This document shows, one piece after another, positions 1-64,000 of a DNA stretch of 64,000 bases. Location of the stretch: the IMG/VR virus record IMGVR_UViG_3300028797_000097. One strand, given 5' to 3'. Each line of letters starts with the position of its first letter. Positions within the stretch are counted from its first letter, which is position 1. The notes below the pieces were generated by a model. It was not told where the DNA came from and made no database searches. It saw only the letters and a list, made by a program, of their open reading frames with translations. Origin of the DNA: a virus. Lineage: Duplodnaviria > Heunggongvirae > Uroviricota > Caudoviricetes. The translations under genes were made by a program, and so were the position numbers.

Positions 1-3
1 AGA

Positions 4-2214
4 TTGTATGGTATTTTGGCTAATGGTAAAATTGGTCAGATTAATATGAAGACAAAGACATTTAACAGTGAAAATAATGGAAACAATACTGTTATTCAGC
101 TTCGTATTGATGAATTAAAGAATGCACTTGCAAAAGCAATGAAAGAAAAAGATGCTTATGAAAAGTGGTTAGTCGAAGAACAGAAAAAGATTGACGAACG
201 TAACAAGAAACTTGAAGAAGAAATCAAGGGTCTTAAGAATCAGTCAGAAGGCGAAGGTTCTAAAGAAGGTGGAAATACTGAAGAACCTAAGAAGGACGGA
301 ATTTCTGTAAAGAAAGAATCTGTTTATTCTAGTGTTAAGAATATCTTAAAGGAAGACGAAGAAAAGTCCAAGAGTATGAAACTTGCCGATCAAGCTCAAG
401 ACGAATTGAAGAAGAAAGAAGCTGAGCTTGAAAAAGGTAAGAAGAAAAGAAATGAATTATATCTATTAAATGTTAAGAATTATATCGCAATTCTTGAAGA
501 ATATAAGAAAGTTCTTGGTCTTGAAAAATATATCAAAGAAGGATATGATACAATCAATATCTTGTTTGATCCAGATTCTGCAGAAGAACAGTATCAGGAA
601 GTTGTTAATGGTACTGGTGAAACTAGTGATGAAAATGAGAAAGAAGATAATGCCAAAACAGAATCTTTAACTCAACGTCTTGATAAGATAATGAAGAAAT
701 ACCGTTTGGATGAAGCTGATGAAGGTGAAACTGCAGCTAGTGAAGAACTTGATGATTTAAATTCTGGTAGTTCAGAAGGTAAGTCAGAAGGTAGTTCTGA
801 ATCTGGAAATACTGACGCAAAGAAGAAAGATGATAAACCAGCAAATACCGAAACTCATAGTGATGAACCAGAAGTAAAGAGTAACAATAAGGGAAATCTT
901 GATTGGGTTGAACGTGATAGAGCTGAAGGTTTAAAGGAAATCTATCGTATATTTGCAGAAGGTAAGCATGATGTTCGTATTGAAGTTTCTACATTCAACG
1001 AATTAGCAAAGGCAAAAACTGCAAAAGAAGCATTTAAGCATGTTATTGAAGCATGTAGTTCTTTACAGCATACATTAGACAGAGTTAAGACTGTTGAGCC
1101 AATCGTTGATGGTATTGTTGCATGTAATAAGATTGAAAAACGTTCTGATATTGCTGGATGTTTCGAAGTTATTAACTTTGGTAAAGATTCTGAAGAAGAG
1201 GAAAAACCAAAGGAAGAAAATAAAGAAGAAAATAAGGAAGAAAAATCTCCAGCTGAAGCAGAAAAGGTAATGATTGAACGTCTTACCAAATGTGTAGATG
1301 AGTCTAGCCCATTAATGGCTGGTCTTGTTGGTAAGATGAACGATATTGTAAAAACTGCAAAAGACGATACTTGGATTGATACTTATAAGAAGTTTAATGA
1401 TGAAACAAATTCTAAACTTGAAGAAATCTTTAAGGAAGTAGAAGATGTAGTTAAAGAAAGTGATAAAGGTAAAGAATTTGTTGCAAAGGTAAAGAATAAT
1501 TTAGGTGATAAGAATGCATTATTGAAGATTTACCTTACAGTTTCAATGGTAAAGAACCTTATTTCTGCAGCAACTGCTCATGTTAAGGAAGTTGAGGAAA
1601 AGTCAGAAAATAAGCCAGCAGAAAATGCATCTTATGTTCCAGATACTAGCTTACCACAGTTAGATGAAGGTAATGAACCATATTTACATACTATTAATAA
1701 CTTAGAAGCAAAGTTCAAAGAAGTAGATAATTCTATTGACTTTAATACATTATTGCCAACAGATTTTAATAACGAAATTTATAATATTGCAGATGCGTCT
1801 AAATATAATGAAGCAGAACAAAAACTTGGCAATATTATTGGTTTGAGCGTAAAAGCTGCAGAAACAAAAAATAAAGTTTGTAGCATATTAACTACATTGG
1901 TCAGAACTGATGATGGTGATAATGATGTTATGAAAGCTGTTAAGGAGAAAAAACTTCCTTGCTTAAAGTGTATTGAACAATTCACTTCAGCACCTCGTAA
2001 TAATGATAAAGAAAGACCAAATGGTAATAGAAATATCTTCTATTTCTACGGCTTAATTCGAGCAATAACTGCATGTTTAACCAGTTTAAAGGGTGCAATC
2101 AAAGATAATAACGAACGTATTGTTCAAGGTGAAAAACCACAAGAAAGCTATATTCCGGAAGTTTCACCAAACACTTTGATGAATGAAATTTATAAATATA
2201 TAAGAGGAAATTAA
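4..2214 (+). CDS. Large acidic coiled-coil hypothetical protein; frame is open to the window edge, so it may be 5'-truncated
   Basis: 736 aa ORF, E/K-rich with KEEN repeats; no recognisable catalytic motif. Confidence 0.6.
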   Translation: MYGILANGKIGQINMKTKTFNSENNGNNTVIQLRIDELKNALAKAMKEKDAYEKWLVEEQKKIDERNKKLEEEIKGLKNQSEGEGSKEGGNTEEPKKDGISVKKESVYSSVKNILKEDEEKSKSMKLADQAQDELKKKEAELEKGKKKRNELYLLNVKNYIAILEEYKKVLGLEKYIKEGYDTINILFDPDSAEEQYQEVVNGTGETSDENEKEDNAKTESLTQRLDKIMKKYRLDEADEGETAASEELDDLNSGSSEGKSEGSSESGNTDAKKKDDKPANTETHSDEPEVKSNNKGNLDWVERDRAEGLKEIYRIFAEGKHDVRIEVSTFNELAKAKTAKEAFKHVIEACSSLQHTLDRVKTVEPIVDGIVACNKIEKRSDIAGCFEVINFGKDSEEEEKPKEENKEENKEEKSPAEAEKVMIERLTKCVDESSPLMAGLVGKMNDIVKTAKDDTWIDTYKKFNDETNSKLEEIFKEVEDVVKESDKGKEFVAKVKNNLGDKNALLKIYLTVSMVKNLISAATAHVKEVEEKSENKPAENASYVPDTSLPQLDEGNEPYLHTINNLEAKFKEVDNSIDFNTLLPTDFNNEIYNIADASKYNEAEQKLGNIIGLSVKAAETKNKVCSILTTLVRTDDGDNDVMKAVKEKKLPCLKCIEQFTSAPRNNDKERPNGNRNIFYFYGLIRAITACLTSLKGAIKDNNERIVQGEKPQESYIPEVSPNTLMNEIYKYIRGN

Positions 2215-2216
2215 AA

Positions 2217-2687
2217 ATGATACAAGAAGATTACGAAAAACTAGTAGAACATATAGCTGGAATTAATAACGACTATAAAATCGTAGTCGAAGATGTTGAT
2301 TTGGATAGCTATGATGATGAACCTAAGGAAAAGAATTCCCGTCAGGAAATTCGTGATGCTATCAAGCCACAGGTTGATATTGCATCATCCTTGATTACTA
2401 CAATTAAGGATGGTTTTGCTGATAACATGGATCAAACAAAGCGAATGAATGATGCTATGGACCAGATTCAGTCTTGGGAAAAGACAATTCATGGTGCTTG
2501 TGAACAAATCCTTAAGACTGTCGAAGCAAAGGATGGTTCTGTAGATAGACCAGAATCTATTGTTAATGACAGTTCTAAATGTTCTCCAAAGGCATTCAAC
2601 AAGTATATCAAGAATTATACCAGTAGAGACTATGGTGTTCTTGAACTTGCTGCAGCAATTATGGTTTTCTATAATTCTTTGAGCTAA
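2217..2687 (+). CDS. Hypothetical late protein
   Basis: 156 aa ORF; TATAAATA at 2191-2198 and GAGGA RBS upstream. Confidence 0.6.
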   Translation: MIQEDYEKLVEHIAGINNDYKIVVEDVDLDSYDDEPKEKNSRQEIRDAIKPQVDIASSLITTIKDGFADNMDQTKRMNDAMDQIQSWEKTIHGACEQILKTVEAKDGSVDRPESIVNDSSKCSPKAFNKYIKNYTSRDYGVLELAAAIMVFYNSLS

Positions 2688-2706
2688 TTTAATTAAAAAT
2701 AAAAAG

Positions 2707-2733
2707 AAAAGCAGTGAAAAATCACTGCTTTTT
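2707..2733. terminator. Bidirectional intrinsic terminator
   Basis: AAAAGCAGTGA-loop-TCACTGCTTTT between convergent genes. Confidence 0.8.
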
Positions 2734-3147
2734 ATTATATACAAATTTTATATAATCTGCCCATTTTGTTTTCAATATATTTCTTTGGGCATCATTTAAT
2801 AGTTCATTGTATCTTTTGGCTTCTTTATTGCCTATATCATATTCTTTTTTCAATGCGACTATTAAATCTTGGTCTGTTGCTTCTGTTTTATATGCATCGT
2901 AATTAAAATAATGTTTTGTCTTTTTAACCCAAGTATATAAAATTGTATAATGTTGTTGATTTGTCAATTTCTGAACTGTCAACTCATTAATTAATGGTAA
3001 CAAATATTCATAACTTGACAAAAATCTATTTAAAATAAACTGGTTATATGCCGATTTATAATCATCTGGCAAATTTGCCCAGTCATATTTCTTTGTACAG
3101 ATTGAACCTAATATTTCAAAGATTGGATTTTTCTTTTTTTCACTCAT
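2722..3147 (-). CDS. gp62: Clamp loader small subunit (T4 gp62-like)
   Basis: NPIFEILGSICTKK...YNQFILNRFLS...QQHYTILYTWVKKTKHY...ALKKEYDIGNKEAKRY pattern and size match gp62. Confidence 0.75.
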   Translation of the reverse strand: MSEKKKNPIFEILGSICTKKYDWANLPDDYKSAYNQFILNRFLSSYEYLLPLINELTVQKLTNQQHYTILYTWVKKTKHYFNYDAYKTEATDQDLIVALKKEYDIGNKEAKRYNELLNDAQRNILKTKWADYIKFVYNKKQ

Positions 3148-3308
3148 TCAAAATGGTCCTTAAATTCCATAGTGACTTTATCGTCATTAATCACTGATAG
3201 TTTTACTTCAATTAATGTTTTGTTATCCTTAAAAATATAGTAATTTCCTGCATCTTTTAACATAACAAAAGAAGGATCTTCTGTAAAACTCTTAATAATC
3301 TTATTCAT
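3144..3308 (-). CDS. Small hypothetical protein (54 aa, not in the ORF track)
   Basis: Read by hand: MNKIIKSFTEDPSFVMLKDAGNYYIFKDNKTLIEVKLSVINDDKVTMEFKDHFE; fills the gap exactly, with an ATGA overlap into gp62. Confidence 0.65.
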   Translation of the reverse strand: MNKIIKSFTEDPSFVMLKDAGNYYIFKDNKTLIEVKLSVINDDKVTMEFKDHFE

Positions 3309-3309
3309 A

Positions 3310-4020
3310 TTAGTCCTTATTAAATTTGCTTAAACGTGAAATTGGCCAAACTCCATTAACTTTTTTATTCCATTTGTCAAAGAAAACTTTTTTAAGTTGT
3401 TCAAAAATCTCAGGCGGTTTTCCTTCACTAAAATGCTTAATGGTAATATCGATTGTAGAAACTTTGTAGCCACGTTCAAGAACTTGAAGGGAAATATCGG
3501 TATCGTAAAAATGGAATCCTGCAAGATTTTCATCAAAACGTAATCCTTCTTCAAATATCCATTTCGGGAAGAACATACAACAACCGTCAACAGTAGCTAA
3601 ATAATCATGAACACCTGGATGTTCCTTCATAGGATATTCGATAGGTTTTCCATCTTTATCTTTTCCACCTTGAATAATATATCCAGAACCATATGTCCAT
3701 CTACCACCAGCTCTAGGAACGCCATTCCACCAAGTACAATTTGTATCAAGAGCGATAGTTCCAATTACACCAGCAATACCTACATCACCATTTTCATAAA
3801 GTTTTGTTAACTTATAATTACAAACATCAAGCGGTGTAATAATCTGTGTATCATCATGTCTAAAACAAATGATAGGGTCATTATTTTTTAATACAATATT
3901 TTCAATAGCATAATTGTATTTCTTAGTCATTGAATCACCTAATGTATTATCAATATAAAAAACTGTTTTAGTATCTACTTGTTCAGGTTTACGTTCCGCT
4001 ACTGGAATTATCTCTATCAT
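3310..4020 (-). CDS. Glycosyltransferase, GT-A fold (GT2-like)
   Basis: ICFRHDD (DxD-like), GIAGVIG, ATVDGCCMF, FDENLAGFHFYDTDISLQ motifs. Confidence 0.75.
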   Translation of the reverse strand: MIEIIPVAERKPEQVDTKTVFYIDNTLGDSMTKKYNYAIENIVLKNNDPIICFRHDDTQIITPLDVCNYKLTKLYENGDVGIAGVIGTIALDTNCTWWNGVPRAGGRWTYGSGYIIQGGKDKDGKPIEYPMKEHPGVHDYLATVDGCCMFFPKWIFEEGLRFDENLAGFHFYDTDISLQVLERGYKVSTIDITIKHFSEGKPPEIFEQLKKVFFDKWNKKVNGVWPISRLSKFNKD

Positions 4021-4702
4021 TACTAGTTCCTTTTAAAATGCTATCAAGTTGTCTAACTTCAAATTTTGCTTCATTTCCTTTAATTGCAGCATAATCGATA
4101 AGAATTTTTTGACCTAATGGAGAAAATATATTACTCTTATTATCTTTAATTATAACAAGACGTGAGAAAGGCATTTGACCTTCAAGCATATGTTCACGTT
4201 GTTGAAGTGTAAGAGATGGTGCTACAGTATCAACGTCTAATGGTAACTCATTATAATCGATTGCTTTAGCCATTACTGCAGCTTTATCTTCTTCATTAAT
4301 GCTAGGTGCAAAAATATAGTAAGTTAAATGACATTTTGTTTGTTCTTTTTTAATTCTTTCGGCAATTTCTTCCGGAGACAATGGATTATCACCAAATTCT
4401 TTTAAATCTTCAAATATTGGCTCTAATTGGGTACTAAATAATTGTCCCGGTTTTACATATTTAAGTTTATTATCTTTAAAACAAGCAGTCAAAGGAAAGA
4501 CTGTTCGTTCTAACATTTCTGCTAAAATCTTACGTTCAGAATCCAAAGATACTTCAACGAAATAAAGATAAGCATTATTAATATATTCTATGGATTGCTT
4601 ATAATCCTGACAAATATGACATGCATCATCAGTAAAAATATAAATGCCATGTCGATAAGATAATAAAAATTTTTCAAAACTTAATTTTTGAGAATCAAAC
4701 AT
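3989..4702 (-). CDS. Thioredoxin-fold protein with C-terminal extension
   Basis: YIFTDDACHIC (CxxC) after a beta strand; VFPLTACFKD resembles the cis-Pro region; TATAAATA at 4709-4716. Confidence 0.55.
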   Translation of the reverse strand: MFDSQKLSFEKFLLSYRHGIYIFTDDACHICQDYKQSIEYINNAYLYFVEVSLDSERKILAEMLERTVFPLTACFKDNKLKYVKPGQLFSTQLEPIFEDLKEFGDNPLSPEEIAERIKKEQTKCHLTYYIFAPSINEEDKAAVMAKAIDYNELPLDVDTVAPSLTLQQREHMLEGQMPFSRLVIIKDNKSNIFSPLGQKILIDYAAIKGNEAKFEVRQLDSILKGTSNDRDNSSSGT

Positions 4703-4721
4703 ACGTCTTATTTATACAGAA

Positions 4722-4752
4722 AAAATATACCACTTATTAGGTGGTATATTTT
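4722..4752. terminator. Intrinsic terminator
   Basis: AAAATATACCAC-7 nt-GTGGTATATTTT, perfect 12 bp stem. Confidence 0.8.
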
Positions 4753-4769
4753 AAAGTTTAAACTTCAGG

Positions 4770-5246
4770 TTATGCGATTGGATTTTCTTCCAGATCTTCA
4801 AGAACCGTATTGTAAGTCATTAATACTTTCTTGCCAGTTTCAGGATCAGGTTCCTTATGCTTAACATACCAAGCAATGTTCTTAATCATATCCTTTTCAG
4901 GATCGCAAACAAAACTAAGAATATACTCAGTTGACCAGACACCATCATTAGATTCCTTACGTGTAGCAGAAATACCAATTAATTTTGCTGGGAAAATAAG
5001 ATCACTAAAAGTTACCTTATATTCTAATGTATAAGCATCAAGCGGAATATTAACCTTATCCCATGCATCTTGAGCAGCGGACTGGTCAAATGCACCGTTA
5101 AAATCAATATCCTGCTGAAACTGACGAGGGAAAGAACGAATGCTTGTATCTTCAACGACTTTCATCTGAAGAATCCAGAACATGTCTTCACCCTTCTTAA
5201 CAAGCTTGAAGTTAGCTAATGAACTGTCAAATCTTGCTGTATTCAT
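4770..5246 (-). CDS. Hypothetical protein
   Basis: 158 aa ORF with host-adapted codons, coupled to the upstream gene. Confidence 0.6.
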   Translation of the reverse strand: MNTARFDSSLANFKLVKKGEDMFWILQMKVVEDTSIRSFPRQFQQDIDFNGAFDQSAAQDAWDKVNIPLDAYTLEYKVTFSDLIFPAKLIGISATRKESNDGVWSTEYILSFVCDPEKDMIKNIAWYVKHKEPDPETGKKVLMTYNTVLEDLEENPIA

Positions 5247-5635
5247 TACTTACCTGCCTTTACAGATTTTTCAATCTTCTTGCACTGATAAACTGCATGA
5301 TCGAGCTTAAAGCTAGCAAGTTCTTCTGCTTCATAAGCGTTAACAATCTGTAATGCTTCAAGTTGTTCGAGTGCACGGAAATATGCAAGGCTCTTACCAA
5401 CTTCCTTATTGAACTGGTCCTGATAATTGCAATGAGCAAAACCAGAAACAGTTACCTTAGACATATTCTGTTCCTTGAACCATTCTGTAATGGTCAAAGA
5501 AGTATTATGTTCTTCCCATTCAGTATAAACATCACGCTGGAATTCATCCTTGACATGTGTCTGCTTATATTCTGTACTATATCTAACCTTGACAATAAAC
5601 TGTCTACCATTTGAAAGAATAACTCTCATTTTCAT
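5246..5635 (-). CDS. Hypothetical protein with N4 Gp49/Sf6 gp66-like motif
   Basis: VSGFAHCNYQDQFNKEVGKSLAYFRAL resembles the G-x-A-x-C-x-x-x-D-x-F-x-x-x-x-G-x-x-x-A motif. Confidence 0.5.
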   Translation of the reverse strand: MKMRVILSNGRQFIVKVRYSTEYKQTHVKDEFQRDVYTEWEEHNTSLTITEWFKEQNMSKVTVSGFAHCNYQDQFNKEVGKSLAYFRALEQLEALQIVNAYEAEELASFKLDHAVYQCKKIEKSVKAGK

Positions 5636-5663
5636 TTTCCTTTGTTTAAAAGATTTAACAATT

Positions 5664-5686
5664 CAAATATAGTTAAAATTTGTTAA
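5664..5686 (-). promoter_or_regulatory. Putative early/host-RNAP promoter TTAACA-N9-TATATTTG
   Basis: Intergenic motif that recurs at 7597, 15161, 27767 and 55606. Confidence 0.55.
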
Positions 5687-5752
5687 CTAAACTTTAATAA
5701 AAATAAAATTTGTATTTTTAATAAAAAACGGAGTTTTTCAACTCCGCTTTAT

Positions 5753-6961
5753 TTAGATAATATCTTGTTCTTTTGAATCAAACATTGTCAGCATTTGATT
5801 TATGTGCTGTGATGATTCAAGCCAACATCCAGAATTATTAATAAAATTATATTGCCAATTCAGGACTTCGTTATACTTATCTTTTTTACAGAGTTTCCAG
5901 AATTTTTCATCTATTTGTGCAACAGTTGACTGGTCAGTAAACTTGCAATCTGGATGAATTTCTCTATATGGACTGTCGTCATTTGCTACGAAAGTATTAC
6001 CCATGAAAACACATCCACATGCACAAGCTTCTGTAAATCTTAACGAAGACTTTGCACGGTTAAATGGATTATCAACAATGGATGCAATACTAAAGTCTGC
6101 ATGAACTTCCATGAATTTTCTTGGGAACGTATGAGAATCTGCCCATGGAATGTATTGAATCTTATCCTTGATTTCTTCCCAGAAGAATGGTAAAGAACCC
6201 ATTACATAAAAATCAATCTTATCTTCCTTGACATTCTTAATAACCCAATCACAGAGTGCTGTATTCCAGTCACCTCTATCTCCTGGCTGACCAGGATGTC
6301 CTTTAGGGAAATTCGGATTCTGACCAGGTTGCATTTTAGGAATAGGCTGTTTATAATGTGTAGGACTACCAGAATAGATAACACGAGGTTTAACTAAGTC
6401 TTCCTTGATATTAGTCTTTCTTTCGAAATTCCACAAATATCTTGGAACAACATTTTTGATAACCATTACATTATTAACATTAAATTTACGTTCAATAACT
6501 TTCTTGAGGTAAGGTGTAGAAACTACAATCAAATCCAACAATGGTAAAGTTTTTGATGCAACTTCCATAAGATTTTTAAGATTGTTATGAACTCCTTCAT
6601 AACTTGGGTTATAAATCGGAACAGAGTCATGAGCTTCATCAGTATCGCCAGTCAAAAAGACCAAATCATCAAATTCACCAACGAGCTTGAATCCAAACTT
6701 AGGCTGTAATTCCTTATAACGAGTAAGTAAATCAACATCGACACTGGTAATTGGTCTCTGGAAAACAATAGATTTAGCATGAGCCAAATATTGTGGTTCA
6801 AAAGTATAATACGGCATTAAAACAGGAATAACACCAATGTCATGGCCATTGATGTATTCTGCATTATAACGTAATCTTACATGTGAACATCCAGAAGTAT
6901 CACGGCAATAAATTATTGCAATGTTTTTACCATCTGTATTTTCAGTATGTGCGTTTAACAT
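5753..6961 (-). CDS. Glycosyltransferase, GT-B fold (GT4-like)
   Basis: SGCSHVRL, IVFQRP, EFDD, IVVSTPYL, VIYSGSPTH, DNPFNRAKSSLRFTEACACG motifs typical of phage GT-B enzymes. Confidence 0.75.
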   Translation of the reverse strand: MLNAHTENTDGKNIAIIYCRDTSGCSHVRLRYNAEYINGHDIGVIPVLMPYYTFEPQYLAHAKSIVFQRPITSVDVDLLTRYKELQPKFGFKLVGEFDDLVFLTGDTDEAHDSVPIYNPSYEGVHNNLKNLMEVASKTLPLLDLIVVSTPYLKKVIERKFNVNNVMVIKNVVPRYLWNFERKTNIKEDLVKPRVIYSGSPTHYKQPIPKMQPGQNPNFPKGHPGQPGDRGDWNTALCDWVIKNVKEDKIDFYVMGSLPFFWEEIKDKIQYIPWADSHTFPRKFMEVHADFSIASIVDNPFNRAKSSLRFTEACACGCVFMGNTFVANDDSPYREIHPDCKFTDQSTVAQIDEKFWKLCKKDKYNEVLNWQYNFINNSGCWLESSQHINQMLTMFDSKEQDII

Positions 6962-6969
6962 AAATTCCT

Positions 6970-7563
6970 TTAATTATCATCTCCATAAGGATCATCGATG
7001 GTATTAAGATTTTCATAGAAATCCAAACCAGCAATTTCCTTTTCATTTCTTTCGTTCATTTCAGAAAGATATAAATTCAATGCGTTTGTGATAAGTTGTG
7101 TAACAAAAGCGAACGCACTAGAATTTCGAGTTTCGTCATATCTGTTAATATAGGTAAATAAAGTCATTAAAGCTTCTTGACGAATATCATCGATTTCTTC
7201 ATAGGCGGGAGACTGAACGAGTTTGAAAGAAATAATACGACCATTAATAACCTTAATGAATGCATCACAAATATCTTTCTTGACCTGTTCAAATTCCATA
7301 TTGAACTTATGACGTTCTTCTGGTGTCATAGTATTATAGCGTTCATGCAAAGCTCTAATTTCTTCACGCTTTCGCTGAATAAAGTCCTTAGAAACTTCAT
7401 ACTTATCTTCTGTAATACTCTTTTTATTATTCTTATTTTCAAGCTTACGTTCGTATGCGTCGCACCATTCACCAGTATCATTGATATTCATCTTGTTGAA
7501 CTTAACGACTAACTCTCGTAAGTATTTATTTGAAATGTAACCTTCACCTTTTTCTTGTTTCAT
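6970..7563 (-). CDS. gp55: Late-transcription sigma factor (T4 gp55-like)
   Basis: IINGR...DDIRQEALMTLFTYINRYDETRNSSAFAFVTQLITNA sigma region 2 pattern; many TATAAATA promoters in the window. Confidence 0.8.
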   Translation of the reverse strand: MKQEKGEGYISNKYLRELVVKFNKMNINDTGEWCDAYERKLENKNNKKSITEDKYEVSKDFIQRKREEIRALHERYNTMTPEERHKFNMEFEQVKKDICDAFIKVINGRIISFKLVQSPAYEEIDDIRQEALMTLFTYINRYDETRNSSAFAFVTQLITNALNLYLSEMNERNEKEIAGLDFYENLNTIDDPYGDDN

Positions 7564-7596
7564 ATTATACCTATATTAAATTCTATATCTATGTTG

Positions 7597-7619
7597 TAAA
7601 TATAGAATTTTTTTGTAAA
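7597..7619 (-). promoter_or_regulatory. Putative early/host-RNAP promoter TTTACA-N9-TATATTTA upstream of gp55
   Basis: Variant of the recurring CTATATTTG motif. Confidence 0.5.
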
Positions 7620-7650
7620 TAAAAATTTACAAAACTTTTTTCTGATTTTT

Positions 7651-8613
7651 TTAGAAATGAGGAACACTAGGCATAGAAGGCATCGACGGAGCTGATGTTC
7701 TATGTGCACCCATTGAAGGCATTTGAGATTTTGCCTTAGCAATTTCCTTCTGATTAGCCTCATTTTCTTCATTAATCATCTTATTGATAATCTGCTGTTC
7801 AACTTCTACTTCAACCCATGACCAATCATTTGTTATTTGTAAATTTGAATACTTAGCAATTCTTGTTATTGTTTCAAGAATCTGAGATAAATCAACATTA
7901 TTAAATAAATTCTGGTCATTGATTTCAATTTTTACCTTATGTGGTTTACCACAATGAGGACAATCAATCGTGACTTCTTTAATAACACCACAATAATTAT
8001 CATCAATATGCGATTTTAAAGCCATAAAGTCATTTGCTGTCAGATTACTTACGAATGTATACTTTTCTTCCATAGAATTATCAGTATCAATCCATAAACA
8101 AACTTCATCAATATCATCTTCTACAATAAATGAAGAATCTCTATATCGAGGAATTCTAACAGGTAATGTAATATCTAAGTCACTAAGATAAACAGAATTA
8201 ATAAAAGGATGATCCAAATATTTAAATTCTAAATCCAATAATTTAATTGTATGTTCAATCTGTTTCTTACATCCAGAACATTCTGGAATGGTTATTACGA
8301 AACCATTAGCATTAATAAAACTGTTTAATCTAATCCAGAAAATCAAAAATTCTCTATCTGCTAAAAGCAAATCATCATAAGAAAAATTTTCAAGAATCGT
8401 GCACTTTTCGAGTAATTCATTACAAATGTTTGTAGCATTACCAGGAACAAGTGTAGCTAAAAACTTTACTTCGAGAACAGACATAGAACGTGCTTTTATC
8501 TTAGCATTCTTTGGATATAGTCTTCCTCGTGATGGCAATTCTTTTAAATCAATTTGCCAAAAATTAAAATTATCATAATTATGATTTATATTAGGGTCTT
8601 TTCTAATATTCAT
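7651..8613 (-). CDS. Baseplate hub assembly protein, gp26-like with gp51-like C-terminus
   Basis: LPSRGRLYP, DREFLIFWIRLNS, CSGC, CPHC; C-terminal helical WVEVEVEQQIINKMINEENE; start moved to ATG 8613 (GGAG RBS). Confidence 0.7.
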   Translation of the reverse strand: MNIRKDPNINHNYDNFNFWQIDLKELPSRGRLYPKNAKIKARSMSVLEVKFLATLVPGNATNICNELLEKCTILENFSYDDLLLADREFLIFWIRLNSFINANGFVITIPECSGCKKQIEHTIKLLDLEFKYLDHPFINSVYLSDLDITLPVRIPRYRDSSFIVEDDIDEVCLWIDTDNSMEEKYTFVSNLTANDFMALKSHIDDNYCGVIKEVTIDCPHCGKPHKVKIEINDQNLFNNVDLSQILETITRIAKYSNLQITNDWSWVEVEVEQQIINKMINEENEANQKEIAKAKSQMPSMGAHRTSAPSMPSMPSVPHF

Positions 8614-8614
8614 A

Positions 8615-9223
8615 TTATTCTCCCAGATCTGATAATAAACGCATTGATGCAGTACCATTGAACATACCACCAGGAACTACGCCTGTTGCATAATCAACTG
8701 CTATTGCTGTAGCATTAATTGCATCTTTTAAATGTTTTTCAAATTCATCCCAGAAAATATTAAATATCTCTGGGTCAGCTGGATCTTCTGCTTGTATACG
8801 GGCTATAAATTTTTCACCATAAAGAATAAAGTGCCCAGTAACAAAACCAACCGATAAATTCGAAATAATACTTATCGGTGGTACAGAAACCCAAACTCTT
8901 AATTTTTGGTTAATTGTTAAACCAATATAATTAAAGATGTTTGGAAATAATTGTTGCTCAGTTAAAGCATAAGATTGTAATATCATTGGTTGAAAGCTTA
9001 AAGTTTCCACTAATGGTTTAAGACATTCTGCAGCAAATGGAACAGTTGCACCATTTGGTGCTGTTACTGTACCTTTTACAGAACCTGTCTGAATTACCAA
9101 CCTTTCATTAAACCATTCATTAAGTGCTTCGGCTAATTTTACATAGTATAAACCGAAAGGCGTTGATGCTTCAATTTCTTTTAATTTAGGTTGAATGATA
9201 CTTCTAAAACTTCTAAATGCCAT
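8615..9223 (-). CDS. Hypothetical protein
   Basis: 202 aa ORF translationally coupled to TerL-C. Confidence 0.6.
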   Translation of the reverse strand: MAFRSFRSIIQPKLKEIEASTPFGLYYVKLAEALNEWFNERLVIQTGSVKGTVTAPNGATVPFAAECLKPLVETLSFQPMILQSYALTEQQLFPNIFNYIGLTINQKLRVWVSVPPISIISNLSVGFVTGHFILYGEKFIARIQAEDPADPEIFNIFWDEFEKHLKDAINATAIAVDYATGVVPGGMFNGTASMRLLSDLGE

Positions 9224-10278
9224 TATTTAAAATCACTCCAGAAATCGTCATTATATTCCATTGCATCAGCCATCATGTCAATGGTCATATTATCTTCTTG
9301 TTTAATTTCTTCTTTGATTCTGATATTATCCATATCGATTTCTGGTTGTAATGTGGCATATACAGCCCAATATAAAGCTGAAACAGTATCATCATGATTT
9401 CCTTTTGCAGCTTTGAAAACGTTAGACTGTTGTTCTTCAAATCTTGAAAGTTCTGCAATAGTTACACCATCATGAATGGTAAGAATTTCAGCATCAACGA
9501 CTCTTTGTAATTCGAGGCATGCATCGAGCTTGGAACGTTTATCTGATTTAGTTCCTAAACCTTTACCTGCTTTTTCAGTATTTAAAAGATTTGGATTTTC
9601 AAGTGTATACCAAATTTCTTCTACAACCTGTTTACCTGGGTCATTGTTTTCAATAATGAAATAAGCATTGTTATACATCTTGGAAACATTGTCAATAATT
9701 CTGGCAAACTGACCAGGTTTTACAGTATTGGAACGATATGTTGCAACTTGTTCCATGTGATACTTGTCTTTAATTTCAATAACCTGAATACAAGCATAGT
9801 CACCACCAACACCAGCACAAGGGTCACATCCCATTAAATAGAAATGTCCAGCTTCAGGCTTTTTATAAATCGATAATGACAAATCTTCATAGAGAACATC
9901 GATTGGTTCCATTTCTACAAGTTTTTCAAGAACATTACCACTAATCAATGTATTAGAAGAACCAATGAATGAGCAGTTATGATGAATAACTCCATTCGTT
10001 GTTTCATACAATGCACCATCAATATTAAGAGGAGTATAAACTGTTTTAACTCCTACTTCTTCTATTTGAACAACTTGACTTATATCAAACGTGCTATTCT
10101 TTACTTGAGAACCACGTTTAAGATCTTTTGCATAAATGTCTTGATTATCAGGTGTTTTAAACCTATGGTCTAAAGAGCATGTAATTTCAGAATTATCAAA
10201 TATAATATGAACAGACTCAGCTGATTTCTTCTGAAATCCATCGAATTTCTTGAATGTATCACCAATCTTAATAAACAT
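9223..10278 (-). CDS. gp17: Terminase large subunit, C-terminal (nuclease) half, fused behind a split-intein C fragment
   Basis: After HHN|C: SFIGSSNTLISG, GCDPCAGVGGDY, IENND, KGNHDDTVSALYWA = RNase H-like TerL nuclease; no ATPase domain. Confidence 0.9.
   Translation of the reverse strand: MFIKIGDTFKKFDGFQKKSAESVHIIFDNSEITCSLDHRFKTPDNQDIYAKDLKRGSQVKNSTFDISQVVQIEEVGVKTVYTPLNIDGALYETTNGVIHHNCSFIGSSNTLISGNVLEKLVEMEPIDVLYEDLSLSIYKKPEAGHFYLMGCDPCAGVGGDYACIQVIEIKDKYHMEQVATYRSNTVKPGQFARIIDNVSKMYNNAYFIIENNDPGKQVVEEIWYTLENPNLLNTEKAGKGLGTKSDKRSKLDACLELQRVVDAEILTIHDGVTIAELSRFEEQQSNVFKAAKGNHDDTVSALYWAVYATLQPEIDMDNIRIKEEIKQEDNMTIDMMADAMEYNDDFWSDFK
9976..10278 (-). mobile_element. Atypical split intein, C fragment (IntC, 101 aa)
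   Basis: Block B (CSLDHRF), block F (VYTPLNI), block G (TNGVIHHN) followed by Cys+1; block A missing; same architecture and insertion site as AceL-TerL IntC. Confidence 0.85.
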
Positions 10279-10311
10279 AAAAACTCACTGAAATAAACAG
10301 AATATTTTATA

Positions 10312-10338
10312 TATTTATAACAACTAAAACTATAAATA
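10312..10338. promoter_or_regulatory. Back-to-back late promoters (TATAAATA on - at 10312-10319, on + at 10331-10338)
   Basis: T4 gp55 consensus upstream of TerL-C and ORF 10367. Confidence 0.75.
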
Positions 10339-10366
10339 TTATAAAACAATTAGAAGGGCTTAAAAT

Positions 10367-11713
10367 ATGTTAAATTTAGATGTAACTCCTGCTGAAATGA
10401 GTTCTGACGAAATCAAGTCATGGCTTAATGAATGTGCAGCTGAAATTGAAAAAGCATATGATGATGATAATATTACATATGCAAATAAGCTTGATATGAT
10501 TTATCAAGCAGTAAAGCAAATGGGTGCTGAAAAACTCAAGAATGAATCCTTTAAGGGATATATGAAAGCTTCATTCTTATCAGAATCTGTTACTGAAGAT
10601 GGTAATGATGCAACAAGCTTGATTGAAGTTGATGAATGTATCAATACAATTAAGAAGCAATTAAAAGATTGCGAAGTTGAACTTGATGCAAAGGTAACAG
10701 TTGATGAAAATTTAAAGGTTGTTGACTTTCAACCGATTACCGTTGATATTGGTTTTAAGCTTCCTTATATTGACGATTTGCAACACATTGTCTTAACATA
10801 TACACCTTCTGAAATTCCTACTGATTTAGATATTGATTCTATTCCAGCCAAGGATTATAAGGCAACACCACAAGGCGAAAATACAGAAATTGCATTTAAG
10901 TCTATTACCAATTTGTCTGATAATCTTCCAGAATTAATGTTCAAGGAAACTATCGAATGGCCATTTGAAATGGATTTCAAGTCTGCTGCAGTAGAAAAGA
11001 AGTTTAATAAGAATAAGACTTTAACTGCTAAGATTGTTGCGTTACTTGGTAAGGAACAATTAATTAATAAGGTTAGTGGTTATCAGTCTACTCACTCTTC
11101 TGGTTCTAATAGAGCAACAAGAGCAAAGAGAGAAGCTGAAGTAATCAGGGCATCAGTTCGTGCTCGTGGACCATTCAAATCCAGAACTGAAATTCTTAAA
11201 GATACACTTACTGCAATTCCAGGCATTACTTCTGTTAGAGAAATGGATGTCATGGGTGATCATAAGTATTATAAGAAGTTCAGAATTACCTTTAATGGCG
11301 GTTGGTTTGATGTTTTCAATGGCGGTATGGATTTCAGAGTTACTGATAGTACTGGTGGTTTCGGTAATAGTCAGGAATTCAGAACTGATACACATGATCC
11401 AGACGCATCTGTAAATAATACACGTAATAAAGTTGTAGCATATATCAAGCAGAGAATGGAAGCTATTAAACGTGGCGGTATGGGTGCTAGAGAACGTGCT
11501 GCTTTAGAGATGAGAAATAGACCGCAAAGACGCGATTTAACGACTGAATATAACGAGTTTGTTAAGATGGCTGAAGAAACCCTAGCTGGAACAAATGTCA
11601 CGTCCAGAGACGTCTTATCAGACAAATATGACCGTCTCATGTATAGTGAACGTTTCTTGTCTGATGAGCAGATGACTAAGATTACTGAACTTGCAACACA
11701 ACTTGATATTTAA
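10367..11713 (+). CDS. Hypothetical late protein
   Basis: 448 aa ORF with late promoter; internal FKGYMKASFLSE resembles a gp21 cleavage context. Confidence 0.6.
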   Translation: MLNLDVTPAEMSSDEIKSWLNECAAEIEKAYDDDNITYANKLDMIYQAVKQMGAEKLKNESFKGYMKASFLSESVTEDGNDATSLIEVDECINTIKKQLKDCEVELDAKVTVDENLKVVDFQPITVDIGFKLPYIDDLQHIVLTYTPSEIPTDLDIDSIPAKDYKATPQGENTEIAFKSITNLSDNLPELMFKETIEWPFEMDFKSAAVEKKFNKNKTLTAKIVALLGKEQLINKVSGYQSTHSSGSNRATRAKREAEVIRASVRARGPFKSRTEILKDTLTAIPGITSVREMDVMGDHKYYKKFRITFNGGWFDVFNGGMDFRVTDSTGGFGNSQEFRTDTHDPDASVNNTRNKVVAYIKQRMEAIKRGGMGARERAALEMRNRPQRRDLTTEYNEFVKMAEETLAGTNVTSRDVLSDKYDRLMYSERFLSDEQMTKITELATQLDI

Positions 11714-11720
11714 AAAAAAT

Positions 11721-11780
11721 AAAGCTTGGATAAATTCCAAGCTTTTTTAATATAAAAAAATATGTGAACAAAAGTTCACA
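11721..11780. terminator. Two hairpins between convergent genes
   Basis: AAAGCTTGGA-5-TCCAAGCTTT (11721-11745) and TGTGAAC-4-GTTCACA (11763-11780). Confidence 0.75.
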
Positions 11781-11804
11781 TATTTTTATTTTCTCCTAAA
11801 TCTA

Positions 11805-13052
11805 TTAGATAGCACCGTAGTCAGTTAATCTTGCAGCAACATCTAAGTAATTTTCGTAAGATTCGTTGATTAATTCTTTATTTTCTTCAACTTTAGTAGA
11901 TTCTTCAACTGGTTCTGTTTCAGCAACTGGAGTGTTATTAACTTGAACTTCTAAACCATTTGTCTGGAGAGCAGTTGTTGCACGTCTTAATGCAGCAGGA
12001 GTACCAGTAATATGAACAATAGAACCATCAATTTCAGAAGTTACGTTAACATTCGGGAAGATTTCTTCAGCAGCAATCTGTGCTTCTTCTGCATTAACAA
12101 ATTCAATCCAGAGATCATTAGAAGATGCTGTAGCAGCTGGTGCTTCAGGTGTAATGAATTCACCATATTCACCAATAAGATCTTCCAATTCTTCTTGTTT
12201 CTTCTTAATTGTAAGAGAACCATCTTCATTTTCAGTAAACTTAATGTTACCATTATTAAGTCTGATTCTTACACGAGTTAATGCACCTGGAGTTGCTGGC
12301 TTAAAGATAGATACCTTACCAGAAGCAACAGTATTAACTCTGTTTCTACCGACAGCGATTTCGAGCTTAGTATATAAACCTTCAACCTTTTCTCTTTCTT
12401 CTGCAGTAAGTTCATCTGCACGAGCCATTAATTGGTCAATACGGTCCTTGATAAGGTCAGCATTGGAACCACCACGGCTGAAAGAAGTAATAGAATTTTG
12501 AATATTTCTAATGAGTGTTTTAGCATCAAGTGCGCTATCGTCACGAGAATGAGTAGTTCTTGCAAGACCTTGTTCAGTCCAACCGCCTTGCGGAATACCT
12601 TCACCGCCTTCAACACACTGATTAATATATTCTCTTTCTTTCTGTAATTCTTCGAGATATTCTTGATTACCTGTTTCTGGGAATACTGCAAGTGCTGCAT
12701 CGAAGTTTGCTAAAAGAGTTTCAGCAGTATTCTGAGACATACCCTTACTGTTAGCACTCTTAAAGTCATTTTCAACCTTAGAAAGAGCTTCAGCAACACC
12801 GAATGTCTTAGCTTGACCTCTAACTGTCAAATCAACAGTTCCTGCATCTTCAAGACCTGCGAAAGAACCAGTATAACGACCATTAAAACGAGCCATTTCG
12901 GAAAGAATCTGATATGACTTTGTTTTTGTAGCACGACGTGATTCTAAGGATTCCATCAAGCTCTTAACAGTATTCTTAATATAGCCATCAAGATTATCAT
13001 TGACAGAGTAACCAACAGAACCTAAAATTTTCTTTGCTTCATTTAATTTCAT
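11805..13052 (-). CDS. Putative internal head protein with EAxxIxxxxGY leader
   Basis: MKLNEAKKILGSVGY leader, ILSE|MA putative cleavage site, late promoter 13084-13091. Confidence 0.55.
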   Translation of the reverse strand: MKLNEAKKILGSVGYSVNDNLDGYIKNTVKSLMESLESRRATKTKSYQILSEMARFNGRYTGSFAGLEDAGTVDLTVRGQAKTFGVAEALSKVENDFKSANSKGMSQNTAETLLANFDAALAVFPETGNQEYLEELQKEREYINQCVEGGEGIPQGGWTEQGLARTTHSRDDSALDAKTLIRNIQNSITSFSRGGSNADLIKDRIDQLMARADELTAEEREKVEGLYTKLEIAVGRNRVNTVASGKVSIFKPATPGALTRVRIRLNNGNIKFTENEDGSLTIKKKQEELEDLIGEYGEFITPEAPAATASSNDLWIEFVNAEEAQIAAEEIFPNVNVTSEIDGSIVHITGTPAALRRATTALQTNGLEVQVNNTPVAETEPVEESTKVEENKELINESYENYLDVAARLTDYGAI

Positions 13053-13096
13053 TTTAAATTCTCCTAATTTAATTACTTTATATTATTTATAAAGAA

Positions 13097-13498
13097 TTAT
13101 TCAGAAATATTATTAATATTGAATTTTCTGACTTTTTTATAATTAACCGCTTCGTTATGTGAAACAATATCGAATTTTGTTCTATGCGGGATGATTTCGT
13201 TCATATCATTAATAGAAATCATATGCCATTTTGTTAGCCATAATGCAATAGAATTGCGTCTTTCTATATCTTCTAAAGATACATTACCAAAGCCATGATA
13301 TCCATTCTTATTAGGAGCTAATGTAAATAATTGTTTAAAATGAACTAAATAATACGTATCAAACTGTTTTAAAAGGTGACAAGATTGATAAATTATCTTA
13401 TTTTTCTTATCAACAATTCCCATTCTTGACAATGTTTCTTTAATAACATTTGGATCTACCAGTAGCTTCACTTCCAATAATCTGTTTGTCTGGTACAT
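13097..13498 (-). CDS. regA: Translational repressor RegA
   Basis: LEVKL...IKETLSRMGI...IYQSCHLL...YYLVHFKQLF...DIERRNSIALWL matches RegA. Confidence 0.9.
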   Translation of the reverse strand: MYQTNRLLEVKLLVDPNVIKETLSRMGIVDKKNKIIYQSCHLLKQFDTYYLVHFKQLFTLAPNKNGYHGFGNVSLEDIERRNSIALWLTKWHMISINDMNEIIPHRTKFDIVSHNEAVNYKKVRKFNINNISE

Positions 13499-13924
13499 TT
13501 AATATTCCTCTGGTTTCCAATCAAATTCTTTCATTTCACTTAAGAATAATTTATTAGCAACAGCTTCTGGTTCAATTTCATCAGTTATTGAACTAGTAAA
13601 GAATGTCATTAAAATATCTTTAACGCTTGTATATCTAACAAGTTCAGATTCAGATAATTTCGAGAAGCCATAATCAGCATAACCATTATTACTATAAATT
13701 AAATCCATTTCTTTTTTAAGTTTAGTAATATTAAGGTATTTACTATTGTAAATTAAATACTTATTATTTTTAACTTCTCTAGCTGTCCAAATAGTAGGTT
13801 TTGCAGTTTTAACTACTTCTTCAAGCGTTAATTCTTTATCAGCTTTACGAACAACTGTATCTTTTATCTGTTCATCAGTCGCTTTATTTTCTTCTTCTAC
13901 TAGATATTGCTTAAAATTAATCAT
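13499..13924 (-). CDS. Hypothetical protein with T4 capsid-targeting-like N-terminus
   Basis: MINFKQYLVEE resembles the T4 internal-protein CTS (MKTYQEFIAE); TATAAATA at 13930-13937. Confidence 0.55.
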   Translation of the reverse strand: MINFKQYLVEEENKATDEQIKDTVVRKADKELTLEEVVKTAKPTIWTAREVKNNKYLIYNSKYLNITKLKKEMDLIYSNNGYADYGFSKLSESELVRYTSVKDILMTFFTSSITDEIEPEAVANKLFLSEMKEFDWKPEEY

Positions 13925-13941
13925 ATAATTATTTATAAGTA

Positions 13942-13969
13942 AAAAAGGAGTATTAAAGTACTCCTTTTT
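13942..13969. terminator. Intrinsic terminator
   Basis: AAAAAGGAGTA-6-TACTCCTTTTT. Confidence 0.8.
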
Positions 13970-13987
13970 CTTTATTTTTTGTTAAAA

Positions 13988-14779
13988 TTACTTAATTTTT
14001 GGTAAGAAGAACGACGGAACGAATGGCATCGGAAGTAAAATATCTTCACCACAAGAATCGCACTTAAACTTTGCTACTGGCTTTGCACTGAAAAGCAATT
14101 CTGCCATTTCATTTGTAAAATGACTGAAGCTCTTTGCATCCATATCACAAATATATTCGTAAGCCTTATACAAAGACATCTTAGTATCATTTACCTTAAG
14201 AATATAGCTAGAAAGTTCAAGAAGTTCAGGATTGATTTCAATCATGATGTTTTGGTCATTCTTTAAACGATTGATTGCACCTTCAGTAGCGATTGTCGGA
14301 TAAGTAATTGTAATCTTATCCTTATTTGGTAATTCAATATATTCTGGAACGTCTTTGTCAAGATATGTAACGTCAAGATTCTTGAGGAAGAACTTATAAT
14401 TTCTGATATTACCACAATTATCACAAGTTCCACGAAGAAGGAACGGAATATCATCATAAGTGAAAGCACGGAGGTAATAAATTAACCAAATCTTATCACC
14501 TGTAAGAATCTTACCTGTTTCAATACCCCATAAACAATTAGAAAGAACATTATTAATAACATTATTAATATTATTTTCATTAATTGTTGCAAGATTCTTA
14601 ATATTTAAAGTATTTAATTTCTTTACATAGATTGTTTCTGGATAGAATTTACCTCTTGACGGTAATAAACTCTTATCCAACATTACTGCACCTTTAGGTG
14701 GTTGATTACTTAACTGATTAGAAACTTCTCCAACATTACTTTGAGTAATATTATTCAAATCTAACTTTTCTGATTTCAT
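13988..14779 (-). CDS. Baseplate hub assembly protein, gp26-like (second paralog)
   Basis: LPSRGKFYP, GDKIWLIYYLRAFTY, CDNC, CDSC; late promoter 14812-14819. Confidence 0.7.
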   Translation of the reverse strand: MKSEKLDLNNITQSNVGEVSNQLSNQPPKGAVMLDKSLLPSRGKFYPETIYVKKLNTLNIKNLATINENNINNVINNVLSNCLWGIETGKILTGDKIWLIYYLRAFTYDDIPFLLRGTCDNCGNIRNYKFFLKNLDVTYLDKDVPEYIELPNKDKITITYPTIATEGAINRLKNDQNIMIEINPELLELSSYILKVNDTKMSLYKAYEYICDMDAKSFSHFTNEMAELLFSAKPVAKFKCDSCGEDILLPMPFVPSFFLPKIK

Positions 14780-14831
14780 ATTTTCACCTTTAATATTTAA
14801 ACAATTTTATATATTTATAAATTTTAAATAT

Positions 14832-15160
14832 CTATCTATACACACGTTCAAAATATCTGTAGAGACAATAAGCCTATTTAAGGAAATAGGCAAAAGACTA
14901 ATACATCTGTCTTCGACTAGTGGATTTACAAACGAGCTTACGGGTCGGTCATCCTGTACTCCGGCTATATCTCGTCCTACCAATGGCGGCTAAATATACT
15001 GCTTGCTAGACAGTATTTCGATGAACATTCCATTATCCGTTAATACCGGATCATATAAATGAAAGACACAGTTCTAGTATCTTTAATGGCTAACCCTCTA
15101 CCGACAGTTCCATTGGATTGGTCTTCGCTCCGAGGAATTAGACTTTGGAATTTATGGAAT
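14832..15160 (-). ncRNA. Candidate structured non-coding RNA (~330 nt), family unknown
   Basis: ORF-free, GC-richer than its flanks, at least 8 helices with G-U wobbles only on the minus strand, own promoter at 15161-15191. Confidence 0.6.
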
Positions 15161-15191
15161 CAAATATAGATTGATTGTAAAATTTTGTAAA
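15161..15191 (-). promoter_or_regulatory. Promoter of the candidate ncRNA (TTTACA-N17-TATATT, with a CTATATTTG core)
   Basis: Located immediately 5' of the first predicted helix. Confidence 0.6.
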
Positions 15192-15218
15192 CTAAAGAAT
15201 ACCAAAAAGTCTGATTTT

Positions 15219-17273
15219 TTAGCTTAGATAACCATATTCCCTAATAACACGTTTAAAGCTTGCTTTAGTTTTATCTTTAACTTTTAACTTATCAACACTT
15301 CTGGATAATTCATCCAATGTAGCCTGACTAAATGTTCCACGTTTAATATCTTCATTAAGCATCTGAACATTACTTTCATCCTTATTGAACTGGTTCCAAA
15401 CAGTCTTAAATCCACTATAAGCATGTTCCATATGTAACATACCCTGAACTGTCTTATTAGCAGTGCCTTTATTGCTATCAATAACTGTTTGTCTAGTGCT
15501 TTCAGACCAACCCTCGGTATCTACTAACATATTCTTATCGCTAACTCTCTGAGAAGCATCTTCATCAAGCTGAATATTTAGATAAATACCCTTACCCTTA
15601 TCAAGCTTAACTACAGATGTATTACCATAGTCATCTGTAATAACACCACCTGTTGTTTCAAGTAATTGATTAAGACCTTCTTTAGCACCTTTCAAGTTTG
15701 CTTTCTTACGTTCTTCTTTAGTAGTATAACCTATACCACCACCATTTGCTAAAAATACGTCAACAATTGCTTCTTTACCACCAAATGCTTCTTGAACAGC
15801 CTTGTTAAGTGAAGCAGAATCTTTGAACTGCATTGTAACACCATTGATGTTAACAGTAATTTCACCAAGGTCACTATAACCTCTAGCACCTTCAGAAGAA
15901 CCAGAACCTAAGTTAATTGTACCTCTTGCACCACCAGTATCAAGCATATCAAAGAATACGTGTCCACGTTCACCTTCCCTAGCAGTAACTTCTTTTTCAT
16001 AAGAATAAACAATAGCACCTATTAATGGGTCATTACCATTATAACTACTACGTATAGGTGTGGTTTCTTTCTTAGGAGTATCAACTTCCATACCAACAGC
16101 TTCTTTAATTGCTCTATTCAAATCATCTTCAGTTGCATAATCTTTCTGTAATTCTTTAGCAAGAGAATCAGCATCAGTTACTGGTTTATTCAATTCATCA
16201 ATTCTAGCAACATTTTCATTCATCTTATATAAAATATCACTAATTTCTGCAACTGTTTCTTCATCAGCATTAGTAAATTTTAAGAATCTTGCTACAGCTT
16301 CAGTTTCATAAATATCTGCACCATTTGCAGCATTAAATCCGACTAATTCATAATCACCACCAGCAACAGATTCTTTTGTATTCTCACCATGTTCAGCACG
16401 AATATTAGCATTCAAGAAATTCAATAGAGTTTCAGTTTGATTTGCCATTGTGCTGCCACCTTTACTTTCAGCAATTTGTTGCATAAGTGCTAGTTGTTCA
16501 GGAGAAGCATTTTCCATACTTTTTGCATAAGCAACAGCAAGGCGTTCCATCATATATTGATTTAAATCTAAGTTTTCATTAGCCAATTCATCAATTCTCT
16601 TATCAGCCAATTTACGTTCAGCTTTCAATATCTTATCAGCATACTCAGTATTTTTATGATTTTTGAGAGTTTCTTTAAGAGCATCATTAAGCGCTTTATT
16701 ATCTGGCAATGTATATTCTGTAGTATATCTGCTTATTTCATCATTATCACCATAATGTTCTAATGTTAATGGTTCGTCCATTACATAAACAACATTAAAT
16801 GTAGCAGTAATTTCGATTGGACTACCAAATCCGTTATTATTGAAAGATGGCATTCCATGTTCTTTTAAACGACATACATAAACTTTTCTATCAGCAACGT
16901 CTACCATTGATTCATTAAATTGTGTAACGCGTATATTGATAAGAGGAGGTAAATATCCTTTATAGAGATTCGGTCCCATCCATGTACATAATTGTTTAAA
17001 GACTTCCATCTTGTCTGTTTCTTCAAAAGTAATTTCTAATGAAGTTTCACCATACTTAAAGATAGGAACGACATATGCAGTATTACCGAAAACCTTTTTA
17101 TTTTCGGTATCTAATTTATATACTGGTTGAGTAATCTTCTTAATAGTATACTTGAATTTAGTATACTCTTCAATTCTATCACCTTCAGCAGCATTAGGCC
17201 AGATTTCAGCACTGAATCTGTAATTGATATGTGGTCTAAGCCTTTGTATATTAAAAATATTTACAAGTCCCAT
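15219..17273 (-). CDS. Tail-tube-fold (gp19/gp54-like) protein with long C-terminal extension containing a lysozyme-like motif
   Basis: N-terminal ~165 aa YRFSAEIW...KKITQP...LEITFEETD...INIRVTQF...EITATFNV; C-terminal region has EGERGHVFFD...GTINLG. Confidence 0.6.
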   Translation of the reverse strand: MGLVNIFNIQRLRPHINYRFSAEIWPNAAEGDRIEEYTKFKYTIKKITQPVYKLDTENKKVFGNTAYVVPIFKYGETSLEITFEETDKMEVFKQLCTWMGPNLYKGYLPPLINIRVTQFNESMVDVADRKVYVCRLKEHGMPSFNNNGFGSPIEITATFNVVYVMDEPLTLEHYGDNDEISRYTTEYTLPDNKALNDALKETLKNHKNTEYADKILKAERKLADKRIDELANENLDLNQYMMERLAVAYAKSMENASPEQLALMQQIAESKGGSTMANQTETLLNFLNANIRAEHGENTKESVAGGDYELVGFNAANGADIYETEAVARFLKFTNADEETVAEISDILYKMNENVARIDELNKPVTDADSLAKELQKDYATEDDLNRAIKEAVGMEVDTPKKETTPIRSSYNGNDPLIGAIVYSYEKEVTAREGERGHVFFDMLDTGGARGTINLGSGSSEGARGYSDLGEITVNINGVTMQFKDSASLNKAVQEAFGGKEAIVDVFLANGGGIGYTTKEERKKANLKGAKEGLNQLLETTGGVITDDYGNTSVVKLDKGKGIYLNIQLDEDASQRVSDKNMLVDTEGWSESTRQTVIDSNKGTANKTVQGMLHMEHAYSGFKTVWNQFNKDESNVQMLNEDIKRGTFSQATLDELSRSVDKLKVKDKTKASFKRVIREYGYLS

Positions 17274-17276
17274 AGA

Positions 17277-18134
17277 TTACCAACCCTCAAAAGGATCATA
17301 GTATTGTGGATTCTCTTCTTTAATTTCTTCAGACTTATATATGACATTAGTCGGAACATTATCTTTTGGTTCATTGTTAATATCAGTATCAGTCATTGCA
17401 TCTGTATTTGTAGATAACATATCAGATTCAGGTGCAACTTCACTTGTCTTGTCTGTTGTAGAAGTAGAAGTATCAAGTTTAAATGTTTCTGCAAGTTCTG
17501 CATACTTTCTAAATTCATCCATTGGGTCACTATTAACATTGAGTTCATCAACGTTTTCATGATTGTTGTGCCAGACACGTAACTTGAATGTATAAGTAAT
17601 TGGAGTAGACAAGAATGTCGTCTGTTCAGCAAATTCCTTTACATTAACAACTTCATAATAAGTGTCAGAATATTCGATATAAACAATATCACCAATCTTT
17701 GGAACCTCAGCTTCGTAAATATCCTTCATATCTGGATATGAAAGTTGAGATGCTTCATAGAAATGTTGAACTGTGCATTGACAAGTTATAATTTCTGGAA
17801 AAATCATACCCTGAAGTTCATATTGTCTCTGCATTGTTGGGATAGATTCAGTATACATCTTTAATAAGAATCTACGTTCTACATTTGCCAATGGGTCTTC
17901 ACCATATAATCTGTCTTTTTTAGTATCAATGTTTTTTAAATAATATTGAACTTCAAATCCAAACATATTATATGCTTCAGAAGAAAGTTCAGAAAGTAAT
18001 GCTGCTTCTGCTTTATAACAGTCATTTTCCATACTATCGAAATAACGAGGAGCAGTCCAGTCCTTACCTTGGACTGAACAGTTACCCTGTTTAAATAGTT
18101 TAGAAAATTCAGATGCATATGATTGAACTGCCAT
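17277..18134 (-). CDS. gp14: Neck / head closure protein (T4 gp14-like)
   Basis: SEAYNMFGFEVQYY...DRLYGEDP...PKIGDIVYIEYSDTYYEVVNV. Confidence 0.8.
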   Translation of the reverse strand: MAVQSYASEFSKLFKQGNCSVQGKDWTAPRYFDSMENDCYKAEAALLSELSSEAYNMFGFEVQYYLKNIDTKKDRLYGEDPLANVERRFLLKMYTESIPTMQRQYELQGMIFPEIITCQCTVQHFYEASQLSYPDMKDIYEAEVPKIGDIVYIEYSDTYYEVVNVKEFAEQTTFLSTPITYTFKLRVWHNNHENVDELNVNSDPMDEFRKYAELAETFKLDTSTSTTDKTSEVAPESDMLSTNTDAMTDTDINNEPKDNVPTNVIYKSEEIKEENPQYYDPFEGW

Positions 18135-18138
18135 ACAT

Positions 18139-18150
18139 TATTTATAAATA
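18139..18150. promoter_or_regulatory. Palindromic bidirectional late promoter TATTTATAAATA
   Basis: TATAAATA on both strands between divergent genes. Confidence 0.75.
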
Positions 18151-18174
18151 ATAAAGAATATTGGAGAATTTTAA

Positions 18175-18759
18175 ATGGATAAAAAATACGGAAAAATCTT
18201 TAAAACTGTTCCAAAACAATCTTTTAGCGATTATTTTTCTACTAAAAAAAGAGAAATAAATGACGAAGAAAGATATAATGAAGCAGTTAGAATTATGCAT
18301 GAACATCGATATGCTATTTTAAACGAAGGTAAAATGGCACAATGGATTGCTGGTGTTGCATTGTCATTAGGACTTATTACTAATGCCATGGCAAGAGATT
18401 TTAATGCTCAAGCTTCATCTGGATATACAAGTCAGAAAGCATCTACTTCTATATTTAATAAAAATTTACAGAAGAATTTTAATATGGAATCTGACGTTCA
18501 GTTGACTGACACGATGGTTCAAAATATTGTTGATAATGTCGCTAAGAAGATTGCAAATAGAATGGTTAAAGAAAATAAATATGAAGAAGATGAATTACTT
18601 GAACTTCCAGAATGGAAAGATGCAGTTGAATTCTATAAGCAACTTGTAAAGGCTGATGAAAGTTTAGGTAATATGTTTTCTCGTCGTTTAGATAAAGCAC
18701 TAACACAAAGTATTAGAATTGCTCCTAACATACAACGATATGTTTTAAAGAATGGTTAA
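18175..18759 (+). CDS. Hypothetical protein with EAxxI motif and hydrophobic segment
   Basis: YNEAVRIMHEHRYAILNE|GK followed by WIAGVALSLGLITNAMA. Confidence 0.55.
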   Translation: MDKKYGKIFKTVPKQSFSDYFSTKKREINDEERYNEAVRIMHEHRYAILNEGKMAQWIAGVALSLGLITNAMARDFNAQASSGYTSQKASTSIFNKNLQKNFNMESDVQLTDTMVQNIVDNVAKKIANRMVKENKYEEDELLELPEWKDAVEFYKQLVKADESLGNMFSRRLDKALTQSIRIAPNIQRYVLKNG

Positions 18760-18765
18760 ATTAAA

Positions 18766-18789
18766 AAGGTTACTCAAACGAGTAACCTT
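18766..18789. terminator. Bidirectional terminator
   Basis: AAGGTTACTC-4-GAGTAACCTT. Confidence 0.8.
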
Positions 18790-18795
18790 AAATTT

Positions 18796-19272
18796 TTAAT
18801 TCTTACCAAGTAATGTAATTAAATCATCTTTTGTTTGTCTTGGTGTTTCATATTTAACAAATTGACCACCACCATTTGCAAATGCTTCACAATTTTTTCT
18901 GAAGTCATCAATCAATACTGAATTTTGGTCAGCATAATATTCTTTTTCTTTACCAAGATTCGTAATAATAATGTGATGTTTATCAATTTTGGTATTATTC
19001 TTTAACCAATTTAGTTTACCAATCTTACCGTCTGTGAAATTTACAGAAGTTAAGATAAATAAATCTATATTTTCTTGTTCACAGAGTTTTAAAATCCATT
19101 CGTAAAGTTCTTTACCTTCAGGAAGCCACTCCATTTCTTCCCAGAATTCTGGACCTCCCTGGTGAACTATTTCCCAGTTGACCTTGTTACCGTTAATACA
19201 TTCATACTTTTCGCATTGTCCGCGAAAATTAACAATAACACCGTCCATGTCAAGAAAAATTTTATCAATCAT
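18796..19272 (-). CDS. HAD-family 5'(3')-deoxyribonucleotidase
   Basis: FLDMDGV motif I, ILTS motif II, GK, LIDD motif IV. Confidence 0.85.
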   Translation of the reverse strand: MIDKIFLDMDGVIVNFRGQCEKYECINGNKVNWEIVHQGGPEFWEEMEWLPEGKELYEWILKLCEQENIDLFILTSVNFTDGKIGKLNWLKNNTKIDKHHIIITNLGKEKEYYADQNSVLIDDFRKNCEAFANGGGQFVKYETPRQTKDDLITLLGKN

Positions 19273-19285
19273 AATTTATCCTATA

Positions 19286-19975
19286 TTATTTATAGATAAA
19301 ATCAGAAGCTATTAGTCCAAGCGGATGTTCATCAGTCTTGGTTATAAAAACTTCCTGAATATATTTTGGTTGATTATTTAGGTTTTCTATACCAAATTTA
19401 AGTTTCAATTCAAGTCGTAAAGACTCACAAAGCGAAAATGCGTCAATAATATCAGAAGTTGGAGCTGCACCTTTCTTACCGTCTTTTACTGGAGGTAAGT
19501 CAGAAATATCTAACAAAATATTACCATAACTCTTTTTCTCATTCATTTCAAGAAGAGTATTTTTCATTCTGATTTTATCAGCATTACCATAATCAGAGAA
19601 AAGTTTTTTATTCTGGTTAGGCGGATAAAATCTGAGTTTTTTACCTTCTCTAAATAGCATTTGTTTGATATATCCTTCAAATTCTGCCAAATCAAAGACT
19701 TTACCACTTTTACCACGAGATAATGCAAAGGCTTCAACTGCTATATAATCACAATCTTTACACCATTCTAAAATAGTATCTTCCAAGAAACTATAACGTT
19801 GATATATGTTATTGTAATCTTTATAACTGTAAAAGACCAACCCTGGTAATATAGCATTTTTCTTGACAGTTGTAAATCCATGTCTTTCTAAATTCTGAAT
19901 ATTAAATTTATCGTCAACTTCTTCGATAACGACACCCGAGCTGGTAATGGAAAGATCAAGTCCTGCAATTTTCAT
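19286..19975 (-). CDS. RuvC-like Holliday junction resolvase
   Basis: IAGLDLSITSSG, IAVEAF, LAEFEGYIK, GNADK, SDIIDAF. Confidence 0.8.
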   Translation of the reverse strand: MKIAGLDLSITSSGVVIEEVDDKFNIQNLERHGFTTVKKNAILPGLVFYSYKDYNNIYQRYSFLEDTILEWCKDCDYIAVEAFALSRGKSGKVFDLAEFEGYIKQMLFREGKKLRFYPPNQNKKLFSDYGNADKIRMKNTLLEMNEKKSYGNILLDISDLPPVKDGKKGAAPTSDIIDAFSLCESLRLELKLKFGIENLNNQPKYIQEVFITKTDEHPLGLIASDFIYK

Positions 19976-20003
19976 AATTTCACCTTTAAAATAAACACTT
20001 TTC

Positions 20004-20015
20004 TATTTATAAATA
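20004..20015. promoter_or_regulatory. Palindromic bidirectional late promoter TATTTATAAATA
   Basis: Between RuvC (-) and ORF 20023 (+). Confidence 0.75.
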
Positions 20016-20022
20016 TTTATGT

Positions 20023-21300
20023 ATGGCTAATATATATGTTGATTTGAAAAACGGTGAAATTCCAGCAATACCATTTGCGACTGGAAAAATATTTGATGTT
20101 AATTCGCCTATTGATAAGTCAAAAATACCAATAGATCCAGAAACAACAGACACCAATGATAATATTGATGAAAAAATAGCATCTGATAGTTTTATTACTC
20201 CAGTGGAATATTATAATAAGATTTCTGACGGAACACATGGTAGTGTTGAAAAAGATAAGCAGGGTTATTATAATGAAAATGGAACAAACTCCAATATTGA
20301 AATAAAGTGGTTCTGGTTAGAAGAATTAAAGAACTGGTGTACTTATATGGTTTCAACAAATGGCCATGAAGCACTTAATATTTTTACATTGAGCGTTTGG
20401 AATGGTAAGAATGGTTGGATTAGTATTGCAAATAGAACAATGTCTGGTGATCCTTATTCAATTTCACAAGATTTATTTTGCATTCGTAAATTCCAAGAAC
20501 CATTTTTATTAGATGCGAGAGGATATTATTTATCTAATAATACATTTATTCCTGGAACAGATAAGCATGTATATGAAAAGCTTTATTCTGGTAAAAATGA
20601 TATTACGCAAATACGTGGTTTAGTTCAAAATGTATATCAAGATCAAGTTGTATCTTTATTGCCATTTAGATTACAACATATTATGGGTATTAGATTACAG
20701 AAAAATACAAAATATACAATAAATGACCAAAACAATTTCCAGACAATACGTTGGAATACTTTATATAATCCAGTTACCGCAGAAAAAGTAATTGGAACTT
20801 ATTTAGGTGCATATGCACAAGCAAATGTAAGATACCCGGTATCAACTGGTATTCCTACTGTTTGGCGATTGCCATCTGGTGATATATTTTTAGCTACAAC
20901 ATTTTATTGGAATGCTGATAATGGCAATGCATATTATTTTGCAAAAGATGAAGGTGGATTATTTAGAAAAAGATTTTATAAAACTGGTGATACACCGGAA
21001 TTTAAGATGATGGGTGATAATGACTTTACTGCTGCATCATGGATTAATTCATTATGTGCTAGTTATTTTGGTTCTGGTAATAATAAGACAATAGAAAATG
21101 ATTGGTTAAGAGAAAAACCACCAGCAACTAATGATGAAACAGATTATTCTATTGATTATACTAATATGCTTGATACAACTAAAACGTTTGAACAACATAA
21201 TATAAATAAAGAAAATTCTATGAAGTGTACTTTTACGGTTCATAGACCGAATGTTACAACAGAAGAAGCTCAGACACCTGATTACGCTAAAAAGTGGTAA
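20023..21300 (+). CDS. Hypothetical virion protein
   Basis: 425 aa, N/T/Y-rich, heads a late operon. Confidence 0.5.
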   Translation: MANIYVDLKNGEIPAIPFATGKIFDVNSPIDKSKIPIDPETTDTNDNIDEKIASDSFITPVEYYNKISDGTHGSVEKDKQGYYNENGTNSNIEIKWFWLEELKNWCTYMVSTNGHEALNIFTLSVWNGKNGWISIANRTMSGDPYSISQDLFCIRKFQEPFLLDARGYYLSNNTFIPGTDKHVYEKLYSGKNDITQIRGLVQNVYQDQVVSLLPFRLQHIMGIRLQKNTKYTINDQNNFQTIRWNTLYNPVTAEKVIGTYLGAYAQANVRYPVSTGIPTVWRLPSGDIFLATTFYWNADNGNAYYFAKDEGGLFRKRFYKTGDTPEFKMMGDNDFTAASWINSLCASYFGSGNNKTIENDWLREKPPATNDETDYSIDYTNMLDTTKTFEQHNINKENSMKCTFTVHRPNVTTEEAQTPDYAKKW

Positions 21301-21304
21301 ATAA

Positions 21305-24300
21305 ATGGAATCTTTTATTTTTAATGATTTTAAGAGAAGAATAATTGAAGGCGAAGTGCCTCTATCAGATACTTGGACACTGTTCCCAGTAAATAAGTCA
21401 TTTACTGCGGAATTTGATGGTAAACTTGAGTATATTAAAAGTAGTAATGATCTTAAATTGTTTTATCAAGCAAATCATAAAGATGAAATTTATGATTTTG
21501 ACAATTTTAAAACAAATATGTTTTTGGAAAATTATATTTATGAAAAGCTTGAAACTACTGATTTAAAGTCAAAACCATTTTTTGTTACTGAAGACAATTT
21601 TGAATATTTCTTAACTATATTTCCAGGACAAGAACATTTAAGAGAATTGTTCTTTAGTGCTAATGAGGACCGTACTGTTTTTTATAATTTTTCAAGACCT
21701 GACCATAAAGTTAAAGAAGCAGTTGGTGATAATATTGTAGAAAAAGATGTATTCCGTGGTTTTTATTATGTAAATACTGCTGAAGAATTAAAGTGGTGTG
21801 CAGATAAAGTTAATGGAACAATTTATGATAATAAAATCAATATTGTATTAGGTGATAATATTGGTGTTAATAAAGAAAATTTTACAATTGATTCAATAGG
21901 AAATACATCTATTGATAATAATTCTGATTTTAAAATAATCAATTTTTCAATCGGTTCAAATCCAGCACAGCCATTTGAAGGTATTTTCTATGGTAATGGT
22001 TTTAAATTCGTTAATATAGTTCTTGATTGTCAAGAAGATGTTAATGGTATTTTTGGTTATATTGGAACAGAAGGTATAGTTTCTACTGTTAGAATTGATG
22101 GTGTTAATATTTTAAGATGTAAAAAAGCAATTTCATTAACACATTTAACAACTGATGGTTCTAACATTTATGCAGGTATATTATGCGGTAAAAATAATGG
22201 CGCTATAGAAAATGTAACTGTTAATGGTAATGTTATTTTTACAAAGTTTGTTCCTAAAATGTATCATTCTAAAATGAAGACTGATAATAAGGACCAAGCA
22301 CAATCAACTACAACTTTTGAATATTATCCAAATTATTATTGTTATGATAATCCAGGTAATATTATTCCTTACATTGGTTATTTCAATGAAGGTGTTTTCG
22401 CAACATTTTCTGGATATAATGCACAAGGTAATATTCAATTCTATTGGAATACTGAATCTCCAGTTCTTTATGAAGGTATAACTCAAGATACAAATGCTAT
22501 TCAATCACCATTGGAATGGTATTATTTTGATTCTCGTCCAAATATTAGCGATGAGACACATTCGTATTTTTACATGTATAATACTTATGTTAAGAATCGT
22601 CTTAATGTATTGTGGTATGATGGAACTATTATTGATAAAGCTGCTCAAATGGCAGGTAAAAAAGCTGGACAAATCTGTTCTAATGGTTTATATTTAGTAG
22701 AACCATCAGATTTATTAGGATATGATCCTAATGGTACATATCTTAGAAATCAATACGGTTTAAGTCCACAAATATACAATAGATTAAAATATGCACAATA
22801 TTTTAATAAGTCTATAAAATTATCTCAACAAAATAGAGCAGCATATTATGTTTCACCATTAATTGGTAACAATAATAATATTGTTAATAATGTTTGTATA
22901 TCATGTTCTGCATATACGTCTGGAACTTTTGTTGGTTTCATGGGTGGTATTGCTGGTATGCAAAATTATGGTAATCTTTCAAATATATGTAGTTGTATTA
23001 GTGCATATGATGTTCCAGAAACTTCTACAGATTTAAAACAAAAAACATATTATAAGCGTGATTGGGAATATAATACTTTAAACGGCGTTGAATATGTATT
23101 CCCAAAGAAGAGTATTAAAAATATTGGCGGTTTATTTGGTGCTTGTGTTGTTCAAGGCAATTATGGAGTTCCTGGACTTACAATAACTAATGTTGTTGCT
23201 CATTTAAATAATAAAAATAATATTATTTTTAGAGATAGCCTTGAAACCCCAATGTATGATGACTATTATTTTAATAATAGATTTGGAACATTTGCTGCAA
23301 TGATGGAGCTTAATACTTCTAACATTAGTGATTTTTGGAATTATACTCATGAATTAAATAATCCGCAAAATAGATGTATTAAAGTAACAAATGGCATTTT
23401 TGGTTATGCTGAATATTTTGCTGCTGAAGATGGTGTATTAAAATGTTCTCCATATTGTATTGAATCAGAAGGAGTTAGTAATTACCAATATTGGATGTAT
23501 GGTGTTGCTTCACCATTATTTGCTGAATTGAAACCTACTTATTTGGCAACACCATCTATTATTTCAACATTATTTGAAAATGTTGGTACTCCATTAGAAA
23601 ATAATAATACATATTCTCATGTTGGTATTTTTGGTGTTGACCAAAATTTTGCTGCACCATTCTCTAATCCTAATTTCTGGTCAATTAATACAGAATTAGA
23701 TTTACCTGGTGTTGGTGGCACTCAAATAGAAGATACTGTTAATCATACTACTGGCAACTTTGATGTATTTACTGCTGCTGGTGGTATTCCAAATAGTATT
23801 ATTGATAGATTAAATACACCATATTCTGAAAACTTCTCAATTGACCTTAGTTTAATGGCATCAAAACTTGTTTATTGGGAAAATTGCCAGATTAATAATA
23901 ATTACAATCAAGCAGCACAAGTTTTTACAACAGTTAAATATCCAGCTGCAGCACAAATTCAACCTGCTTATTGTGCAACAGCAGTAGATGCAAATATGAA
24001 TGCTGTTGGTGATATTTTACAATGTAACGGTGCAATAACTCAAGCAGCTACGGCAGTTGGTTTTAACTCTCATAATGTCTTAGATTATGCAGCAAATAAA
24101 GTTCTAACTACATATCCATATTTTGGTTCAGATTTAGAGCTCGTTCCAAACCATGATTTGACTTATTTACGAGATCAATTAGGTCATGGATTTAAAAAAG
24201 TAGCATTTACGGCACAAAATCCAGCATTTAATCAAGCACAATCTGACTTCTATGTTTATGATGGCGTTGTTAATGACCACCAGTTAGCAAATAACGTTAA

Positions 24301-26200
24301 AGAAGTATATATGACCATAGAAGAAGAGGCATTCCAATATAAGCCATTCACAGATGTTCCTATTCCAGGTGGTAATAGAGATGCTCAAGTTGCTAAAATT
24401 AATCAACTTTATAAAGTTTCTGCACTTCTATCACAAGAAAATGGTTGTAATTCTAATAGAACTGGTGTAAAAGAAGGTAGATTAGTTCAGCTTTCTCATA
24501 AGTTTGGTTGGAGAGGACATTATAATGAACGTTTATATGTTCCTCAAATTAAAATAAATTATGGTTTTTCAATATACAGTGATTATACATCAGATGATGA
24601 ACGTTATAATACTTTTGTTATTCCATTCGATGTATTTACTGAACAAGATGCAGCAGCCGTAGATACTCCAAGGCCATGGCCACCTGATAGTACATTTGAA
24701 GGATTCTATATAATTTCTTATGTTGATAATGGTAGATATGGTGATTTAAATGATGATGGACATGATTATCAGTGGAGAGAACCAGGTCGTGGCATTGGTA
24801 GTATACATAATTATTTAAATATTACTAAATCAGAAGTAATTCCAATTACTGAATATTTTACAGGATTTGCTGACGCAGAAAGAACAGTTCAAAATTGGAC
24901 TCAAATTCCGCCTGTTCCATCAATTTCACGTAAAAAAGTTGTTGCAAAATATAGATGGGTTGCAGAAAATAATAGATATGAATTTATTGCAGCAGCTGAT
25001 CCGGCTCAAACAACAACTGATTTTAGTTTGGCAGCAACAGGTTATTTCGCTAATGATATAACTACTATTACAGATAGTTCAGATACTGCAGAAACTATTG
25101 CATATAAGAAAGCTCATTTCTTTATGGATGTGAATAGAGTAGTATCGGCTGATGATGGTAAAAAATATCAATGTTATGGTCCAGTAGAAGGAGAACAATT
25201 AACATTTTATCCGGCTGGTAGCCAATCTCCATCTACATTACCAGCAAATCCAGATTTAGTAATTATAGCAGATAATTCTAAAGGTATGAATGAAACTGCA
25301 ATAAATTTAACTAATGTAACAATAGAAGAACTTAACTGGCAAACACAATTTGAAAAAATTGCTGCTATTGAGCCAGGCTTCACTGTACATTTTATTAATG
25401 ATTGGCCAGTAACAGCACCATATGCTTATAATTATGTATCATTAAATTATGCATTATATACTACAAAAGATAATAACCCAGATAATATTACATATCCAGA
25501 ACCATGGTATAGATTAGGTATAAAAGGTAAATTTTATAATAATTTAGCTATGTCAACTCATGTTGATAATCCAGGATTAGTTGCTGCTGGAGAAAATTAT
25601 ATTGGTTATGATCCAGCATCATATTCAACATGGTTATATAATAGATCAACATCTATTAGAAACAATGTCAATGAAGCTAATAAAAATGTATCAACTCAAG
25701 ATGACCAATTATTAAATTACTATAAGTATACTTATGAAAAATCAGCACCATATCCGTATACTGATTGTAAAGATGGTATACCTTTAGATGTTAAGTTTGA
25801 TTATAAAAATGATAAAACTGGATTCTGGTTTAAAATGCCAAATACAAGTGGTCATATAGAATATAATGATAAGATTCATTATGGTAGTAATGTTTTCAAT
25901 ATTGGTAAAACATTAAGTCAAGATTCTTTATTAAATGGCTGTTTTGTTTCGGCACAAAAAATAAGAAATGAATATAAGTGGATTACTAGTGGTTTTTCTG
26001 CAGACGACTTTGAAGGTATATATATTAGAGATAGTAAAGAAAAACCAGTAATGTATATTGATGTTGGTTTAGGTGAATGTACTGAAGGAACATCATGGAC
26101 ATTAAGTGCATATCCATCAGTTAATTTTGAAACTGAAAATAAAGAAAGATATAATACATTAATAAATCAAACTAGTGGATTACTTTTGGAGATAGACTAA
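21305..26200 (+). CDS. Large fibre/appendage-like virion protein with GLUG-type beta-helix
   Basis: 1631 aa; PFEGIFYGNG...GIFGYIG...AGILCGKNNG...MGGIAG...IGGLFG repeats. Confidence 0.6.
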   Translation: MESFIFNDFKRRIIEGEVPLSDTWTLFPVNKSFTAEFDGKLEYIKSSNDLKLFYQANHKDEIYDFDNFKTNMFLENYIYEKLETTDLKSKPFFVTEDNFEYFLTIFPGQEHLRELFFSANEDRTVFYNFSRPDHKVKEAVGDNIVEKDVFRGFYYVNTAEELKWCADKVNGTIYDNKINIVLGDNIGVNKENFTIDSIGNTSIDNNSDFKIINFSIGSNPAQPFEGIFYGNGFKFVNIVLDCQEDVNGIFGYIGTEGIVSTVRIDGVNILRCKKAISLTHLTTDGSNIYAGILCGKNNGAIENVTVNGNVIFTKFVPKMYHSKMKTDNKDQAQSTTTFEYYPNYYCYDNPGNIIPYIGYFNEGVFATFSGYNAQGNIQFYWNTESPVLYEGITQDTNAIQSPLEWYYFDSRPNISDETHSYFYMYNTYVKNRLNVLWYDGTIIDKAAQMAGKKAGQICSNGLYLVEPSDLLGYDPNGTYLRNQYGLSPQIYNRLKYAQYFNKSIKLSQQNRAAYYVSPLIGNNNNIVNNVCISCSAYTSGTFVGFMGGIAGMQNYGNLSNICSCISAYDVPETSTDLKQKTYYKRDWEYNTLNGVEYVFPKKSIKNIGGLFGACVVQGNYGVPGLTITNVVAHLNNKNNIIFRDSLETPMYDDYYFNNRFGTFAAMMELNTSNISDFWNYTHELNNPQNRCIKVTNGIFGYAEYFAAEDGVLKCSPYCIESEGVSNYQYWMYGVASPLFAELKPTYLATPSIISTLFENVGTPLENNNTYSHVGIFGVDQNFAAPFSNPNFWSINTELDLPGVGGTQIEDTVNHTTGNFDVFTAAGGIPNSIIDRLNTPYSENFSIDLSLMASKLVYWENCQINNNYNQAAQVFTTVKYPAAAQIQPAYCATAVDANMNAVGDILQCNGAITQAATAVGFNSHNVLDYAANKVLTTYPYFGSDLELVPNHDLTYLRDQLGHGFKKVAFTAQNPAFNQAQSDFYVYDGVVNDHQLANNVKEVYMTIEEEAFQYKPFTDVPIPGGNRDAQVAKINQLYKVSALLSQENGCNSNRTGVKEGRLVQLSHKFGWRGHYNERLYVPQIKINYGFSIYSDYTSDDERYNTFVIPFDVFTEQDAAAVDTPRPWPPDSTFEGFYIISYVDNGRYGDLNDDGHDYQWREPGRGIGSIHNYLNITKSEVIPITEYFTGFADAERTVQNWTQIPPVPSISRKKVVAKYRWVAENNRYEFIAAADPAQTTTDFSLAATGYFANDITTITDSSDTAETIAYKKAHFFMDVNRVVSADDGKKYQCYGPVEGEQLTFYPAGSQSPSTLPANPDLVIIADNSKGMNETAINLTNVTIEELNWQTQFEKIAAIEPGFTVHFINDWPVTAPYAYNYVSLNYALYTTKDNNPDNITYPEPWYRLGIKGKFYNNLAMSTHVDNPGLVAAGENYIGYDPASYSTWLYNRSTSIRNNVNEANKNVSTQDDQLLNYYKYTYEKSAPYPYTDCKDGIPLDVKFDYKNDKTGFWFKMPNTSGHIEYNDKIHYGSNVFNIGKTLSQDSLLNGCFVSAQKIRNEYKWITSGFSADDFEGIYIRDSKEKPVMYIDVGLGECTEGTSWTLSAYPSVNFETENKERYNTLINQTSGLLLEID

Positions 26201-27147
26201 TGAGCAAACCATATGTATTTAATTCATTTAAACATCTTTTGTTTAAAACCGGCTCTGGTAAAAATGCTGATTTATATAATAGCATATATTTTGATGCATG
26301 GTTATGTCCAAAAGGTAGGAATTTTTCCGGAATTAAAAGAATAGATGCTAATCTTCGTACTTATTTTCCAGATCCAAATGGAAATGATAGTAGTAAAATG
26401 ATTAGCTATGTAGCTAATTTAGGTTTATTACAAAGAGAAAATGTTTTCAGCGAAGATGGATTACCATCTGAGGATTGTTATCAGTCTGAAAATTTTTTAA
26501 ATATTCCTGCTTCTGCCTATATTTTTTCAAAAAGACAATATCCGCAAGGTTGTATAGTTGATAGAGACTATAATTATCGTTCTTATGATTATTATGTTGA
26601 TGATACAACATTAGATACTGTTCATAAGTATTATGATCCAATCATGAATCCAACAAATGATTATAATATAGAAAAAGTACGTAGTAATTTGGAAGCAAGA
26701 AATGGTTTTCATAGCGACGTAGAAAGTACATGGACATCTGGTTTAAAACCGTATTTTGAATCAGAATATGGTTTTACAAGTGGATATAACTCAACTGAAT
26801 ATGCTGCATATAATATTAAAGAATTGCCATTGGTTGAAAATCAAATAAATGTTAAATCTCCAGTAAGACAATTTGATATTCCTCCAGTAAATATGGTAGG
26901 TGGATCATTATTCATAACCTGGTATAATGGAGAAAGACAGACATTATATAACAATAATGGTAATTTAGTAACAGAAGAAATTGATCCAGCTACTAAAAAG
27001 AAAAATCCATTAGTGTTTAGAAATTTTCCAGCTAATAGTGCTAGTTGTATTCCAGTATGTTATATGGATTTACCACAGTCATATAATTTGAATAATGTTC
27101 TATTAAATATAGAATGGTCAGAAAATGGCTTATTTTCTCTAAAATAG
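26200..27147 (+). CDS. Hypothetical virion protein
   Basis: N-terminus YVFNSFK resembles that of the upstream gene (FIFNDFK); C-terminus IEWSENGLFSL. Confidence 0.5.
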   Translation: MSKPYVFNSFKHLLFKTGSGKNADLYNSIYFDAWLCPKGRNFSGIKRIDANLRTYFPDPNGNDSSKMISYVANLGLLQRENVFSEDGLPSEDCYQSENFLNIPASAYIFSKRQYPQGCIVDRDYNYRSYDYYVDDTTLDTVHKYYDPIMNPTNDYNIEKVRSNLEARNGFHSDVESTWTSGLKPYFESEYGFTSGYNSTEYAAYNIKELPLVENQINVKSPVRQFDIPPVNMVGGSLFITWYNGERQTLYNNNGNLVTEEIDPATKKKNPLVFRNFPANSASCIPVCYMDLPQSYNLNNVLLNIEWSENGLFSLK

Positions 27148-27222
27148 AATATAAATAAAATATGCGAAATTTATAGAAAAAATTCCTTTTCTATAAAAAA
27201 TAAAAATATTTTATTATATTTT

Positions 27223-27741
27223 ATGTCTATATACGGTAAAAGTTATACACAAGGTATATACAACCCGACAAAACCAGAGAAATGTATAAACATAAATGGT
27301 GCAATGGGAAGTAAATGCAATACGATTACGTATCGTAGCAGTTGGGAATTAAAATTCATGAAATTCTGTGACAAGTATGATTCAATACTTGAATGGGGTT
27401 CAGAAGTTTTAAAAATTCCATATATTTCAGAAGTCGATGGTAAGCAACATACTTACATTACCGACTTCTATTTTGTTTGTAAGGAAAAGACAGGCAAGAT
27501 AGTAAAATATATTCTTGAAGTAAAACCTAAATCTCAAATGCCGAGACTTGATGAATGTGGTCAGATTCTTTATCCTGATCCGCCGAAAGTCAGAAGTCAA
27601 AGAGCATTGAATGCTTGGCAAGAACGTTGCAATGTTCTAAGAGTTAATAATTCTAAATGGCAAGCAGCTCGTAGATGGTGTAGAGAACATGGTTTTGTTT
27701 TCAAGGTATTGACAGAAGAAGAAATCGGAATAAATTACTAA
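27223..27741 (+). CDS. gp4: Head completion nuclease (T4 gp4, TnsA-like)
   Basis: YRSSWELKFMKFCD, WGSE, IPY, YITDF, LEVKP, NNSKWQAA. Confidence 0.9.
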   Translation: MSIYGKSYTQGIYNPTKPEKCININGAMGSKCNTITYRSSWELKFMKFCDKYDSILEWGSEVLKIPYISEVDGKQHTYITDFYFVCKEKTGKIVKYILEVKPKSQMPRLDECGQILYPDPPKVRSQRALNAWQERCNVLRVNNSKWQAARRWCREHGFVFKVLTEEEIGINY

Positions 27742-27751
27742 TATAAATATA

Positions 27752-27774
27752 TTTAAATAAATTTACTATATTTG
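27752..27774 (+). promoter_or_regulatory. TTTAAA-N9-TATATTTG motif upstream of TerS
   Basis: Same motif class as at 5664, 7597 and 55606. Confidence 0.4.
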
Positions 27775-27779
27775 AATTT

Positions 27780-28331
27780 ATGGGAGTTTTTGATAATTTA
27801 AAAGAAGAATTCAATATTGAAGAAGCAGAATCACAGGTTAAGTCTGTGATTTCAACTGCTAATGAAAAGATTGAAGAAGTCAAAGAAGGTATAAAGACAC
27901 AAAAGTATACCATTGAAGATAAGGAATATATTAAAGCCGAACTTCAAGATTTGATTGCATCTGACCGTGAAGTCATGGAATCTTTAAAAGACATGATTGT
28001 AAATGGCGGTGGAACTCCAAATTTATATGCCGTTTATGCAACGGTTTCTAAATCTGTCAGAGAGAATGTTCAACAATTAAAAGAACTTTGCAAAGACATT
28101 ACAAATTATCAAGTTATTGAATCTAACGAAGAATTCAAAGAAAAAGCTTTGGCAAGTAAAGAAAGACTTGCAGAAAAGAGACTTGCTGGTAAGAGTAATG
28201 GAAACAATGCCCCTGGACAGATTACTCAAAATAATACGTATATTTTTAATCCAAAAGAACAATACGAAGTAATGAAAAAATTAGATATACCGGCAGTTCA
28301 AGTAGAACATCCGGATTTTGATTTGTCGTAG
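27780..28331 (+). CDS. gp16: Terminase small subunit (T4 gp16-like)
   Basis: DKEYIKAELQDLI...PNLYAVYATVSKSVRENVQQLKEL and C-terminal TQNNTYIF match the gp16 architecture. Confidence 0.65.
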   Translation: MGVFDNLKEEFNIEEAESQVKSVISTANEKIEEVKEGIKTQKYTIEDKEYIKAELQDLIASDREVMESLKDMIVNGGGTPNLYAVYATVSKSVRENVQQLKELCKDITNYQVIESNEEFKEKALASKERLAEKRLAGKSNGNNAPGQITQNNTYIFNPKEQYEVMKKLDIPAVQVEHPDFDLS

Positions 28332-28339
28332 AGGTAAAA

Positions 28340-28642
28340 TTGTTGTTTTCTGTATATTACAAGATAGAACATAGGGAAGAATTTCTTAAAAAACACTTTG
28401 ATAAAGTTTTCAAAACTTATACTGAAGAAGAAAAAGAAATTTCTATTGATCGTCTTACAGATTTAATGGAATTAATGGTAAATATGCTGTTAACAGGTGA
28501 TAAATGTGGACTTTATGACCTTTTAACAAAGAAAAATACAAAATCTGCAAGAGTTTTCTTCAATTATTTGACTTGTTCAAATATTCGTAGTATAAATAAA
28601 GAAATGATTAAAGACAGAATTAACGAAGTCTTTAAGATTTAA
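28340..28642 (+). CDS. Hypothetical protein
   Basis: 100 aa, TTG start with GAGG RBS. Confidence 0.5.
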   Translation: MLFSVYYKIEHREEFLKKHFDKVFKTYTEEEKEISIDRLTDLMELMVNMLLTGDKCGLYDLLTKKNTKSARVFFNYLTCSNIRSINKEMIKDRINEVFKI

Positions 28643-28653
28643 GGAACGCGATT

Positions 28654-29466
28654 ATGAAAAATATTAAAGAAATGTTAGATGCCGTAATTGAACCGATCAA
28701 GCTCGGTAGTGATTCCGGTTTTTCTAATTTTTTAACTGAAGAATCAGATTTTGAAGGAACTAGAATCATAACCGAAGAAGATGATCCATTTGGTGGTGCA
28801 GGTGGAGATATGGGTGGTGGTGATGCTGGTGGCGGAGATGCTGGCGGTGATCCATTTGGCGGTGGCGGAGACGCCGGCGGAGCAGGTGGCGGTGCTGACC
28901 CATTTGGTAACGATATGGGCGGTGGAGCTGGTGGTGGCTCTGATAATGGTGGTAATGGTGGCGGTGCCGAAGGTGGTGCCGAAGGTGAGGACGATGAAGA
29001 AAAAGACCCAGATGAAAATCCGGCTTTAACTGACGGTTCTCATGATCCTGACCCAGAATTCAATCAGGGTGAAACCGATCCAAATGACATAACATTGTCT
29101 AAGAATGCTTCAATTAGCAATAAGTTCAATATCACAGATATTATGAAGACTGTCTCGACAGTTATTCAGACATTGAGTGAAGACCAACTTGTTGAAATTG
29201 AAAAGGTAAAGAATGATGTTGAGTTAATATTTAATGGCTTCTTGCTCAATGAAGAAGATCTTGAATTCGATAATGTAGAAAATGCAATATTCTTAATTGA
29301 AAAGATTGCTGAAAAGTTAGATATTAAGCCAAAGTCTTATTTAATCCGAAAGATGAAAGAACCTTTGATTAAGAAGCGTGATAGTATTAAGCAAGATATT
29401 GCCACTAAGAAGGGTGAACTTAATACGACTCGAGACATTCTTACAAAACTTGATACTAAGATATAA
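28654..29466 (+). CDS. Glycine-rich hypothetical protein, possible head internal protein
   Basis: FLTE|E and IITE|E sites followed by GG(D/A)/DPFGG low-complexity repeats. Confidence 0.55.
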   Translation: MKNIKEMLDAVIEPIKLGSDSGFSNFLTEESDFEGTRIITEEDDPFGGAGGDMGGGDAGGGDAGGDPFGGGGDAGGAGGGADPFGNDMGGGAGGGSDNGGNGGGAEGGAEGEDDEEKDPDENPALTDGSHDPDPEFNQGETDPNDITLSKNASISNKFNITDIMKTVSTVIQTLSEDQLVEIEKVKNDVELIFNGFLLNEEDLEFDNVENAIFLIEKIAEKLDIKPKSYLIRKMKEPLIKKRDSIKQDIATKKGELNTTRDILTKLDTKI

Positions 29467-29470
29467 AAAG

Positions 29471-29496
29471 AAAACCGGTTTAAAAACCGGTTTTTT
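29471..29496. repeat. AAAACCGGTTT(T) double-palindrome terminator, copy 1
   Basis: Near-identical to 41082-41108 and 48180-48205. Confidence 0.8.
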
Positions 29497-29513
29497 ATTT
29501 TATTAAATATTTT

Positions 29514-30029
29514 TTAGTTCAAGTCAAATTCTGGAAGCTCAGACTTTTCACCTTCTGTTTGACCATCGTCTTCCATAACAGGTGATTCTGTCTGTTCTTC
29601 AACTACTGGTTTTTCCTGAACTGTCTCAACCACCTCTTTCTTCTTTCTTGTTTTCTTAGGCTTATTTTCAACAACCGGAGTTTCTTCAGTTGCTTGTGTT
29701 GTTTCAACATTTGTTTCAGGAACATTTGTAACCTCTACTTTATTTTCTTGTGCTTGTTTTTGTGCCTTCAAATTGGCAATAAATGCTTCATATTCAGCTT
29801 CGAAAGTATCTAATGCTGGAGTTCTACGAGAACTATAACCACCACGACCGTGACGTTCTGGAATAGCAGGTGCTACAGGTTCTGGTAAATCTACGCCAAT
29901 TAATTCAGCACGTTGCTTGTCCATTTCAGAGTATTGAGTACCATTATGAATTGAATTATAACGGTCTTTCATACGTGCCTGTAAATCGGCTAAAAAGTTC
30001 TTATTTCTTGTATTGATTTTTCTTCCCAT
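29514..30029 (-). CDS. Hypothetical protein
   Basis: Start moved to ATG 30029 (AAGGA RBS); basic N-terminus, E/T/P-rich C-terminus. Confidence 0.55.
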   Translation of the reverse strand: MGRKINTRNKNFLADLQARMKDRYNSIHNGTQYSEMDKQRAELIGVDLPEPVAPAIPERHGRGGYSSRRTPALDTFEAEYEAFIANLKAQKQAQENKVEVTNVPETNVETTQATEETPVVENKPKKTRKKKEVVETVQEKPVVEEQTESPVMEDDGQTEGEKSELPEFDLN

Positions 30030-30033
30030 TTTA

Positions 30034-30414
30034 TTATTCCTTAATATGTAATAACATTGTTTCAGGGACATTATAGACTATATATCCTGGTGGATTAGTT
30101 TTATTTCCCTTAATAATTTTTAGTGTAAATAAATTTATACTATTTATTGGATCTGACTGACCAATTATTTGATAAATACATTCATCGCCATTTACATTAC
30201 TTGTAACTTTATCATTTACTTCAAATGGACGATATGTTTCTTCAATTTCTACCCCATTAGTAGATTTTTCAATATTTTCGGAATTTATAGTTTTTGCATT
30301 CTTAACGGCAACAGTAAGATCACGTGCAATCCATTCAGGACAGTTCTTACTACTTACTACTTTTTTAATTCCATTTAATAAAATATTTAGTTGTTCTTTA
30401 CGTATATCTTCCAT
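30034..30414 (-). CDS. Hypothetical protein
   Basis: 126 aa ORF; C-terminal SH3-like beta pattern. Confidence 0.5.
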   Translation of the reverse strand: MEDIRKEQLNILLNGIKKVVSSKNCPEWIARDLTVAVKNAKTINSENIEKSTNGVEIEETYRPFEVNDKVTSNVNGDECIYQIIGQSDPINSINLFTLKIIKGNKTNPPGYIVYNVPETMLLHIKE

Positions 30415-31001
30415 TAGTCACTACTCAAATTGTCTTCATCTTTAAATAATATCTTTAGAATATGAAGCTCCTTTTTAAACTTCTGTAAACAGTCAGATAT
30501 TGTTTTGTCAAAGTCATTAAGATGAGTACTAATTTGTCTTGCGACACGGCCCGCACTAGCAGCTCTGGTTGGCGGATAGTTATATGATTCAAAGCCCTTC
30601 ATGAAATCTGCACTTGGTTTTGATAAATCAGGAAGTTCTTTCTTAAAAATTTTTGCATAAAGTGTCCAACATGCATTTTCGAAACTTTCGATAGTATTAG
30701 CAAGTTCGACGCCTTCACGTAATTTACGTTTTTTCTTCTTTTTCTTCTTTTTCTTTGGAATCTGATTTAACCAATATCCAGGGTGATGAGCATCAGGAAC
30801 GCCTTTATAAAGTGGATTAACACTAAATGGAGAGCGTTGATATAATAATCCCATACGTTGAGGACAGCAACCTTTGCAGTCACCGCCATGTGGAATACCT
30901 TGATCAGCACCAAGCGGAGCACCAACACCGATTCCAAAATCCTCGTCTAAAACCTTATATCCGTTTTTCTTAAGAACTTCTACAGCTTCTTCTAAAGTCA
31001 T
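30414..31001 (-). CDS. Putative head protein carrying a copy of the major capsid protein N-arm and a poly-Lys tract
   Basis: EDFGIGVGAPLGADQGIPHGGDCKG vs gp23 EDFTQGVGAPLGLDQGIPHGGDAKG; KKKKKKKKKRK tract. Confidence 0.7.
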   Translation of the reverse strand: MTLEEAVEVLKKNGYKVLDEDFGIGVGAPLGADQGIPHGGDCKGCCPQRMGLLYQRSPFSVNPLYKGVPDAHHPGYWLNQIPKKKKKKKKKRKLREGVELANTIESFENACWTLYAKIFKKELPDLSKPSADFMKGFESYNYPPTRAASAGRVARQISTHLNDFDKTISDCLQKFKKELHILKILFKDEDNLSSD

Positions 31002-31007
31002 AAAAAC

Positions 31008-31502
31008 CTAGCTAATCTTTAAATTATACTTATTATTTATATCAGTTACGTAAGAATTCCATTTATTTCCATGCGCATAGTTCTCTAAATACAGAATTTT
31101 ATTGAATAAATCTGTATTTTCTTTATTATATGCATCAAAAGCTGCAGCGATTTCGCCACCAGTAAGTTCAAGGAATATCTTATAATGTAACATTTCATGA
31201 AGCATTGTTCTTTCTAAAGCTTCATAAGGTCTTTTATGAGTTTTGGAGATTTCAATCCTTGGATTCTTTAAAATTTTATTTTCAAAGTCAATATCAAATT
31301 TGAAATAACCATTGACTTCAGAACTATCGATGATATTGACTGGAATTTTAATCAAAGAATTATCAAAATACATGTTATTACATGCATCAAAAATTTTGCT
31401 TAAATATTTTTCAGTCAATTCAAAATGTTTACTAAAAAGATTCATAATCTCGCCATGATGATTTAAGGAAATCTGTTCTATCCTTTGTAAATGTTTTGCC
31501 AT
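31008..31502 (-). CDS. SprT-like zinc metalloprotease domain protein
   Basis: FDACNNMYF, IEISK, TMLHEMLH, AHGNKW; true start may be the internal Met of MNLFSK. Confidence 0.7.
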   Translation of the reverse strand: MAKHLQRIEQISLNHHGEIMNLFSKHFELTEKYLSKIFDACNNMYFDNSLIKIPVNIIDSSEVNGYFKFDIDFENKILKNPRIEISKTHKRPYEALERTMLHEMLHYKIFLELTGGEIAAAFDAYNKENTDLFNKILYLENYAHGNKWNSYVTDINNKYNLKIS

Positions 31503-31695
31503 TAACGGTTACAGTTACAGTTCTCGAAGTAGATTCTACAACTTGAACTTTTACTGGACAACATGCTTTTACTTCAGGAATTTTTGTCCAATAATAGTAA
31601 CCATCTACTATATTAAACCCATACTTTTCTTTTTCGCTCTGATATAATCGTTCACATTCTGGACAACGTGGTTTTGGCGGAGGTGGAAAAAACAT
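31432..31695 (-). CDS. Small Cys-containing hypothetical protein
   Basis: 87 aa, CPEC and CC; coupled to neighbours. Confidence 0.5.
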   Translation of the reverse strand: MFFPPPPKPRCPECERLYQSEKEKYGFNIVDGYYYWTKIPEVKACCPVKVQVVESTSRTVTVTVNGKTFTKDRTDFLKSSWRDYESF

Positions 31696-31696
31696 A

Positions 31697-32236
31697 TTAA
31701 TGCTTCCTTAATATAGTGTCTAACTCACTGTTTAACTGTCTGACAACATATTGTTTAGAGATTATCTCGGAATTTAAAAGATAGTTTTGAATTCTCTTAT
31801 CTTTATATAAACCTTTAATCCAGTTGACAGAAGATAAACAATACATTTTTGGACGTAACCATTCTCTAAGCTTGAACATTAATAAATCAAGATTAGAAAT
31901 TGCGTTATGTTCTTCCTGGGTTTTCGGATTTCTTATCAATTTTCCATTACGGTCAATAAGACCTAATTTATAAGCCTTTGTTGTCGTTGGAATAGTTGTA
32001 ATAGATTTAAGAAAAACAAAAACAAGAACATTATCAATGTCCCTATTATGTGTACTTAGGTTTATTTTCTTATTATGAGTTTTTAAAGAATATAGTGTTT
32101 CACGTGCTTCTGTTAATATTCCATTTGCTTCAAAATAAGCAGACATGGTTTCGGCATTGTTTACTAAACGCTGTAAACCAGAAACACTATTTTTATCTTC
32201 TAAGGCGTAAAAAAATCTTTCCCAGAGTTTTTCCAT
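31697..32236 (-). CDS. Conserved T4-superfamily hypothetical protein
   Basis: TKAYKLGLIDRNGKLIR...LDLLMFKLREWL pattern; late promoter 32241-32248. Confidence 0.6.
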   Translation of the reverse strand: MEKLWERFFYALEDKNSVSGLQRLVNNAETMSAYFEANGILTEARETLYSLKTHNKKINLSTHNRDIDNVLVFVFLKSITTIPTTTKAYKLGLIDRNGKLIRNPKTQEEHNAISNLDLLMFKLREWLRPKMYCLSSVNWIKGLYKDKRIQNYLLNSEIISKQYVVRQLNSELDTILRKH

Positions 32237-32251
32237 ACAATATTTATAGCT

Positions 32252-33112
32252 TTAATGACACCATTCAGTCTCATTGATAGAATTTCCATCATCGATTATT
32301 TCATCACAATTATAATGATATGAACAAGATTCTTGTTTAGGTCTATACATTCTTTGTGTTCCTAAATATGGATCTTGTTGTGTAGAAGATGAAATTTCTG
32401 TTTTAACTTCCATCGGTGTTCCGTCAATATCTGCACCTTGTTTAGTACTTTTTACAGTTTTATGAGTAATCGGGTCAGTTCTGACGTCACCAAAACTTTT
32501 CTTAGATTCTGATTTCAAAAAATTGTTATATTTCTCAGAAATAGAATCTGCAATCTTCTTCATCATACTTCTAATATTTAACATATTATGAAGTTTTGTA
32601 TTTGGGTCATCTTTTAAAGTTCTTTGATGAGCAATCATACATGTAGAATCACTACAGTATTTTTCATAACCTCTAATAACACTTATGAACGTCGTTTCTT
32701 TATGACATGTTGGACAATATCCTTCATCTTCTTTTCTGACATAAGTATCATAATAGAGTTTTGGATTATAGATATTATGCTCTTTTTTCAAGTGATTATT
32801 AAACTTTTTTGATGCCGCATTAGCAGAATCGGCAGAAATCATCATATCACAGATTTCACACTTTAATTCTGTATATTCTTGTTGTTTTGGCGCTTTATTA
32901 CTACAAGTTGTAGAACAATATTCTGCATAACCTTTATTTAAACCATTATAAGTGGTCGGTTTTCCACAGATTTTACAGATTCCTTCACCTTCTTTCTTAA
33001 GAAACTTGTCATAATACTCTTGCATGCCCAATTTATGGTCATTTTTGATATGAAGAGCAAAAGACATAGCGTCTTCATAGGTTCTTCCACATATTTTACA
33101 TTCGTAACTCAT
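32252..33112 (-). CDS. Tandem zinc-finger repeat protein
   Basis: Two units of CxxC...HxxxxH...YYDxxxxxExxGxCxxC...GYxxYCSxxC. Confidence 0.7.
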   Translation of the reverse strand: MSYECKICGRTYEDAMSFALHIKNDHKLGMQEYYDKFLKKEGEGICKICGKPTTYNGLNKGYAEYCSTTCSNKAPKQQEYTELKCEICDMMISADSANAASKKFNNHLKKEHNIYNPKLYYDTYVRKEDEGYCPTCHKETTFISVIRGYEKYCSDSTCMIAHQRTLKDDPNTKLHNMLNIRSMMKKIADSISEKYNNFLKSESKKSFGDVRTDPITHKTVKSTKQGADIDGTPMEVKTEISSSTQQDPYLGTQRMYRPKQESCSYHYNCDEIIDDGNSINETEWCH

Positions 33113-33119
33113 CGTTAAA

Positions 33120-33131
33120 TATTTATAAATA
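33120..33131. promoter_or_regulatory. Palindromic bidirectional late promoter TATTTATAAATA
   Basis: Between ORF 33112 (-) and ORF 33161 (+). Confidence 0.75.
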
Positions 33132-33160
33132 ATATAAAATCAATAATAAGGTTTAAAAAT

Positions 33161-36100
33161 ATGGCTGAAATTGGAAATAAGTTTATTTTTACTACAGAAG
33201 GTCGTACTTCATTAGTTGCCCAGCTAGGTGGTATACGATTTTCAGTTTTAGGTGCAGTTTTAATTCAGGGTCTTAAACCAGTTGAAGTACCAGAAGATAA
33301 AAAAGATACTACTTTTGAAGATGCTTTCAAAAATTTGACATTAGAAAGTCTTTCACTTGATAATGGTGTTGTATTAGGTTTAAAAAATGTTGATTATAGT
33401 GCATTAGGTAATCAAAAGATTTATCCAGTAGCACTTGATAGTTATCAGAGTGCAGTTAATAATATTACACAGAATTTAATTCCTTTGCATTATGTTCCAG
33501 CACAGGAAGTAGAAGATACGATTGGAAATGTTTATGGTATCTATGAATTAGATGTTGACCAAACATTATTATCTTGTAATTTTGTCGGTGATGATTCTGA
33601 TGTTTCTTTTGCACATATTGGTCTTATTGGTAAGCAATATACACAGACTGATGATGCAACATATAATGTTGATCACACGCAAAAACCAATATTAGTTGGT
33701 ATTGCTCAGTTAGATGGTGATTATGACGAAGAAACAAATGTTTATGAAGGTGGTATTCAACTTCTTGCCGAACAAAATCAGTATGTCAATATCAAATTAA
33801 AGCTTCGTTTTACATTAGACGAGCGTGATCGTGATATTGCTCTTGCTATTAATACTGAAGATCCAGATACTAGGGCAGTTTTAGCTATTTCTGATAAACT
33901 TTCTTTAGTTAATAATGGTCTTAAGACCAAGGCAAAGGAAGGTGTCAAAGTCGCAGCTGATAAGAGTATTATTGAAAATTTCAACCTCAATAAGGAAGGT
34001 GCATTAGCAACAGATAAGACTTTAATGGTTGCTGAAACATATAATGCTGATGAACTTGAAAATGAATGGAATGGTGTTGGTTTGATTCATCTTATTAACC
34101 GTGAAAATCAGGAAGATGATGATGAAAATCCATATACTCCGCAAGTTGTTTTATCTACAATAGAACATTATGAAAACTTGGAGACTGAACCAGTCGTAAG
34201 TTATAACGTCATGATGTTATTGCAAGGTAAAGGCAAAGACGTTCCAACAATAAATCTCGAATCTAAATATGAAGACATTGTTGCAGAAGCTAATGAAGCA
34301 ATGGGTCAAGAAACAACTGGTGTTGCATATCAAGAACAATATTTTAAAATTAATGGCACTGAATGCCCAAAATTTGTAATGTCAACAAAACCAGAATATG
34401 ATAATATTGCAGTAGACATATTTGGTTTAAATAATAATATACTTGATGATGGTAATCCAGATAAATTTTTATTTACGAAAAATAATGTTTCTCATGTAAA
34501 TGACATTAATGCTAAATTAGATGAAAATATTATTATTGGTGGTAATAACAATCTTGTTGAGGCAAGACATTCAAATGCATTAATTAATTCATGGTATAAT
34601 GTTACTCGTAATGAATGTGAAGACAATACTATAATAAATTCAGATTCTAATATACTTCAAAAATTTACTGATACTTGCGTTGTTTTAAATTCAAATTATA
34701 ATACATTTAATATAAATGCACTTTTACCAGATTATGAATTTGATTGGTGGTATGATAATATAAGACTTACTACAGTTATAAATTCTTCTGAGAATAATAT
34801 TCACAAAGTAAAAAAAGCAGTATTATTGAATGCTAATAATAACTTAATTAATGCAGGTGTAGGTTGTATCGGTGAAGGATGTGAACCATCAGAAAATATT
34901 AGTATAATTGGTGGTGAATATAATTCTGTATATAATTGTAATAATTTATACATATTAGGTTCTTATCATCGTGTATTCATGGATAATACTGATTTTGAAG
35001 ATGGAATTAATAAGAGAACATTAATATTAGGTCAAAATAGTGACTGGAATTGGTCAACTATGCGCAATTGGAAGTCCAGACCAGGTATTATCTATGGTAA
35101 TGGTAATGAAAATGGTAGTAATGAAAGAAATGCATTAGAATTCTTCCCAGATGAAGGATTGTTAAAACTTTATGATAAGTCTGGTAATTCTACTGTAACT
35201 ATTGGTGGCGATGTTGGTATTAAGGTTGATAATACTACTAACTTTAATATGGACATGAAGTCTTTGAATTTAACAGATAAACTTTTACTTTCAAAGGGTA
35301 ATAAGTCAATAACATTATCAACTGTTGATACAGAAAATATTGTCGTATCGGATGGTGATAGTCAAAACACACTTAAATATAAATCTAGTAATAATATATT
35401 GACTCTTAATGGTCATGGATATGAAGGTAATTACTCTAATAGTTATTTAAATTTTAAATGGAATTCTTATACAGCACAGATTGATCCTAGTGAATTTAGA
35501 ATTGACTCTCAGGTTAATACTACACCTAATAGAATGTCAATAACAGATACAGGACTTGTTATTAGTAAAAGTAATAAGCCAGTAGTTACAATTAATAATG
35601 ACACTTATTATCAAAAAGCAAGAGTAGATATTTTATGTGGTATATTATATGGTGTAAGTAACATAATAAATGCAAAAGTTACATATTATAAAGGTCCAGC
35701 TGAGTTAGGAGCCTGGTTCCGTACTCTTTGGGAGTCTGCACCGCCTATTGCATGGTGTGATGATGACGATGATAAAAAACCAAGACCTAATGAAGCTATT
35801 TATTGTTGTAAATATAATGGTGATTGGAAAGCATATAGACTTGACGAAAATGATACAGGTAGTTATACAAATAAAATAGCATGGTCTGTTTTTGAAACTT
35901 TAGTAGCAAATAATACTAATAATTATAGTCATCCATATAAATGGAATAATGATAATAGCAAATTCTTCTATATGATAAGCACATTACCAGAAATTACAAG
36001 AACAGTAGATGAAATCGAAATTAATTTATATATTGATGATATAGTAGGTATGAATATTGGTTTATTATGGAATTTGCAGCCATATAATTCTTGGGCAGAT

Positions 36101-36376
36101 TCTTATGGACCAATGGTTAAATTAAATGTTATTTTGTCAAATGGTTTATTTGGTAATGGCGAAGGCGAAGATTTCTATTATTGGAAATGTTTTAATGCAA
36201 CTTCTAAAAGTTCATCAGATAGTCCAACTGAAATGGATTATGAAAGAATAAGCTTAACATATGATAAGCCATTAACTTTAGTATCAAGACCATTATATAC
36301 TTCTGTTGGAACACCTACAACAAATATTGGTCCAGCTAATAAAATGTGGGGTTGGTATAGATATTATGGTTATTAA
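33161..36376 (+). CDS. Tail fibre-like protein
   Basis: 1071 aa; N-terminal FTTEGRTSL fibre-attachment-like start; central N-rich beta-roll repeats (LINSWYN, IINSDSN, VLNSNYN, VINSSEN). Confidence 0.55.
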   Translation: MAEIGNKFIFTTEGRTSLVAQLGGIRFSVLGAVLIQGLKPVEVPEDKKDTTFEDAFKNLTLESLSLDNGVVLGLKNVDYSALGNQKIYPVALDSYQSAVNNITQNLIPLHYVPAQEVEDTIGNVYGIYELDVDQTLLSCNFVGDDSDVSFAHIGLIGKQYTQTDDATYNVDHTQKPILVGIAQLDGDYDEETNVYEGGIQLLAEQNQYVNIKLKLRFTLDERDRDIALAINTEDPDTRAVLAISDKLSLVNNGLKTKAKEGVKVAADKSIIENFNLNKEGALATDKTLMVAETYNADELENEWNGVGLIHLINRENQEDDDENPYTPQVVLSTIEHYENLETEPVVSYNVMMLLQGKGKDVPTINLESKYEDIVAEANEAMGQETTGVAYQEQYFKINGTECPKFVMSTKPEYDNIAVDIFGLNNNILDDGNPDKFLFTKNNVSHVNDINAKLDENIIIGGNNNLVEARHSNALINSWYNVTRNECEDNTIINSDSNILQKFTDTCVVLNSNYNTFNINALLPDYEFDWWYDNIRLTTVINSSENNIHKVKKAVLLNANNNLINAGVGCIGEGCEPSENISIIGGEYNSVYNCNNLYILGSYHRVFMDNTDFEDGINKRTLILGQNSDWNWSTMRNWKSRPGIIYGNGNENGSNERNALEFFPDEGLLKLYDKSGNSTVTIGGDVGIKVDNTTNFNMDMKSLNLTDKLLLSKGNKSITLSTVDTENIVVSDGDSQNTLKYKSSNNILTLNGHGYEGNYSNSYLNFKWNSYTAQIDPSEFRIDSQVNTTPNRMSITDTGLVISKSNKPVVTINNDTYYQKARVDILCGILYGVSNIINAKVTYYKGPAELGAWFRTLWESAPPIAWCDDDDDKKPRPNEAIYCCKYNGDWKAYRLDENDTGSYTNKIAWSVFETLVANNTNNYSHPYKWNNDNSKFFYMISTLPEITRTVDEIEINLYIDDIVGMNIGLLWNLQPYNSWADSYGPMVKLNVILSNGLFGNGEGEDFYYWKCFNATSKSSSDSPTEMDYERISLTYDKPLTLVSRPLYTSVGTPTTNIGPANKMWGWYRYYGY

Positions 36377-36393
36377 TAAATAAACAAAAAATT

Positions 36394-36422
36394 AAAACCT
36401 TATACATTACGTATAAGGTTTT
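36394..36422. terminator. Bidirectional terminator
   Basis: AAAACCTTATAC-5-GTATAAGGTTTT. Confidence 0.8.
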
Positions 36423-36444
36423 TTATTTTATATTTTTTAAGATT

Positions 36445-39315
36445 TTAGTTCATTTTATATTTTACATTAATTTTATTGAAGAGAACTGGTAATTCCATAT
36501 CAGTACTGAAATTTACAATATTATTATTGTCGTCCAAGATAGAATCACAAATACCTGGCTTAATTAATGGATAAATATCCATAATTAATTTTGTAGCAGC
36601 TTCCCATTCTTGAGAATCATAATCAGTAGATTCATTAATTGCTTCTCTACCAGCATCTGTATTTTTATATGGACTTAATATCATATTAGGAACTACGTAA
36701 TTCCAGAAGCTATCTTCAGAAATCGATCTACTTTGTGGGCTATTTAAGTTACCCCTACGTAAAATAGTTTCATCCCTGATAGTAAATTCTGCATTTCCAA
36801 GCGCATTAATTAATATATCTATTTTATATGGTAATTCTATTGCTCTTTGAACACTTGTAATTTCTTGCAATTGATGTGTTTGATCAGATAACCAATATTT
36901 AAGTAAGAATACTACAAGTTCAAAATCATTAAGCGAAAGTTTATAGTCACCAATATTATTTTCAGAAAGATTAGATGTAGATTCATAATCTTCATCAGTT
37001 TTAGTGATAATTTCTAATTCAATAACACCATCTTCTGTAGCATTTCTTATTTCAGCATCAGAACTAGCACTTAAATCTACAGCAGTTGTACCAGCATTAC
37101 GATAGAAATCCATAGTTCCTTCACGTTGAAGTGTTAATGGATATAAGTAAATATATTTATCATCAGATGATGTTTCACAAACAATATCATATGTTTGTTG
37201 ATTTACATTATAACTAGGACTTGAAGGATTATGATTACTATCTACAAATTTAATTTTAAATGTTACATTTCGTTCTCTAAAGATTGCTTCATTTATGCTA
37301 TTACCATTTTGGTCAACTTTAGAAATTTGAATAGCATTCCACCAACCACTTCCGTATCTTTCATTAACTTGATAATCATATTTAACAGCAGAACGTGCAG
37401 CAGCATAAGAATTTAAATCGTAATCTTGTATAATACGGAAATCACTATTATACAAGTCATTCCATTTAAATCTCATTGTTGGAGATTTAATCATGCTAGA
37501 AATCTTAAAGTCAATATCTACAGCTTTAGTTCTATCATTCTTATTATATAAGTCAATAATTTCAGATTTATAAATACGTCTATCAGATGCAAGTTTTTGA
37601 TCAAGATATTCGTAAACCTTATTTTGCATTTCTTTAGTATAAGCTTCAATATCAGTTAATGGATCAACGTAGACTGTTCCAACAGCATCAAAATATTGAA
37701 CAAATGGAACCATTGGAAGTAAGATACTATTAACTTCAATTTTATGCTTACAGTTATCATAGATTAGTCTTACATTCTTAAGCCATTGTTCATCCGCTTC
37801 AGATTTGAATATCTTATTATAATATCCTTCATAAGAGTAAAGCATTTTAATAAAGTCACAAATATGGTCCAAATACTTATCACCATAAATTGTAACAGCA
37901 TCATTATTTTCATCATGACCAGTTAATAAGTTAACTGGTGCCCAGTTTCCGTTATTTTTCTTATAGAGATGTCCAAGAATTGAGTAGAAAATATTATTCT
38001 GAATAAGTTTGTGAACAATATTTTGTGGTAATTTCTGTTGAACTTCTTGCTGACCATAAACAAGTGCATTTTGAACAGTTATTGGGCTAGTCAAGCCTCT
38101 AAAGTAAGAAGTATAGTCATCTTTAGTAACAAGCTTTCCGCAAGAAGAGAAGTATGCAGGAGCATTAATCTTGATACTATCCTGTGTTTCAAAGAATTCA
38201 CCACCGTAAATATCAGAATTAATAATGAACTGAACGTTGTTAGTTACGTCAATAACATTACCATCAACAGAAACATTGATTTGATTATTGTGGGACATAA
38301 CAGAACCTTTAACACCAGTTACATTACATTCTTTACCCTTAGTGGCAATATACTTAACATAGATATTATCATTATAAGATTTCAAACCAATATCACAGAT
38401 TTTTGGTTCTGTGCTAAAGCTTAATCTAACAGTTTTATCGGAATTAGTATCAATAAGACAGATTTTGAATTTATTATCTCTTGGTTTATCTGCTGGCCAG
38501 TTTACAACTTCTTCATTTAAGTGAATTGCTTGTGTTTCAATAGTAAAGAGGTTATCCTTTTCCATTGCGGTATCAAGATCAGGCCCGATACCGACTTTAC
38601 ACCAGCTTAAATCTTTATAGAAAGTATTATTTTTGTAACCATACGGGTCACGCTTACCATACCAGTCAGAAAAGTCAAGGTCATTAATATCATAGAACTG
38701 GTTAGTCTCGCCAATTTTATCCATATTTGCAGTTCCAAGGATTTCTATAGTTTTTCTTTCACCTTGGAAGCACTTAATAGGAGTAGTATACTTTGTATCG
38801 TAATAAGAAATACCAGCTAATGGAATATAGACTGCTTTTTCATTAGGAACAGAGAAATAAAGTTCCTTAACCCAGTCATTAGATTGACCGTTAATAACGT
38901 CGTCTTGAGTTAATTTATAGCTATATCCACTGTCAAGAATATATTTATTACCATTGAAAGATAAATCCATATTTTCTTGGCTAAAGAAGATTTCTGTTCC
39001 AGCTTTAATTCCTTCTGGGAGTGGTCCTTTTAATCTGATTATAAGTTCACATCTTGCTGGAATTGCTCTTCTAGGGTTATAACCAAGACCTTTAGCATGC
39101 TTGATAACACTAGAATCTAATCGAGCAGTGGAAATAAACGATTCTTCTGCAGTTCTCTGTAAATAAAAGTTTGTCATATCCATACATGCACAAAGCATTT
39201 CCTGGAACATGCCATAAATTGTAGCAGAACCGATATTCTTAAATCGCGGGTCAGAATTTAATCTAGCTCTGAAATCTTGTAGGAGCTGTTCGTAAGTTAC
39301 ATTTAAATAATTCAT
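36445..39315 (-). CDS. gp6: Baseplate wedge subunit (T4 gp6-like)
   Basis: EESFISTARLDSSVIKHAKGLGYNP, YIATKG, ETQDSIKINAPAYFSSCGKLVTKDDY. Confidence 0.9.
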   Translation of the reverse strand: MNYLNVTYEQLLQDFRARLNSDPRFKNIGSATIYGMFQEMLCACMDMTNFYLQRTAEESFISTARLDSSVIKHAKGLGYNPRRAIPARCELIIRLKGPLPEGIKAGTEIFFSQENMDLSFNGNKYILDSGYSYKLTQDDVINGQSNDWVKELYFSVPNEKAVYIPLAGISYYDTKYTTPIKCFQGERKTIEILGTANMDKIGETNQFYDINDLDFSDWYGKRDPYGYKNNTFYKDLSWCKVGIGPDLDTAMEKDNLFTIETQAIHLNEEVVNWPADKPRDNKFKICLIDTNSDKTVRLSFSTEPKICDIGLKSYNDNIYVKYIATKGKECNVTGVKGSVMSHNNQINVSVDGNVIDVTNNVQFIINSDIYGGEFFETQDSIKINAPAYFSSCGKLVTKDDYTSYFRGLTSPITVQNALVYGQQEVQQKLPQNIVHKLIQNNIFYSILGHLYKKNNGNWAPVNLLTGHDENNDAVTIYGDKYLDHICDFIKMLYSYEGYYNKIFKSEADEQWLKNVRLIYDNCKHKIEVNSILLPMVPFVQYFDAVGTVYVDPLTDIEAYTKEMQNKVYEYLDQKLASDRRIYKSEIIDLYNKNDRTKAVDIDFKISSMIKSPTMRFKWNDLYNSDFRIIQDYDLNSYAAARSAVKYDYQVNERYGSGWWNAIQISKVDQNGNSINEAIFRERNVTFKIKFVDSNHNPSSPSYNVNQQTYDIVCETSSDDKYIYLYPLTLQREGTMDFYRNAGTTAVDLSASSDAEIRNATEDGVIELEIITKTDEDYESTSNLSENNIGDYKLSLNDFELVVFLLKYWLSDQTHQLQEITSVQRAIELPYKIDILINALGNAEFTIRDETILRRGNLNSPQSRSISEDSFWNYVVPNMILSPYKNTDAGREAINESTDYDSQEWEAATKLIMDIYPLIKPGICDSILDDNNNIVNFSTDMELPVLFNKINVKYKMN

Positions 39316-39435
39316 GTGATTCTAAACCTTTCTAAACTTTTATATTATTTATAATCTTTAGAAGCCTTCGGAGAAATTTTTAGGTAGTCACATTATAAAT
39401 AATACAAATAACAAATAATCTTAGAAGGAAAAACA

Positions 39436-41058
39436 ATGAATCTTAATTTTTTAAACCCATTTAGCTCTGAATTCTTAAAAACTTCCCCGGAACATAGTGA
39501 ACAACGTGCAATCGAAGCTGCACGTAATTCTTATGGTAAAGGTGAAGATACAATTGACTGGAATGCAATAGCAGGAAGTTACAATAACAATGGTTATGTA
39601 GATCCAGCAACACCTTATGACCAAAATAATATTGTTTTTGAAACATTATTTACAAATAAATGGCAAAAAATTTCTTGGTATCGTTCTATGGCCATGTACC
39701 CATTGGTTGGTAAAGGTCTGAATATTATGGCGGACGAAGCAGTTTGTCCAGACGCACTTGGAAATGTTGCAATGTTCGATATTGAGGAACCGTTCAAATC
39801 TAAATTTACTGCAACAGAATTTGCAGCATTGAAGATGGAATTTGACTATATTGTTGACTGTGTTATTGGTAAAGAAAATATTTGGGATTATTATTATAAA
39901 TGGCTTGTTGATGCCGAACTCTTCTGGGAAATTTGTTTAAATGATGCAGGTGATAAAGTTGTTGGTATTAATACTTTAGCACCTTATGCAATGCTCGTAA
40001 TTTATGACAAAGATTCTGATAATATTAATGGTTATATTGAAAACATTAATTATCTCAATCAGGCACAGGATAAGACTTCTGAAATTAAGAAGTTCCTTCC
40101 TAACCAAGTTGCTTATGTCAGATATCCGTTAATTTGGACAAATAGAAATGATATTCGTGGTCATTTGGAACGTTCTATCAGACCATTGAACCAATTAAGA
40201 AATATTGAAGATGCTTTGACTGTTTATCGTATCACTCGTGCAACTGAACACCGTGTATTTAACATTTATACTGGTAGAATGCCGAGAACTGATGCTGCTG
40301 CTTATGTCCAGGAAATTAGAAATAAGTATCGTAAGAATTTGACTATTGATAATACTACTGGTATGGTCAATGCCGTTAAGAATACTCAAGCAATGACTGA
40401 AGATTTCTTCTTCCAGAAGGATGACTCTGGTAACGGTTCTACAGTTGAAACTTTCGCATCTGGTTCTACTTTTGATGGTCAGCTTCAGGATGTTTGGATG
40501 TTCCAGAAGCAGGTTATGGACGGTATGTTCATTCCTCAGGCAAGATGGAAATCTGATGAAGTTGGTGGTGCTTCTTATAATCCAGGTATTGATCAGGCTA
40601 ACCACGAAGAAGTTTCTTTCCAGAGAGTTAATAGAAGATTAAGAAGAAGATTTGCAGATATTATCAAGCAAGTTTACCTCGTTCACTTGAGAGTTCGTGG
40701 TTATAAGGAAAAATTCCTTGATAAGGCTTTGTATAATATCGATTTACATCCAGCAACAGACTTTGAAAGAATGCGTGACTTGAACCTTGCTGAAAAACGT
40801 GGTTCTGTTATTGGTACTCTTTCTCAGTTCTTACCAACATCTTCTAATATTAAGCCAGGTGCTGAAGAACTTGCTCCAATTTTCTCTAAGCAATTCTTCA
40901 TGGAGAAGATTCTCGGTATGTCTACTCAAGATATTCTCTTGAATAATAAGATGCTTGAATCTGAAATTAAACAGATGAGAGAAGAATCAGAAGCTGCACA
41001 GGCTGAAGGCGGAGAATCTCCAGATGCTGAAGGCGGCGGAAGCGACTTAGGTTTCTAA
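39436..41058 (+). CDS. gp20: Portal protein (T4 gp20)
   Basis: NQLRNIEDALTVYRITRATEHRVFNIYTGRMP, EDFFF, late promoter 39394-39401. Confidence 0.95.
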   Translation: MNLNFLNPFSSEFLKTSPEHSEQRAIEAARNSYGKGEDTIDWNAIAGSYNNNGYVDPATPYDQNNIVFETLFTNKWQKISWYRSMAMYPLVGKGLNIMADEAVCPDALGNVAMFDIEEPFKSKFTATEFAALKMEFDYIVDCVIGKENIWDYYYKWLVDAELFWEICLNDAGDKVVGINTLAPYAMLVIYDKDSDNINGYIENINYLNQAQDKTSEIKKFLPNQVAYVRYPLIWTNRNDIRGHLERSIRPLNQLRNIEDALTVYRITRATEHRVFNIYTGRMPRTDAAAYVQEIRNKYRKNLTIDNTTGMVNAVKNTQAMTEDFFFQKDDSGNGSTVETFASGSTFDGQLQDVWMFQKQVMDGMFIPQARWKSDEVGGASYNPGIDQANHEEVSFQRVNRRLRRRFADIIKQVYLVHLRVRGYKEKFLDKALYNIDLHPATDFERMRDLNLAEKRGSVIGTLSQFLPTSSNIKPGAEELAPIFSKQFFMEKILGMSTQDILLNNKMLESEIKQMREESEAAQAEGGESPDAEGGGSDLGF

Positions 41059-41081
41059 TAGAAAATTTAGAATATAAAAAG

Positions 41082-41108
41082 AAAACCGGTTTTAATAACC
41101 GGTTTTTT
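41082..41108. repeat. AAAACCGGTT double-palindrome terminator, copy 2
   Basis: Between portal (+) and tube (-). Confidence 0.8.
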
Positions 41109-41128
41109 AAATTTAATTTTTTTATCTA

Positions 41129-41725
41129 TTAGGTGTAGATAACTTCGAATGTAGAGTAGCTGAATGTGCAGGTTCTGGTAATCTTAGAATCACCATTCTG
41201 GTCAAGAGAAACACTCTGGACAGTCTTTGGCCATACACGATAAAGTCTCCACTTCAACGGAAGAAGTTCTTTAAGAGTAGAATCATAAAGGAGAACTTCA
41301 ACAGTTGCACAGTAACGAGAAGCGAAGTTAGAAAAAGCACCACCAGTAATATTATTAGTAGAACCACCAATATCGTCCTGGAAACCTTGGTTCATGAGAA
41401 GGTTTGCCCAACGATGTAATGCTTGAGAAATGGTAGTATCTTGGAATTCATCCCACTGAATATCAAAAGTACCACTAACAGTAGCCTTACCAGGATAGAG
41501 AAGTTTAGTTCCCATATATTGTGTATCAAGTTCACCAAATTCCTTTTGTGGTAATGTTGCTGTTCTTGCCTTAATCATTAAATCGTCGGCATCTAATAAT
41601 TGTGATAATGGCGAATCGGATTCGTAAAGAAATCTAACCTGGAAAAGATATGCCTTAGCAAGGTCAGGTAAGTTAGCCAACTTACCCCAGACGCTCATAC
41701 TTGTATCAAACTTTTGTGTTGCCAT
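41129..41725 (-). CDS. gp19: Tail tube protein (T4 gp19)
   Basis: KARTATLPQKEFG...YMGTKLLYPG...WPKTVQSVSLD...CTFSY. Confidence 0.85.
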   Translation of the reverse strand: MATQKFDTSMSVWGKLANLPDLAKAYLFQVRFLYESDSPLSQLLDADDLMIKARTATLPQKEFGELDTQYMGTKLLYPGKATVSGTFDIQWDEFQDTTISQALHRWANLLMNQGFQDDIGGSTNNITGGAFSNFASRYCATVEVLLYDSTLKELLPLKWRLYRVWPKTVQSVSLDQNGDSKITRTCTFSYSTFEVIYT

Positions 41726-41897
41726 AATAGCTAATCTCCTTGAATTTTTTTATTCTTTATTATTTATAGAAAAATTTAGGAAAAATAATTAGAACTTAAA
41801 AATTCTGAAAAATCACATAAAACCGTTATAAATAATTATATAGTTTAAAACTTTGTGGAAAAGAAAAAAGGTTTATAATATTTATTAGGAGAAACGT

Positions 41898-44800
41898 ATG
41901 GCAAAATATAGTACGCCAGGTATAAGATTTACAGAAATCGATAATACCATCCGTTCAGAAGCTGAACCAGGATTAGGTATCGGTGCGATTGTCATGAAGT
42001 CCAATAAAGGACCTGTTAATCAGCGTGTCGTTACCAGAAATTATAACGAATTTACAGAAATTTTCGGTGAACCAGAGACTTTGACCGACTATGGTCACTT
42101 TGCTGCAGAAAATTATTTTGCAAATTCGACTCAAATGTATGCCGTTCGTGCAACTATGGGTGATGAGCAATACTCTCAAATCCAGTTCACTTATGACGGT
42201 GCACCAGTAACCGCAACGAACAAGTCCAAGGACACATGTAAGTTCGTTTATGTCGATAACCAGAGCGACAATACGCTTAAGCTTTTGTCTCCATTGTCTG
42301 CTGTCACTCAAGTTGACGCTATGACCGCAGGTGGTGACTGGTTAGATAATCCAGATGGTCAATTCGGTTACACACTCAAGCAGCGTGCATATTATGGCAC
42401 ATTCTCTGATATTTTGTCAGAAACAGAAGATTTAATCATTTATAAGGGTAAGAATGACGAACACGGTGCTGAATCCTGGGAAGGAAATATCGTTGAAAAA
42501 GGTATTCACGTCATGTACCCATATTCTGTCGATTCTCAGGGTAAAAATCCGTTAATCGAAAATAAACTTTTGTTTACCGCTTCTGCATGGTATAATGAAT
42601 CTGCTAATGCAACTCAGTGTGATGTTAGAAAAGTCGGAACTTTGTTCAAGACAACAGTTTCTGTTCCTGCTTCTGCAACTCTTAACAGAAAGCAAGTCAA
42701 TATTACTTTCTACGGTGAAGAATCTGCAGTTAGTGGCTGGCCAACAAGCGGTGTTGCTTATCAGGATATTTTCACAGATGATAACTTCTTTGGTGATTTC
42801 CCAGGCCCATGGAAAGACGGAACTTCTGGTTATGGTTATGTAGACGCACAGCGTATGGAAATCATGGACTGGGACGATCCAGATATTAAGAAGACTTACT
42901 ATGTTGATAGCGATAATTTCGCAAGTGGCACATCTGGTGTTTCTGGTATCAAATATACAGAATTCTTCAGTGTTGACCCAAGCTATGCAATTATCGGTAA
43001 TCATCCGACAATGGATTTCGATGGTAAGGCTGGTGCTGATGCATTATTCTGCTCTGCAGTTTCTGAAATGTATTTGAATACAGATAAGACTAAGGTTGCA
43101 TATCTCGGTAATGATGATATTGATAAGCGTTCTCCAAGAGACGTTATCATCGATATGCTCGATGCTTATAGCTGTAACGACATTTCTGATATTAACGAAT
43201 ACTTCTACCTCAAGTATTACGATGCAACAACCAAGTCCATCGTTGAAAAGATTATTAAGGAAGATGCAAAGGATTGCTTCGATCCTAAGGGTAAGTATTT
43301 CGACAAGCATGTTGAAAAGTATTTGTTCTGGCTCTATGCTGGTAAGGGCGAAAACAAGCTCACAAAGGCTCCAGTCTATATTGCTGATGAACCAGAATTG
43401 GTAAGCTTGCCAATCGATAACACCTATGTTTACACCGATGGTGAAACTGGTGAAAAGATTATCAGAAATAATATTGTTGCTAACCCATCTTCTTATATCT
43501 TCAACTCTGTTGATAAGACTTATGCAGATGGTTATACTGTTAGAACTGAAGCTGACGATGAACCAGGTAATGGTGACATTGAACAGTACAAGTCTGTCTT
43601 CGATGATCAGCTCGTTATTGCTTCTATTGGTCCTGGTAAGTATGGTGATGATATTGGTATTTCCATCATCACAACTGAATGTTCTGAAATTCCAGCATTA
43701 AATCATCAGAATGCATTTAACTGGAAGTACAGATATGATGACGAAGACCGTGTTAACAATGATACAACTCCATATAATGAAAATGAAATGGATTTGACTT
43801 GGAAGAAGGTTTTCAGAATTAACGTTTACATCAAGTCTAAGACACAGACCGCAGAAGCTGCTTGGGGCTTTGGTATGGATGCTCTCCTCAAGGATCCTGC
43901 AGAATCTTGGTATGTTTCTACTGACCCGTATGCAAAGGACGGTGAAGGCAACAGTCTTTACGCTCCAACTGTAATTAACGGTCATTCTGATTATATCTAC
44001 GTTTCTCGTGCTTCTGTTACTGATGCTGTTAACGGTGTTGGTAAGTATACTCAACCAACCCAGACATTCGCAATTTACGGTTTAACTGGTGGTAAGAATT
44101 CTGAAAAGAATAATATCGCTGAAAAGACCGCAGCATTATCGCTCTATTCTGATAGACGTCGTGCACCATTCGATATTCTCTTTAACGTCGATGCAATCGA
44201 TACCTTCAATGGTCGTCAGCGTTACAACGCTCACCAGAGAAAGATTGCTCAGATTGCTGCAGCAAGAACTATGGATATTGGTGTTGTTCAGGTTACATCT
44301 AAGTCTGCAAAGACTGCTAAGGCTATGTTATCTGAATCTAAGATGTTCAACTTCAACAAGGGTGATTATGTAGCTGAATACGGTGGTTACGATAAGTATT
44401 ACAATGGTACACTTGCTTCTTGGATTTACTTACCTAAGTCTGTTGCTGGTGCTTGTGCTATGGCTTACTGTGACACATTCTCTTATTCTTGGATGGCACC
44501 TGCTGGTGTTGCTCGTGGAACAATCAACTATACCAACGGTCAGTTGCTCAAGTTGACAGACGACGAAATCGGTCAGCTCTATGACAACAACGTTAACACA
44601 ACACGTGACTGTGGTAACTATGGTGTTGTTCTTTGGGGACAGAAGACTGCTCTCAAGAAGAACAGCTTGCTCAACAGAATCAACGTCCGTCGTTGCTTGA
44701 ACTTTATCGAAAAGCGTCTTGAAAACATGATGACTCCGTACCTCTTCATGCAGAACAGTGTTAACACTCGTGCTTCTGCAAGAAACGACATTGACTCCTT

Positions 44801-44978
44801 CTTACAGAGAGTTAAGTCTGCAGAAGGTATTGACCGTTATCAGGTTAGCGTTACTCAAGACCCAGAAGATCCGACAATCATGAATGTCAATATCATTGTC
44901 TACCCGACAAGCGCTATCGAATTCATCGATGTTAAGATCATTATTAACCGCTCTACAGTCACTGTTACTGAAGAATAA
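41898..44978 (+). CDS. gp18: Tail sheath protein (T4 gp18) with large internal insertion
   Basis: YSTPGIRFTEID, KGPVN, WMAPAG, RINVRR; 1026 aa. Confidence 0.95.
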   Translation: MAKYSTPGIRFTEIDNTIRSEAEPGLGIGAIVMKSNKGPVNQRVVTRNYNEFTEIFGEPETLTDYGHFAAENYFANSTQMYAVRATMGDEQYSQIQFTYDGAPVTATNKSKDTCKFVYVDNQSDNTLKLLSPLSAVTQVDAMTAGGDWLDNPDGQFGYTLKQRAYYGTFSDILSETEDLIIYKGKNDEHGAESWEGNIVEKGIHVMYPYSVDSQGKNPLIENKLLFTASAWYNESANATQCDVRKVGTLFKTTVSVPASATLNRKQVNITFYGEESAVSGWPTSGVAYQDIFTDDNFFGDFPGPWKDGTSGYGYVDAQRMEIMDWDDPDIKKTYYVDSDNFASGTSGVSGIKYTEFFSVDPSYAIIGNHPTMDFDGKAGADALFCSAVSEMYLNTDKTKVAYLGNDDIDKRSPRDVIIDMLDAYSCNDISDINEYFYLKYYDATTKSIVEKIIKEDAKDCFDPKGKYFDKHVEKYLFWLYAGKGENKLTKAPVYIADEPELVSLPIDNTYVYTDGETGEKIIRNNIVANPSSYIFNSVDKTYADGYTVRTEADDEPGNGDIEQYKSVFDDQLVIASIGPGKYGDDIGISIITTECSEIPALNHQNAFNWKYRYDDEDRVNNDTTPYNENEMDLTWKKVFRINVYIKSKTQTAEAAWGFGMDALLKDPAESWYVSTDPYAKDGEGNSLYAPTVINGHSDYIYVSRASVTDAVNGVGKYTQPTQTFAIYGLTGGKNSEKNNIAEKTAALSLYSDRRRAPFDILFNVDAIDTFNGRQRYNAHQRKIAQIAAARTMDIGVVQVTSKSAKTAKAMLSESKMFNFNKGDYVAEYGGYDKYYNGTLASWIYLPKSVAGACAMAYCDTFSYSWMAPAGVARGTINYTNGQLLKLTDDEIGQLYDNNVNTTRDCGNYGVVLWGQKTALKKNSLLNRINVRRCLNFIEKRLENMMTPYLFMQNSVNTRASARNDIDSFLQRVKSAEGIDRYQVSVTQDPEDPTIMNVNIIVYPTSAIEFIDVKIIINRSTVTVTEE

Positions 44979-44997
44979 GTTAATAAAATATAGAATT

Positions 44998-45022
44998 AAA
45001 GACACCAGTTTCTGGTGTCTTT
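44998..45022 (+). terminator. Sheath terminator
   Basis: AAAGACACCAG-TTT-CTGGTGTCTTT followed by a U tract. Confidence 0.8.
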
Positions 45023-45067
45023 TTTTATTATACCCTTTTAAAACTATAAATAACAAAAGAGGAAATC

Positions 45068-48000
45068 ATGGATTTTAACATATCTGAAAACAGCACAGAC
45101 ACACGTTATTTTTTAACTGTTGAATTTACTCAGCCAATTTTGCCATTTTTAACTAATGGAACATTTAATATATCAATTAAAGATATGTTAATGATGACTA
45201 CAATAAACATTGATAGTTTAGATGTTTTACTTAATCAATATGGTTTGACAGTTCCTTATAGAACTTCCATTCAAGATCAGTTAGATAATTCTTTAATTAA
45301 TAATAAAGGTATTGTTATAACAATTCCTAATGATAATACCTTATCTTTTACAATGATTCCTCGTTGCATGGAAATAAACACCAATAAGATTATTGGTTTT
45401 TATGATTCTATGATAAATATTCATGCAGAATATAATGCTGTAACAGTAGATGTAAATACTACTGCAAAATTATATCCAAGATTAGTAAGATCTGATACTT
45501 TAGATAAATATGCACCTGAGCCAGATCCAGTATTACCATCTGATGTAGATAGATGTTGTTATACATATCCGGATATTTATCAGGATAGTACAAAGAAAAT
45601 TACGCATAATGTTGTTTACAATACAGATTCTGAATTTTATGCTAATTCAACAACTTCTGCAAATACCCCACCTGAAGAAGTTCCATCTTATGTTAGTAAG
45701 TTAAGTGCATATTTTACAGCAGAAGAAGCTGACGGTTTTATTCCAGACTGGAAGAATGCTGTTTCTTGGTTATATAATGATAGAAATAAATCTCATGTTG
45801 ATGTTGATTGGGAATGTTTAGATGAAGAACCAACCGTCTATAATACATATGTTGTAGGTAATTCAGATGATGTTGAAATTCAAGAAAATTATTGGTTAAC
45901 TATTTCTGCATATCAGATTAATCAATATGTTTTTGCTAAAAATTTACCACCAAATAGATATGAAAATAAATTGTTCTTTGGATTGAGTGCAGAACATATC
46001 GATATTTATCCACCACTTGAGCCAGTTCATGAACTTTATATGCCAGATACTCTTATAATTACACCTGTAAATCCAACATATGTATTTGTTGGTGATGATA
46101 CTCATACAGAATATCCATGTCCAACAAGAGTATTGGAAATTAATGATTATAGTTTACCACCTATTGAACAAGATGGTGTTGAACATTTTGAAATAAATTT
46201 GGATCCAAATGGTAATGGACATAATGCATTCTTATTTAGTGATCCACAATATAAAAATATCGTAGCTTGTAATTTAAATGTTCGTTATTTTGATGTTAAT
46301 AATAATATGATTCCTCATGGTGCATTACCTTGGGACTCATTATATGGGTCAAATGGTTATAATTTACCTGATATTACAGCAACAAATTCTATAATTGATG
46401 TTTCTATTAGTGCTATAGAAAACGTATTATTACATTATGATAATATTGATCATGCTGTTGTATCTGCTCATATTGAAGTTGAATTAGATAGTGATTTAGT
46501 TGATGAAGATTCAGAAACACATAAAGTACCAATCGAAGAAGCACCATATTGGATAAGTAGAGATTATGCACTTACAACAGGTTGGAGATATATTGATTCT
46601 GTTCAAACAATTTGGAATAAGTATGAACATCCAGCACCAGTAGTAGAATATCGTGCTCCTGCACAAATTAATATGAATATTCTTCCGCAATATGCATCGG
46701 TTAATAATCCATCTTGGCAGACATCTCCAAATCGTATTTTAAATGTAAATGCTAATACTCCAGACGATATTGAATTTGGTAGAGAATTGCTTACAATTTC
46801 TATTAATCCAAGTAATTTGAATAATTTTATTACTAGTGCATCTGATAGATTAGATGTAACATATTATATTAATTATCCAGGTTCTCATAGAGGTGAGGAT
46901 GCAACATTAACAACTACATTTGGTACTGAACCAGTTCCTGAAACATATACACTTAGTGTCCCTGCTGATACAAGTGAACCATTAACTGCAAATATTAATT
47001 TATCTGGTGAGTTAGATGAAGATGCAACAATTACTATTGCAGCTGAACTTGTATTATATGATCCAAACGGAACAAGAGAACAAGAAATAAAAGATAGATA
47101 TCATGTTGACTTATCAATGCTTCCAGATTGGAATAAGATTCCAGCAGTTACTTTGAATTGGACTAGAAGATATACAGATCCATTTATTCCAGACCCATGG
47201 ACTGAATTTGATAAGTATGTTATCTTTACACAGTCTGAATTGGATATTGATAATTCTTATATTGGTGTTAAATCAATTACTGCACCATGTGTTAAGGTTA
47301 ATAATGGTTCTATAGTTGAATCTGAATTATTCATTACTGGTAAAAAGAAAGTACAAGATACTACTAGCGCATGTCTTGCTTTTATTAATGCTAATACAAC
47401 AAAAACATTGGCTGATGGAAGACATATAGATTATACTAGTGCTACGGAAGCAAGAGAAACTACAATATATGGGGGTCAATTACGTGGTTCTGTTAATGCA
47501 TTAAGTGATTATAAAGTTCATATTGCGGATGATGCGGATTATCCAGAGTTTACTAATACAAATCCGTCTTATATTGGAAATATCGTAGATAACGATGGTT
47601 ATCTTGAAGATTTAATTATGCCTATAGAAGAACCACCAGAATTAGTTCAATTAGATAATATGGAATTTATTGGTGAAGAATCTATTATCAGAGATACTGA
47701 CGCAACAATTAATTTAGATGCGAGTGTTAATAATCATTATGATGTATTACAATGCGGTGATAGAGGTATAATTAATTTAAAGAAAGGAACTTATTACTTT
47801 AATTCTGTTACACTTGGTGTTGGAACACAAATTAATATTGAAAATAATCTTGGTGATAATGAATTCGTAAGAATATTTGTAAGGGGTGATTTCAATGCAG
47901 CAAATACAATCGATATTAATAATCCTAATGTAAATTTGAAATCATTTATGATTTATTCTCATGAAGGTAATATTGATTTTGCAGCAAAAACTTCAAATAA

Positions 48001-48172
48001 TTTCAACTATGGTATTGCAGTTGCACCAGGAAAACCAGATCCAGATACTGGAAAACCAATGGCTGGAACTGGTGAAATAAGATTCCATAACTCTGTTATT
48101 TGGACTGGTGCATTATGGGCACAAAAAGTTGATCTACAAGGTAACTGTGAAGTTCATTCTTATGGAAATTAA
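45068..48172 (+). CDS. Virion adhesin/fibre-like protein with C-terminal beta-solenoid
   Basis: 1034 aa; C-terminal GTYYFNSVTLG...VRIFVRG...FMIYS...WTGALWAQKVDL. Confidence 0.55.
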   Translation: MDFNISENSTDTRYFLTVEFTQPILPFLTNGTFNISIKDMLMMTTINIDSLDVLLNQYGLTVPYRTSIQDQLDNSLINNKGIVITIPNDNTLSFTMIPRCMEINTNKIIGFYDSMINIHAEYNAVTVDVNTTAKLYPRLVRSDTLDKYAPEPDPVLPSDVDRCCYTYPDIYQDSTKKITHNVVYNTDSEFYANSTTSANTPPEEVPSYVSKLSAYFTAEEADGFIPDWKNAVSWLYNDRNKSHVDVDWECLDEEPTVYNTYVVGNSDDVEIQENYWLTISAYQINQYVFAKNLPPNRYENKLFFGLSAEHIDIYPPLEPVHELYMPDTLIITPVNPTYVFVGDDTHTEYPCPTRVLEINDYSLPPIEQDGVEHFEINLDPNGNGHNAFLFSDPQYKNIVACNLNVRYFDVNNNMIPHGALPWDSLYGSNGYNLPDITATNSIIDVSISAIENVLLHYDNIDHAVVSAHIEVELDSDLVDEDSETHKVPIEEAPYWISRDYALTTGWRYIDSVQTIWNKYEHPAPVVEYRAPAQINMNILPQYASVNNPSWQTSPNRILNVNANTPDDIEFGRELLTISINPSNLNNFITSASDRLDVTYYINYPGSHRGEDATLTTTFGTEPVPETYTLSVPADTSEPLTANINLSGELDEDATITIAAELVLYDPNGTREQEIKDRYHVDLSMLPDWNKIPAVTLNWTRRYTDPFIPDPWTEFDKYVIFTQSELDIDNSYIGVKSITAPCVKVNNGSIVESELFITGKKKVQDTTSACLAFINANTTKTLADGRHIDYTSATEARETTIYGGQLRGSVNALSDYKVHIADDADYPEFTNTNPSYIGNIVDNDGYLEDLIMPIEEPPELVQLDNMEFIGEESIIRDTDATINLDASVNNHYDVLQCGDRGIINLKKGTYYFNSVTLGVGTQINIENNLGDNEFVRIFVRGDFNAANTIDINNPNVNLKSFMIYSHEGNIDFAAKTSNNFNYGIAVAPGKPDPDTGKPMAGTGEIRFHNSVIWTGALWAQKVDLQGNCEVHSYGN

Positions 48173-48179
48173 AAAAAAG

Positions 48180-48205
48180 AAAACCGGTTTTAAAACCGGT
48201 TTTTT
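48180..48205. repeat. (AAAACCGGTTTT)x2 terminator, copy 3
   Basis: Perfect tandem of a 12 bp palindrome. Confidence 0.8.
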
Positions 48206-48224
48206 AATTTAAAATTTTTAATTA

Positions 48225-48599
48225 TTAAACAGCTGCAGGTGCTGGAACATCATCGTGTTTGCAACATTTACAGCTGAAAATTTCAGTATCTGGACCGACC
48301 TTAGATGGTGGAAGCAACTTATGAGTATGACCGTCACCTACTGGTTGGCAAACACCGTCTTTAATAAAGTGAACGTGACCACCGACCATAGTAATCGGAG
48401 TTTCTTTATTAATATTTGATGGTTCGTTTAATGCATCGCTAGTTCTACCATAGCCAGTTTCATCAAAAATCCAGTATTCGTGATGATGTGGACCCATAGC
48501 TGAAGAACCTTCAAAAACGTCAGTCACACCGATTTGTGAAGTATTTTCATTTAAAGCCAATGCACATTGTTCATTTACATAATCTGCATATTTTTTCAT
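48225..48599 (-). CDS. His/Cys-rich putative metal-binding protein with CTS-like N-terminus
   Basis: MKKYADYVNE; PHHHE, GHVH, GHTH, CKCCKH. Confidence 0.6.
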   Translation of the reverse strand: MKKYADYVNEQCALALNENTSQIGVTDVFEGSSAMGPHHHEYWIFDETGYGRTSDALNEPSNINKETPITMVGGHVHFIKDGVCQPVGDGHTHKLLPPSKVGPDTEIFSCKCCKHDDVPAPAAV

Positions 48600-48623
48600 A
48601 GTAATTCCTTTTAATCGTTATAT

Positions 48624-48635
48624 TATTTATAAATA
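48624..48635. promoter_or_regulatory. Palindromic bidirectional late promoter TATTTATAAATA
   Basis: Between ORF 48599 (-) and ORF 48653 (+). Confidence 0.75.
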
Positions 48636-48652
48636 AATATAAGGAGAAAGCC

Positions 48653-48925
48653 ATGAAAGATATTAATGAAGGTTTTTTTAAAGATAAATATCAGAGATAT
48701 AAAGCAGCAGTTATTAGTATTTTAAAGTCTCGTGGTATTAATGCTTTGGCATTAGGACATTATTTAGACGCATATTGTAGAGATTTTTTTGCAGATAACA
48801 TGTCTGCTGACGATTGTGCTACATCTATTGCAGAAAATAGACTTGCAAAAGAGAAAGCAATGGTTGCAGAAGCAATGCGAATTATGCGTGAACATGGGTA
48901 TAGGGTAAAGCCATACAAGAAATAA
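48653..48925 (+). CDS. Small late protein with C-terminal EAxxI..GY motif
   Basis: MKDINE|G...VAEAMRIMREHGY; AAGGAG RBS. Confidence 0.6.
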   Translation: MKDINEGFFKDKYQRYKAAVISILKSRGINALALGHYLDAYCRDFFADNMSADDCATSIAENRLAKEKAMVAEAMRIMREHGYRVKPYKK

Positions 48926-49062
48926 TATAAAAATATATCAATAATAGACCAACTATAAGATATAGTTGGCTTTTTCTGTTTAAATTTTAACAAAAAAATC
49001 AATTTTTAACCTATAAATAAAATATAAAGAATAAAATTCTATGTTAAATTGGAGGAATCAAA

Positions 49063-50040
49063 ATGGATAAAATTCTTGAAACCCTTTCCCAAAAATTCTC
49101 AGCAGAAGAATTGAATGAGGTCAAAAAGGCTATTGAATTCACTGTTGATGAAAAGGTAAAGGCAAAGTCTGAACAAGAAGCCAAGATGATTGCCAAGAAA
49201 GCTGATGAATTTTGTCAGAAGAAGATTAAGGAAGCTGTTGAAAAGAAGACTGCCGAAATCGAAGAAATTGCTAACAAGTTCTGCGAAGAACGTTGTGAAA
49301 AGTTGAGCAAGGAAGCCGATGCAAAGGTTGAATCTTATAAGAAGAAACTCGAAGAAGCTTCAGAACAGTATATCCTTGAATATTTCGATGAGAAGTTCAC
49401 AGAAAAGTACGGGCAAGAACTCGAAGCTATCGAAGAAAAAGTTATTACAGGCTTGGATAAGTATCTTGAATATAACATCAATGAAAAGATTGGTCCGGAA
49501 ATGATTCAGAAGACTGCATTGCAAGAAACCTGTCAGCCGATTGTTGAAGAGTTCATTCACATTCTTGAAGACAGATATGTTGCACCTAACACCACTGGTT
49601 CTAAGAGAATCCGCGAATTGAAGGCAGAAAATGCTGAAGTCCGTGCATCTCTCCAGAAGCAGCTCGATGAAAACATGCGTCTCGCTGAATTGGTCGAAAG
49701 CACTGGTAAGAAGTCTTTGATTTCTGAAAAGGTTGCTGACCTCTCTGCAGATCAACGTCTCAAGGTTCGTAAGTTCTTCAAGGAAAAGAGCTTGAATGAA
49801 ACTAAGAAGGATATTGATGCTTATATCGAAATGATCCAAGAACAAGCTGACTCTATCAACGCTATGCGTTATGAAAGAGAACAATTGTTTGAAAGTCATG
49901 AAAAGCCGGTTCGCAAGTCTCGCTATGTCGAAGACCGCACGAACGAAACTATCACTGAAAAGTTTAAACCAAAACGCCGTGAATTGAGCGCTCGCGAACG
50001 CATGATGCTTGGTTCCGCTAACCTAATTGATGAAAATTAA
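49063..50040 (+). CDS. gp22: Prohead core scaffold (T4 gp22)
   Basis: Coiled coil, IKEAVE...LDKYLEY...FKEKSLNE, directly upstream of gp23. Confidence 0.85.
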   Translation: MDKILETLSQKFSAEELNEVKKAIEFTVDEKVKAKSEQEAKMIAKKADEFCQKKIKEAVEKKTAEIEEIANKFCEERCEKLSKEADAKVESYKKKLEEASEQYILEYFDEKFTEKYGQELEAIEEKVITGLDKYLEYNINEKIGPEMIQKTALQETCQPIVEEFIHILEDRYVAPNTTGSKRIRELKAENAEVRASLQKQLDENMRLAELVESTGKKSLISEKVADLSADQRLKVRKFFKEKSLNETKKDIDAYIEMIQEQADSINAMRYEREQLFESHEKPVRKSRYVEDRTNETITEKFKPKRRELSARERMMLGSANLIDEN

Positions 50041-50127
50041 CTGAAATGCGAAAAATCTAATTTTTCGTTTATAAATAAAATATAGAAATTCAGAAATAAA
50101 GTAATTTTTTAATAGGAGAAAAAACAA

Positions 50128-51447
50128 ATGAAGATTACAAAGACACAAGCCGGTATGATGGAACGCTGGGGCAAGGCTCCAGGCGGACTTTCAGTCGCTG
50201 GCATTAAGGACAATCTTGTCCGTTATAATACTGCACGTCTTTTGGAAAACCAGCAGACTAAGAACCTCGGTTCTGAACTCTTGACTGAAGATTTTACTCA
50301 GGGCGTAGGTGCTCCACTTGGTCTTGACCAGGGTATTCCACACGGTGGTGACGCAAAGGGTGTTTTCGCACCGATTTCTTTGGCACTTGTCCGTCGTGTT
50401 TTCCCACAGCTTTTCGCTAACGTCCTCGTTGGTGTTCAGCCATTGACTGGTCCTGTCGGTCTTGCTTTCGCACTCCGTTACATTTATAAGACCAATAACC
50501 CGAACGAACTCGTTGAAGCCGCATGGAAGGCAGTTCCTCGCTTCTCTGGTTATACCGGTTCTACCGCTAACACAGATGGCGAATGGGATGCTGGTACTGG
50601 TGTTGATACTCAGTCTGCTGAAGGCTGGAAGATCACTGGTCCGACCTTCGGTTCTGATGACCCGTCTGTAAGCCGTAAGATGCCAGAACTTGGTCTTATG
50701 CTCAGCCGTCAGTCTATCGTTGCTAAGACCCGTAAGCTCGCTGCTAGCTTCTCTCTCGAATCTGCAGCTGATATCAAGGCTATGCAGGGTATCGAAATGA
50801 TGACTGAAATGATCAACGTTCTCCAGCAGGAAATGACTGCAGAAATGGACCGTGAAACAATCGGCCGCTGCAAGAGCCTCTGTACTCCACGTGTTTACAA
50901 CAAGGCTGATCAGACCCTCGCTAACAACGATTCCTTCATTGGTACAAACTCTCAGGAACGTTTCGGTCTCATCATCACTCACATCATGAAGGGTGTTAAC
51001 GACATTCGTACCGCTACTCGTCGTGGTGCTGCTAACATTGCAGTCGTCTCCCCAGACGTTGCTACTGTTCTTCAGGTTGCTAACCCATGGTTCACCAAGG
51101 TTGCTCATGAAGTTAACGGTTCTGCAGTTACTCCGGAAATGGGTACTCTTAACGGTGTTGTTAAGGTCTTCTGTGACCAGTATGCTGTTGACGAATTCGG
51201 TGCAAACGACAACGGTGAAGTTCTCTTAGCATTCAAGGGCTCTAGCCTCTATGATGCAGGTGTTATCTTCTGCCCATACGTTACCGGTGTTGTCAATCAG
51301 GCTATCGATCCTAACGACTTCTCTCCAAGAGTCGGTATCATGAGCCGTTATGGTTTCGCACACAACATGCTTGGTGCTGAAAACTATTATCGCTTGCTCA
51401 AGTTCAACGGACTCTTCGCAGACGCTCCAGAGTCTCTCGTTTGGTAA
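50128..51447 (+). CDS. gp23: Major capsid protein (T4 gp23)
   Basis: LVRRVFPQLFA...GVQPLTGPVGLAFALRY, AKTRKLAA, FCPY, GIMSRYG; late promoter 50070-50077. Confidence 0.97.
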   Translation: MKITKTQAGMMERWGKAPGGLSVAGIKDNLVRYNTARLLENQQTKNLGSELLTEDFTQGVGAPLGLDQGIPHGGDAKGVFAPISLALVRRVFPQLFANVLVGVQPLTGPVGLAFALRYIYKTNNPNELVEAAWKAVPRFSGYTGSTANTDGEWDAGTGVDTQSAEGWKITGPTFGSDDPSVSRKMPELGLMLSRQSIVAKTRKLAASFSLESAADIKAMQGIEMMTEMINVLQQEMTAEMDRETIGRCKSLCTPRVYNKADQTLANNDSFIGTNSQERFGLIITHIMKGVNDIRTATRRGAANIAVVSPDVATVLQVANPWFTKVAHEVNGSAVTPEMGTLNGVVKVFCDQYAVDEFGANDNGEVLLAFKGSSLYDAGVIFCPYVTGVVNQAIDPNDFSPRVGIMSRYGFAHNMLGAENYYRLLKFNGLFADAPESLVW

Positions 51448-51470
51448 TCGATATTGAACAAACAGATTTA

Positions 51471-51499
51471 AAAATACAGGTCTTTATGGCCTGTATTTT
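51471..51499 (+). terminator. gp23 terminator
   Basis: AAAATACAGGTC-5-GGCCTGTATTTT. Confidence 0.8.
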
Positions 51500-51521
51500 T
51501 ATTTAATAATAAATAATACAT

Positions 51522-52148
51522 ATGAGATTTAAGGATTTTTACAATTTAAACGAAAGCATTTATGCAAATGTTTCTAAGCTTAAAAAACTATTTAATCTTG
51601 CATTAGATGGCGGAAACTTAGATGATTATCTTAGGGTTGATAGATATGCACCAGAAGAATTAATACTTATTTCACCTATGATTTTAGATGAAATAACAGA
51701 AGAAGAAGTTATAAAGATTTGTGATTCTGCTGGTTTCTATTGTAGTATTCATCACAATGATAAAGGAAAACCTCTTCCTTTTGACCCTATCTATATTACA
51801 CCAAAGAACCAAAAAGAACCGCTAAACATTGGCGCACAAGAATATTATCATTGTTCGTTAGCTGCAAATTTAGATAAATCTGGTTTACGTTTAAAATCAA
51901 GAAAGGTTGATAATGATTATGATGTATATGATGATAGAATTTATCTAGTTCCTGTTGCATTAGCTGGCGATCCAAATGAAATAATAGACATGGTTGCATC
52001 AGAACATAATTGCGATAAATCTGAAGTTTATGTTTATAAAGTAACTTTACCTAAAGGATATGAAGTCTATCAAGACCCAACTAAGCGTGAAGCAGTATAT
52101 GTAACTAATGCAATTCCACCTAAATACATTACAAAAATAAATTTGTAA
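51522..52148 (+). CDS. Putative ADP-ribosyltransferase/Tpt1-like fold protein with CTS-like N-terminus
   Basis: MRFKDFYNLNE; YYHCS...SGL...RIYL...YKV...YQDP...AVYVTNAIPPKYI. Confidence 0.55.
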   Translation: MRFKDFYNLNESIYANVSKLKKLFNLALDGGNLDDYLRVDRYAPEELILISPMILDEITEEEVIKICDSAGFYCSIHHNDKGKPLPFDPIYITPKNQKEPLNIGAQEYYHCSLAANLDKSGLRLKSRKVDNDYDVYDDRIYLVPVALAGDPNEIIDMVASEHNCDKSEVYVYKVTLPKGYEVYQDPTKREAVYVTNAIPPKYITKINL

Positions 52149-52239
52149 ACTTTTATACAAGAATTACCAAAAATTTTTTATAAATAAAATAGGTGTATGG
52201 GAATGGTCCCGTGCATAGGAAAATTTAGGAGAAATAACC

Positions 52240-52623
52240 ATGAAACGTAGAGAAGACATTTACAATTTGGGTAATGATTACTTCCAGAAGGCTGAAGTTT
52301 ACTTCCGTACAACTTCCGCAGAAGTTGAAGCAGTTAGCGGTAAGAGCCCAGTTTATTCTGATGGTATCTATCACTATACTCAGGAACCGGTTTACGAACT
52401 CTCTGGTGGCACTAGTGCTCTCAACAAGAGAATCTTCAACGTTCTTCCACAGAAGGATTGGACACCAGTTGACTTCGAAGGTGCTGATACATTCAGCGCT
52501 ATCAATGATGCTTCTGCTGTCTTCAGCAAGGATTATGCAACTGGTATTGTTGTTGACCTCAACGGCGGCGACACTGCTAAGAGCGACTGGTCTAAGACCC
52601 CAGGTGGCAAGACTGACAAGTAA
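52240..52623 (+). CDS. Highly expressed small late protein, candidate capsid decoration protein
   Basis: Codon bias like gp23, own TATAAATA (52179-52186), 5' hairpin, AGGAG RBS. Confidence 0.55.
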   Translation: MKRREDIYNLGNDYFQKAEVYFRTTSAEVEAVSGKSPVYSDGIYHYTQEPVYELSGGTSALNKRIFNVLPQKDWTPVDFEGADTFSAINDASAVFSKDYATGIVVDLNGGDTAKSDWSKTPGGKTDK

Positions 52624-52648
52624 TCATTAACAGATTATAAACAATTTA

Positions 52649-52678
52649 AAAAGCCTTAGAGTAAAATCTAAGGTTTTT
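52649..52678. terminator. Bidirectional terminator
   Basis: AAAAGCCTTAGA-6-TCTAAGGTTTTT. Confidence 0.75.
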
Positions 52679-52983
52679 TATTTTAATAATTCTTCAATTT
52701 TTTTATCAACTTTATAATTTTCTTTTTCCATCATACCGTCCATTGCCCAGGAAATATCTTTTTTAAATTCTTCTTCATTAAATACATATTTTTTGAACAA
52801 GCGTGTATAACCAGCATTAAAGTGAATATAACATATTAGCTCGTTAGATATTATAGAAATGTTACCAAATAGGTAATGACGATTAAAGCCAATAAGATAC
52901 ATATATTGAGAAATACGACAAGAATAAAGCTTATATTTCTTTATTATGTCAATAATATCTTGTTCAACATATATTCTCTGCAT
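52678..52983 (-). CDS. Hypothetical protein
   Basis: 101 aa AT-rich ORF. Confidence 0.45.
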   Translation of the reverse strand: MQRIYVEQDIIDIIKKYKLYSCRISQYMYLIGFNRHYLFGNISIISNELICYIHFNAGYTRLFKKYVFNEEEFKKDISWAMDGMMEKENYKVDKKIEELLK

Positions 52984-52997
52984 ATTTTATATATTAA

Positions 52998-53023
52998 AAA
53001 ACCGGAACGTTAATTCCGGTTTT
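52998..53023 (-). terminator. Terminator with AAAACCGG arms
   Basis: AAAACCGGAA-6-TTCCGGTTTT. Confidence 0.75.
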
Positions 53024-53042
53024 ATTTTAATGTAATATTTTA

Positions 53043-53696
53043 TTATCGTCTATTTCTATGATAAGCAGACTGTCTAGTACCTGCTGCTAAGTCCATGTTA
53101 GAACCACCGAACATAGCGCCTTGTAATACAAAAAGAACTGCAGTTGAATTTTTTGCAGCTTGAATTCTGGCACTTAATGTCTTGTAATACTTATCACCAG
53201 TTACTTCGCGAGCCTTTTCAAGAAATTCTGCCTTTGCAACATCAAGACCGACTTCATCAGCAAGCTTTGTAAAGTAACCGTCTTTAATATAATCTGCACA
53301 AAGTTGAGAAAGCGGAGTTCCTTCAGCAGTTCCGAAACCTTCATCTAATGTCATATTTTCGTCTAAAGTCATGCCTTCTAAGTCGAGGTCATCTTCTAAA
53401 GCTTCGTCAACTTTGTCTTTCTTCTTTGCCCAGAAAGGAACAAAATCGGATTTCTTACCTTTCTTCTTACCTTTCTTTTTCTTGCCACCACAACCGCAGC
53501 AACCTTCATCAAGTTCATCATCGTCTTCAATTTCTTCGTCTTCACGAATTAATTGATAACCTGCTTCTTCGGCAATACGCTTTGCCTCTTCGAGCTCTTC
53601 ACGAGCAACACGTTGACGGAAAGATTCGCCTTCTGAATTCTTGACGACGTGATAACCTTTACCTTCTACAATTTTTTTAGCTTCTAAAAATGTCAT
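53043..53696 (-). CDS. Putative prohead core/internal protein with two EAxxI..GY motifs
   Basis: Acidic, Cys-cluster and Lys tracts; several LDE sites; divergent from gp21. Confidence 0.6.
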   Translation of the reverse strand: MTFLEAKKIVEGKGYHVVKNSEGESFRQRVAREELEEAKRIAEEAGYQLIREDEEIEDDDELDEGCCGCGGKKKKGKKKGKKSDFVPFWAKKKDKVDEALEDDLDLEGMTLDENMTLDEGFGTAEGTPLSQLCADYIKDGYFTKLADEVGLDVAKAEFLEKAREVTGDKYYKTLSARIQAAKNSTAVLFVLQGAMFGGSNMDLAAGTRQSAYHRNRR

Positions 53697-53800
53697 ATTA
53701 AAGTCCTTTAATTGTTATTTATATTATTTATAACTTCATAATTCCGAAAAATTTAAATATTAAACTATAAATATATTAATAGAATATAAGGAATTTAAAT

Positions 53801-54466
53801 ATGGAAGCTAAAAAGTTATTAAATGAAGCTGCTATTGCCGAATCAAAGATTCTTAATGAAGAAACTAACGGCGTAAAGCACATGTATATTTCTGGTCCTT
53901 TCCTTCAGGCTGTAGATACTAACAGAAACGGGCGTATCTATTCTAGGGAAATTATTGAAAGAGAAGTTAATAAGTTCCAGGGTCTTATTGAATCTCGTGA
54001 AGCTGTTGGTGAACTTTCTCACCCAGAATCAATCGAAATTAACCCAGACCGTGCAGCAATCTTGATTACTGAATTAAAGATGGATGGTAATCTTGCAATC
54101 GGTAAGGCTAAGGTTCTTACTACCCCATGTGGAAAGATTCTCGAATCTCTTTTGAATGATGGCGTTCGTATGGGTGTTTCCTCTCGTGGAACTGGTAACT
54201 TGACTGAAGGTAACATGGTTGCAGATGACTATTCTCTTGCAACAATCGATGCGGTTTATATGCCATCTGCTCAGGTTGCTTATGCTGATGCAATGTATGA
54301 ATCTGTCCAATATGCATCTAAGTGGGTTCTTAATGAAGCAACTGGTCTCTATATTGAAAAGAGAGAAAAGGTTGACGAAGCTACTAAGGCATTCAATAAG
54401 AAGGTTGACGATATTGGTTCTAAGATTATCGTTGAAGCCTTTAAGGATTGGTTAAAGGCAATCTAA
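53801..54466 (+). CDS. gp21: Prohead protease (T4 gp21)
   Basis: NRNGRIY, AVGELSHP, GVSSRGTG, IDAVYMPSA. Confidence 0.95.
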   Translation: MEAKKLLNEAAIAESKILNEETNGVKHMYISGPFLQAVDTNRNGRIYSREIIEREVNKFQGLIESREAVGELSHPESIEINPDRAAILITELKMDGNLAIGKAKVLTTPCGKILESLLNDGVRMGVSSRGTGNLTEGNMVADDYSLATIDAVYMPSAQVAYADAMYESVQYASKWVLNEATGLYIEKREKVDEATKAFNKKVDDIGSKIIVEAFKDWLKAI

Positions 54467-54485
54467 AATAAATTTACATAAAATA

Positions 54486-54515
54486 AAAATAGAGGTTTTA
54501 AAACCTCTATTTTTT
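54486..54515. terminator. Bidirectional terminator
   Basis: Perfect palindrome AAAAATAGAGGTTTTAAAACCTCTATTTTT. Confidence 0.8.
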
Positions 54516-55581
54516 ATATGGATGCTTTTTCACAGAATACGTTATGGTCCCAATATTGAATTGCGTTCGTAAACCATTCAACTTGTTCCATAGAAATAGG
54601 TGTATATCTATGATAATCTGTTGCTAAGTCAAAACCGTTTTTCTTAGCAAATGCTCTTCCATGAATGTGACCATAAAGAACAATACTATCTGGATAACGA
54701 GGATGAACCTTACCTTCATCCGGTTCGTGAATTACATGATAAGTCTTTTTATTATGTTCAAACGTAGCCTTAGATACAACGTCTATATGCCTATTCTTTA
54801 GCTCAGAAACAGCCTTATTAACGTCTGTTTCTATCTTCCTATCATAATTACCCATGACCAAAATAAGCTGCTTATAATTCAAATCAGATAGTATATTTTT
54901 CATCGTAGAGACATCACCGAAGTCACCAGCATGATAAACAATATCGTTCATCGTAACAGTCTTATTCCAGTTGCTAATCATTTCCAAATCCATTTCAAAA
55001 AGATTAACAAATGGTCTTCTGGAATAATTCAGAGTTCTTTCTTGAGAGAAATGTGTATCAGAAGTGAAGAACATATCTGTAGGAGACTTTTCAAGTTTCT
55101 TGACAACATGTTTCAAGAGTTCTTCAAGATTATTCCAATACTTGATTTTCTTCATATCAAGTCTGCACTTGAGATAATCATTCTTTTCTGCCCAATCAGG
55201 AAAACCAGAGTAAATACCAGGCTTGTCGAACCAGTCACCAAATTCAATATTGGTTGTAAATGCAGGATGTTTCTTTTGAATATCTCTTGCAACCCAGAAG
55301 ACAATAGCAGAAGCTTTCTTCATTGCGATATATTCCCAAGTGGTTTGCTTGAGCAATGCTTTATCACCATACTTTTCACGAAGCTTCATAAAATCCGGAT
55401 TTGTAGGGGTAATAACTTTACCAGTAAAACTTAACTTTTCGAGAATTTCAAATGCTTCTTTTCTCCAGTCATCTTCATAGTTTTCTCTAGGGCAAGGACC
55501 AGCTAGGAAGATAGAATTATTCATATCACCAGATAATTGTTCTTCTGGATCCATGTCAGTATTAACTTTTATTATATTCAT
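54514..55581 (-). CDS. Fusion of nucleoside 2-deoxyribosyltransferase-like domain and calcineurin-like metallophosphoesterase
   Basis: IFLAGP...W...TWE...AIVFW...TTNIEFG, then SDTHF, HAGDF, GNYD, IH, GHIH; start moved to ATG 55581 (GAGG RBS). Confidence 0.8.
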   Translation of the reverse strand: MNIIKVNTDMDPEEQLSGDMNNSIFLAGPCPRENYEDDWRKEAFEILEKLSFTGKVITPTNPDFMKLREKYGDKALLKQTTWEYIAMKKASAIVFWVARDIQKKHPAFTTNIEFGDWFDKPGIYSGFPDWAEKNDYLKCRLDMKKIKYWNNLEELLKHVVKKLEKSPTDMFFTSDTHFSQERTLNYSRRPFVNLFEMDLEMISNWNKTVTMNDIVYHAGDFGDVSTMKNILSDLNYKQLILVMGNYDRKIETDVNKAVSELKNRHIDVVSKATFEHNKKTYHVIHEPDEGKVHPRYPDSIVLYGHIHGRAFAKKNGFDLATDYHRYTPISMEQVEWFTNAIQYWDHNVFCEKASI

Positions 55582-55605
55582 ATTATCCTCTAATAATTCG
55601 TAATA

Positions 55606-55628
55606 CAAATATAGAAAAAGACTGTCAA
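55606..55628 (-). promoter_or_regulatory. TTGACA-N9-TATATTTG promoter overlapping a terminator hairpin (55618-55639)
   Basis: Perfect TTGACA lies within AAGACTGTCA-AG-TGACAGTCTT. Confidence 0.55.
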
Positions 55629-55662
55629 GTGACAGTCTTATGTAAATTTTATTTGACTTTTA

Positions 55663-56217
55663 TTAATATAATGGACCGCGGCCGCGTTGCATGTTGTTGA
55701 AACTTTGCATTGCCATATCGTCGAGGAATTCATCAGCTTCTTCAGGACCATATTCGTAAGATTCGTCGTCATTTTCAATATCGAAATCATCAATATCATT
55801 ATAGACTTCATTATCTGGAATATTGTTCGGATCAGTTTCCCATTCAATATAACCCTGGAAATTGCAACGTTCGCAACCTTCACCACCGCAATCAGGACAG
55901 ATATTTACTTCTTGGTCATCACAACATTCTCTATGATCAGCTGAGCAACAGTCATCACCATCACAGTTGAGTCCGCATTCCTTCAAAAGATAATCTTGGA
56001 ATTTCTTGGAATCAAAAACCGGATGCTTGCCAGAATACTTCTTAGATTCCTTAACAAAACGTAAACCGTTTGCATTAACGATTCGCTTTGCTTCAGCAAG
56101 CTTTTCTTCTGGGGTCATTTCTTTTTCTTTTGATTCAGAAACTTGCTTCTTGTCAGTCTTTCTAACAAGATGATAGCCATTCTTCTGAACAATCTTAACT
56201 GCGTCTTCAAATTTCAT
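55663..56217 (-). CDS. Cys-rich putative head protein with two EAxxI..G[YL] motifs
   Basis: MKFEDAVKIVQKNGY, LAEAKRIVNANGL, CPDCGGEGCERC. Confidence 0.6.
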   Translation of the reverse strand: MKFEDAVKIVQKNGYHLVRKTDKKQVSESKEKEMTPEEKLAEAKRIVNANGLRFVKESKKYSGKHPVFDSKKFQDYLLKECGLNCDGDDCCSADHRECCDDQEVNICPDCGGEGCERCNFQGYIEWETDPNNIPDNEVYNDIDDFDIENDDESYEYGPEEADEFLDDMAMQSFNNMQRGRGPLY

Positions 56218-56229
56218 TTTAAATTCTCC

Positions 56230-56658
56230 TTAGGTAAATTTTAAAAGTAATCCGTATTCATTTTCTAATTTCTGAACTGTGTCAGACATTAGGTTATTCA
56301 ATGCAACTTTGCTCTTGAATTGTTCAGAAAGTTTTTCAACTTCATCAATATAGAAGCGAAGTTTTCTAAGTGCATTTTCTTTATTGTAGATTTCGTCAGA
56401 AATCATGTAGTTCTTGGATGCAACTTTGAATGGTGTTCCAGTAGCCAAGACGATTTCAACGAGTTGGTCTGCAAAATCTCTAATTGTTTCGTATACTGTC
56501 TGGAAATGTGTGTGGTGGAAACCAGAATCACATGACCAGTGGAAAATGTGGACCTTATTGGCAAATGTAAGAGAATCTACTGCGAAAGTATACAAATTCT
56601 GATATTCTGCCTCATTAGTTCCAGCAAGATATGATATAAAAGTTTCTGTTTCTTCCAT
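56230..56658 (-). CDS. Dps/ferritin-like protein
   Basis: HIFHW...HHTHF...YE...DQLVE ferroxidase-type pattern; late promoter 56674-56681. Confidence 0.7.
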   Translation of the reverse strand: MEETETFISYLAGTNEAEYQNLYTFAVDSLTFANKVHIFHWSCDSGFHHTHFQTVYETIRDFADQLVEIVLATGTPFKVASKNYMISDEIYNKENALRKLRFYIDEVEKLSEQFKSKVALNNLMSDTVQKLENEYGLLLKFT

Positions 56659-56704
56659 AAAAATTCCTTTTATTATTTATAATTATTAAACTCTGAATTT
56701 TCGG

Positions 56705-58675
56705 TTAATTTTCTATTGGATGATCTGCCCTATATTCTTTAAGTGCATTCTTAGCAGTTGAACGGAACAATGCTGGAACATTATCATTAATCATCTGCTC
56801 ATTTGCGACAATAGTTAATGTTCCTTCATCATTTTTAAACTTGTTGAAATATCCTTTAGCCATTGGTTTATAAAGGGTTGGAACATACTTGTCAATATCA
56901 GCTTCTGTTAAAGTGATAAGGTCTGGATTTTGTTGAACCTTTGGTTTTGGTTGTTCTTTTACAGGTTCTGGTTCTGGTTCTGATTTTGACTGATCTACTA
57001 CAGGTTTAGGTTCAGATTTTGGTTGTTCTGTCGATGCAGTTTGTTCCTGTGTAGCAGGTTTATTATTTTTAGACATATAGTTTTCATAAGCTGATTTAAA
57101 CTTATCTTTTTCTATTTCACCATTACCATAGAGCATGTTATAGTTTAAGCCTTTATTATCTTCACCTAAACCATCTTGTATATCTTGTTTTGCCGCGATT
57201 TCACCCCATTGTGTAGAAGTTAAACCTTGATATTTTCTTTCGTTAGGGTCAGCTTTAGAAATGCCAGCCTTTGCTAATTTTTCTTCACTGATTTTTGGTT
57301 TATCGTTTGTATTATTTTCTTGCTGTTCTGGATATAATGTTACTGGGGTGTCTAATTTTACCGGTTTCATTGGATCTTCTGCTACAGAAGTTTTAACTTT
57401 TGCAGTATCAATAGGTTTATTGTCTGAATTTCCTATTGTTACTATAGTATCATTCGGTAAATCAGTATTTTCATTATTAGCATATTCAGTTTCAGAATTT
57501 ATCATATTTAAAACTCTAGCATCATGTCTTTCTTTAAGACCTTCCCAGTCTTTTTCATTGACAATGCTTTGAGCTTTTGCACGTTCTTCTTCGGTATAAC
57601 CAGCATCATAAGTTTTATCATATCTCGGTTTACCATTATCGAGTTCACCTCGCATCATTCTATATGCGAGTTCATCAGTTCTATCTTCAGGAGATAACGA
57701 ATTTAAGTCAACAGGATTATTATTTCTATTTGACTGAATAAGAACATCATTTAATACCATTTCACTATCAGTATTAGTTTCTGGACGTTCTTGTTCTGTA
57801 ACAGAATCAGTAACAGTATTTTGACCAGTTGGAACTTCACCGGCATTATTAAATTCATTTTGTAATGCAGTATTATTTGAATCAGGAAGAGCAACGTCTG
57901 GACTTGTCGGGTCAACAGTAATATCAGTAACATTTTCTACTGGCTTTTCTCCGCTATTAGTTGATTCTTGTAATGGACTATCTGGATTAGATTCTTCAAT
58001 AACTGGAGCAGTAACTTCTTCTGTCGGTGCAGGAGATTCTTGTGCTGTTGATGGTTCTTCTTCCTTGGTTTCTTTTGCATAAGCGTCTTCTTCACCTGAA
58101 AGAACATAGAAGGAACGATATGAAAATTTTAAAGTCCATTTTGCAATATCAGCAGAGCTATAATCAAGATCAAATTTAGTATAGTCTACAAGCTTTAATT
58201 CTTTGAATACATATTTTAAATAAACGGTTGAAAAAATATTATTAAAAACATATACAGTTAATTCTGGAATATAATCAGTCAATTTATATTCGAATGTATC
58301 TTCATCAAATAATTTTGATAAAAATAAATTTACCAGATTAGTAATAGCAAGCGTTCCATCTTTAGTATAATGTTCAATTAGTTCTATTTCTAAATCACCC
58401 AAAGATGTTGGGTCCATATAAATAATGGTTTTGCTATTATTACCATATTCAAAGATTTCTTCTTTTGGTTTATATGACGGTAAAGTAACAGAAGTGCATT
58501 CACAAAGCTCAATTTCACCATTTTCTGGCTTTGTGGTTTTTAAAGCATATCTGTTCTCTTTTGGACTATTATCATTCCAAAAATCAGCATCATCAAGTTT
58601 TAAACGAACCTGATAAGAATCTGATAATTTTATAGTTTTGGTCGTTAAATAGCCATAAATATTGCATAAACTCAT
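56705..58675 (-). CDS. Tail-tube-fold protein with long extension containing a Cpl-7 (CW_7)-like repeat
   Basis: N-terminal CTSVTLPSY...LEIELIE...LTVYVF...WTLKFSY; DELAYRMMRGELDNG...AGY...QSIVNE. Confidence 0.6.
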   Translation of the reverse strand: MSLCNIYGYLTTKTIKLSDSYQVRLKLDDADFWNDNSPKENRYALKTTKPENGEIELCECTSVTLPSYKPKEEIFEYGNNSKTIIYMDPTSLGDLEIELIEHYTKDGTLAITNLVNLFLSKLFDEDTFEYKLTDYIPELTVYVFNNIFSTVYLKYVFKELKLVDYTKFDLDYSSADIAKWTLKFSYRSFYVLSGEEDAYAKETKEEEPSTAQESPAPTEEVTAPVIEESNPDSPLQESTNSGEKPVENVTDITVDPTSPDVALPDSNNTALQNEFNNAGEVPTGQNTVTDSVTEQERPETNTDSEMVLNDVLIQSNRNNNPVDLNSLSPEDRTDELAYRMMRGELDNGKPRYDKTYDAGYTEEERAKAQSIVNEKDWEGLKERHDARVLNMINSETEYANNENTDLPNDTIVTIGNSDNKPIDTAKVKTSVAEDPMKPVKLDTPVTLYPEQQENNTNDKPKISEEKLAKAGISKADPNERKYQGLTSTQWGEIAAKQDIQDGLGEDNKGLNYNMLYGNGEIEKDKFKSAYENYMSKNNKPATQEQTASTEQPKSEPKPVVDQSKSEPEPEPVKEQPKPKVQQNPDLITLTEADIDKYVPTLYKPMAKGYFNKFKNDEGTLTIVANEQMINDNVPALFRSTAKNALKEYRADHPIEN

Positions 58676-58679
58676 ACAT

Positions 58680-58691
58680 TATTTATAAATA
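58680..58691. promoter_or_regulatory. Palindromic bidirectional late promoter TATTTATAAATA
   Basis: Occupies a 20 bp spacer with 4 nt to the ATG on each side. Confidence 0.8.
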
Positions 58692-58695
58692 GTAT

Positions 58696-59547
58696 ATGAA
58701 TCCAAATAACTTAAAAGATTGCTTAACTAAGTTCTGGACACCGAAAAAATGCGGAAAATCCGGAGAACCTGAAGATTTTATTGAACAACATGATATGATT
58801 CTGGGTAGGACTTTAATGGCTGACCCGGCTGATTTATTAGAACAATTAGAAGAAAATACATTCAATTTTCAGAAGTTTGATATGATTGAATGGTCAGATT
58901 TTTTAAGACGTGCAAATTTAGCAGAATATTTAAGATCTGATTATATAAAGCTTGCATTAGATGTAACAACTACAAGACCAGCTATAGGAAAAGGAGAATT
59001 TCTTTTTGTAAGCTGTTTCTCTAATCTTGGATTTGCAAATGGTAAAGGAGATATTGTAGATTTTAAAACAGGTAAACGTTGTGAATTTAAAGGTATTCGT
59101 TCTACATTATCAGGCGACAGTAAAGCATATAGACAAATGAATAAATCAATCATTTATTCTATATTTTCTCTATTTGGCACTGGTTCTTCTCATGACCATT
59201 TTAATCGTAAATGTGCAAGAGATATTGATGAATTATTAAAGTCAAAACCAAGTTTAATAAATGAAGTATTAAAACGTTTACAAAATTTAACAGAACCAGA
59301 TCTGAGTTTTATAAAGCCATTTGCTGAATTATATGAAATTAAGAAAGATATTTTTATGGTTGTTGGTGCAATGCAACTTTGCATTTATTTGAAGACACAA
59401 AATTCACAATATATTTTGTTTACAAATGATGAAGGATTTAGATGTTTTGAACAACCAAAGAGTGCAGAAGATGCATATTATATCGTTAATGAACTTAAAT
59501 TATCAAGTTGGCAAACTAGTGATTATGGTATGACTATAGGTATGTAA
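58696..59547 (+). CDS. Putative PD-(D/E)XK nuclease-fold protein
   Basis: GKGEF...GKGDI...CEFKG spacing. Confidence 0.45.
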   Translation: MNPNNLKDCLTKFWTPKKCGKSGEPEDFIEQHDMILGRTLMADPADLLEQLEENTFNFQKFDMIEWSDFLRRANLAEYLRSDYIKLALDVTTTRPAIGKGEFLFVSCFSNLGFANGKGDIVDFKTGKRCEFKGIRSTLSGDSKAYRQMNKSIIYSIFSLFGTGSSHDHFNRKCARDIDELLKSKPSLINEVLKRLQNLTEPDLSFIKPFAELYEIKKDIFMVVGAMQLCIYLKTQNSQYILFTNDEGFRCFEQPKSAEDAYYIVNELKLSSWQTSDYGMTIGM

Positions 59548-60962
59548 TGGCAGACGGAAATGATAAGAACATATTAGACCCATCATCTGCATCGCAGTCT
59601 GGTCCAACAGCTTCTGTTAATAACGTAATAGAAGTTTTGTATGGTAGTGATGATATTCAAAAAGCATATCCGATTCCGACAAACAAGATAGATAAGATTC
59701 AGATTAAAGAAAGTTTCTTTTCAAAACTTCCAACTTTGAAACTTATCTTGTCTGACGTTGGTACTCTTTTCAATACCGTTGGCTTTCAGATTGGTTATAC
59801 AATCAATGTTAAGATTACTCCAATTGTTAAGAATAAAGATGTTATTCCAAGACCTTATGTAAATTCAAATTTTACAATTCAATCAATTAACTATGTTTTT
59901 GATTTGGATAAGAAAGATTACGTATATGAATTGAATTGTATATATCCAGCAGAAAAATATTTGAATGATATTTGTGTTTGGCCAGTAACTGAAATCGATG
60001 CACTTAATATTGAAAAGCAATATACTAGTGAAGAATTGTTACGTTTAATTTGCACACGCGGTGGTTTAGGATTTTATTCTAATTTAACTACGGAACCAAG
60101 TGATAGCATGGCATGGCTTAATTGTAGCTTAACTTATAGCGAGTTTGCAGAGAAGGTAATAAAACATGCATGGGTTGGCGATGATGATATGCCGATTCTT
60201 TATGTAAACAAGGAAGGCACAGCAATTTATAATACATTAAATACAATGTGTAATGGTGCTACAAAATATACTTATATTCATAAAACTTTATATGATATGA
60301 AGTATAAGCCGACAGGAAATAATCCGAATAGAAAGCCAAGCGGATATAGAACATTTACAGATATGACGTTTAATAACGTTGGTTATATTCAGAACCAAGG
60401 TGCTTATGGTGTAAAAACATATATTTACAATCCATATCATATTAAGAGCATAAATCCGCTTAGTATCAAACCAAAAGTTCCGAAGAATATTAAGAATGTA
60501 ACTCTTAATGATGCATGTTTGCGTTATAAAGAATTCCATGATAATAAAATAAGAGTTGCACAGATGAGTAATAAATCACCTGGACAAGTACAGAATTTTA
60601 GATATTCTTTCTCTAAGATGCACTTTAAACAGACACATGAAAATTATGATTATGCTCCACAACATAATGAAAGTATCAAACGTGCATTCTTCCAGCAATT
60701 TGTTTCTTTGACTGTTGACGCAGTTAACCAACCAGATTATGATTTTGACCCATTACAGATGGTTTATCTTGGTGATAAGATAAGTGTTCGTGTAGATTCA
60801 ACTTATAATCCAGGAACTATCCAGTCTGGCGATTATATCGTAACTGGATTAGTTCATAATTTTTATCCAAGGTCTAATTACACAATAAATATAATCGCAG
60901 CAAACGATGGTATCAATGGTGTAGGCCAGTTGAAAAAAGAAAGTGATATTAATAAGAAGTAG
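59547..60962 (+). CDS. Baseplate hub protein (gp27-like)
   Basis: IQIKESFFSKLPTLKLILSD...YLGDKI...SGDYIVTGLVHNF; directly upstream of gp5. Confidence 0.65.
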   Translation: MADGNDKNILDPSSASQSGPTASVNNVIEVLYGSDDIQKAYPIPTNKIDKIQIKESFFSKLPTLKLILSDVGTLFNTVGFQIGYTINVKITPIVKNKDVIPRPYVNSNFTIQSINYVFDLDKKDYVYELNCIYPAEKYLNDICVWPVTEIDALNIEKQYTSEELLRLICTRGGLGFYSNLTTEPSDSMAWLNCSLTYSEFAEKVIKHAWVGDDDMPILYVNKEGTAIYNTLNTMCNGATKYTYIHKTLYDMKYKPTGNNPNRKPSGYRTFTDMTFNNVGYIQNQGAYGVKTYIYNPYHIKSINPLSIKPKVPKNIKNVTLNDACLRYKEFHDNKIRVAQMSNKSPGQVQNFRYSFSKMHFKQTHENYDYAPQHNESIKRAFFQQFVSLTVDAVNQPDYDFDPLQMVYLGDKISVRVDSTYNPGTIQSGDYIVTGLVHNFYPRSNYTINIIAANDGINGVGQLKKESDINKK

Positions 60963-60970
60963 GTTTATTT

Positions 60971-61750
60971 ATGGCAATGAATACAGATGAAATGCTTAAT
61001 GAAATAATGAGTAAGGTTGATTCTGGTTTTAAGGAACAACAGGCAGACACTTACGAAAAATTTTCACAAGATCCGCATGACAGATGGACTGGTAAAGTTA
61101 TTGATAACGTAGATCCAGAAATGCTTGGTCGTGTAAAGATTCTTGTTTTTGGTTATTATGACGAATTGGCAGAATTCGCATTGCCATGGGCAGTACCTGA
61201 TATTGGTTATATCGGTGGTTCGAATGGTAGTTTCGTTGTTCCTGAAGTTGGAACTTTTGTCAGAGGATATTTTGACCAAGGTGACATTCAGAAACCAATT
61301 TATGACTCTATTGCATTCAGTGAAATGACTGCTAAGAATAAAACCAAAAATATGATGATTAATAAGTTGGAGAATTATCCTCATAAGATGGTTCTTATGG
61401 AAACTGACCAAGGTGATTATCTGACTTTGAATCGTTTTGATGGTGAAACAAAATTCCATCATAGAAGTGGTTTTGATATAACAATCGGTGCAGATGGTTC
61501 TTTAACTATCAATACTGGTGCTAGATATTCTCAACAAGGAAATATCAAAATTGAATGTCATGGTGATACAGAAATAAAGACAAATGGTGATACTTCTGTT
61601 ACTTCTGAATTTGGTAATGTAACTGTAGATTCTAAGTTGGGATTCGTTATGCTTGGTAAAAATCAGGCAAAACAGTTGGTTAATAACTTACCTATTTGTC
61701 CTATTACTGGAATGCCACATTGCACTGGTAATACTAATGTTATCTGTTAA
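60971..61750 (+). CDS. gp5: Baseplate central spike (gp5 OB-fold), no lysozyme domain
   Basis: GKVIDNVDPEMLGRVKI, LPWA, VPEVGTFV, FDQGDIQKPIY. Confidence 0.85.
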   Translation: MAMNTDEMLNEIMSKVDSGFKEQQADTYEKFSQDPHDRWTGKVIDNVDPEMLGRVKILVFGYYDELAEFALPWAVPDIGYIGGSNGSFVVPEVGTFVRGYFDQGDIQKPIYDSIAFSEMTAKNKTKNMMINKLENYPHKMVLMETDQGDYLTLNRFDGETKFHHRSGFDITIGADGSLTINTGARYSQQGNIKIECHGDTEIKTNGDTSVTSEFGNVTVDSKLGFVMLGKNQAKQLVNNLPICPITGMPHCTGNTNVIC

Positions 61751-61771
61751 TTTTAGGTATATAAATATTAT

Positions 61772-62176
61772 ATGTTAGAACTAAATAAAAATCCAGATTA
61801 TACTTGGTTAGAAACCAGTAAGATTGACAGCGAATATTATGATTTAAACGCTGATTTACGTGGTGTCGAAGTATGGAACAAAGATGCATTAGATCAGATG
61901 ATTGAGATGGTCATTGTTACAGAACCACATGAACGTTTATTTAATTTATCCTTTGGTTCTCCATTATATCAAGTATTATTTGATAATTTTAATCAATTAG
62001 ATAGAATAGTAAATACTGTATTTGATACTATTGAATATTGGGTTCCAGTTACAATCGATAGAGCAAATGCAGATGTTGAAGCTGATGAAGATAATCATGC
62101 ATTATTATTTAAGATTCCATATGTTTCAAATAATGGCATGATTAAAGGAATATTTGCAAGAAAAATCAGTAAGTAA
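61772..62176 (+). CDS. gp25: Baseplate wedge gp25-like protein
   Basis: TEPHERLFNLSFGSPLYQVLF...IEYW; TATAAATA at 61760-61767. Confidence 0.8.
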   Translation: MLELNKNPDYTWLETSKIDSEYYDLNADLRGVEVWNKDALDQMIEMVIVTEPHERLFNLSFGSPLYQVLFDNFNQLDRIVNTVFDTIEYWVPVTIDRANADVEADEDNHALLFKIPYVSNNGMIKGIFARKISK

Positions 62177-62186
62177 GGTATAATAA

Positions 62187-63614
62187 ATGGTTGATAACGA
62201 AATAAGAAATTTTGCAGGACCAAAGATAGAGCATGACAGCAAAACAGGCTTGTCACATTTTATCCTATCAACCACTTATGATACTCCTGCAGGTCCTGAA
62301 ATTATCCAGCTACATGGATTACTTTCAGATTTGCCAGAAATTAGTTTTACAGTTAATTATGAAGATGGTCCTGGTAATGAATGGCAGGATATTTTATCTA
62401 ATTTCATGACTAATGACTTAATGTCAATATTTAATGCTATTGGTGCAAAGGGTGCAGGATTCAAAAATATAGTTAAGGCTGGTTCTTGGACAAAGCAGGT
62501 CTATGCTGGTTATGCTCCTTCAACAATACCATTAAAGTTTAGAATTTATACTAGAGATACCTTTGGACAGTCTAATGTTGAAATGTGGAAAAAGTATCTC
62601 GTTAAATTTGCATCAATTAATGACGGTAATAAATTTAGTATAGGTGCAGCTACAGATAATATATTTAATGCTATAGCAACAGCATATAATACTGGTGAAG
62701 ATGTTGCAGAACTTGCAAATAGTTCTGTAACCGCTTTAAAGAATACCACAGATGTTACAGCAGGTCAGTCAAATTCAAAAAGCGAAGGTAATGATTTCGT
62801 TTCTAAATCTATGACTGTTGAAGCACAAATAGATGCAATTAAAACAGCATTAGCAGATATTTCTGCACTTGCATCTGCGAATGATGTTTTTAAAATTGAC
62901 ATGAAGATTGAAAAAAACAATGAAACTGTAACAGAATATTTAGGTTGGGGCGGTGCATATACTCCTATTACTTTTACTGCAAGTTTTACAGATACTAGAG
63001 CAGCAAATTCTAATGTAACATTAGCTCCTGTTGAAATTGGTAGACTTAATGCAGTTACTATGACTGGTAATGAAGACCCTGATGAAATTTATATTTCTTA
63101 TGAAGATTTAGAAGGTGCTATTGATGATTTTGTTGGTAAATGTTCATCATTAAGCAATGAAGCAGCATCAAAAATTAAAGATACCTTAGGTGATTCTTCA
63201 AAAAAGAAAATAAAAGATGCATTTGAAGCAAAAGCACCACATGAAGCAAAAAATAATGATATTCGTAAATTAGGAAAATTTATTAAAGATAATGCCAATG
63301 CTATTGGTGATATTATGGTTTCTAAATATGATGAAAACCGTGTTTATGAAACTATGAATATTGAAAATAGCCTAGGTGAAAAGTTATGGCATCTAAATAT
63401 TTACGATAATGTCATCTTTAACATGGCAAAACCATTAGTCGTTTATATTTCTGAATGGAGTTATAAAGCATCAGAAGAACGTGATGGTAATGATCCTGTT
63501 TATTATGATTTTGAAATTACTTGTGCATTAGACCAAGTTTATTCTCGTGATACATGGAATAAAATTTTAGCAAGACCAGCAACAGAAATAAAGCTGCCAA
63601 TTGGTGGTTTTTGA
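62187..63614 (+). CDS. Baseplate/tube-associated protein (gp48/gp54-like fold suspected)
   Basis: YAGYAPSTIPLKFRIY...VYISEWSY...YYDFEITC. Confidence 0.4.
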   Translation: MVDNEIRNFAGPKIEHDSKTGLSHFILSTTYDTPAGPEIIQLHGLLSDLPEISFTVNYEDGPGNEWQDILSNFMTNDLMSIFNAIGAKGAGFKNIVKAGSWTKQVYAGYAPSTIPLKFRIYTRDTFGQSNVEMWKKYLVKFASINDGNKFSIGAATDNIFNAIATAYNTGEDVAELANSSVTALKNTTDVTAGQSNSKSEGNDFVSKSMTVEAQIDAIKTALADISALASANDVFKIDMKIEKNNETVTEYLGWGGAYTPITFTASFTDTRAANSNVTLAPVEIGRLNAVTMTGNEDPDEIYISYEDLEGAIDDFVGKCSSLSNEAASKIKDTLGDSSKKKIKDAFEAKAPHEAKNNDIRKLGKFIKDNANAIGDIMVSKYDENRVYETMNIENSLGEKLWHLNIYDNVIFNMAKPLVVYISEWSYKASEERDGNDPVYYDFEITCALDQVYSRDTWNKILARPATEIKLPIGGF

Positions 63615-63633
63615 AACCGCTAATAAATGATGT

Positions 63634-64000
63634 TTAACATAATATTTCTGTTAAATCAGCATCGGTTAATACATACTGTGTTTGTAATGATACATTAAAA
63701 TCTACATATATTGGATTATTATTATATGTTGTATTTAATGATGGTTTAAATGACCATGATTTTAATAACCATTTTACTTTAGGCGATGATTTAATTAAAC
63801 CATTAATATCAAGCTTTATTAATGGACAACCACCTGTATCATTATCTTCCATATTGCCAAGACCTTCAATAAATTCTTTTAAGTGGTCTATGTCCTGTTT
63901 AACTTCTTTAGATGCTAGACTTCCTTCAAGTTTATTATTTTTTATAGAATTACCAATATCTCTAAATGAAATCTTTTCATTGCCAAGATTATTTTTTAAA
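63634..64000 (-). CDS. 3' end of a gene truncated by the window edge; C-terminus resembles that of 62187..63614
   Basis: Frame is open from the window end; WLLKSWSFKPS...NPIYVDFNVSL vs VYISEWSYKAS...DPVYYDFEITC. Confidence 0.55.
   Translation of the reverse strand, partial: LKNNLGNEKISFRDIGNSIKNNKLEGSLASKEVKQDIDHLKEFIEGLGNMEDNDTGGCPLIKLDINGLIKSSPKVKWLLKSWSFKPSLNTTYNNNPIYVDFNVSLQTQYVLTDADLTEILC

Follow-up and report, generated by a model that had tools for sequence, protein, structure and literature searches.

The closest described relative of the RNA studied here is cow-rumen-2, which is held in Rfam as RF02947, typed there as "Gene; sRNA," and represented by a model of 106 nt. The motif is reportedly one of the 224 described by Weinberg et al. 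in 2017. Its name is absent from the main text of PMC5737381, and in the searchable literature it appears solely in an Rfam table, with no dedicated study. Rfam 15 gained 2 covarying pairs for cow-rumen-2 (PMC11701678). ROOL and GOLLD are ornate, pseudoknotted, phage-encoded RNAs of unknown function, and ROOL has been found in the rumen too (PMC12286853). The RNA described below is likewise ornate, pseudoknotted and phage-encoded, but it measures about 325 nt against about 580 nt for ROOL and more than 800 nt for GOLLD, it lies outside tRNA islands, and the ROOL and GOLLD family models gave no sequence or model match in it.

We analyzed a stretch of 64,000 nt (the window) of a phage genome, G000, whose record is a complete virus of 415,750 bp with terminal repeats. 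The genes around the locus are T4-like and include a RegA-type translation repressor, a head-closure protein and a RuvC-like resolvase, as well as a terminase domain; the ORF directly 3' of the RNA carries the Pfam domain PF12322 (T4_baseplate). As had been predicted, positions 14780-15218 are the sole long ORF-free gap of the window (at least 200 nt between ORFs of at least 80 aa), and 14832-15160 has a GC content of 39.5% compared with about 30-33% in the 2-kb bins around it. On the minus strand, 14917-15022 matches RF02947 at 107.7 bits (E 7e-20), well over the gathering threshold of 66 bits and across model positions 1-106, the entire model; this is the sole Rfam match in the window, and the rest of the gap has no meaningful Rfam score. 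With the consensus helices also kept with covariation, and with an origin in rumen environmental DNA of no classified organism, as for RF02947, the RNA truly belongs to an orphan family that is already catalogued. The original prediction had described an unannotated structured RNA of about 330 nt with its own promoter, possibly a new class, whose novelty a strong Rfam match would remove. Since the core of the RNA is RF02947, the claims that it is unannotated and a new class fall; a standalone unit of about 325 nt stands, on the strength of covariation, a promoter class and a weak hint of a transcript. The unit has the same helices as the Rfam model, which covers about one third of it; it is 3 times longer and adds a 5' domain, a junction and 3' hairpins. 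The Rfam entry thus omits two thirds of the molecule, together with its location in T4-like jumbo phages, its 3-4 copies per genome and its own promoter. The features are as follows, in the direction of transcription.

15163-15191, minus strand: sigma70-like (host-type) promoter, with TTTACA at 15186-15191, a 17-nt spacer and TATATT at 15163-15168
14832-15156, minus strand: predicted full-length RNA of about 325 nt, its start placed from promoter spacing and its 3' end, at 14832 or slightly past it, from conservation
15089-15146, minus strand: 5' domain, defined by covariation and not in the Rfam model
15132-15146 with 15089-15098, minus strand: helix of the 5' domain with one bulged nucleotide, followed by a conserved internal loop
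15113-15118, minus strand: terminal hairpin of the 5' domain, loop AYYCAA
15030-15089, minus strand: variable multi-hairpin junction, with three hairpins here and 1-3 in relatives (folding z = -3.37)
14917-15022, minus strand: RF02947 core, in which a short hairpin leads through a conserved joiner to a long interrupted stem, whose terminal loop is near-invariant
14983-14987, minus strand: pseudoknot 5' strand GCCAU in the joiner, pairing with 14948-14952
14948-14952, minus strand: pseudoknot 3' strand AUGAC in the core terminal loop, pairing with 14983-14987
14894-14913, minus strand: variable 3' hairpin, from local folding
14872-14891, minus strand: conserved 3' hairpin with a UCC-containing loop and a near-invariant AGGCU on its 3' arm
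14832-14871, minus strand: 3' tail, the first 40 nt of which are the same in genome copies 1 and 2
14812-14819, minus strand: T4-late-type promoter motif TATAAATA, which belongs to the downstream baseplate gene and forms a boundary outside the RNA

The promoter that had been noted directly 5' of the RNA is of the class TTTACA-17-TATATT, which is the phage's dominant host-type class: the genome holds 91 copies, 75 of them non-coding, against 7.75 expected. Its position would set the transcription start near 15155. Of 73 type-A homologues, 72 have a -10-like element, and in 50 of 73 the RNA is followed by a late-type motif similar to TATAAATA. Copies of the promoter class are densest at 290-415 kb of the genome and may help host identification. 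A Bacteroidota host had been considered from the look of the -10 element, but as the genome-wide class is TTTACA-17-TATATT, we draw no conclusion about the host from it. Host searches with GroEL matched relatives of the phage protein only, and one with a cadherin-repeat protein, restricted to longer proteins, returned no Fibrobacter name.

In a bovine rumen RNA library (X1), a separate contig of 304 nt covers 14832-15134 with one substitution and one inserted base, and the neighboring contigs end at 14785 and 15230. Several homologous contigs occur in two further RNA libraries (the runs are from bovine and sheep gut, the low-share runs X3, X5 and X7-X11 being set aside), and in run X2 one contig spans the promoter into the upstream gene. 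These contigs give a weak hint of transcription, as they carry no strand, ends or level and DNA carry-over is possible. The RNA has no conserved reading frame: in 86 of 94 homologues, stops interrupt each of the three frames. A 58-codon ORF on the minus strand at 14807-14983 lies over the 3' half of the RNA and is unconserved among homologues.

When the entire 360 nt is folded, it does no better than shuffled sequences (z = -0.94), so the structure rests on covariation and not on single-sequence energy. Across about 95 homologues, compensatory changes are found in the core, the 5' domain and the variable junction, and they define helices in all three domains; G-U pairs fall on the minus strand, as had been stated, which places the molecule on that strand. 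In the core, 96.9% of cells are paired and 17 of 19 pairs are compensated, and covariation is seen in three helices that had been proposed beforehand: the hairpin at 14996-15016, the long stem 14971-77/14930-36 and the CGG/CCG helix inside that stem. In the 5' domain, 88.9% of cells are paired (about 40% in slid controls), and there are 48 compensated cells against a shuffle mean of 14, with 0 of 500 shuffles as high; this shuffle control ignores relatedness and the compensation counts are not probabilities, though many pairs show 4-5 pair types. The helices TTCCAT/ATGGAA and GTCT/AGAC of the original prediction conflict with this covarying domain, and an arm that it gave as TAGAGATA is absent from the region. 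Its junction with three hairpins was borne out: in 8 orthologues, 98.8% of the cells are paired and 11 of 20 pairs show compensation, the middle hairpin being the weakest. The two 3' hairpins (14894-14913 and 14872-14891) were likewise recovered by local folding (z = -3.4). The second of these was flagged as terminator-like; since conservation and the RNA contig both extend beyond it, we do not regard it as a typical terminator. We also considered whether two self-complementary UCGA stretches form a helix that closes the core; by inspection, such a helix is not maintained across subgroups.

A long-range pairing, GTCGGT/ACCGAC (15100-05/14944-49), had been put forward as a possible pseudoknot or switch. 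It can form in full in only 20 of 76 homologues, and its 3' arm varies with no matching change in the 5' arm and no compensation, so it does not hold. An unbiased mutual-information scan flagged a different pairing, between the joiner (14983-87) and the core terminal loop (14948-52), and the homologue sequences support this pseudoknot. Its last three positions are paired in 95 of 95 homologues, and its two terminal pairs occur in six combinations (AU/AU, UU/AA, AA/UU, CU/AG, AC/GU and GC/GC), while one position is mainly a C-A mismatch and otherwise U-A. Two divergent homologues, L369 and L370, retain the pseudoknot with wholly different letters. It is not drawn in the cmscan structure line of RF02947, and the two extra pairs of Rfam 15 may be pairs of this pseudoknot. 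A further candidate contact is a kissing interaction between the 3' hairpin at 14872-14891 and the core-loop GG, which the sequences support only partly: the hairpin loop reads CCC in 4 of 4 GGG variants and ACC in 3 of 4 GGU variants, but UCC is missing in 9 of 52 GGA sequences. The joiner AGCC might also pair with the 3' GGCU, though the 3' arm has a local partner too.

Sequence conservation lies chiefly in loops and joiners, and the stems swap pairs freely, as would be predicted for tertiary contacts or a binding surface. Variation in the periphery was also seen: three divergent homologues under the Rfam cut-off (L369, L370 and L371) keep a second type of 5' domain and apparently have no 3' hairpin, L306 is a longer variant with additional arms, and L272 has lost the 3' hairpin loop and retained the remainder.

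The genome holds exactly 4 dispersed copies of the RNA. A related complete genome of 424 kb (G001) also has 4, one of 411 kb (G011) has 3, and a 248-kb record has 1. None of the 4 copies in G000 falls within the two regions (G000:C1:292120-312930 and 369431-375450) that contain its 47 tRNA genes. The approximately 95 distinct homologues come from viral and gut metagenome contigs and were collected by pattern scans followed by profile filtering, the profile search discarding many chance matches of the collection scan; GenBank phage records (n = 50,697) contain no homologue. The few matches in genome collections are on contigs with phage-like flanks in goat and other metagenome-assembled genomes (MAGs), with flanking proteins up to 99% identical to those of this phage, and we read them as mis-binned phage DNA. 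Contigs filed under two Methanobrevibacter MAGs (L174, L183, L222, L229, L236 and L245) hardly differ from this phage at three of its RNA loci; they are probably mis-binned phage DNA as well.

Among the four paralogues and the homologues, conservation runs from the promoter to about 14832, well past the Rfam model. Of 38 new loci found with a pattern for the 5' domain, all 38 run on into the core, which shows that the two belong to one RNA. Three of the 4 loci are common to both complete genomes, where the flanking proteins are only 43-67% identical. Among 27 relatives fetched with the baseplate protein (L025 and L399 of this survey being on one contig), 21 have the RNA upstream, one is truncated and 5, a single clade, lack it; in that clade the gene order at the site is different and the RNA lies at another locus. 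From copy to copy the RNA is followed by different genes, and at several loci these lie on the opposite strand. The RNA is thus independent of its neighboring genes, which, with the clade lacking it at this site, points to action in trans and argues against both a cis-acting leader and active mobility. At one locus, the RNA subtype differs from phage to phage. Copies 1 and 2 of the genome (14832-14871 here and G000:C1 near 272850-272900) share an identical 40-nt 3' tail even though their cores are only 68% identical, whereas for same-locus orthologues from more distant phages the figure is only 43-75%. An identical tail beside cores so diverged suggests exchange by gene conversion between the two copies. 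In the fourth copy (G000:C1:359004-359117) the 5' domain is of a different type, which is conserved in turn and matches nothing in Rfam, and the promoter motif is of the late type. The same type of 5' domain is found in L057, L081, L108, L117, L077 and L146, and its bulged helix is maintained through G-C/A-U compensation.

Several known RNA classes were considered and set aside. Consistent with what had been predicted, ARAGORN finds no tmRNA or tRNA, there being also no conserved open frame, and no RNase P covariance model matches at E up to 10. RNase P RNA is of similar size, and a helix with AAG, a bulged pyrimidine and CC, together with GGCU near the 3' end, recalls its helix P4; the P1-P4 topology is nevertheless absent, as both bulged strands covary with local partners and the 3' GGCU does not co-change. 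One internal-loop strand is similar in sequence to the S element (J8/7-P7) of group I introns. This strand sits in the internal loop of a hairpin, within which it pairs, and a group I intron is further rejected because the RNA is intergenic with its own promoter, has no upstream R element and has no Rfam match to such introns. Domains for reverse transcriptase (PF00078) and TnpB/Cas12f (PF07282) were not found in the complete genome, so that an omegaRNA or a retron/DRT ncRNA would have no cognate protein of these two kinds there.

Taking these results together, we consider it highly probable that this is a trans-acting noncoding RNA and the full-length form of cow-rumen-2. As an account that includes function, we tentatively favor a standalone gene of large T4-like rumen phages, encoding a folded RNA of about 325 nt that serves as a decoy or scaffold. 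In this account, host RNA polymerase would transcribe the RNA early from TTTACA-17-TATATT, and the RNA would act in trans, its core folded compactly and its peripheral arms variable. The invariant unpaired nucleotides would form a tertiary fold and a binding surface, and the several copies may provide dosage and different timing, the fourth copy having its other 5' domain and late-type promoter motif. The least certain step is the binding itself: through its shape the RNA may capture a protein or ribonucleoprotein, serving as a decoy or scaffold directed at a host factor. For the function, then, a decoy or scaffold that binds protein is our best guess, made with the same tentativeness. The conservation pattern of loops and joiners would be explained just as well by a ribozyme or by an assembly of RNA alone.

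A ribozyme of a new class, for instance an RNA-processing enzyme for the phage's large tRNA set, is unlikely, though it fares better than the other alternatives. Cow-rumen-2 would then be an unrecognized class of trans-acting catalytic RNA whose active core is pseudoknotted and whose 5' domains can be exchanged, and the Rfam model would be its central fragment. Such an enzyme would agree with the many invariant unpaired nucleotides of the pseudoknotted core, with the 47 tRNA genes, and with the one-bulge helix preceded by AA, which resembles RNase P helix P4 and is seen twice in the RNA. However, the RNA matches no family of ribozymes, introns or RNase P even at E values up to 10, and the bulged helices pair locally by compensation and not with the 3' GGCU as they would in P4. 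The intergenic setting with its own promoter also argues against a ribozyme, as does, more weakly, the X1 contig, which is unbroken through 303 nt.

Somewhat less likely than a ribozyme is an RNA that assembles with itself or with other RNAs into homo- or hetero-oligomers, in analogy with ROOL and GOLLD. The precedent of ornate phage-encoded RNAs of unknown function (PMC12286853) speaks for it, and the several conserved loops would be available for it; the contact between the core-loop GG and the 3' hairpin loop, which covaries partly, could be intermolecular. On the other hand, the RNA is half the size of ROOL, matches neither family, and has 0 of its 4 copies in a tRNA cluster.

That the RNA is a selfish or mobile non-autonomous element and not a gene useful to the phage is very unlikely. 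Multiple dispersed copies, a locus whose subtype varies, and paralogues with an identical 40-nt tail could all be read in that way. Yet the site is stable in phages whose neighboring proteins are only 54-60% identical, the copy number is constant at 3-4, the genome has no reverse transcriptase or TnpB/Cas12f domain, and the RNA-less clade shows a different gene order in place of a clean empty site.

Marginally less probable again is a part in a replication origin, as its primer transcript or as a DNA element, on the model of a T4-type R-loop or a ColE1 RNA II-like system. The existence of several dispersed copies, the AT-rich tract that comes after the promoter, and the position of one copy class beside a recombination-nuclease-like gene (as identified from sequence) would accord with an origin, but that tract contains the late promoter motif of the next gene. 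Cumulative GC skew and gene strand switch near G000:C1 343-345 kb and 157 kb, which are candidate origin or terminus regions, and 0 copies of the RNA are at the skew switches near 157 kb and 343 kb. T4 origins are not known to require a conserved ornate fold.

A cis-acting leader or riboswitch of the downstream gene is improbable in the extreme: at this locus the RNA does lie upstream of the baseplate gene and on the same strand, but elsewhere the downstream genes are unrelated between copies and in several loci on the opposite strand, and the baseplate gene has a late promoter motif of its own and exists without the RNA in one clade. Least credible of all is a sponge for CsrA/RsmA, which the near-invariant core loop brings to mind through its likeness to the CsrB repeat consensus CAGGAUG: a CsrB/RsmZ-type sponge requires several invariant GGA loops, and this RNA has a single such loop, whose GGA is replaced in several lineages by GGG or GGU together with a compensating change in the pseudoknot partner; no CsrA was found in the phage genome.

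Returning to the standalone trans-acting gene, we note that its boundaries, domains, pseudoknot and natural compensatory variants are now defined, so that the whole RNA can be synthesized for tests; work on the 106-nt fragment alone would miss two thirds of the molecule. The presence of the RNA in 3-4 diverged copies in T4-like jumbo phages probably reflects a role under selection. If that role is indeed one of a ribozyme or an anti-defense decoy, it would add a new kind of function to those of phage RNAs.

Follow-up and report, generated by a model that had tools for sequence, protein, structure and literature searches.

A small gene of a 416-kb T4-like rumen phage carries a copy of the capsid protein N-fist and looks like a counterpart of T4 gene 61.1

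Why would a small gene of a tailed phage carry a near-identical copy of one short element of the phage's own major capsid protein (MCP)? The open reading frame (ORF) that raises this question lies in the window, the 64,000-nucleotide stretch of DNA that we analyzed, which is part of a complete 415,750-bp IMG/VR phage genome (416 kb) with terminal repeats. The phage is T4-like and inhabits the guts of cattle and sheep, being present in bovine and sheep gut metagenomes from more than 10 studies. Head and tail genes lie within 20 kb of the small gene, and the copy and its source sit among the following features:

30414..31001, minus strand: the whole small ORF, 195 aa, predicted precursor of a capsid-arm mimic peptide
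49063..50040, plus strand: gp22-like scaffolding protein, preceding the MCP gene (Pfam T4_CASP, 5e-7)
50128..51447, plus strand: MCP of the gp23 family, 439 aa (Pfam Gp23, 5.5e-69; matches the PDB chains of T4 gp23)
50290..50367, plus strand: predicted N-fist of the MCP, residues 55-80, directly after the predicted maturation site LLTE54/D55
53801..54466, plus strand: prohead protease of the T4 gp21 family (Pfam Peptidase_S77, 98.7 bits, E 6.9e-29, above the cut-off)

The scaffold protein contains 23 [LIVM]xE sites and has 72 acidic versus 62 basic residues, and the Peptidase_S77 match corresponds to positions 89821-90297 of the whole genome (G000). The near-complete genomes G000, G011, and G017 each have one MCP gene and one gene for the small protein's module. 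Across the whole of G000, we observed a single full-length Gp23-family gene and no obvious gp24-type vertex paralogue, along with three short partial Gp23 matches at 148199-148426, 149401-149739, and 232984-233103.

The copied segment of the capsid protein

The initial annotation of this locus had reported that ORF residues 20-44 match MCP residues 54-78 at 21 of 25 positions, with nine of the identical residues using different synonymous codons, and a codon-by-codon recount returned exactly these numbers. Nucleotide identity over the segment is 55/75 (73%). Since 9 of the 21 shared residues are written with different codons, it is the peptide rather than the DNA that is conserved, as had been proposed, and with these synonymous differences recent gene conversion is ruled out here. 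A BLASTP comparison of the two proteins gave 27/49 identities (E 4e-13; residues 11-58 vs 45-93), with the similarity beginning 9 residues before E20, and found no other significant segment. The next best 25-mer among all ORFs of the 415,750-bp genome reaches 9/25 and is glycine-rich low complexity, while a fuzzy motif scan and a module HMM run over the genome recovered two copies only (E 7.7e-24 and 1.5e-16). Judged by these comparisons, the match greatly exceeds what chance would give. No Pfam match was obtained for the small ORF, which is not a member of the Gp23 family (PF07068): its MCP likeness is confined to residues 11-58, and its AF2 model shows a disordered N-part and a four-helix bundle, not an HK97-type fold.

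Both matching segments begin directly after an L-x-E tripeptide, VLDE/DF in the small protein and LLTE/DF in the MCP (the slash marks the predicted cut), which had initially been read as a protease-type site. We set the register by counting back without gaps from the VRRxxP motif shared with T4 gp23, using a HMMER alignment and the N-termini of six Straboviridae. At an ungapped offset of 11, L52-T53-E54/D55 of the MCP falls on L63-T64-E65/A66 of T4 gp23, where E65/A66 is the known gp21 maturation site; the 456-aa chains of mature T4 gp23 in the PDB are consistent with a cut at this position. This register, along with the gp21-type protease gene in the window, bears out the reading of the tripeptide as a protease-type site. 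Since E54/D55 falls on T4 E65/A66, the copied 25-26 residues would be the counterpart of the N-fist, which comprises residues 66-91 of T4 gp23 (PMC7136217). By this alignment, the copied segment coincides exactly with the mobile element at the N-terminus of the mature capsid protein, and it is 84% identical to the phage's own N-fist. Before expansion, the T4 N-fist is inside the head, disordered, and probably against the scaffold, and after expansion it lies on the outer capsid surface, with contacts within and between capsomers and at the Soc site (PMC9546572). Docking of the copy on the inner capsid wall, as first suggested, is therefore not the obvious reading.

Layout of the precursor, its leader, and its promoter motif

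The copy is one element of a longer predicted precursor. The initial annotation had placed the unit at 30870..31001, which covers codons 1-44, and the whole unit spans 30414..31001 with the following parts:

31034..31041, minus strand: TATAAATA, T4-type late-promoter motif, 33 nt upstream of the ATG at 31001
30942..31001, minus strand: N-terminal leader ending VLDE, residues 1-20 (leader HMM E 2e-11; E20 invariant)
30864..30941, minus strand: copy of the MCP N-fist, residues 21-46 (BLASTP, codon comparison, and module HMM)
30756..30863, minus strand: conserved Cys/His-rich linker, residues 47-82 (36 aa)
30723..30755, minus strand: basic tract, residues 83-93, nine K then R then K
30714..30722, minus strand: LRE, residues 94-96, predicted second prohead-protease site (E96 invariant in 21 homologues)
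30417..30713, minus strand: variable C-terminal four-helix domain, residues 97-195, possible cargo (AF2)

When 21 full-length homologues (down to 48% identity) were aligned, E20 and E96 were invariant and residues 21-84 nearly all invariant, including C45, P47, Q48, R56, S57, P58, H72, H73, P74, W77, Q80, and P82, and in the C-terminal 99 residues G151 was the sole invariant residue. At its start, the linker bears a weak likeness to the MCP N-arm that extends as far as the VRRxxP motif (BLASTP to residue 58 of the ORF and 93 of the MCP). AF2 assigned residues 19-68 a pLDDT below 50, and the N-fist copy is probably unstructured on its own. Residues 97-192 were modeled as a four-helix bundle with a pLDDT of ~90 (helices 97-119, 127-138, 146-162, and 168-192). 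Foldseek searches with the AF2 model of the ORF against BFVD and PDB returned generic helical bundles only, all with E >0.07, and ESM Atlas searches with this C-domain and with the N-domain of a neighboring gene described below gave no lead.

Cuts after E20 and E96 would free a 76-aa peptide with 16 basic and 5 acidic residues and a pI of ~10. It had been suggested that processing would leave the small protein with an exposed N-arm followed by a Lys tract. The N-fist copy and the basic tract both stand, but the second invariant [LIVM]xE (LRE, E96) after the basic tract makes the predicted product a free 76-aa peptide and not a whole protein with an arm. The codons of the basic tract are a mixed, alternating series of AAG and AAA with no A-run longer than 6, so the tract is not a homopolymer artifact, and this alternation suggests avoidance of slippery homopolymers.

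A leader HMM matched ~23 ORFs of the genome, always at residue 1, and 19 of these 23 have an [LIVM]xE at residues 17-22; the remaining ~22 leader-bearing ORFs lack the N-fist module. Two leader-bearing ORFs, at 53043..53696 (minus strand) and 55663..56217 (minus strand), flank the prohead protease gene at 53801..54466, which fits a head-related role of the leader family. In T4, the internal proteins IPI, IPII, and IPIII are described as having a short shared N-terminal propeptide that ends in [LI]xE and is removed by gp21 (Mullaney and Black 1996, as reviewed in PMC9026906 and PMC3012670). The window leader is similar in that it is common to ~23 otherwise differing ORFs of one phage, and, as in substrates that bear a capsid targeting sequence (CTS), this shared propeptide ends in [LI]xE and a gp21-family protease (Peptidase_S77) is encoded. 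Unlike the T4 propeptide, however, the window leader is 20 aa long and different in sequence, the internal proteins have no capsid-protein copy, and targeting by the leader is putative.

The TATAAATA octamer, the T4 late-promoter motif, occurs 39 times in the window versus 13 copies expected from shuffles. Copies also stand ahead of the genes for the scaffold (49012), the MCP (50070), and the protease (53766), and among 21 distinct loci related to that of the small gene, 8 have one at -35 to -42. The small gene is covered by contigs from RNA libraries of two studies, a kind of record that cannot show transcription, strand, or ends.

Relatives of the module and the link to T4 gene 61.1

A protein database search returned 91 relatives of the small protein, with full-length homologues down to 48% identity, and a degenerate DNA pattern for DQGIPxGGD picked out 117 IMG/VR stretches in which MCP genes and small module genes are mixed. 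Exact peptide patterns had no match in IMG/VR, and tblastn with the ORF and with its first 75 residues gave no meaningful match in 50,697 phage records. Among the 89 distinct non-MCP module sequences, P1 of the junction is E in all (89/89), and P3 is L (64), I (13), V (7), or M (5); this junction [LIVM]xE could have been kept merely because it belongs to the gp23 stretch that was copied. Over P'1-P'21, the consensus of 64 modules is almost identical to that of 15 MCPs. Further along, the modules differ from the MCPs in having Cys/Gly for Ala/Ser/Gly at P'22, Cys/Val for Val-Phe at P'25-26, and Arg-Met for Ile/Val-Ser at P'29-30. The N-fist copy is followed by a basic run in 86/89 modules, and the three that lack it look like broken MCP fragments. 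While 29 modules end within 12 residues of the basic tract, 53 of the 57 that continue have a second [LIVM]xE no more than 12 aa past it, compared to a chance level of 18% in random 12-residue windows from this genome's ORFs; the other four fit neither pattern strictly. Since this second cut site lies outside the gp23 copy, it is the strongest argument that real processing is selected.

Module-bearing proteins are 67-335 aa long and have an N-terminal extension, a different C-terminal domain, or nothing outside the module. Several orthologues in the clade lack a recognizable leader, and the C-terminal domain is replaced by an unrelated domain or is absent in positional orthologues, as in the 142-aa (P0027; L142) and 95-aa (L140) forms. 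A first impression was of a mobile module, which is countered by a single gene order, traced by tblastn, in most of the ~37 loci that are long enough: a 179-aa gene, an 87-aa Cys-rich gene, sometimes a SprT-like gene, the module gene, and a 126-aa gene. This shared order indicates that the module genes are positional orthologues with a conserved core and fast-changing flanks. Two of these neighbors in the window are:

31697..32236, minus strand: 179-aa gene, homologue of the N-domain of long-form gp61.1 (PHROG 2086; phrog_2086 3.4e-7, phrog_18642 3.7e-9)
31432..31695, minus strand: 87-aa Cys-rich ORF (CPEC ... CCP), conserved between the N-domain and module genes in most related loci

Directly upstream of the module gene is a 164-aa ORF (31008..31502, minus strand) with a weak, below-cut-off SprT-like Pfam match (5.5e-5) and a HEMLH metalloprotease-type motif, found only in loci with the long module form. 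Upstream of the N-domain gene, a 286-aa ORF (32252..33112, minus strand) has a C2H2 zinc-finger-like start and a weak PHROG 'homing endonuclease' match (2.7e-6), and its stable synteny in many loci makes it not mobile-looking. The N-domain protein itself has a confident predicted fold (pLDDT 82), for which searches against PDB and AFDB clusters found nothing below E 0.6. A complex prediction of this protein with ORF residues 1-96 (score 0.11, mark 0.32) was uninformative either way. We also observed a TATAAATA motif at 32241..32248 (minus strand) that ends 4 nt before the annotated ATG (32236) of the N-domain ORF, which may have its true start at a downstream Met or be read from a nearly leaderless transcript.

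The initial annotation knew of no described capsid-arm mimic of this kind. This does not hold, since the same layout is found in T4 gene 61.1 and its ~1,400 relatives among sequenced phages; the gp61.1 gene family is already known, and the window holds an elaborated form of it in giant rumen phages. T4 gp61.1 has 54 aa, and the start pattern in its first ten residues occurs at only three sites in the T4 genome, namely, 61.1, ipII, and ipIII. The first 10 residues of IPIII are an experimentally defined CTS that is sufficient for head targeting (PMC9026906). When the T4 genome was searched with gp61.1, gp23 was matched over residues 3-40 (E 1.4e-5, 45% identity), and T4 gp61.1 has an acidic tail after its basic cluster. 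The gp61.1 family occurs in 1,433 phage records, some of them auto-labeled 'major capsid (domain) protein', which indicates that the likeness has been noticed by machines and not interpreted. Long forms (Miller, Ac42, and Vibrio phage V07; PHROG 2086) consist of a ~105-aa N-domain, [LIVM]xE, an N-fist copy, and a basic tail, with no recognizable CTS-like leader. In the literature on the function of gp61.1 or gene 61.1, we found passing mentions only and no functional paper, and a mass-spectrometry paper on T4 heads does not mention 61.1.

Compared with T4, 44RR2.8t, Ac42, Miller, V07, and GoldenSnicker, the window ORF shows the layout of the gp61.1 family, having an [LIVM]xE, a copy of its own gp23 N-fist, and a basic cluster. 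The order of elements is the same as in gp61.1, both in the 54-aa form (PHROG 1823) and in the long form of ~150-166 aa (PHROG 2086), which are annotated as hypothetical. Direct sequence comparison gave no such likeness. In hmmscan searches against PHROGs with E up to 10, the ORF, its first 75 residues, and three relatives matched neither 1823 nor 2086, and BLASTP of the window ORF against T4 gp61.1 aligned only the six residues QIPKKK (E 8.2). Since there is no direct sequence match, homology to gp61.1 rests on layout and gene linkage. The linkage comes from the 179-aa ORF at 31697..32236, which BLASTP matched to long-form gp61.1 (3e-9 for Miller, 4e-9 for Ac42). Miller, Ac42, and V07 carry the PHROG 2086 N-domain and the module in a single fused protein, and here the N-domain is encoded separately, two genes upstream. 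The N-domain gene likewise precedes the module gene in most of the ~37 related loci that reach that far. T4 gp61.2, considered as a relative of the N-domain gene, proved to be unrelated. On these grounds, the window ORF looks like the counterpart of gp61.1 in 400-kb rumen phages.

The two forms also differ. Unlike gp61.1, the window ORF has a 36-aa Cys/His linker, a much longer Lys run, a second cut site, and the four-helix domain; its N-domain is a separate gene; and it has its own late-promoter motif and does not lie beside primase or helicase genes. In T4, 44RR2.8t, Ac42, Miller, and V07, gene 61.1 is found just upstream of the primase gene, and no primase or helicase Pfam match was found among the window neighbors, so the adjacency to genes 61 and 41 is missing here. 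In turn, no TATAAATA was found upstream of gene 61.1 in T4 and four other Straboviridae, where the gene lies among replication genes.

Agreement of the copy with its own capsid protein, and possible roles of the peptide

We then compared the N-fist copies of both groups with MCP N-fists in a score matrix, in which each lineage's small protein matches only its own lineage's MCP. Against MCP N-fists from Straboviridae, the gp61.1 copies of that family reach scores of 55-90, as compared with 17-20 against the window MCP; the window module reaches 108 with its own MCP and 14-23 with other MCPs. If the two groups share ancestry, the copy would have followed its own MCP through almost complete sequence turnover, which could reflect co-evolution or re-copying. 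Such lineage-wise matching argues for a conserved, specific interaction in head maturation. Within the clade, nine pairs of module and MCP from the same record agree at P'24 (G or A) in 9/9 and at P'12 (L or A) in 8/9, with the window as the exception, although only two clades stand behind the nine pairs, so that this amounts to one independent contrast. Within Straboviridae, the gp61.1 copy did not favor its own MCP over the MCP of a fellow member. Co-variation of the motif with gp23, which the initial annotation had put forward for checking, is thus seen as matching between lineages, with one contrast in the clade and none within Straboviridae.

Our main reading, to which we give a probability of roughly 0.55, is that the ORF is this clade's version of the gp61.1 family: a small late precursor that is packaged in the prohead, cut by the protease, and yields a basic N-fist-mimic peptide that engages the N-fist's partner. 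As we envisage it, the precursor would enter the prohead as a small late-expressed protein, and a gp21-type prohead protease would cut after E20 and E96, removing the 20-aa leader and releasing two pieces, a strongly basic 76-aa peptide (pI ~10) and the variable four-helix domain. The peptide would carry the N-fist copy at its start and the 11-residue basic tract at its end. Candidate partners of the copy are the N-fist socket that lies between capsomers and the scaffold core with which the gp23 N-terminus is in contact before expansion. The basic cluster recurs throughout the family, and the basic tail may bind DNA or acidic scaffold. Since the copy is kept matched to its own MCP, it most likely engages the partner of the real N-fist; packaging into the head, cleavage, and the binding partner are inferred. 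The T4 internal proteins are cut without any capsid copy. In addition, gp21 is reported to need few determinants beyond a short motif (PMC9026906). Together, these two points suggest that the N-fist copy serves something beyond protease recognition. The main reading is weakened by the position of 61.1 in the T4 early region and by the long forms that lack the leader.

A bolder version, which we regard as conceivable but unlikely, takes gp61.1-type peptides as a universal structural part of T4-like heads. Here, once the protease has freed the peptide, the N-fist copy and the arm-like linker would take the path of the missing gp23 arm into vacant N-fist sockets by the portal or vertices, with the basic tail inside on the DNA. 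Co-evolution with the capsid protein would then be required, and the enlargement of the peptide in giant phages (the long Lys run and the Cys/His linker) would serve to anchor or neutralize the 416-kb genome. The copy corresponds position for position to the N-fist of mature T4 gp23, with weak similarity into the N-arm up to VRRxxP, but is detached from any capsid fold. Adenovirus mu (from pre-protein X) and protein VII are small, very basic peptides that are freed in the capsid by the maturation protease and associate with DNA. They offer a functional analogy only, being unrelated in sequence and lineage and showing no capsid-protein mimicry.

T4 head assembly is among the best-studied assembly pathways, and a gene of ~1,400 sequenced T4-like phages copies the N-terminal element of the capsid protein with no function described in the literature that we searched. 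The window adds an elaborated form with a split N-domain operon and a second cleavage site, and it supplies a case from a deep lineage where an entirely different N-fist sequence is matched by the copy, extending the arrangement far beyond Straboviridae and into 400-kb rumen phages. A packaged peptide would add a new class to the head components and offer a natural handle for loading cargo, and a decoy would amount to a new regulator of maturation. Whether this is a widespread, overlooked head-assembly peptide is a question that is directly testable in T4.

Such a decoy might act in the cytoplasm or on the prohead surface, competing with gp23 for the protease, the scaffold, or another factor as a timer of maturation, and it need not be stable in the virion. 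A regulator of this kind would fit with the copy spanning the cleavage site itself, with the likeness starting 9 residues upstream of E20, and it sits well with T4 61.1 being in an early/middle gene cluster without a late-promoter motif and with the long gp61.1 forms having no CTS-like leader. We nevertheless consider it unlikely, since a second [LIVM]xE outside the gp23 copy, kept in 53/57, fits real processing better than mimicry, and the late-promoter motif and shared leader of the window phage point to co-assembly with head proteins. Quite unlikely, in our estimate, is that the module is an extended targeting and processing tag, a kind of 'super-CTS' that loads the neighboring domain (residues 97-195) for injection, with the freed peptide doing nothing further itself. 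What is attached to the module varies greatly and may be N- or C-terminal, as with T4 internal-protein cargoes, and the leader family marks many unrelated proteins. However, many orthologues are cargo-free (the 95-aa form, the 67-78-aa forms, and the 54-aa gp61.1 of T4), the other ~22 leader-bearing ORFs manage without the module, and the module is by far the most conserved part of the protein, unlike a disposable tag.

Two further explanations concern the origin of the gene. An independent partial duplication of gene 23 in this clade, unrelated to gp61.1 and convergent in layout, would be in keeping with our finding no sequence similarity to gp61.1 or its PHROGs and with a genomic neighborhood in which primase and helicase were not seen. 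We judge it improbable, since the same N-domain family is linked to the module in both lineages, as the PHROG 2086 fusion and as an operon here, and this is unlikely to be a coincidence. The chance that the ORF is a non-functional leftover of a gene 23 fragment or a recombination patch is negligible. The local copy is the sole point in its favor, and against it are 89 distinct variants with an invariant core, synonymous divergence at 9/21 codons with a nucleotide identity of only 73%, and a gene that is preceded by a promoter motif of its own and keeps its place in most of the ~37 loci, a pattern of conservation that effectively refutes it.
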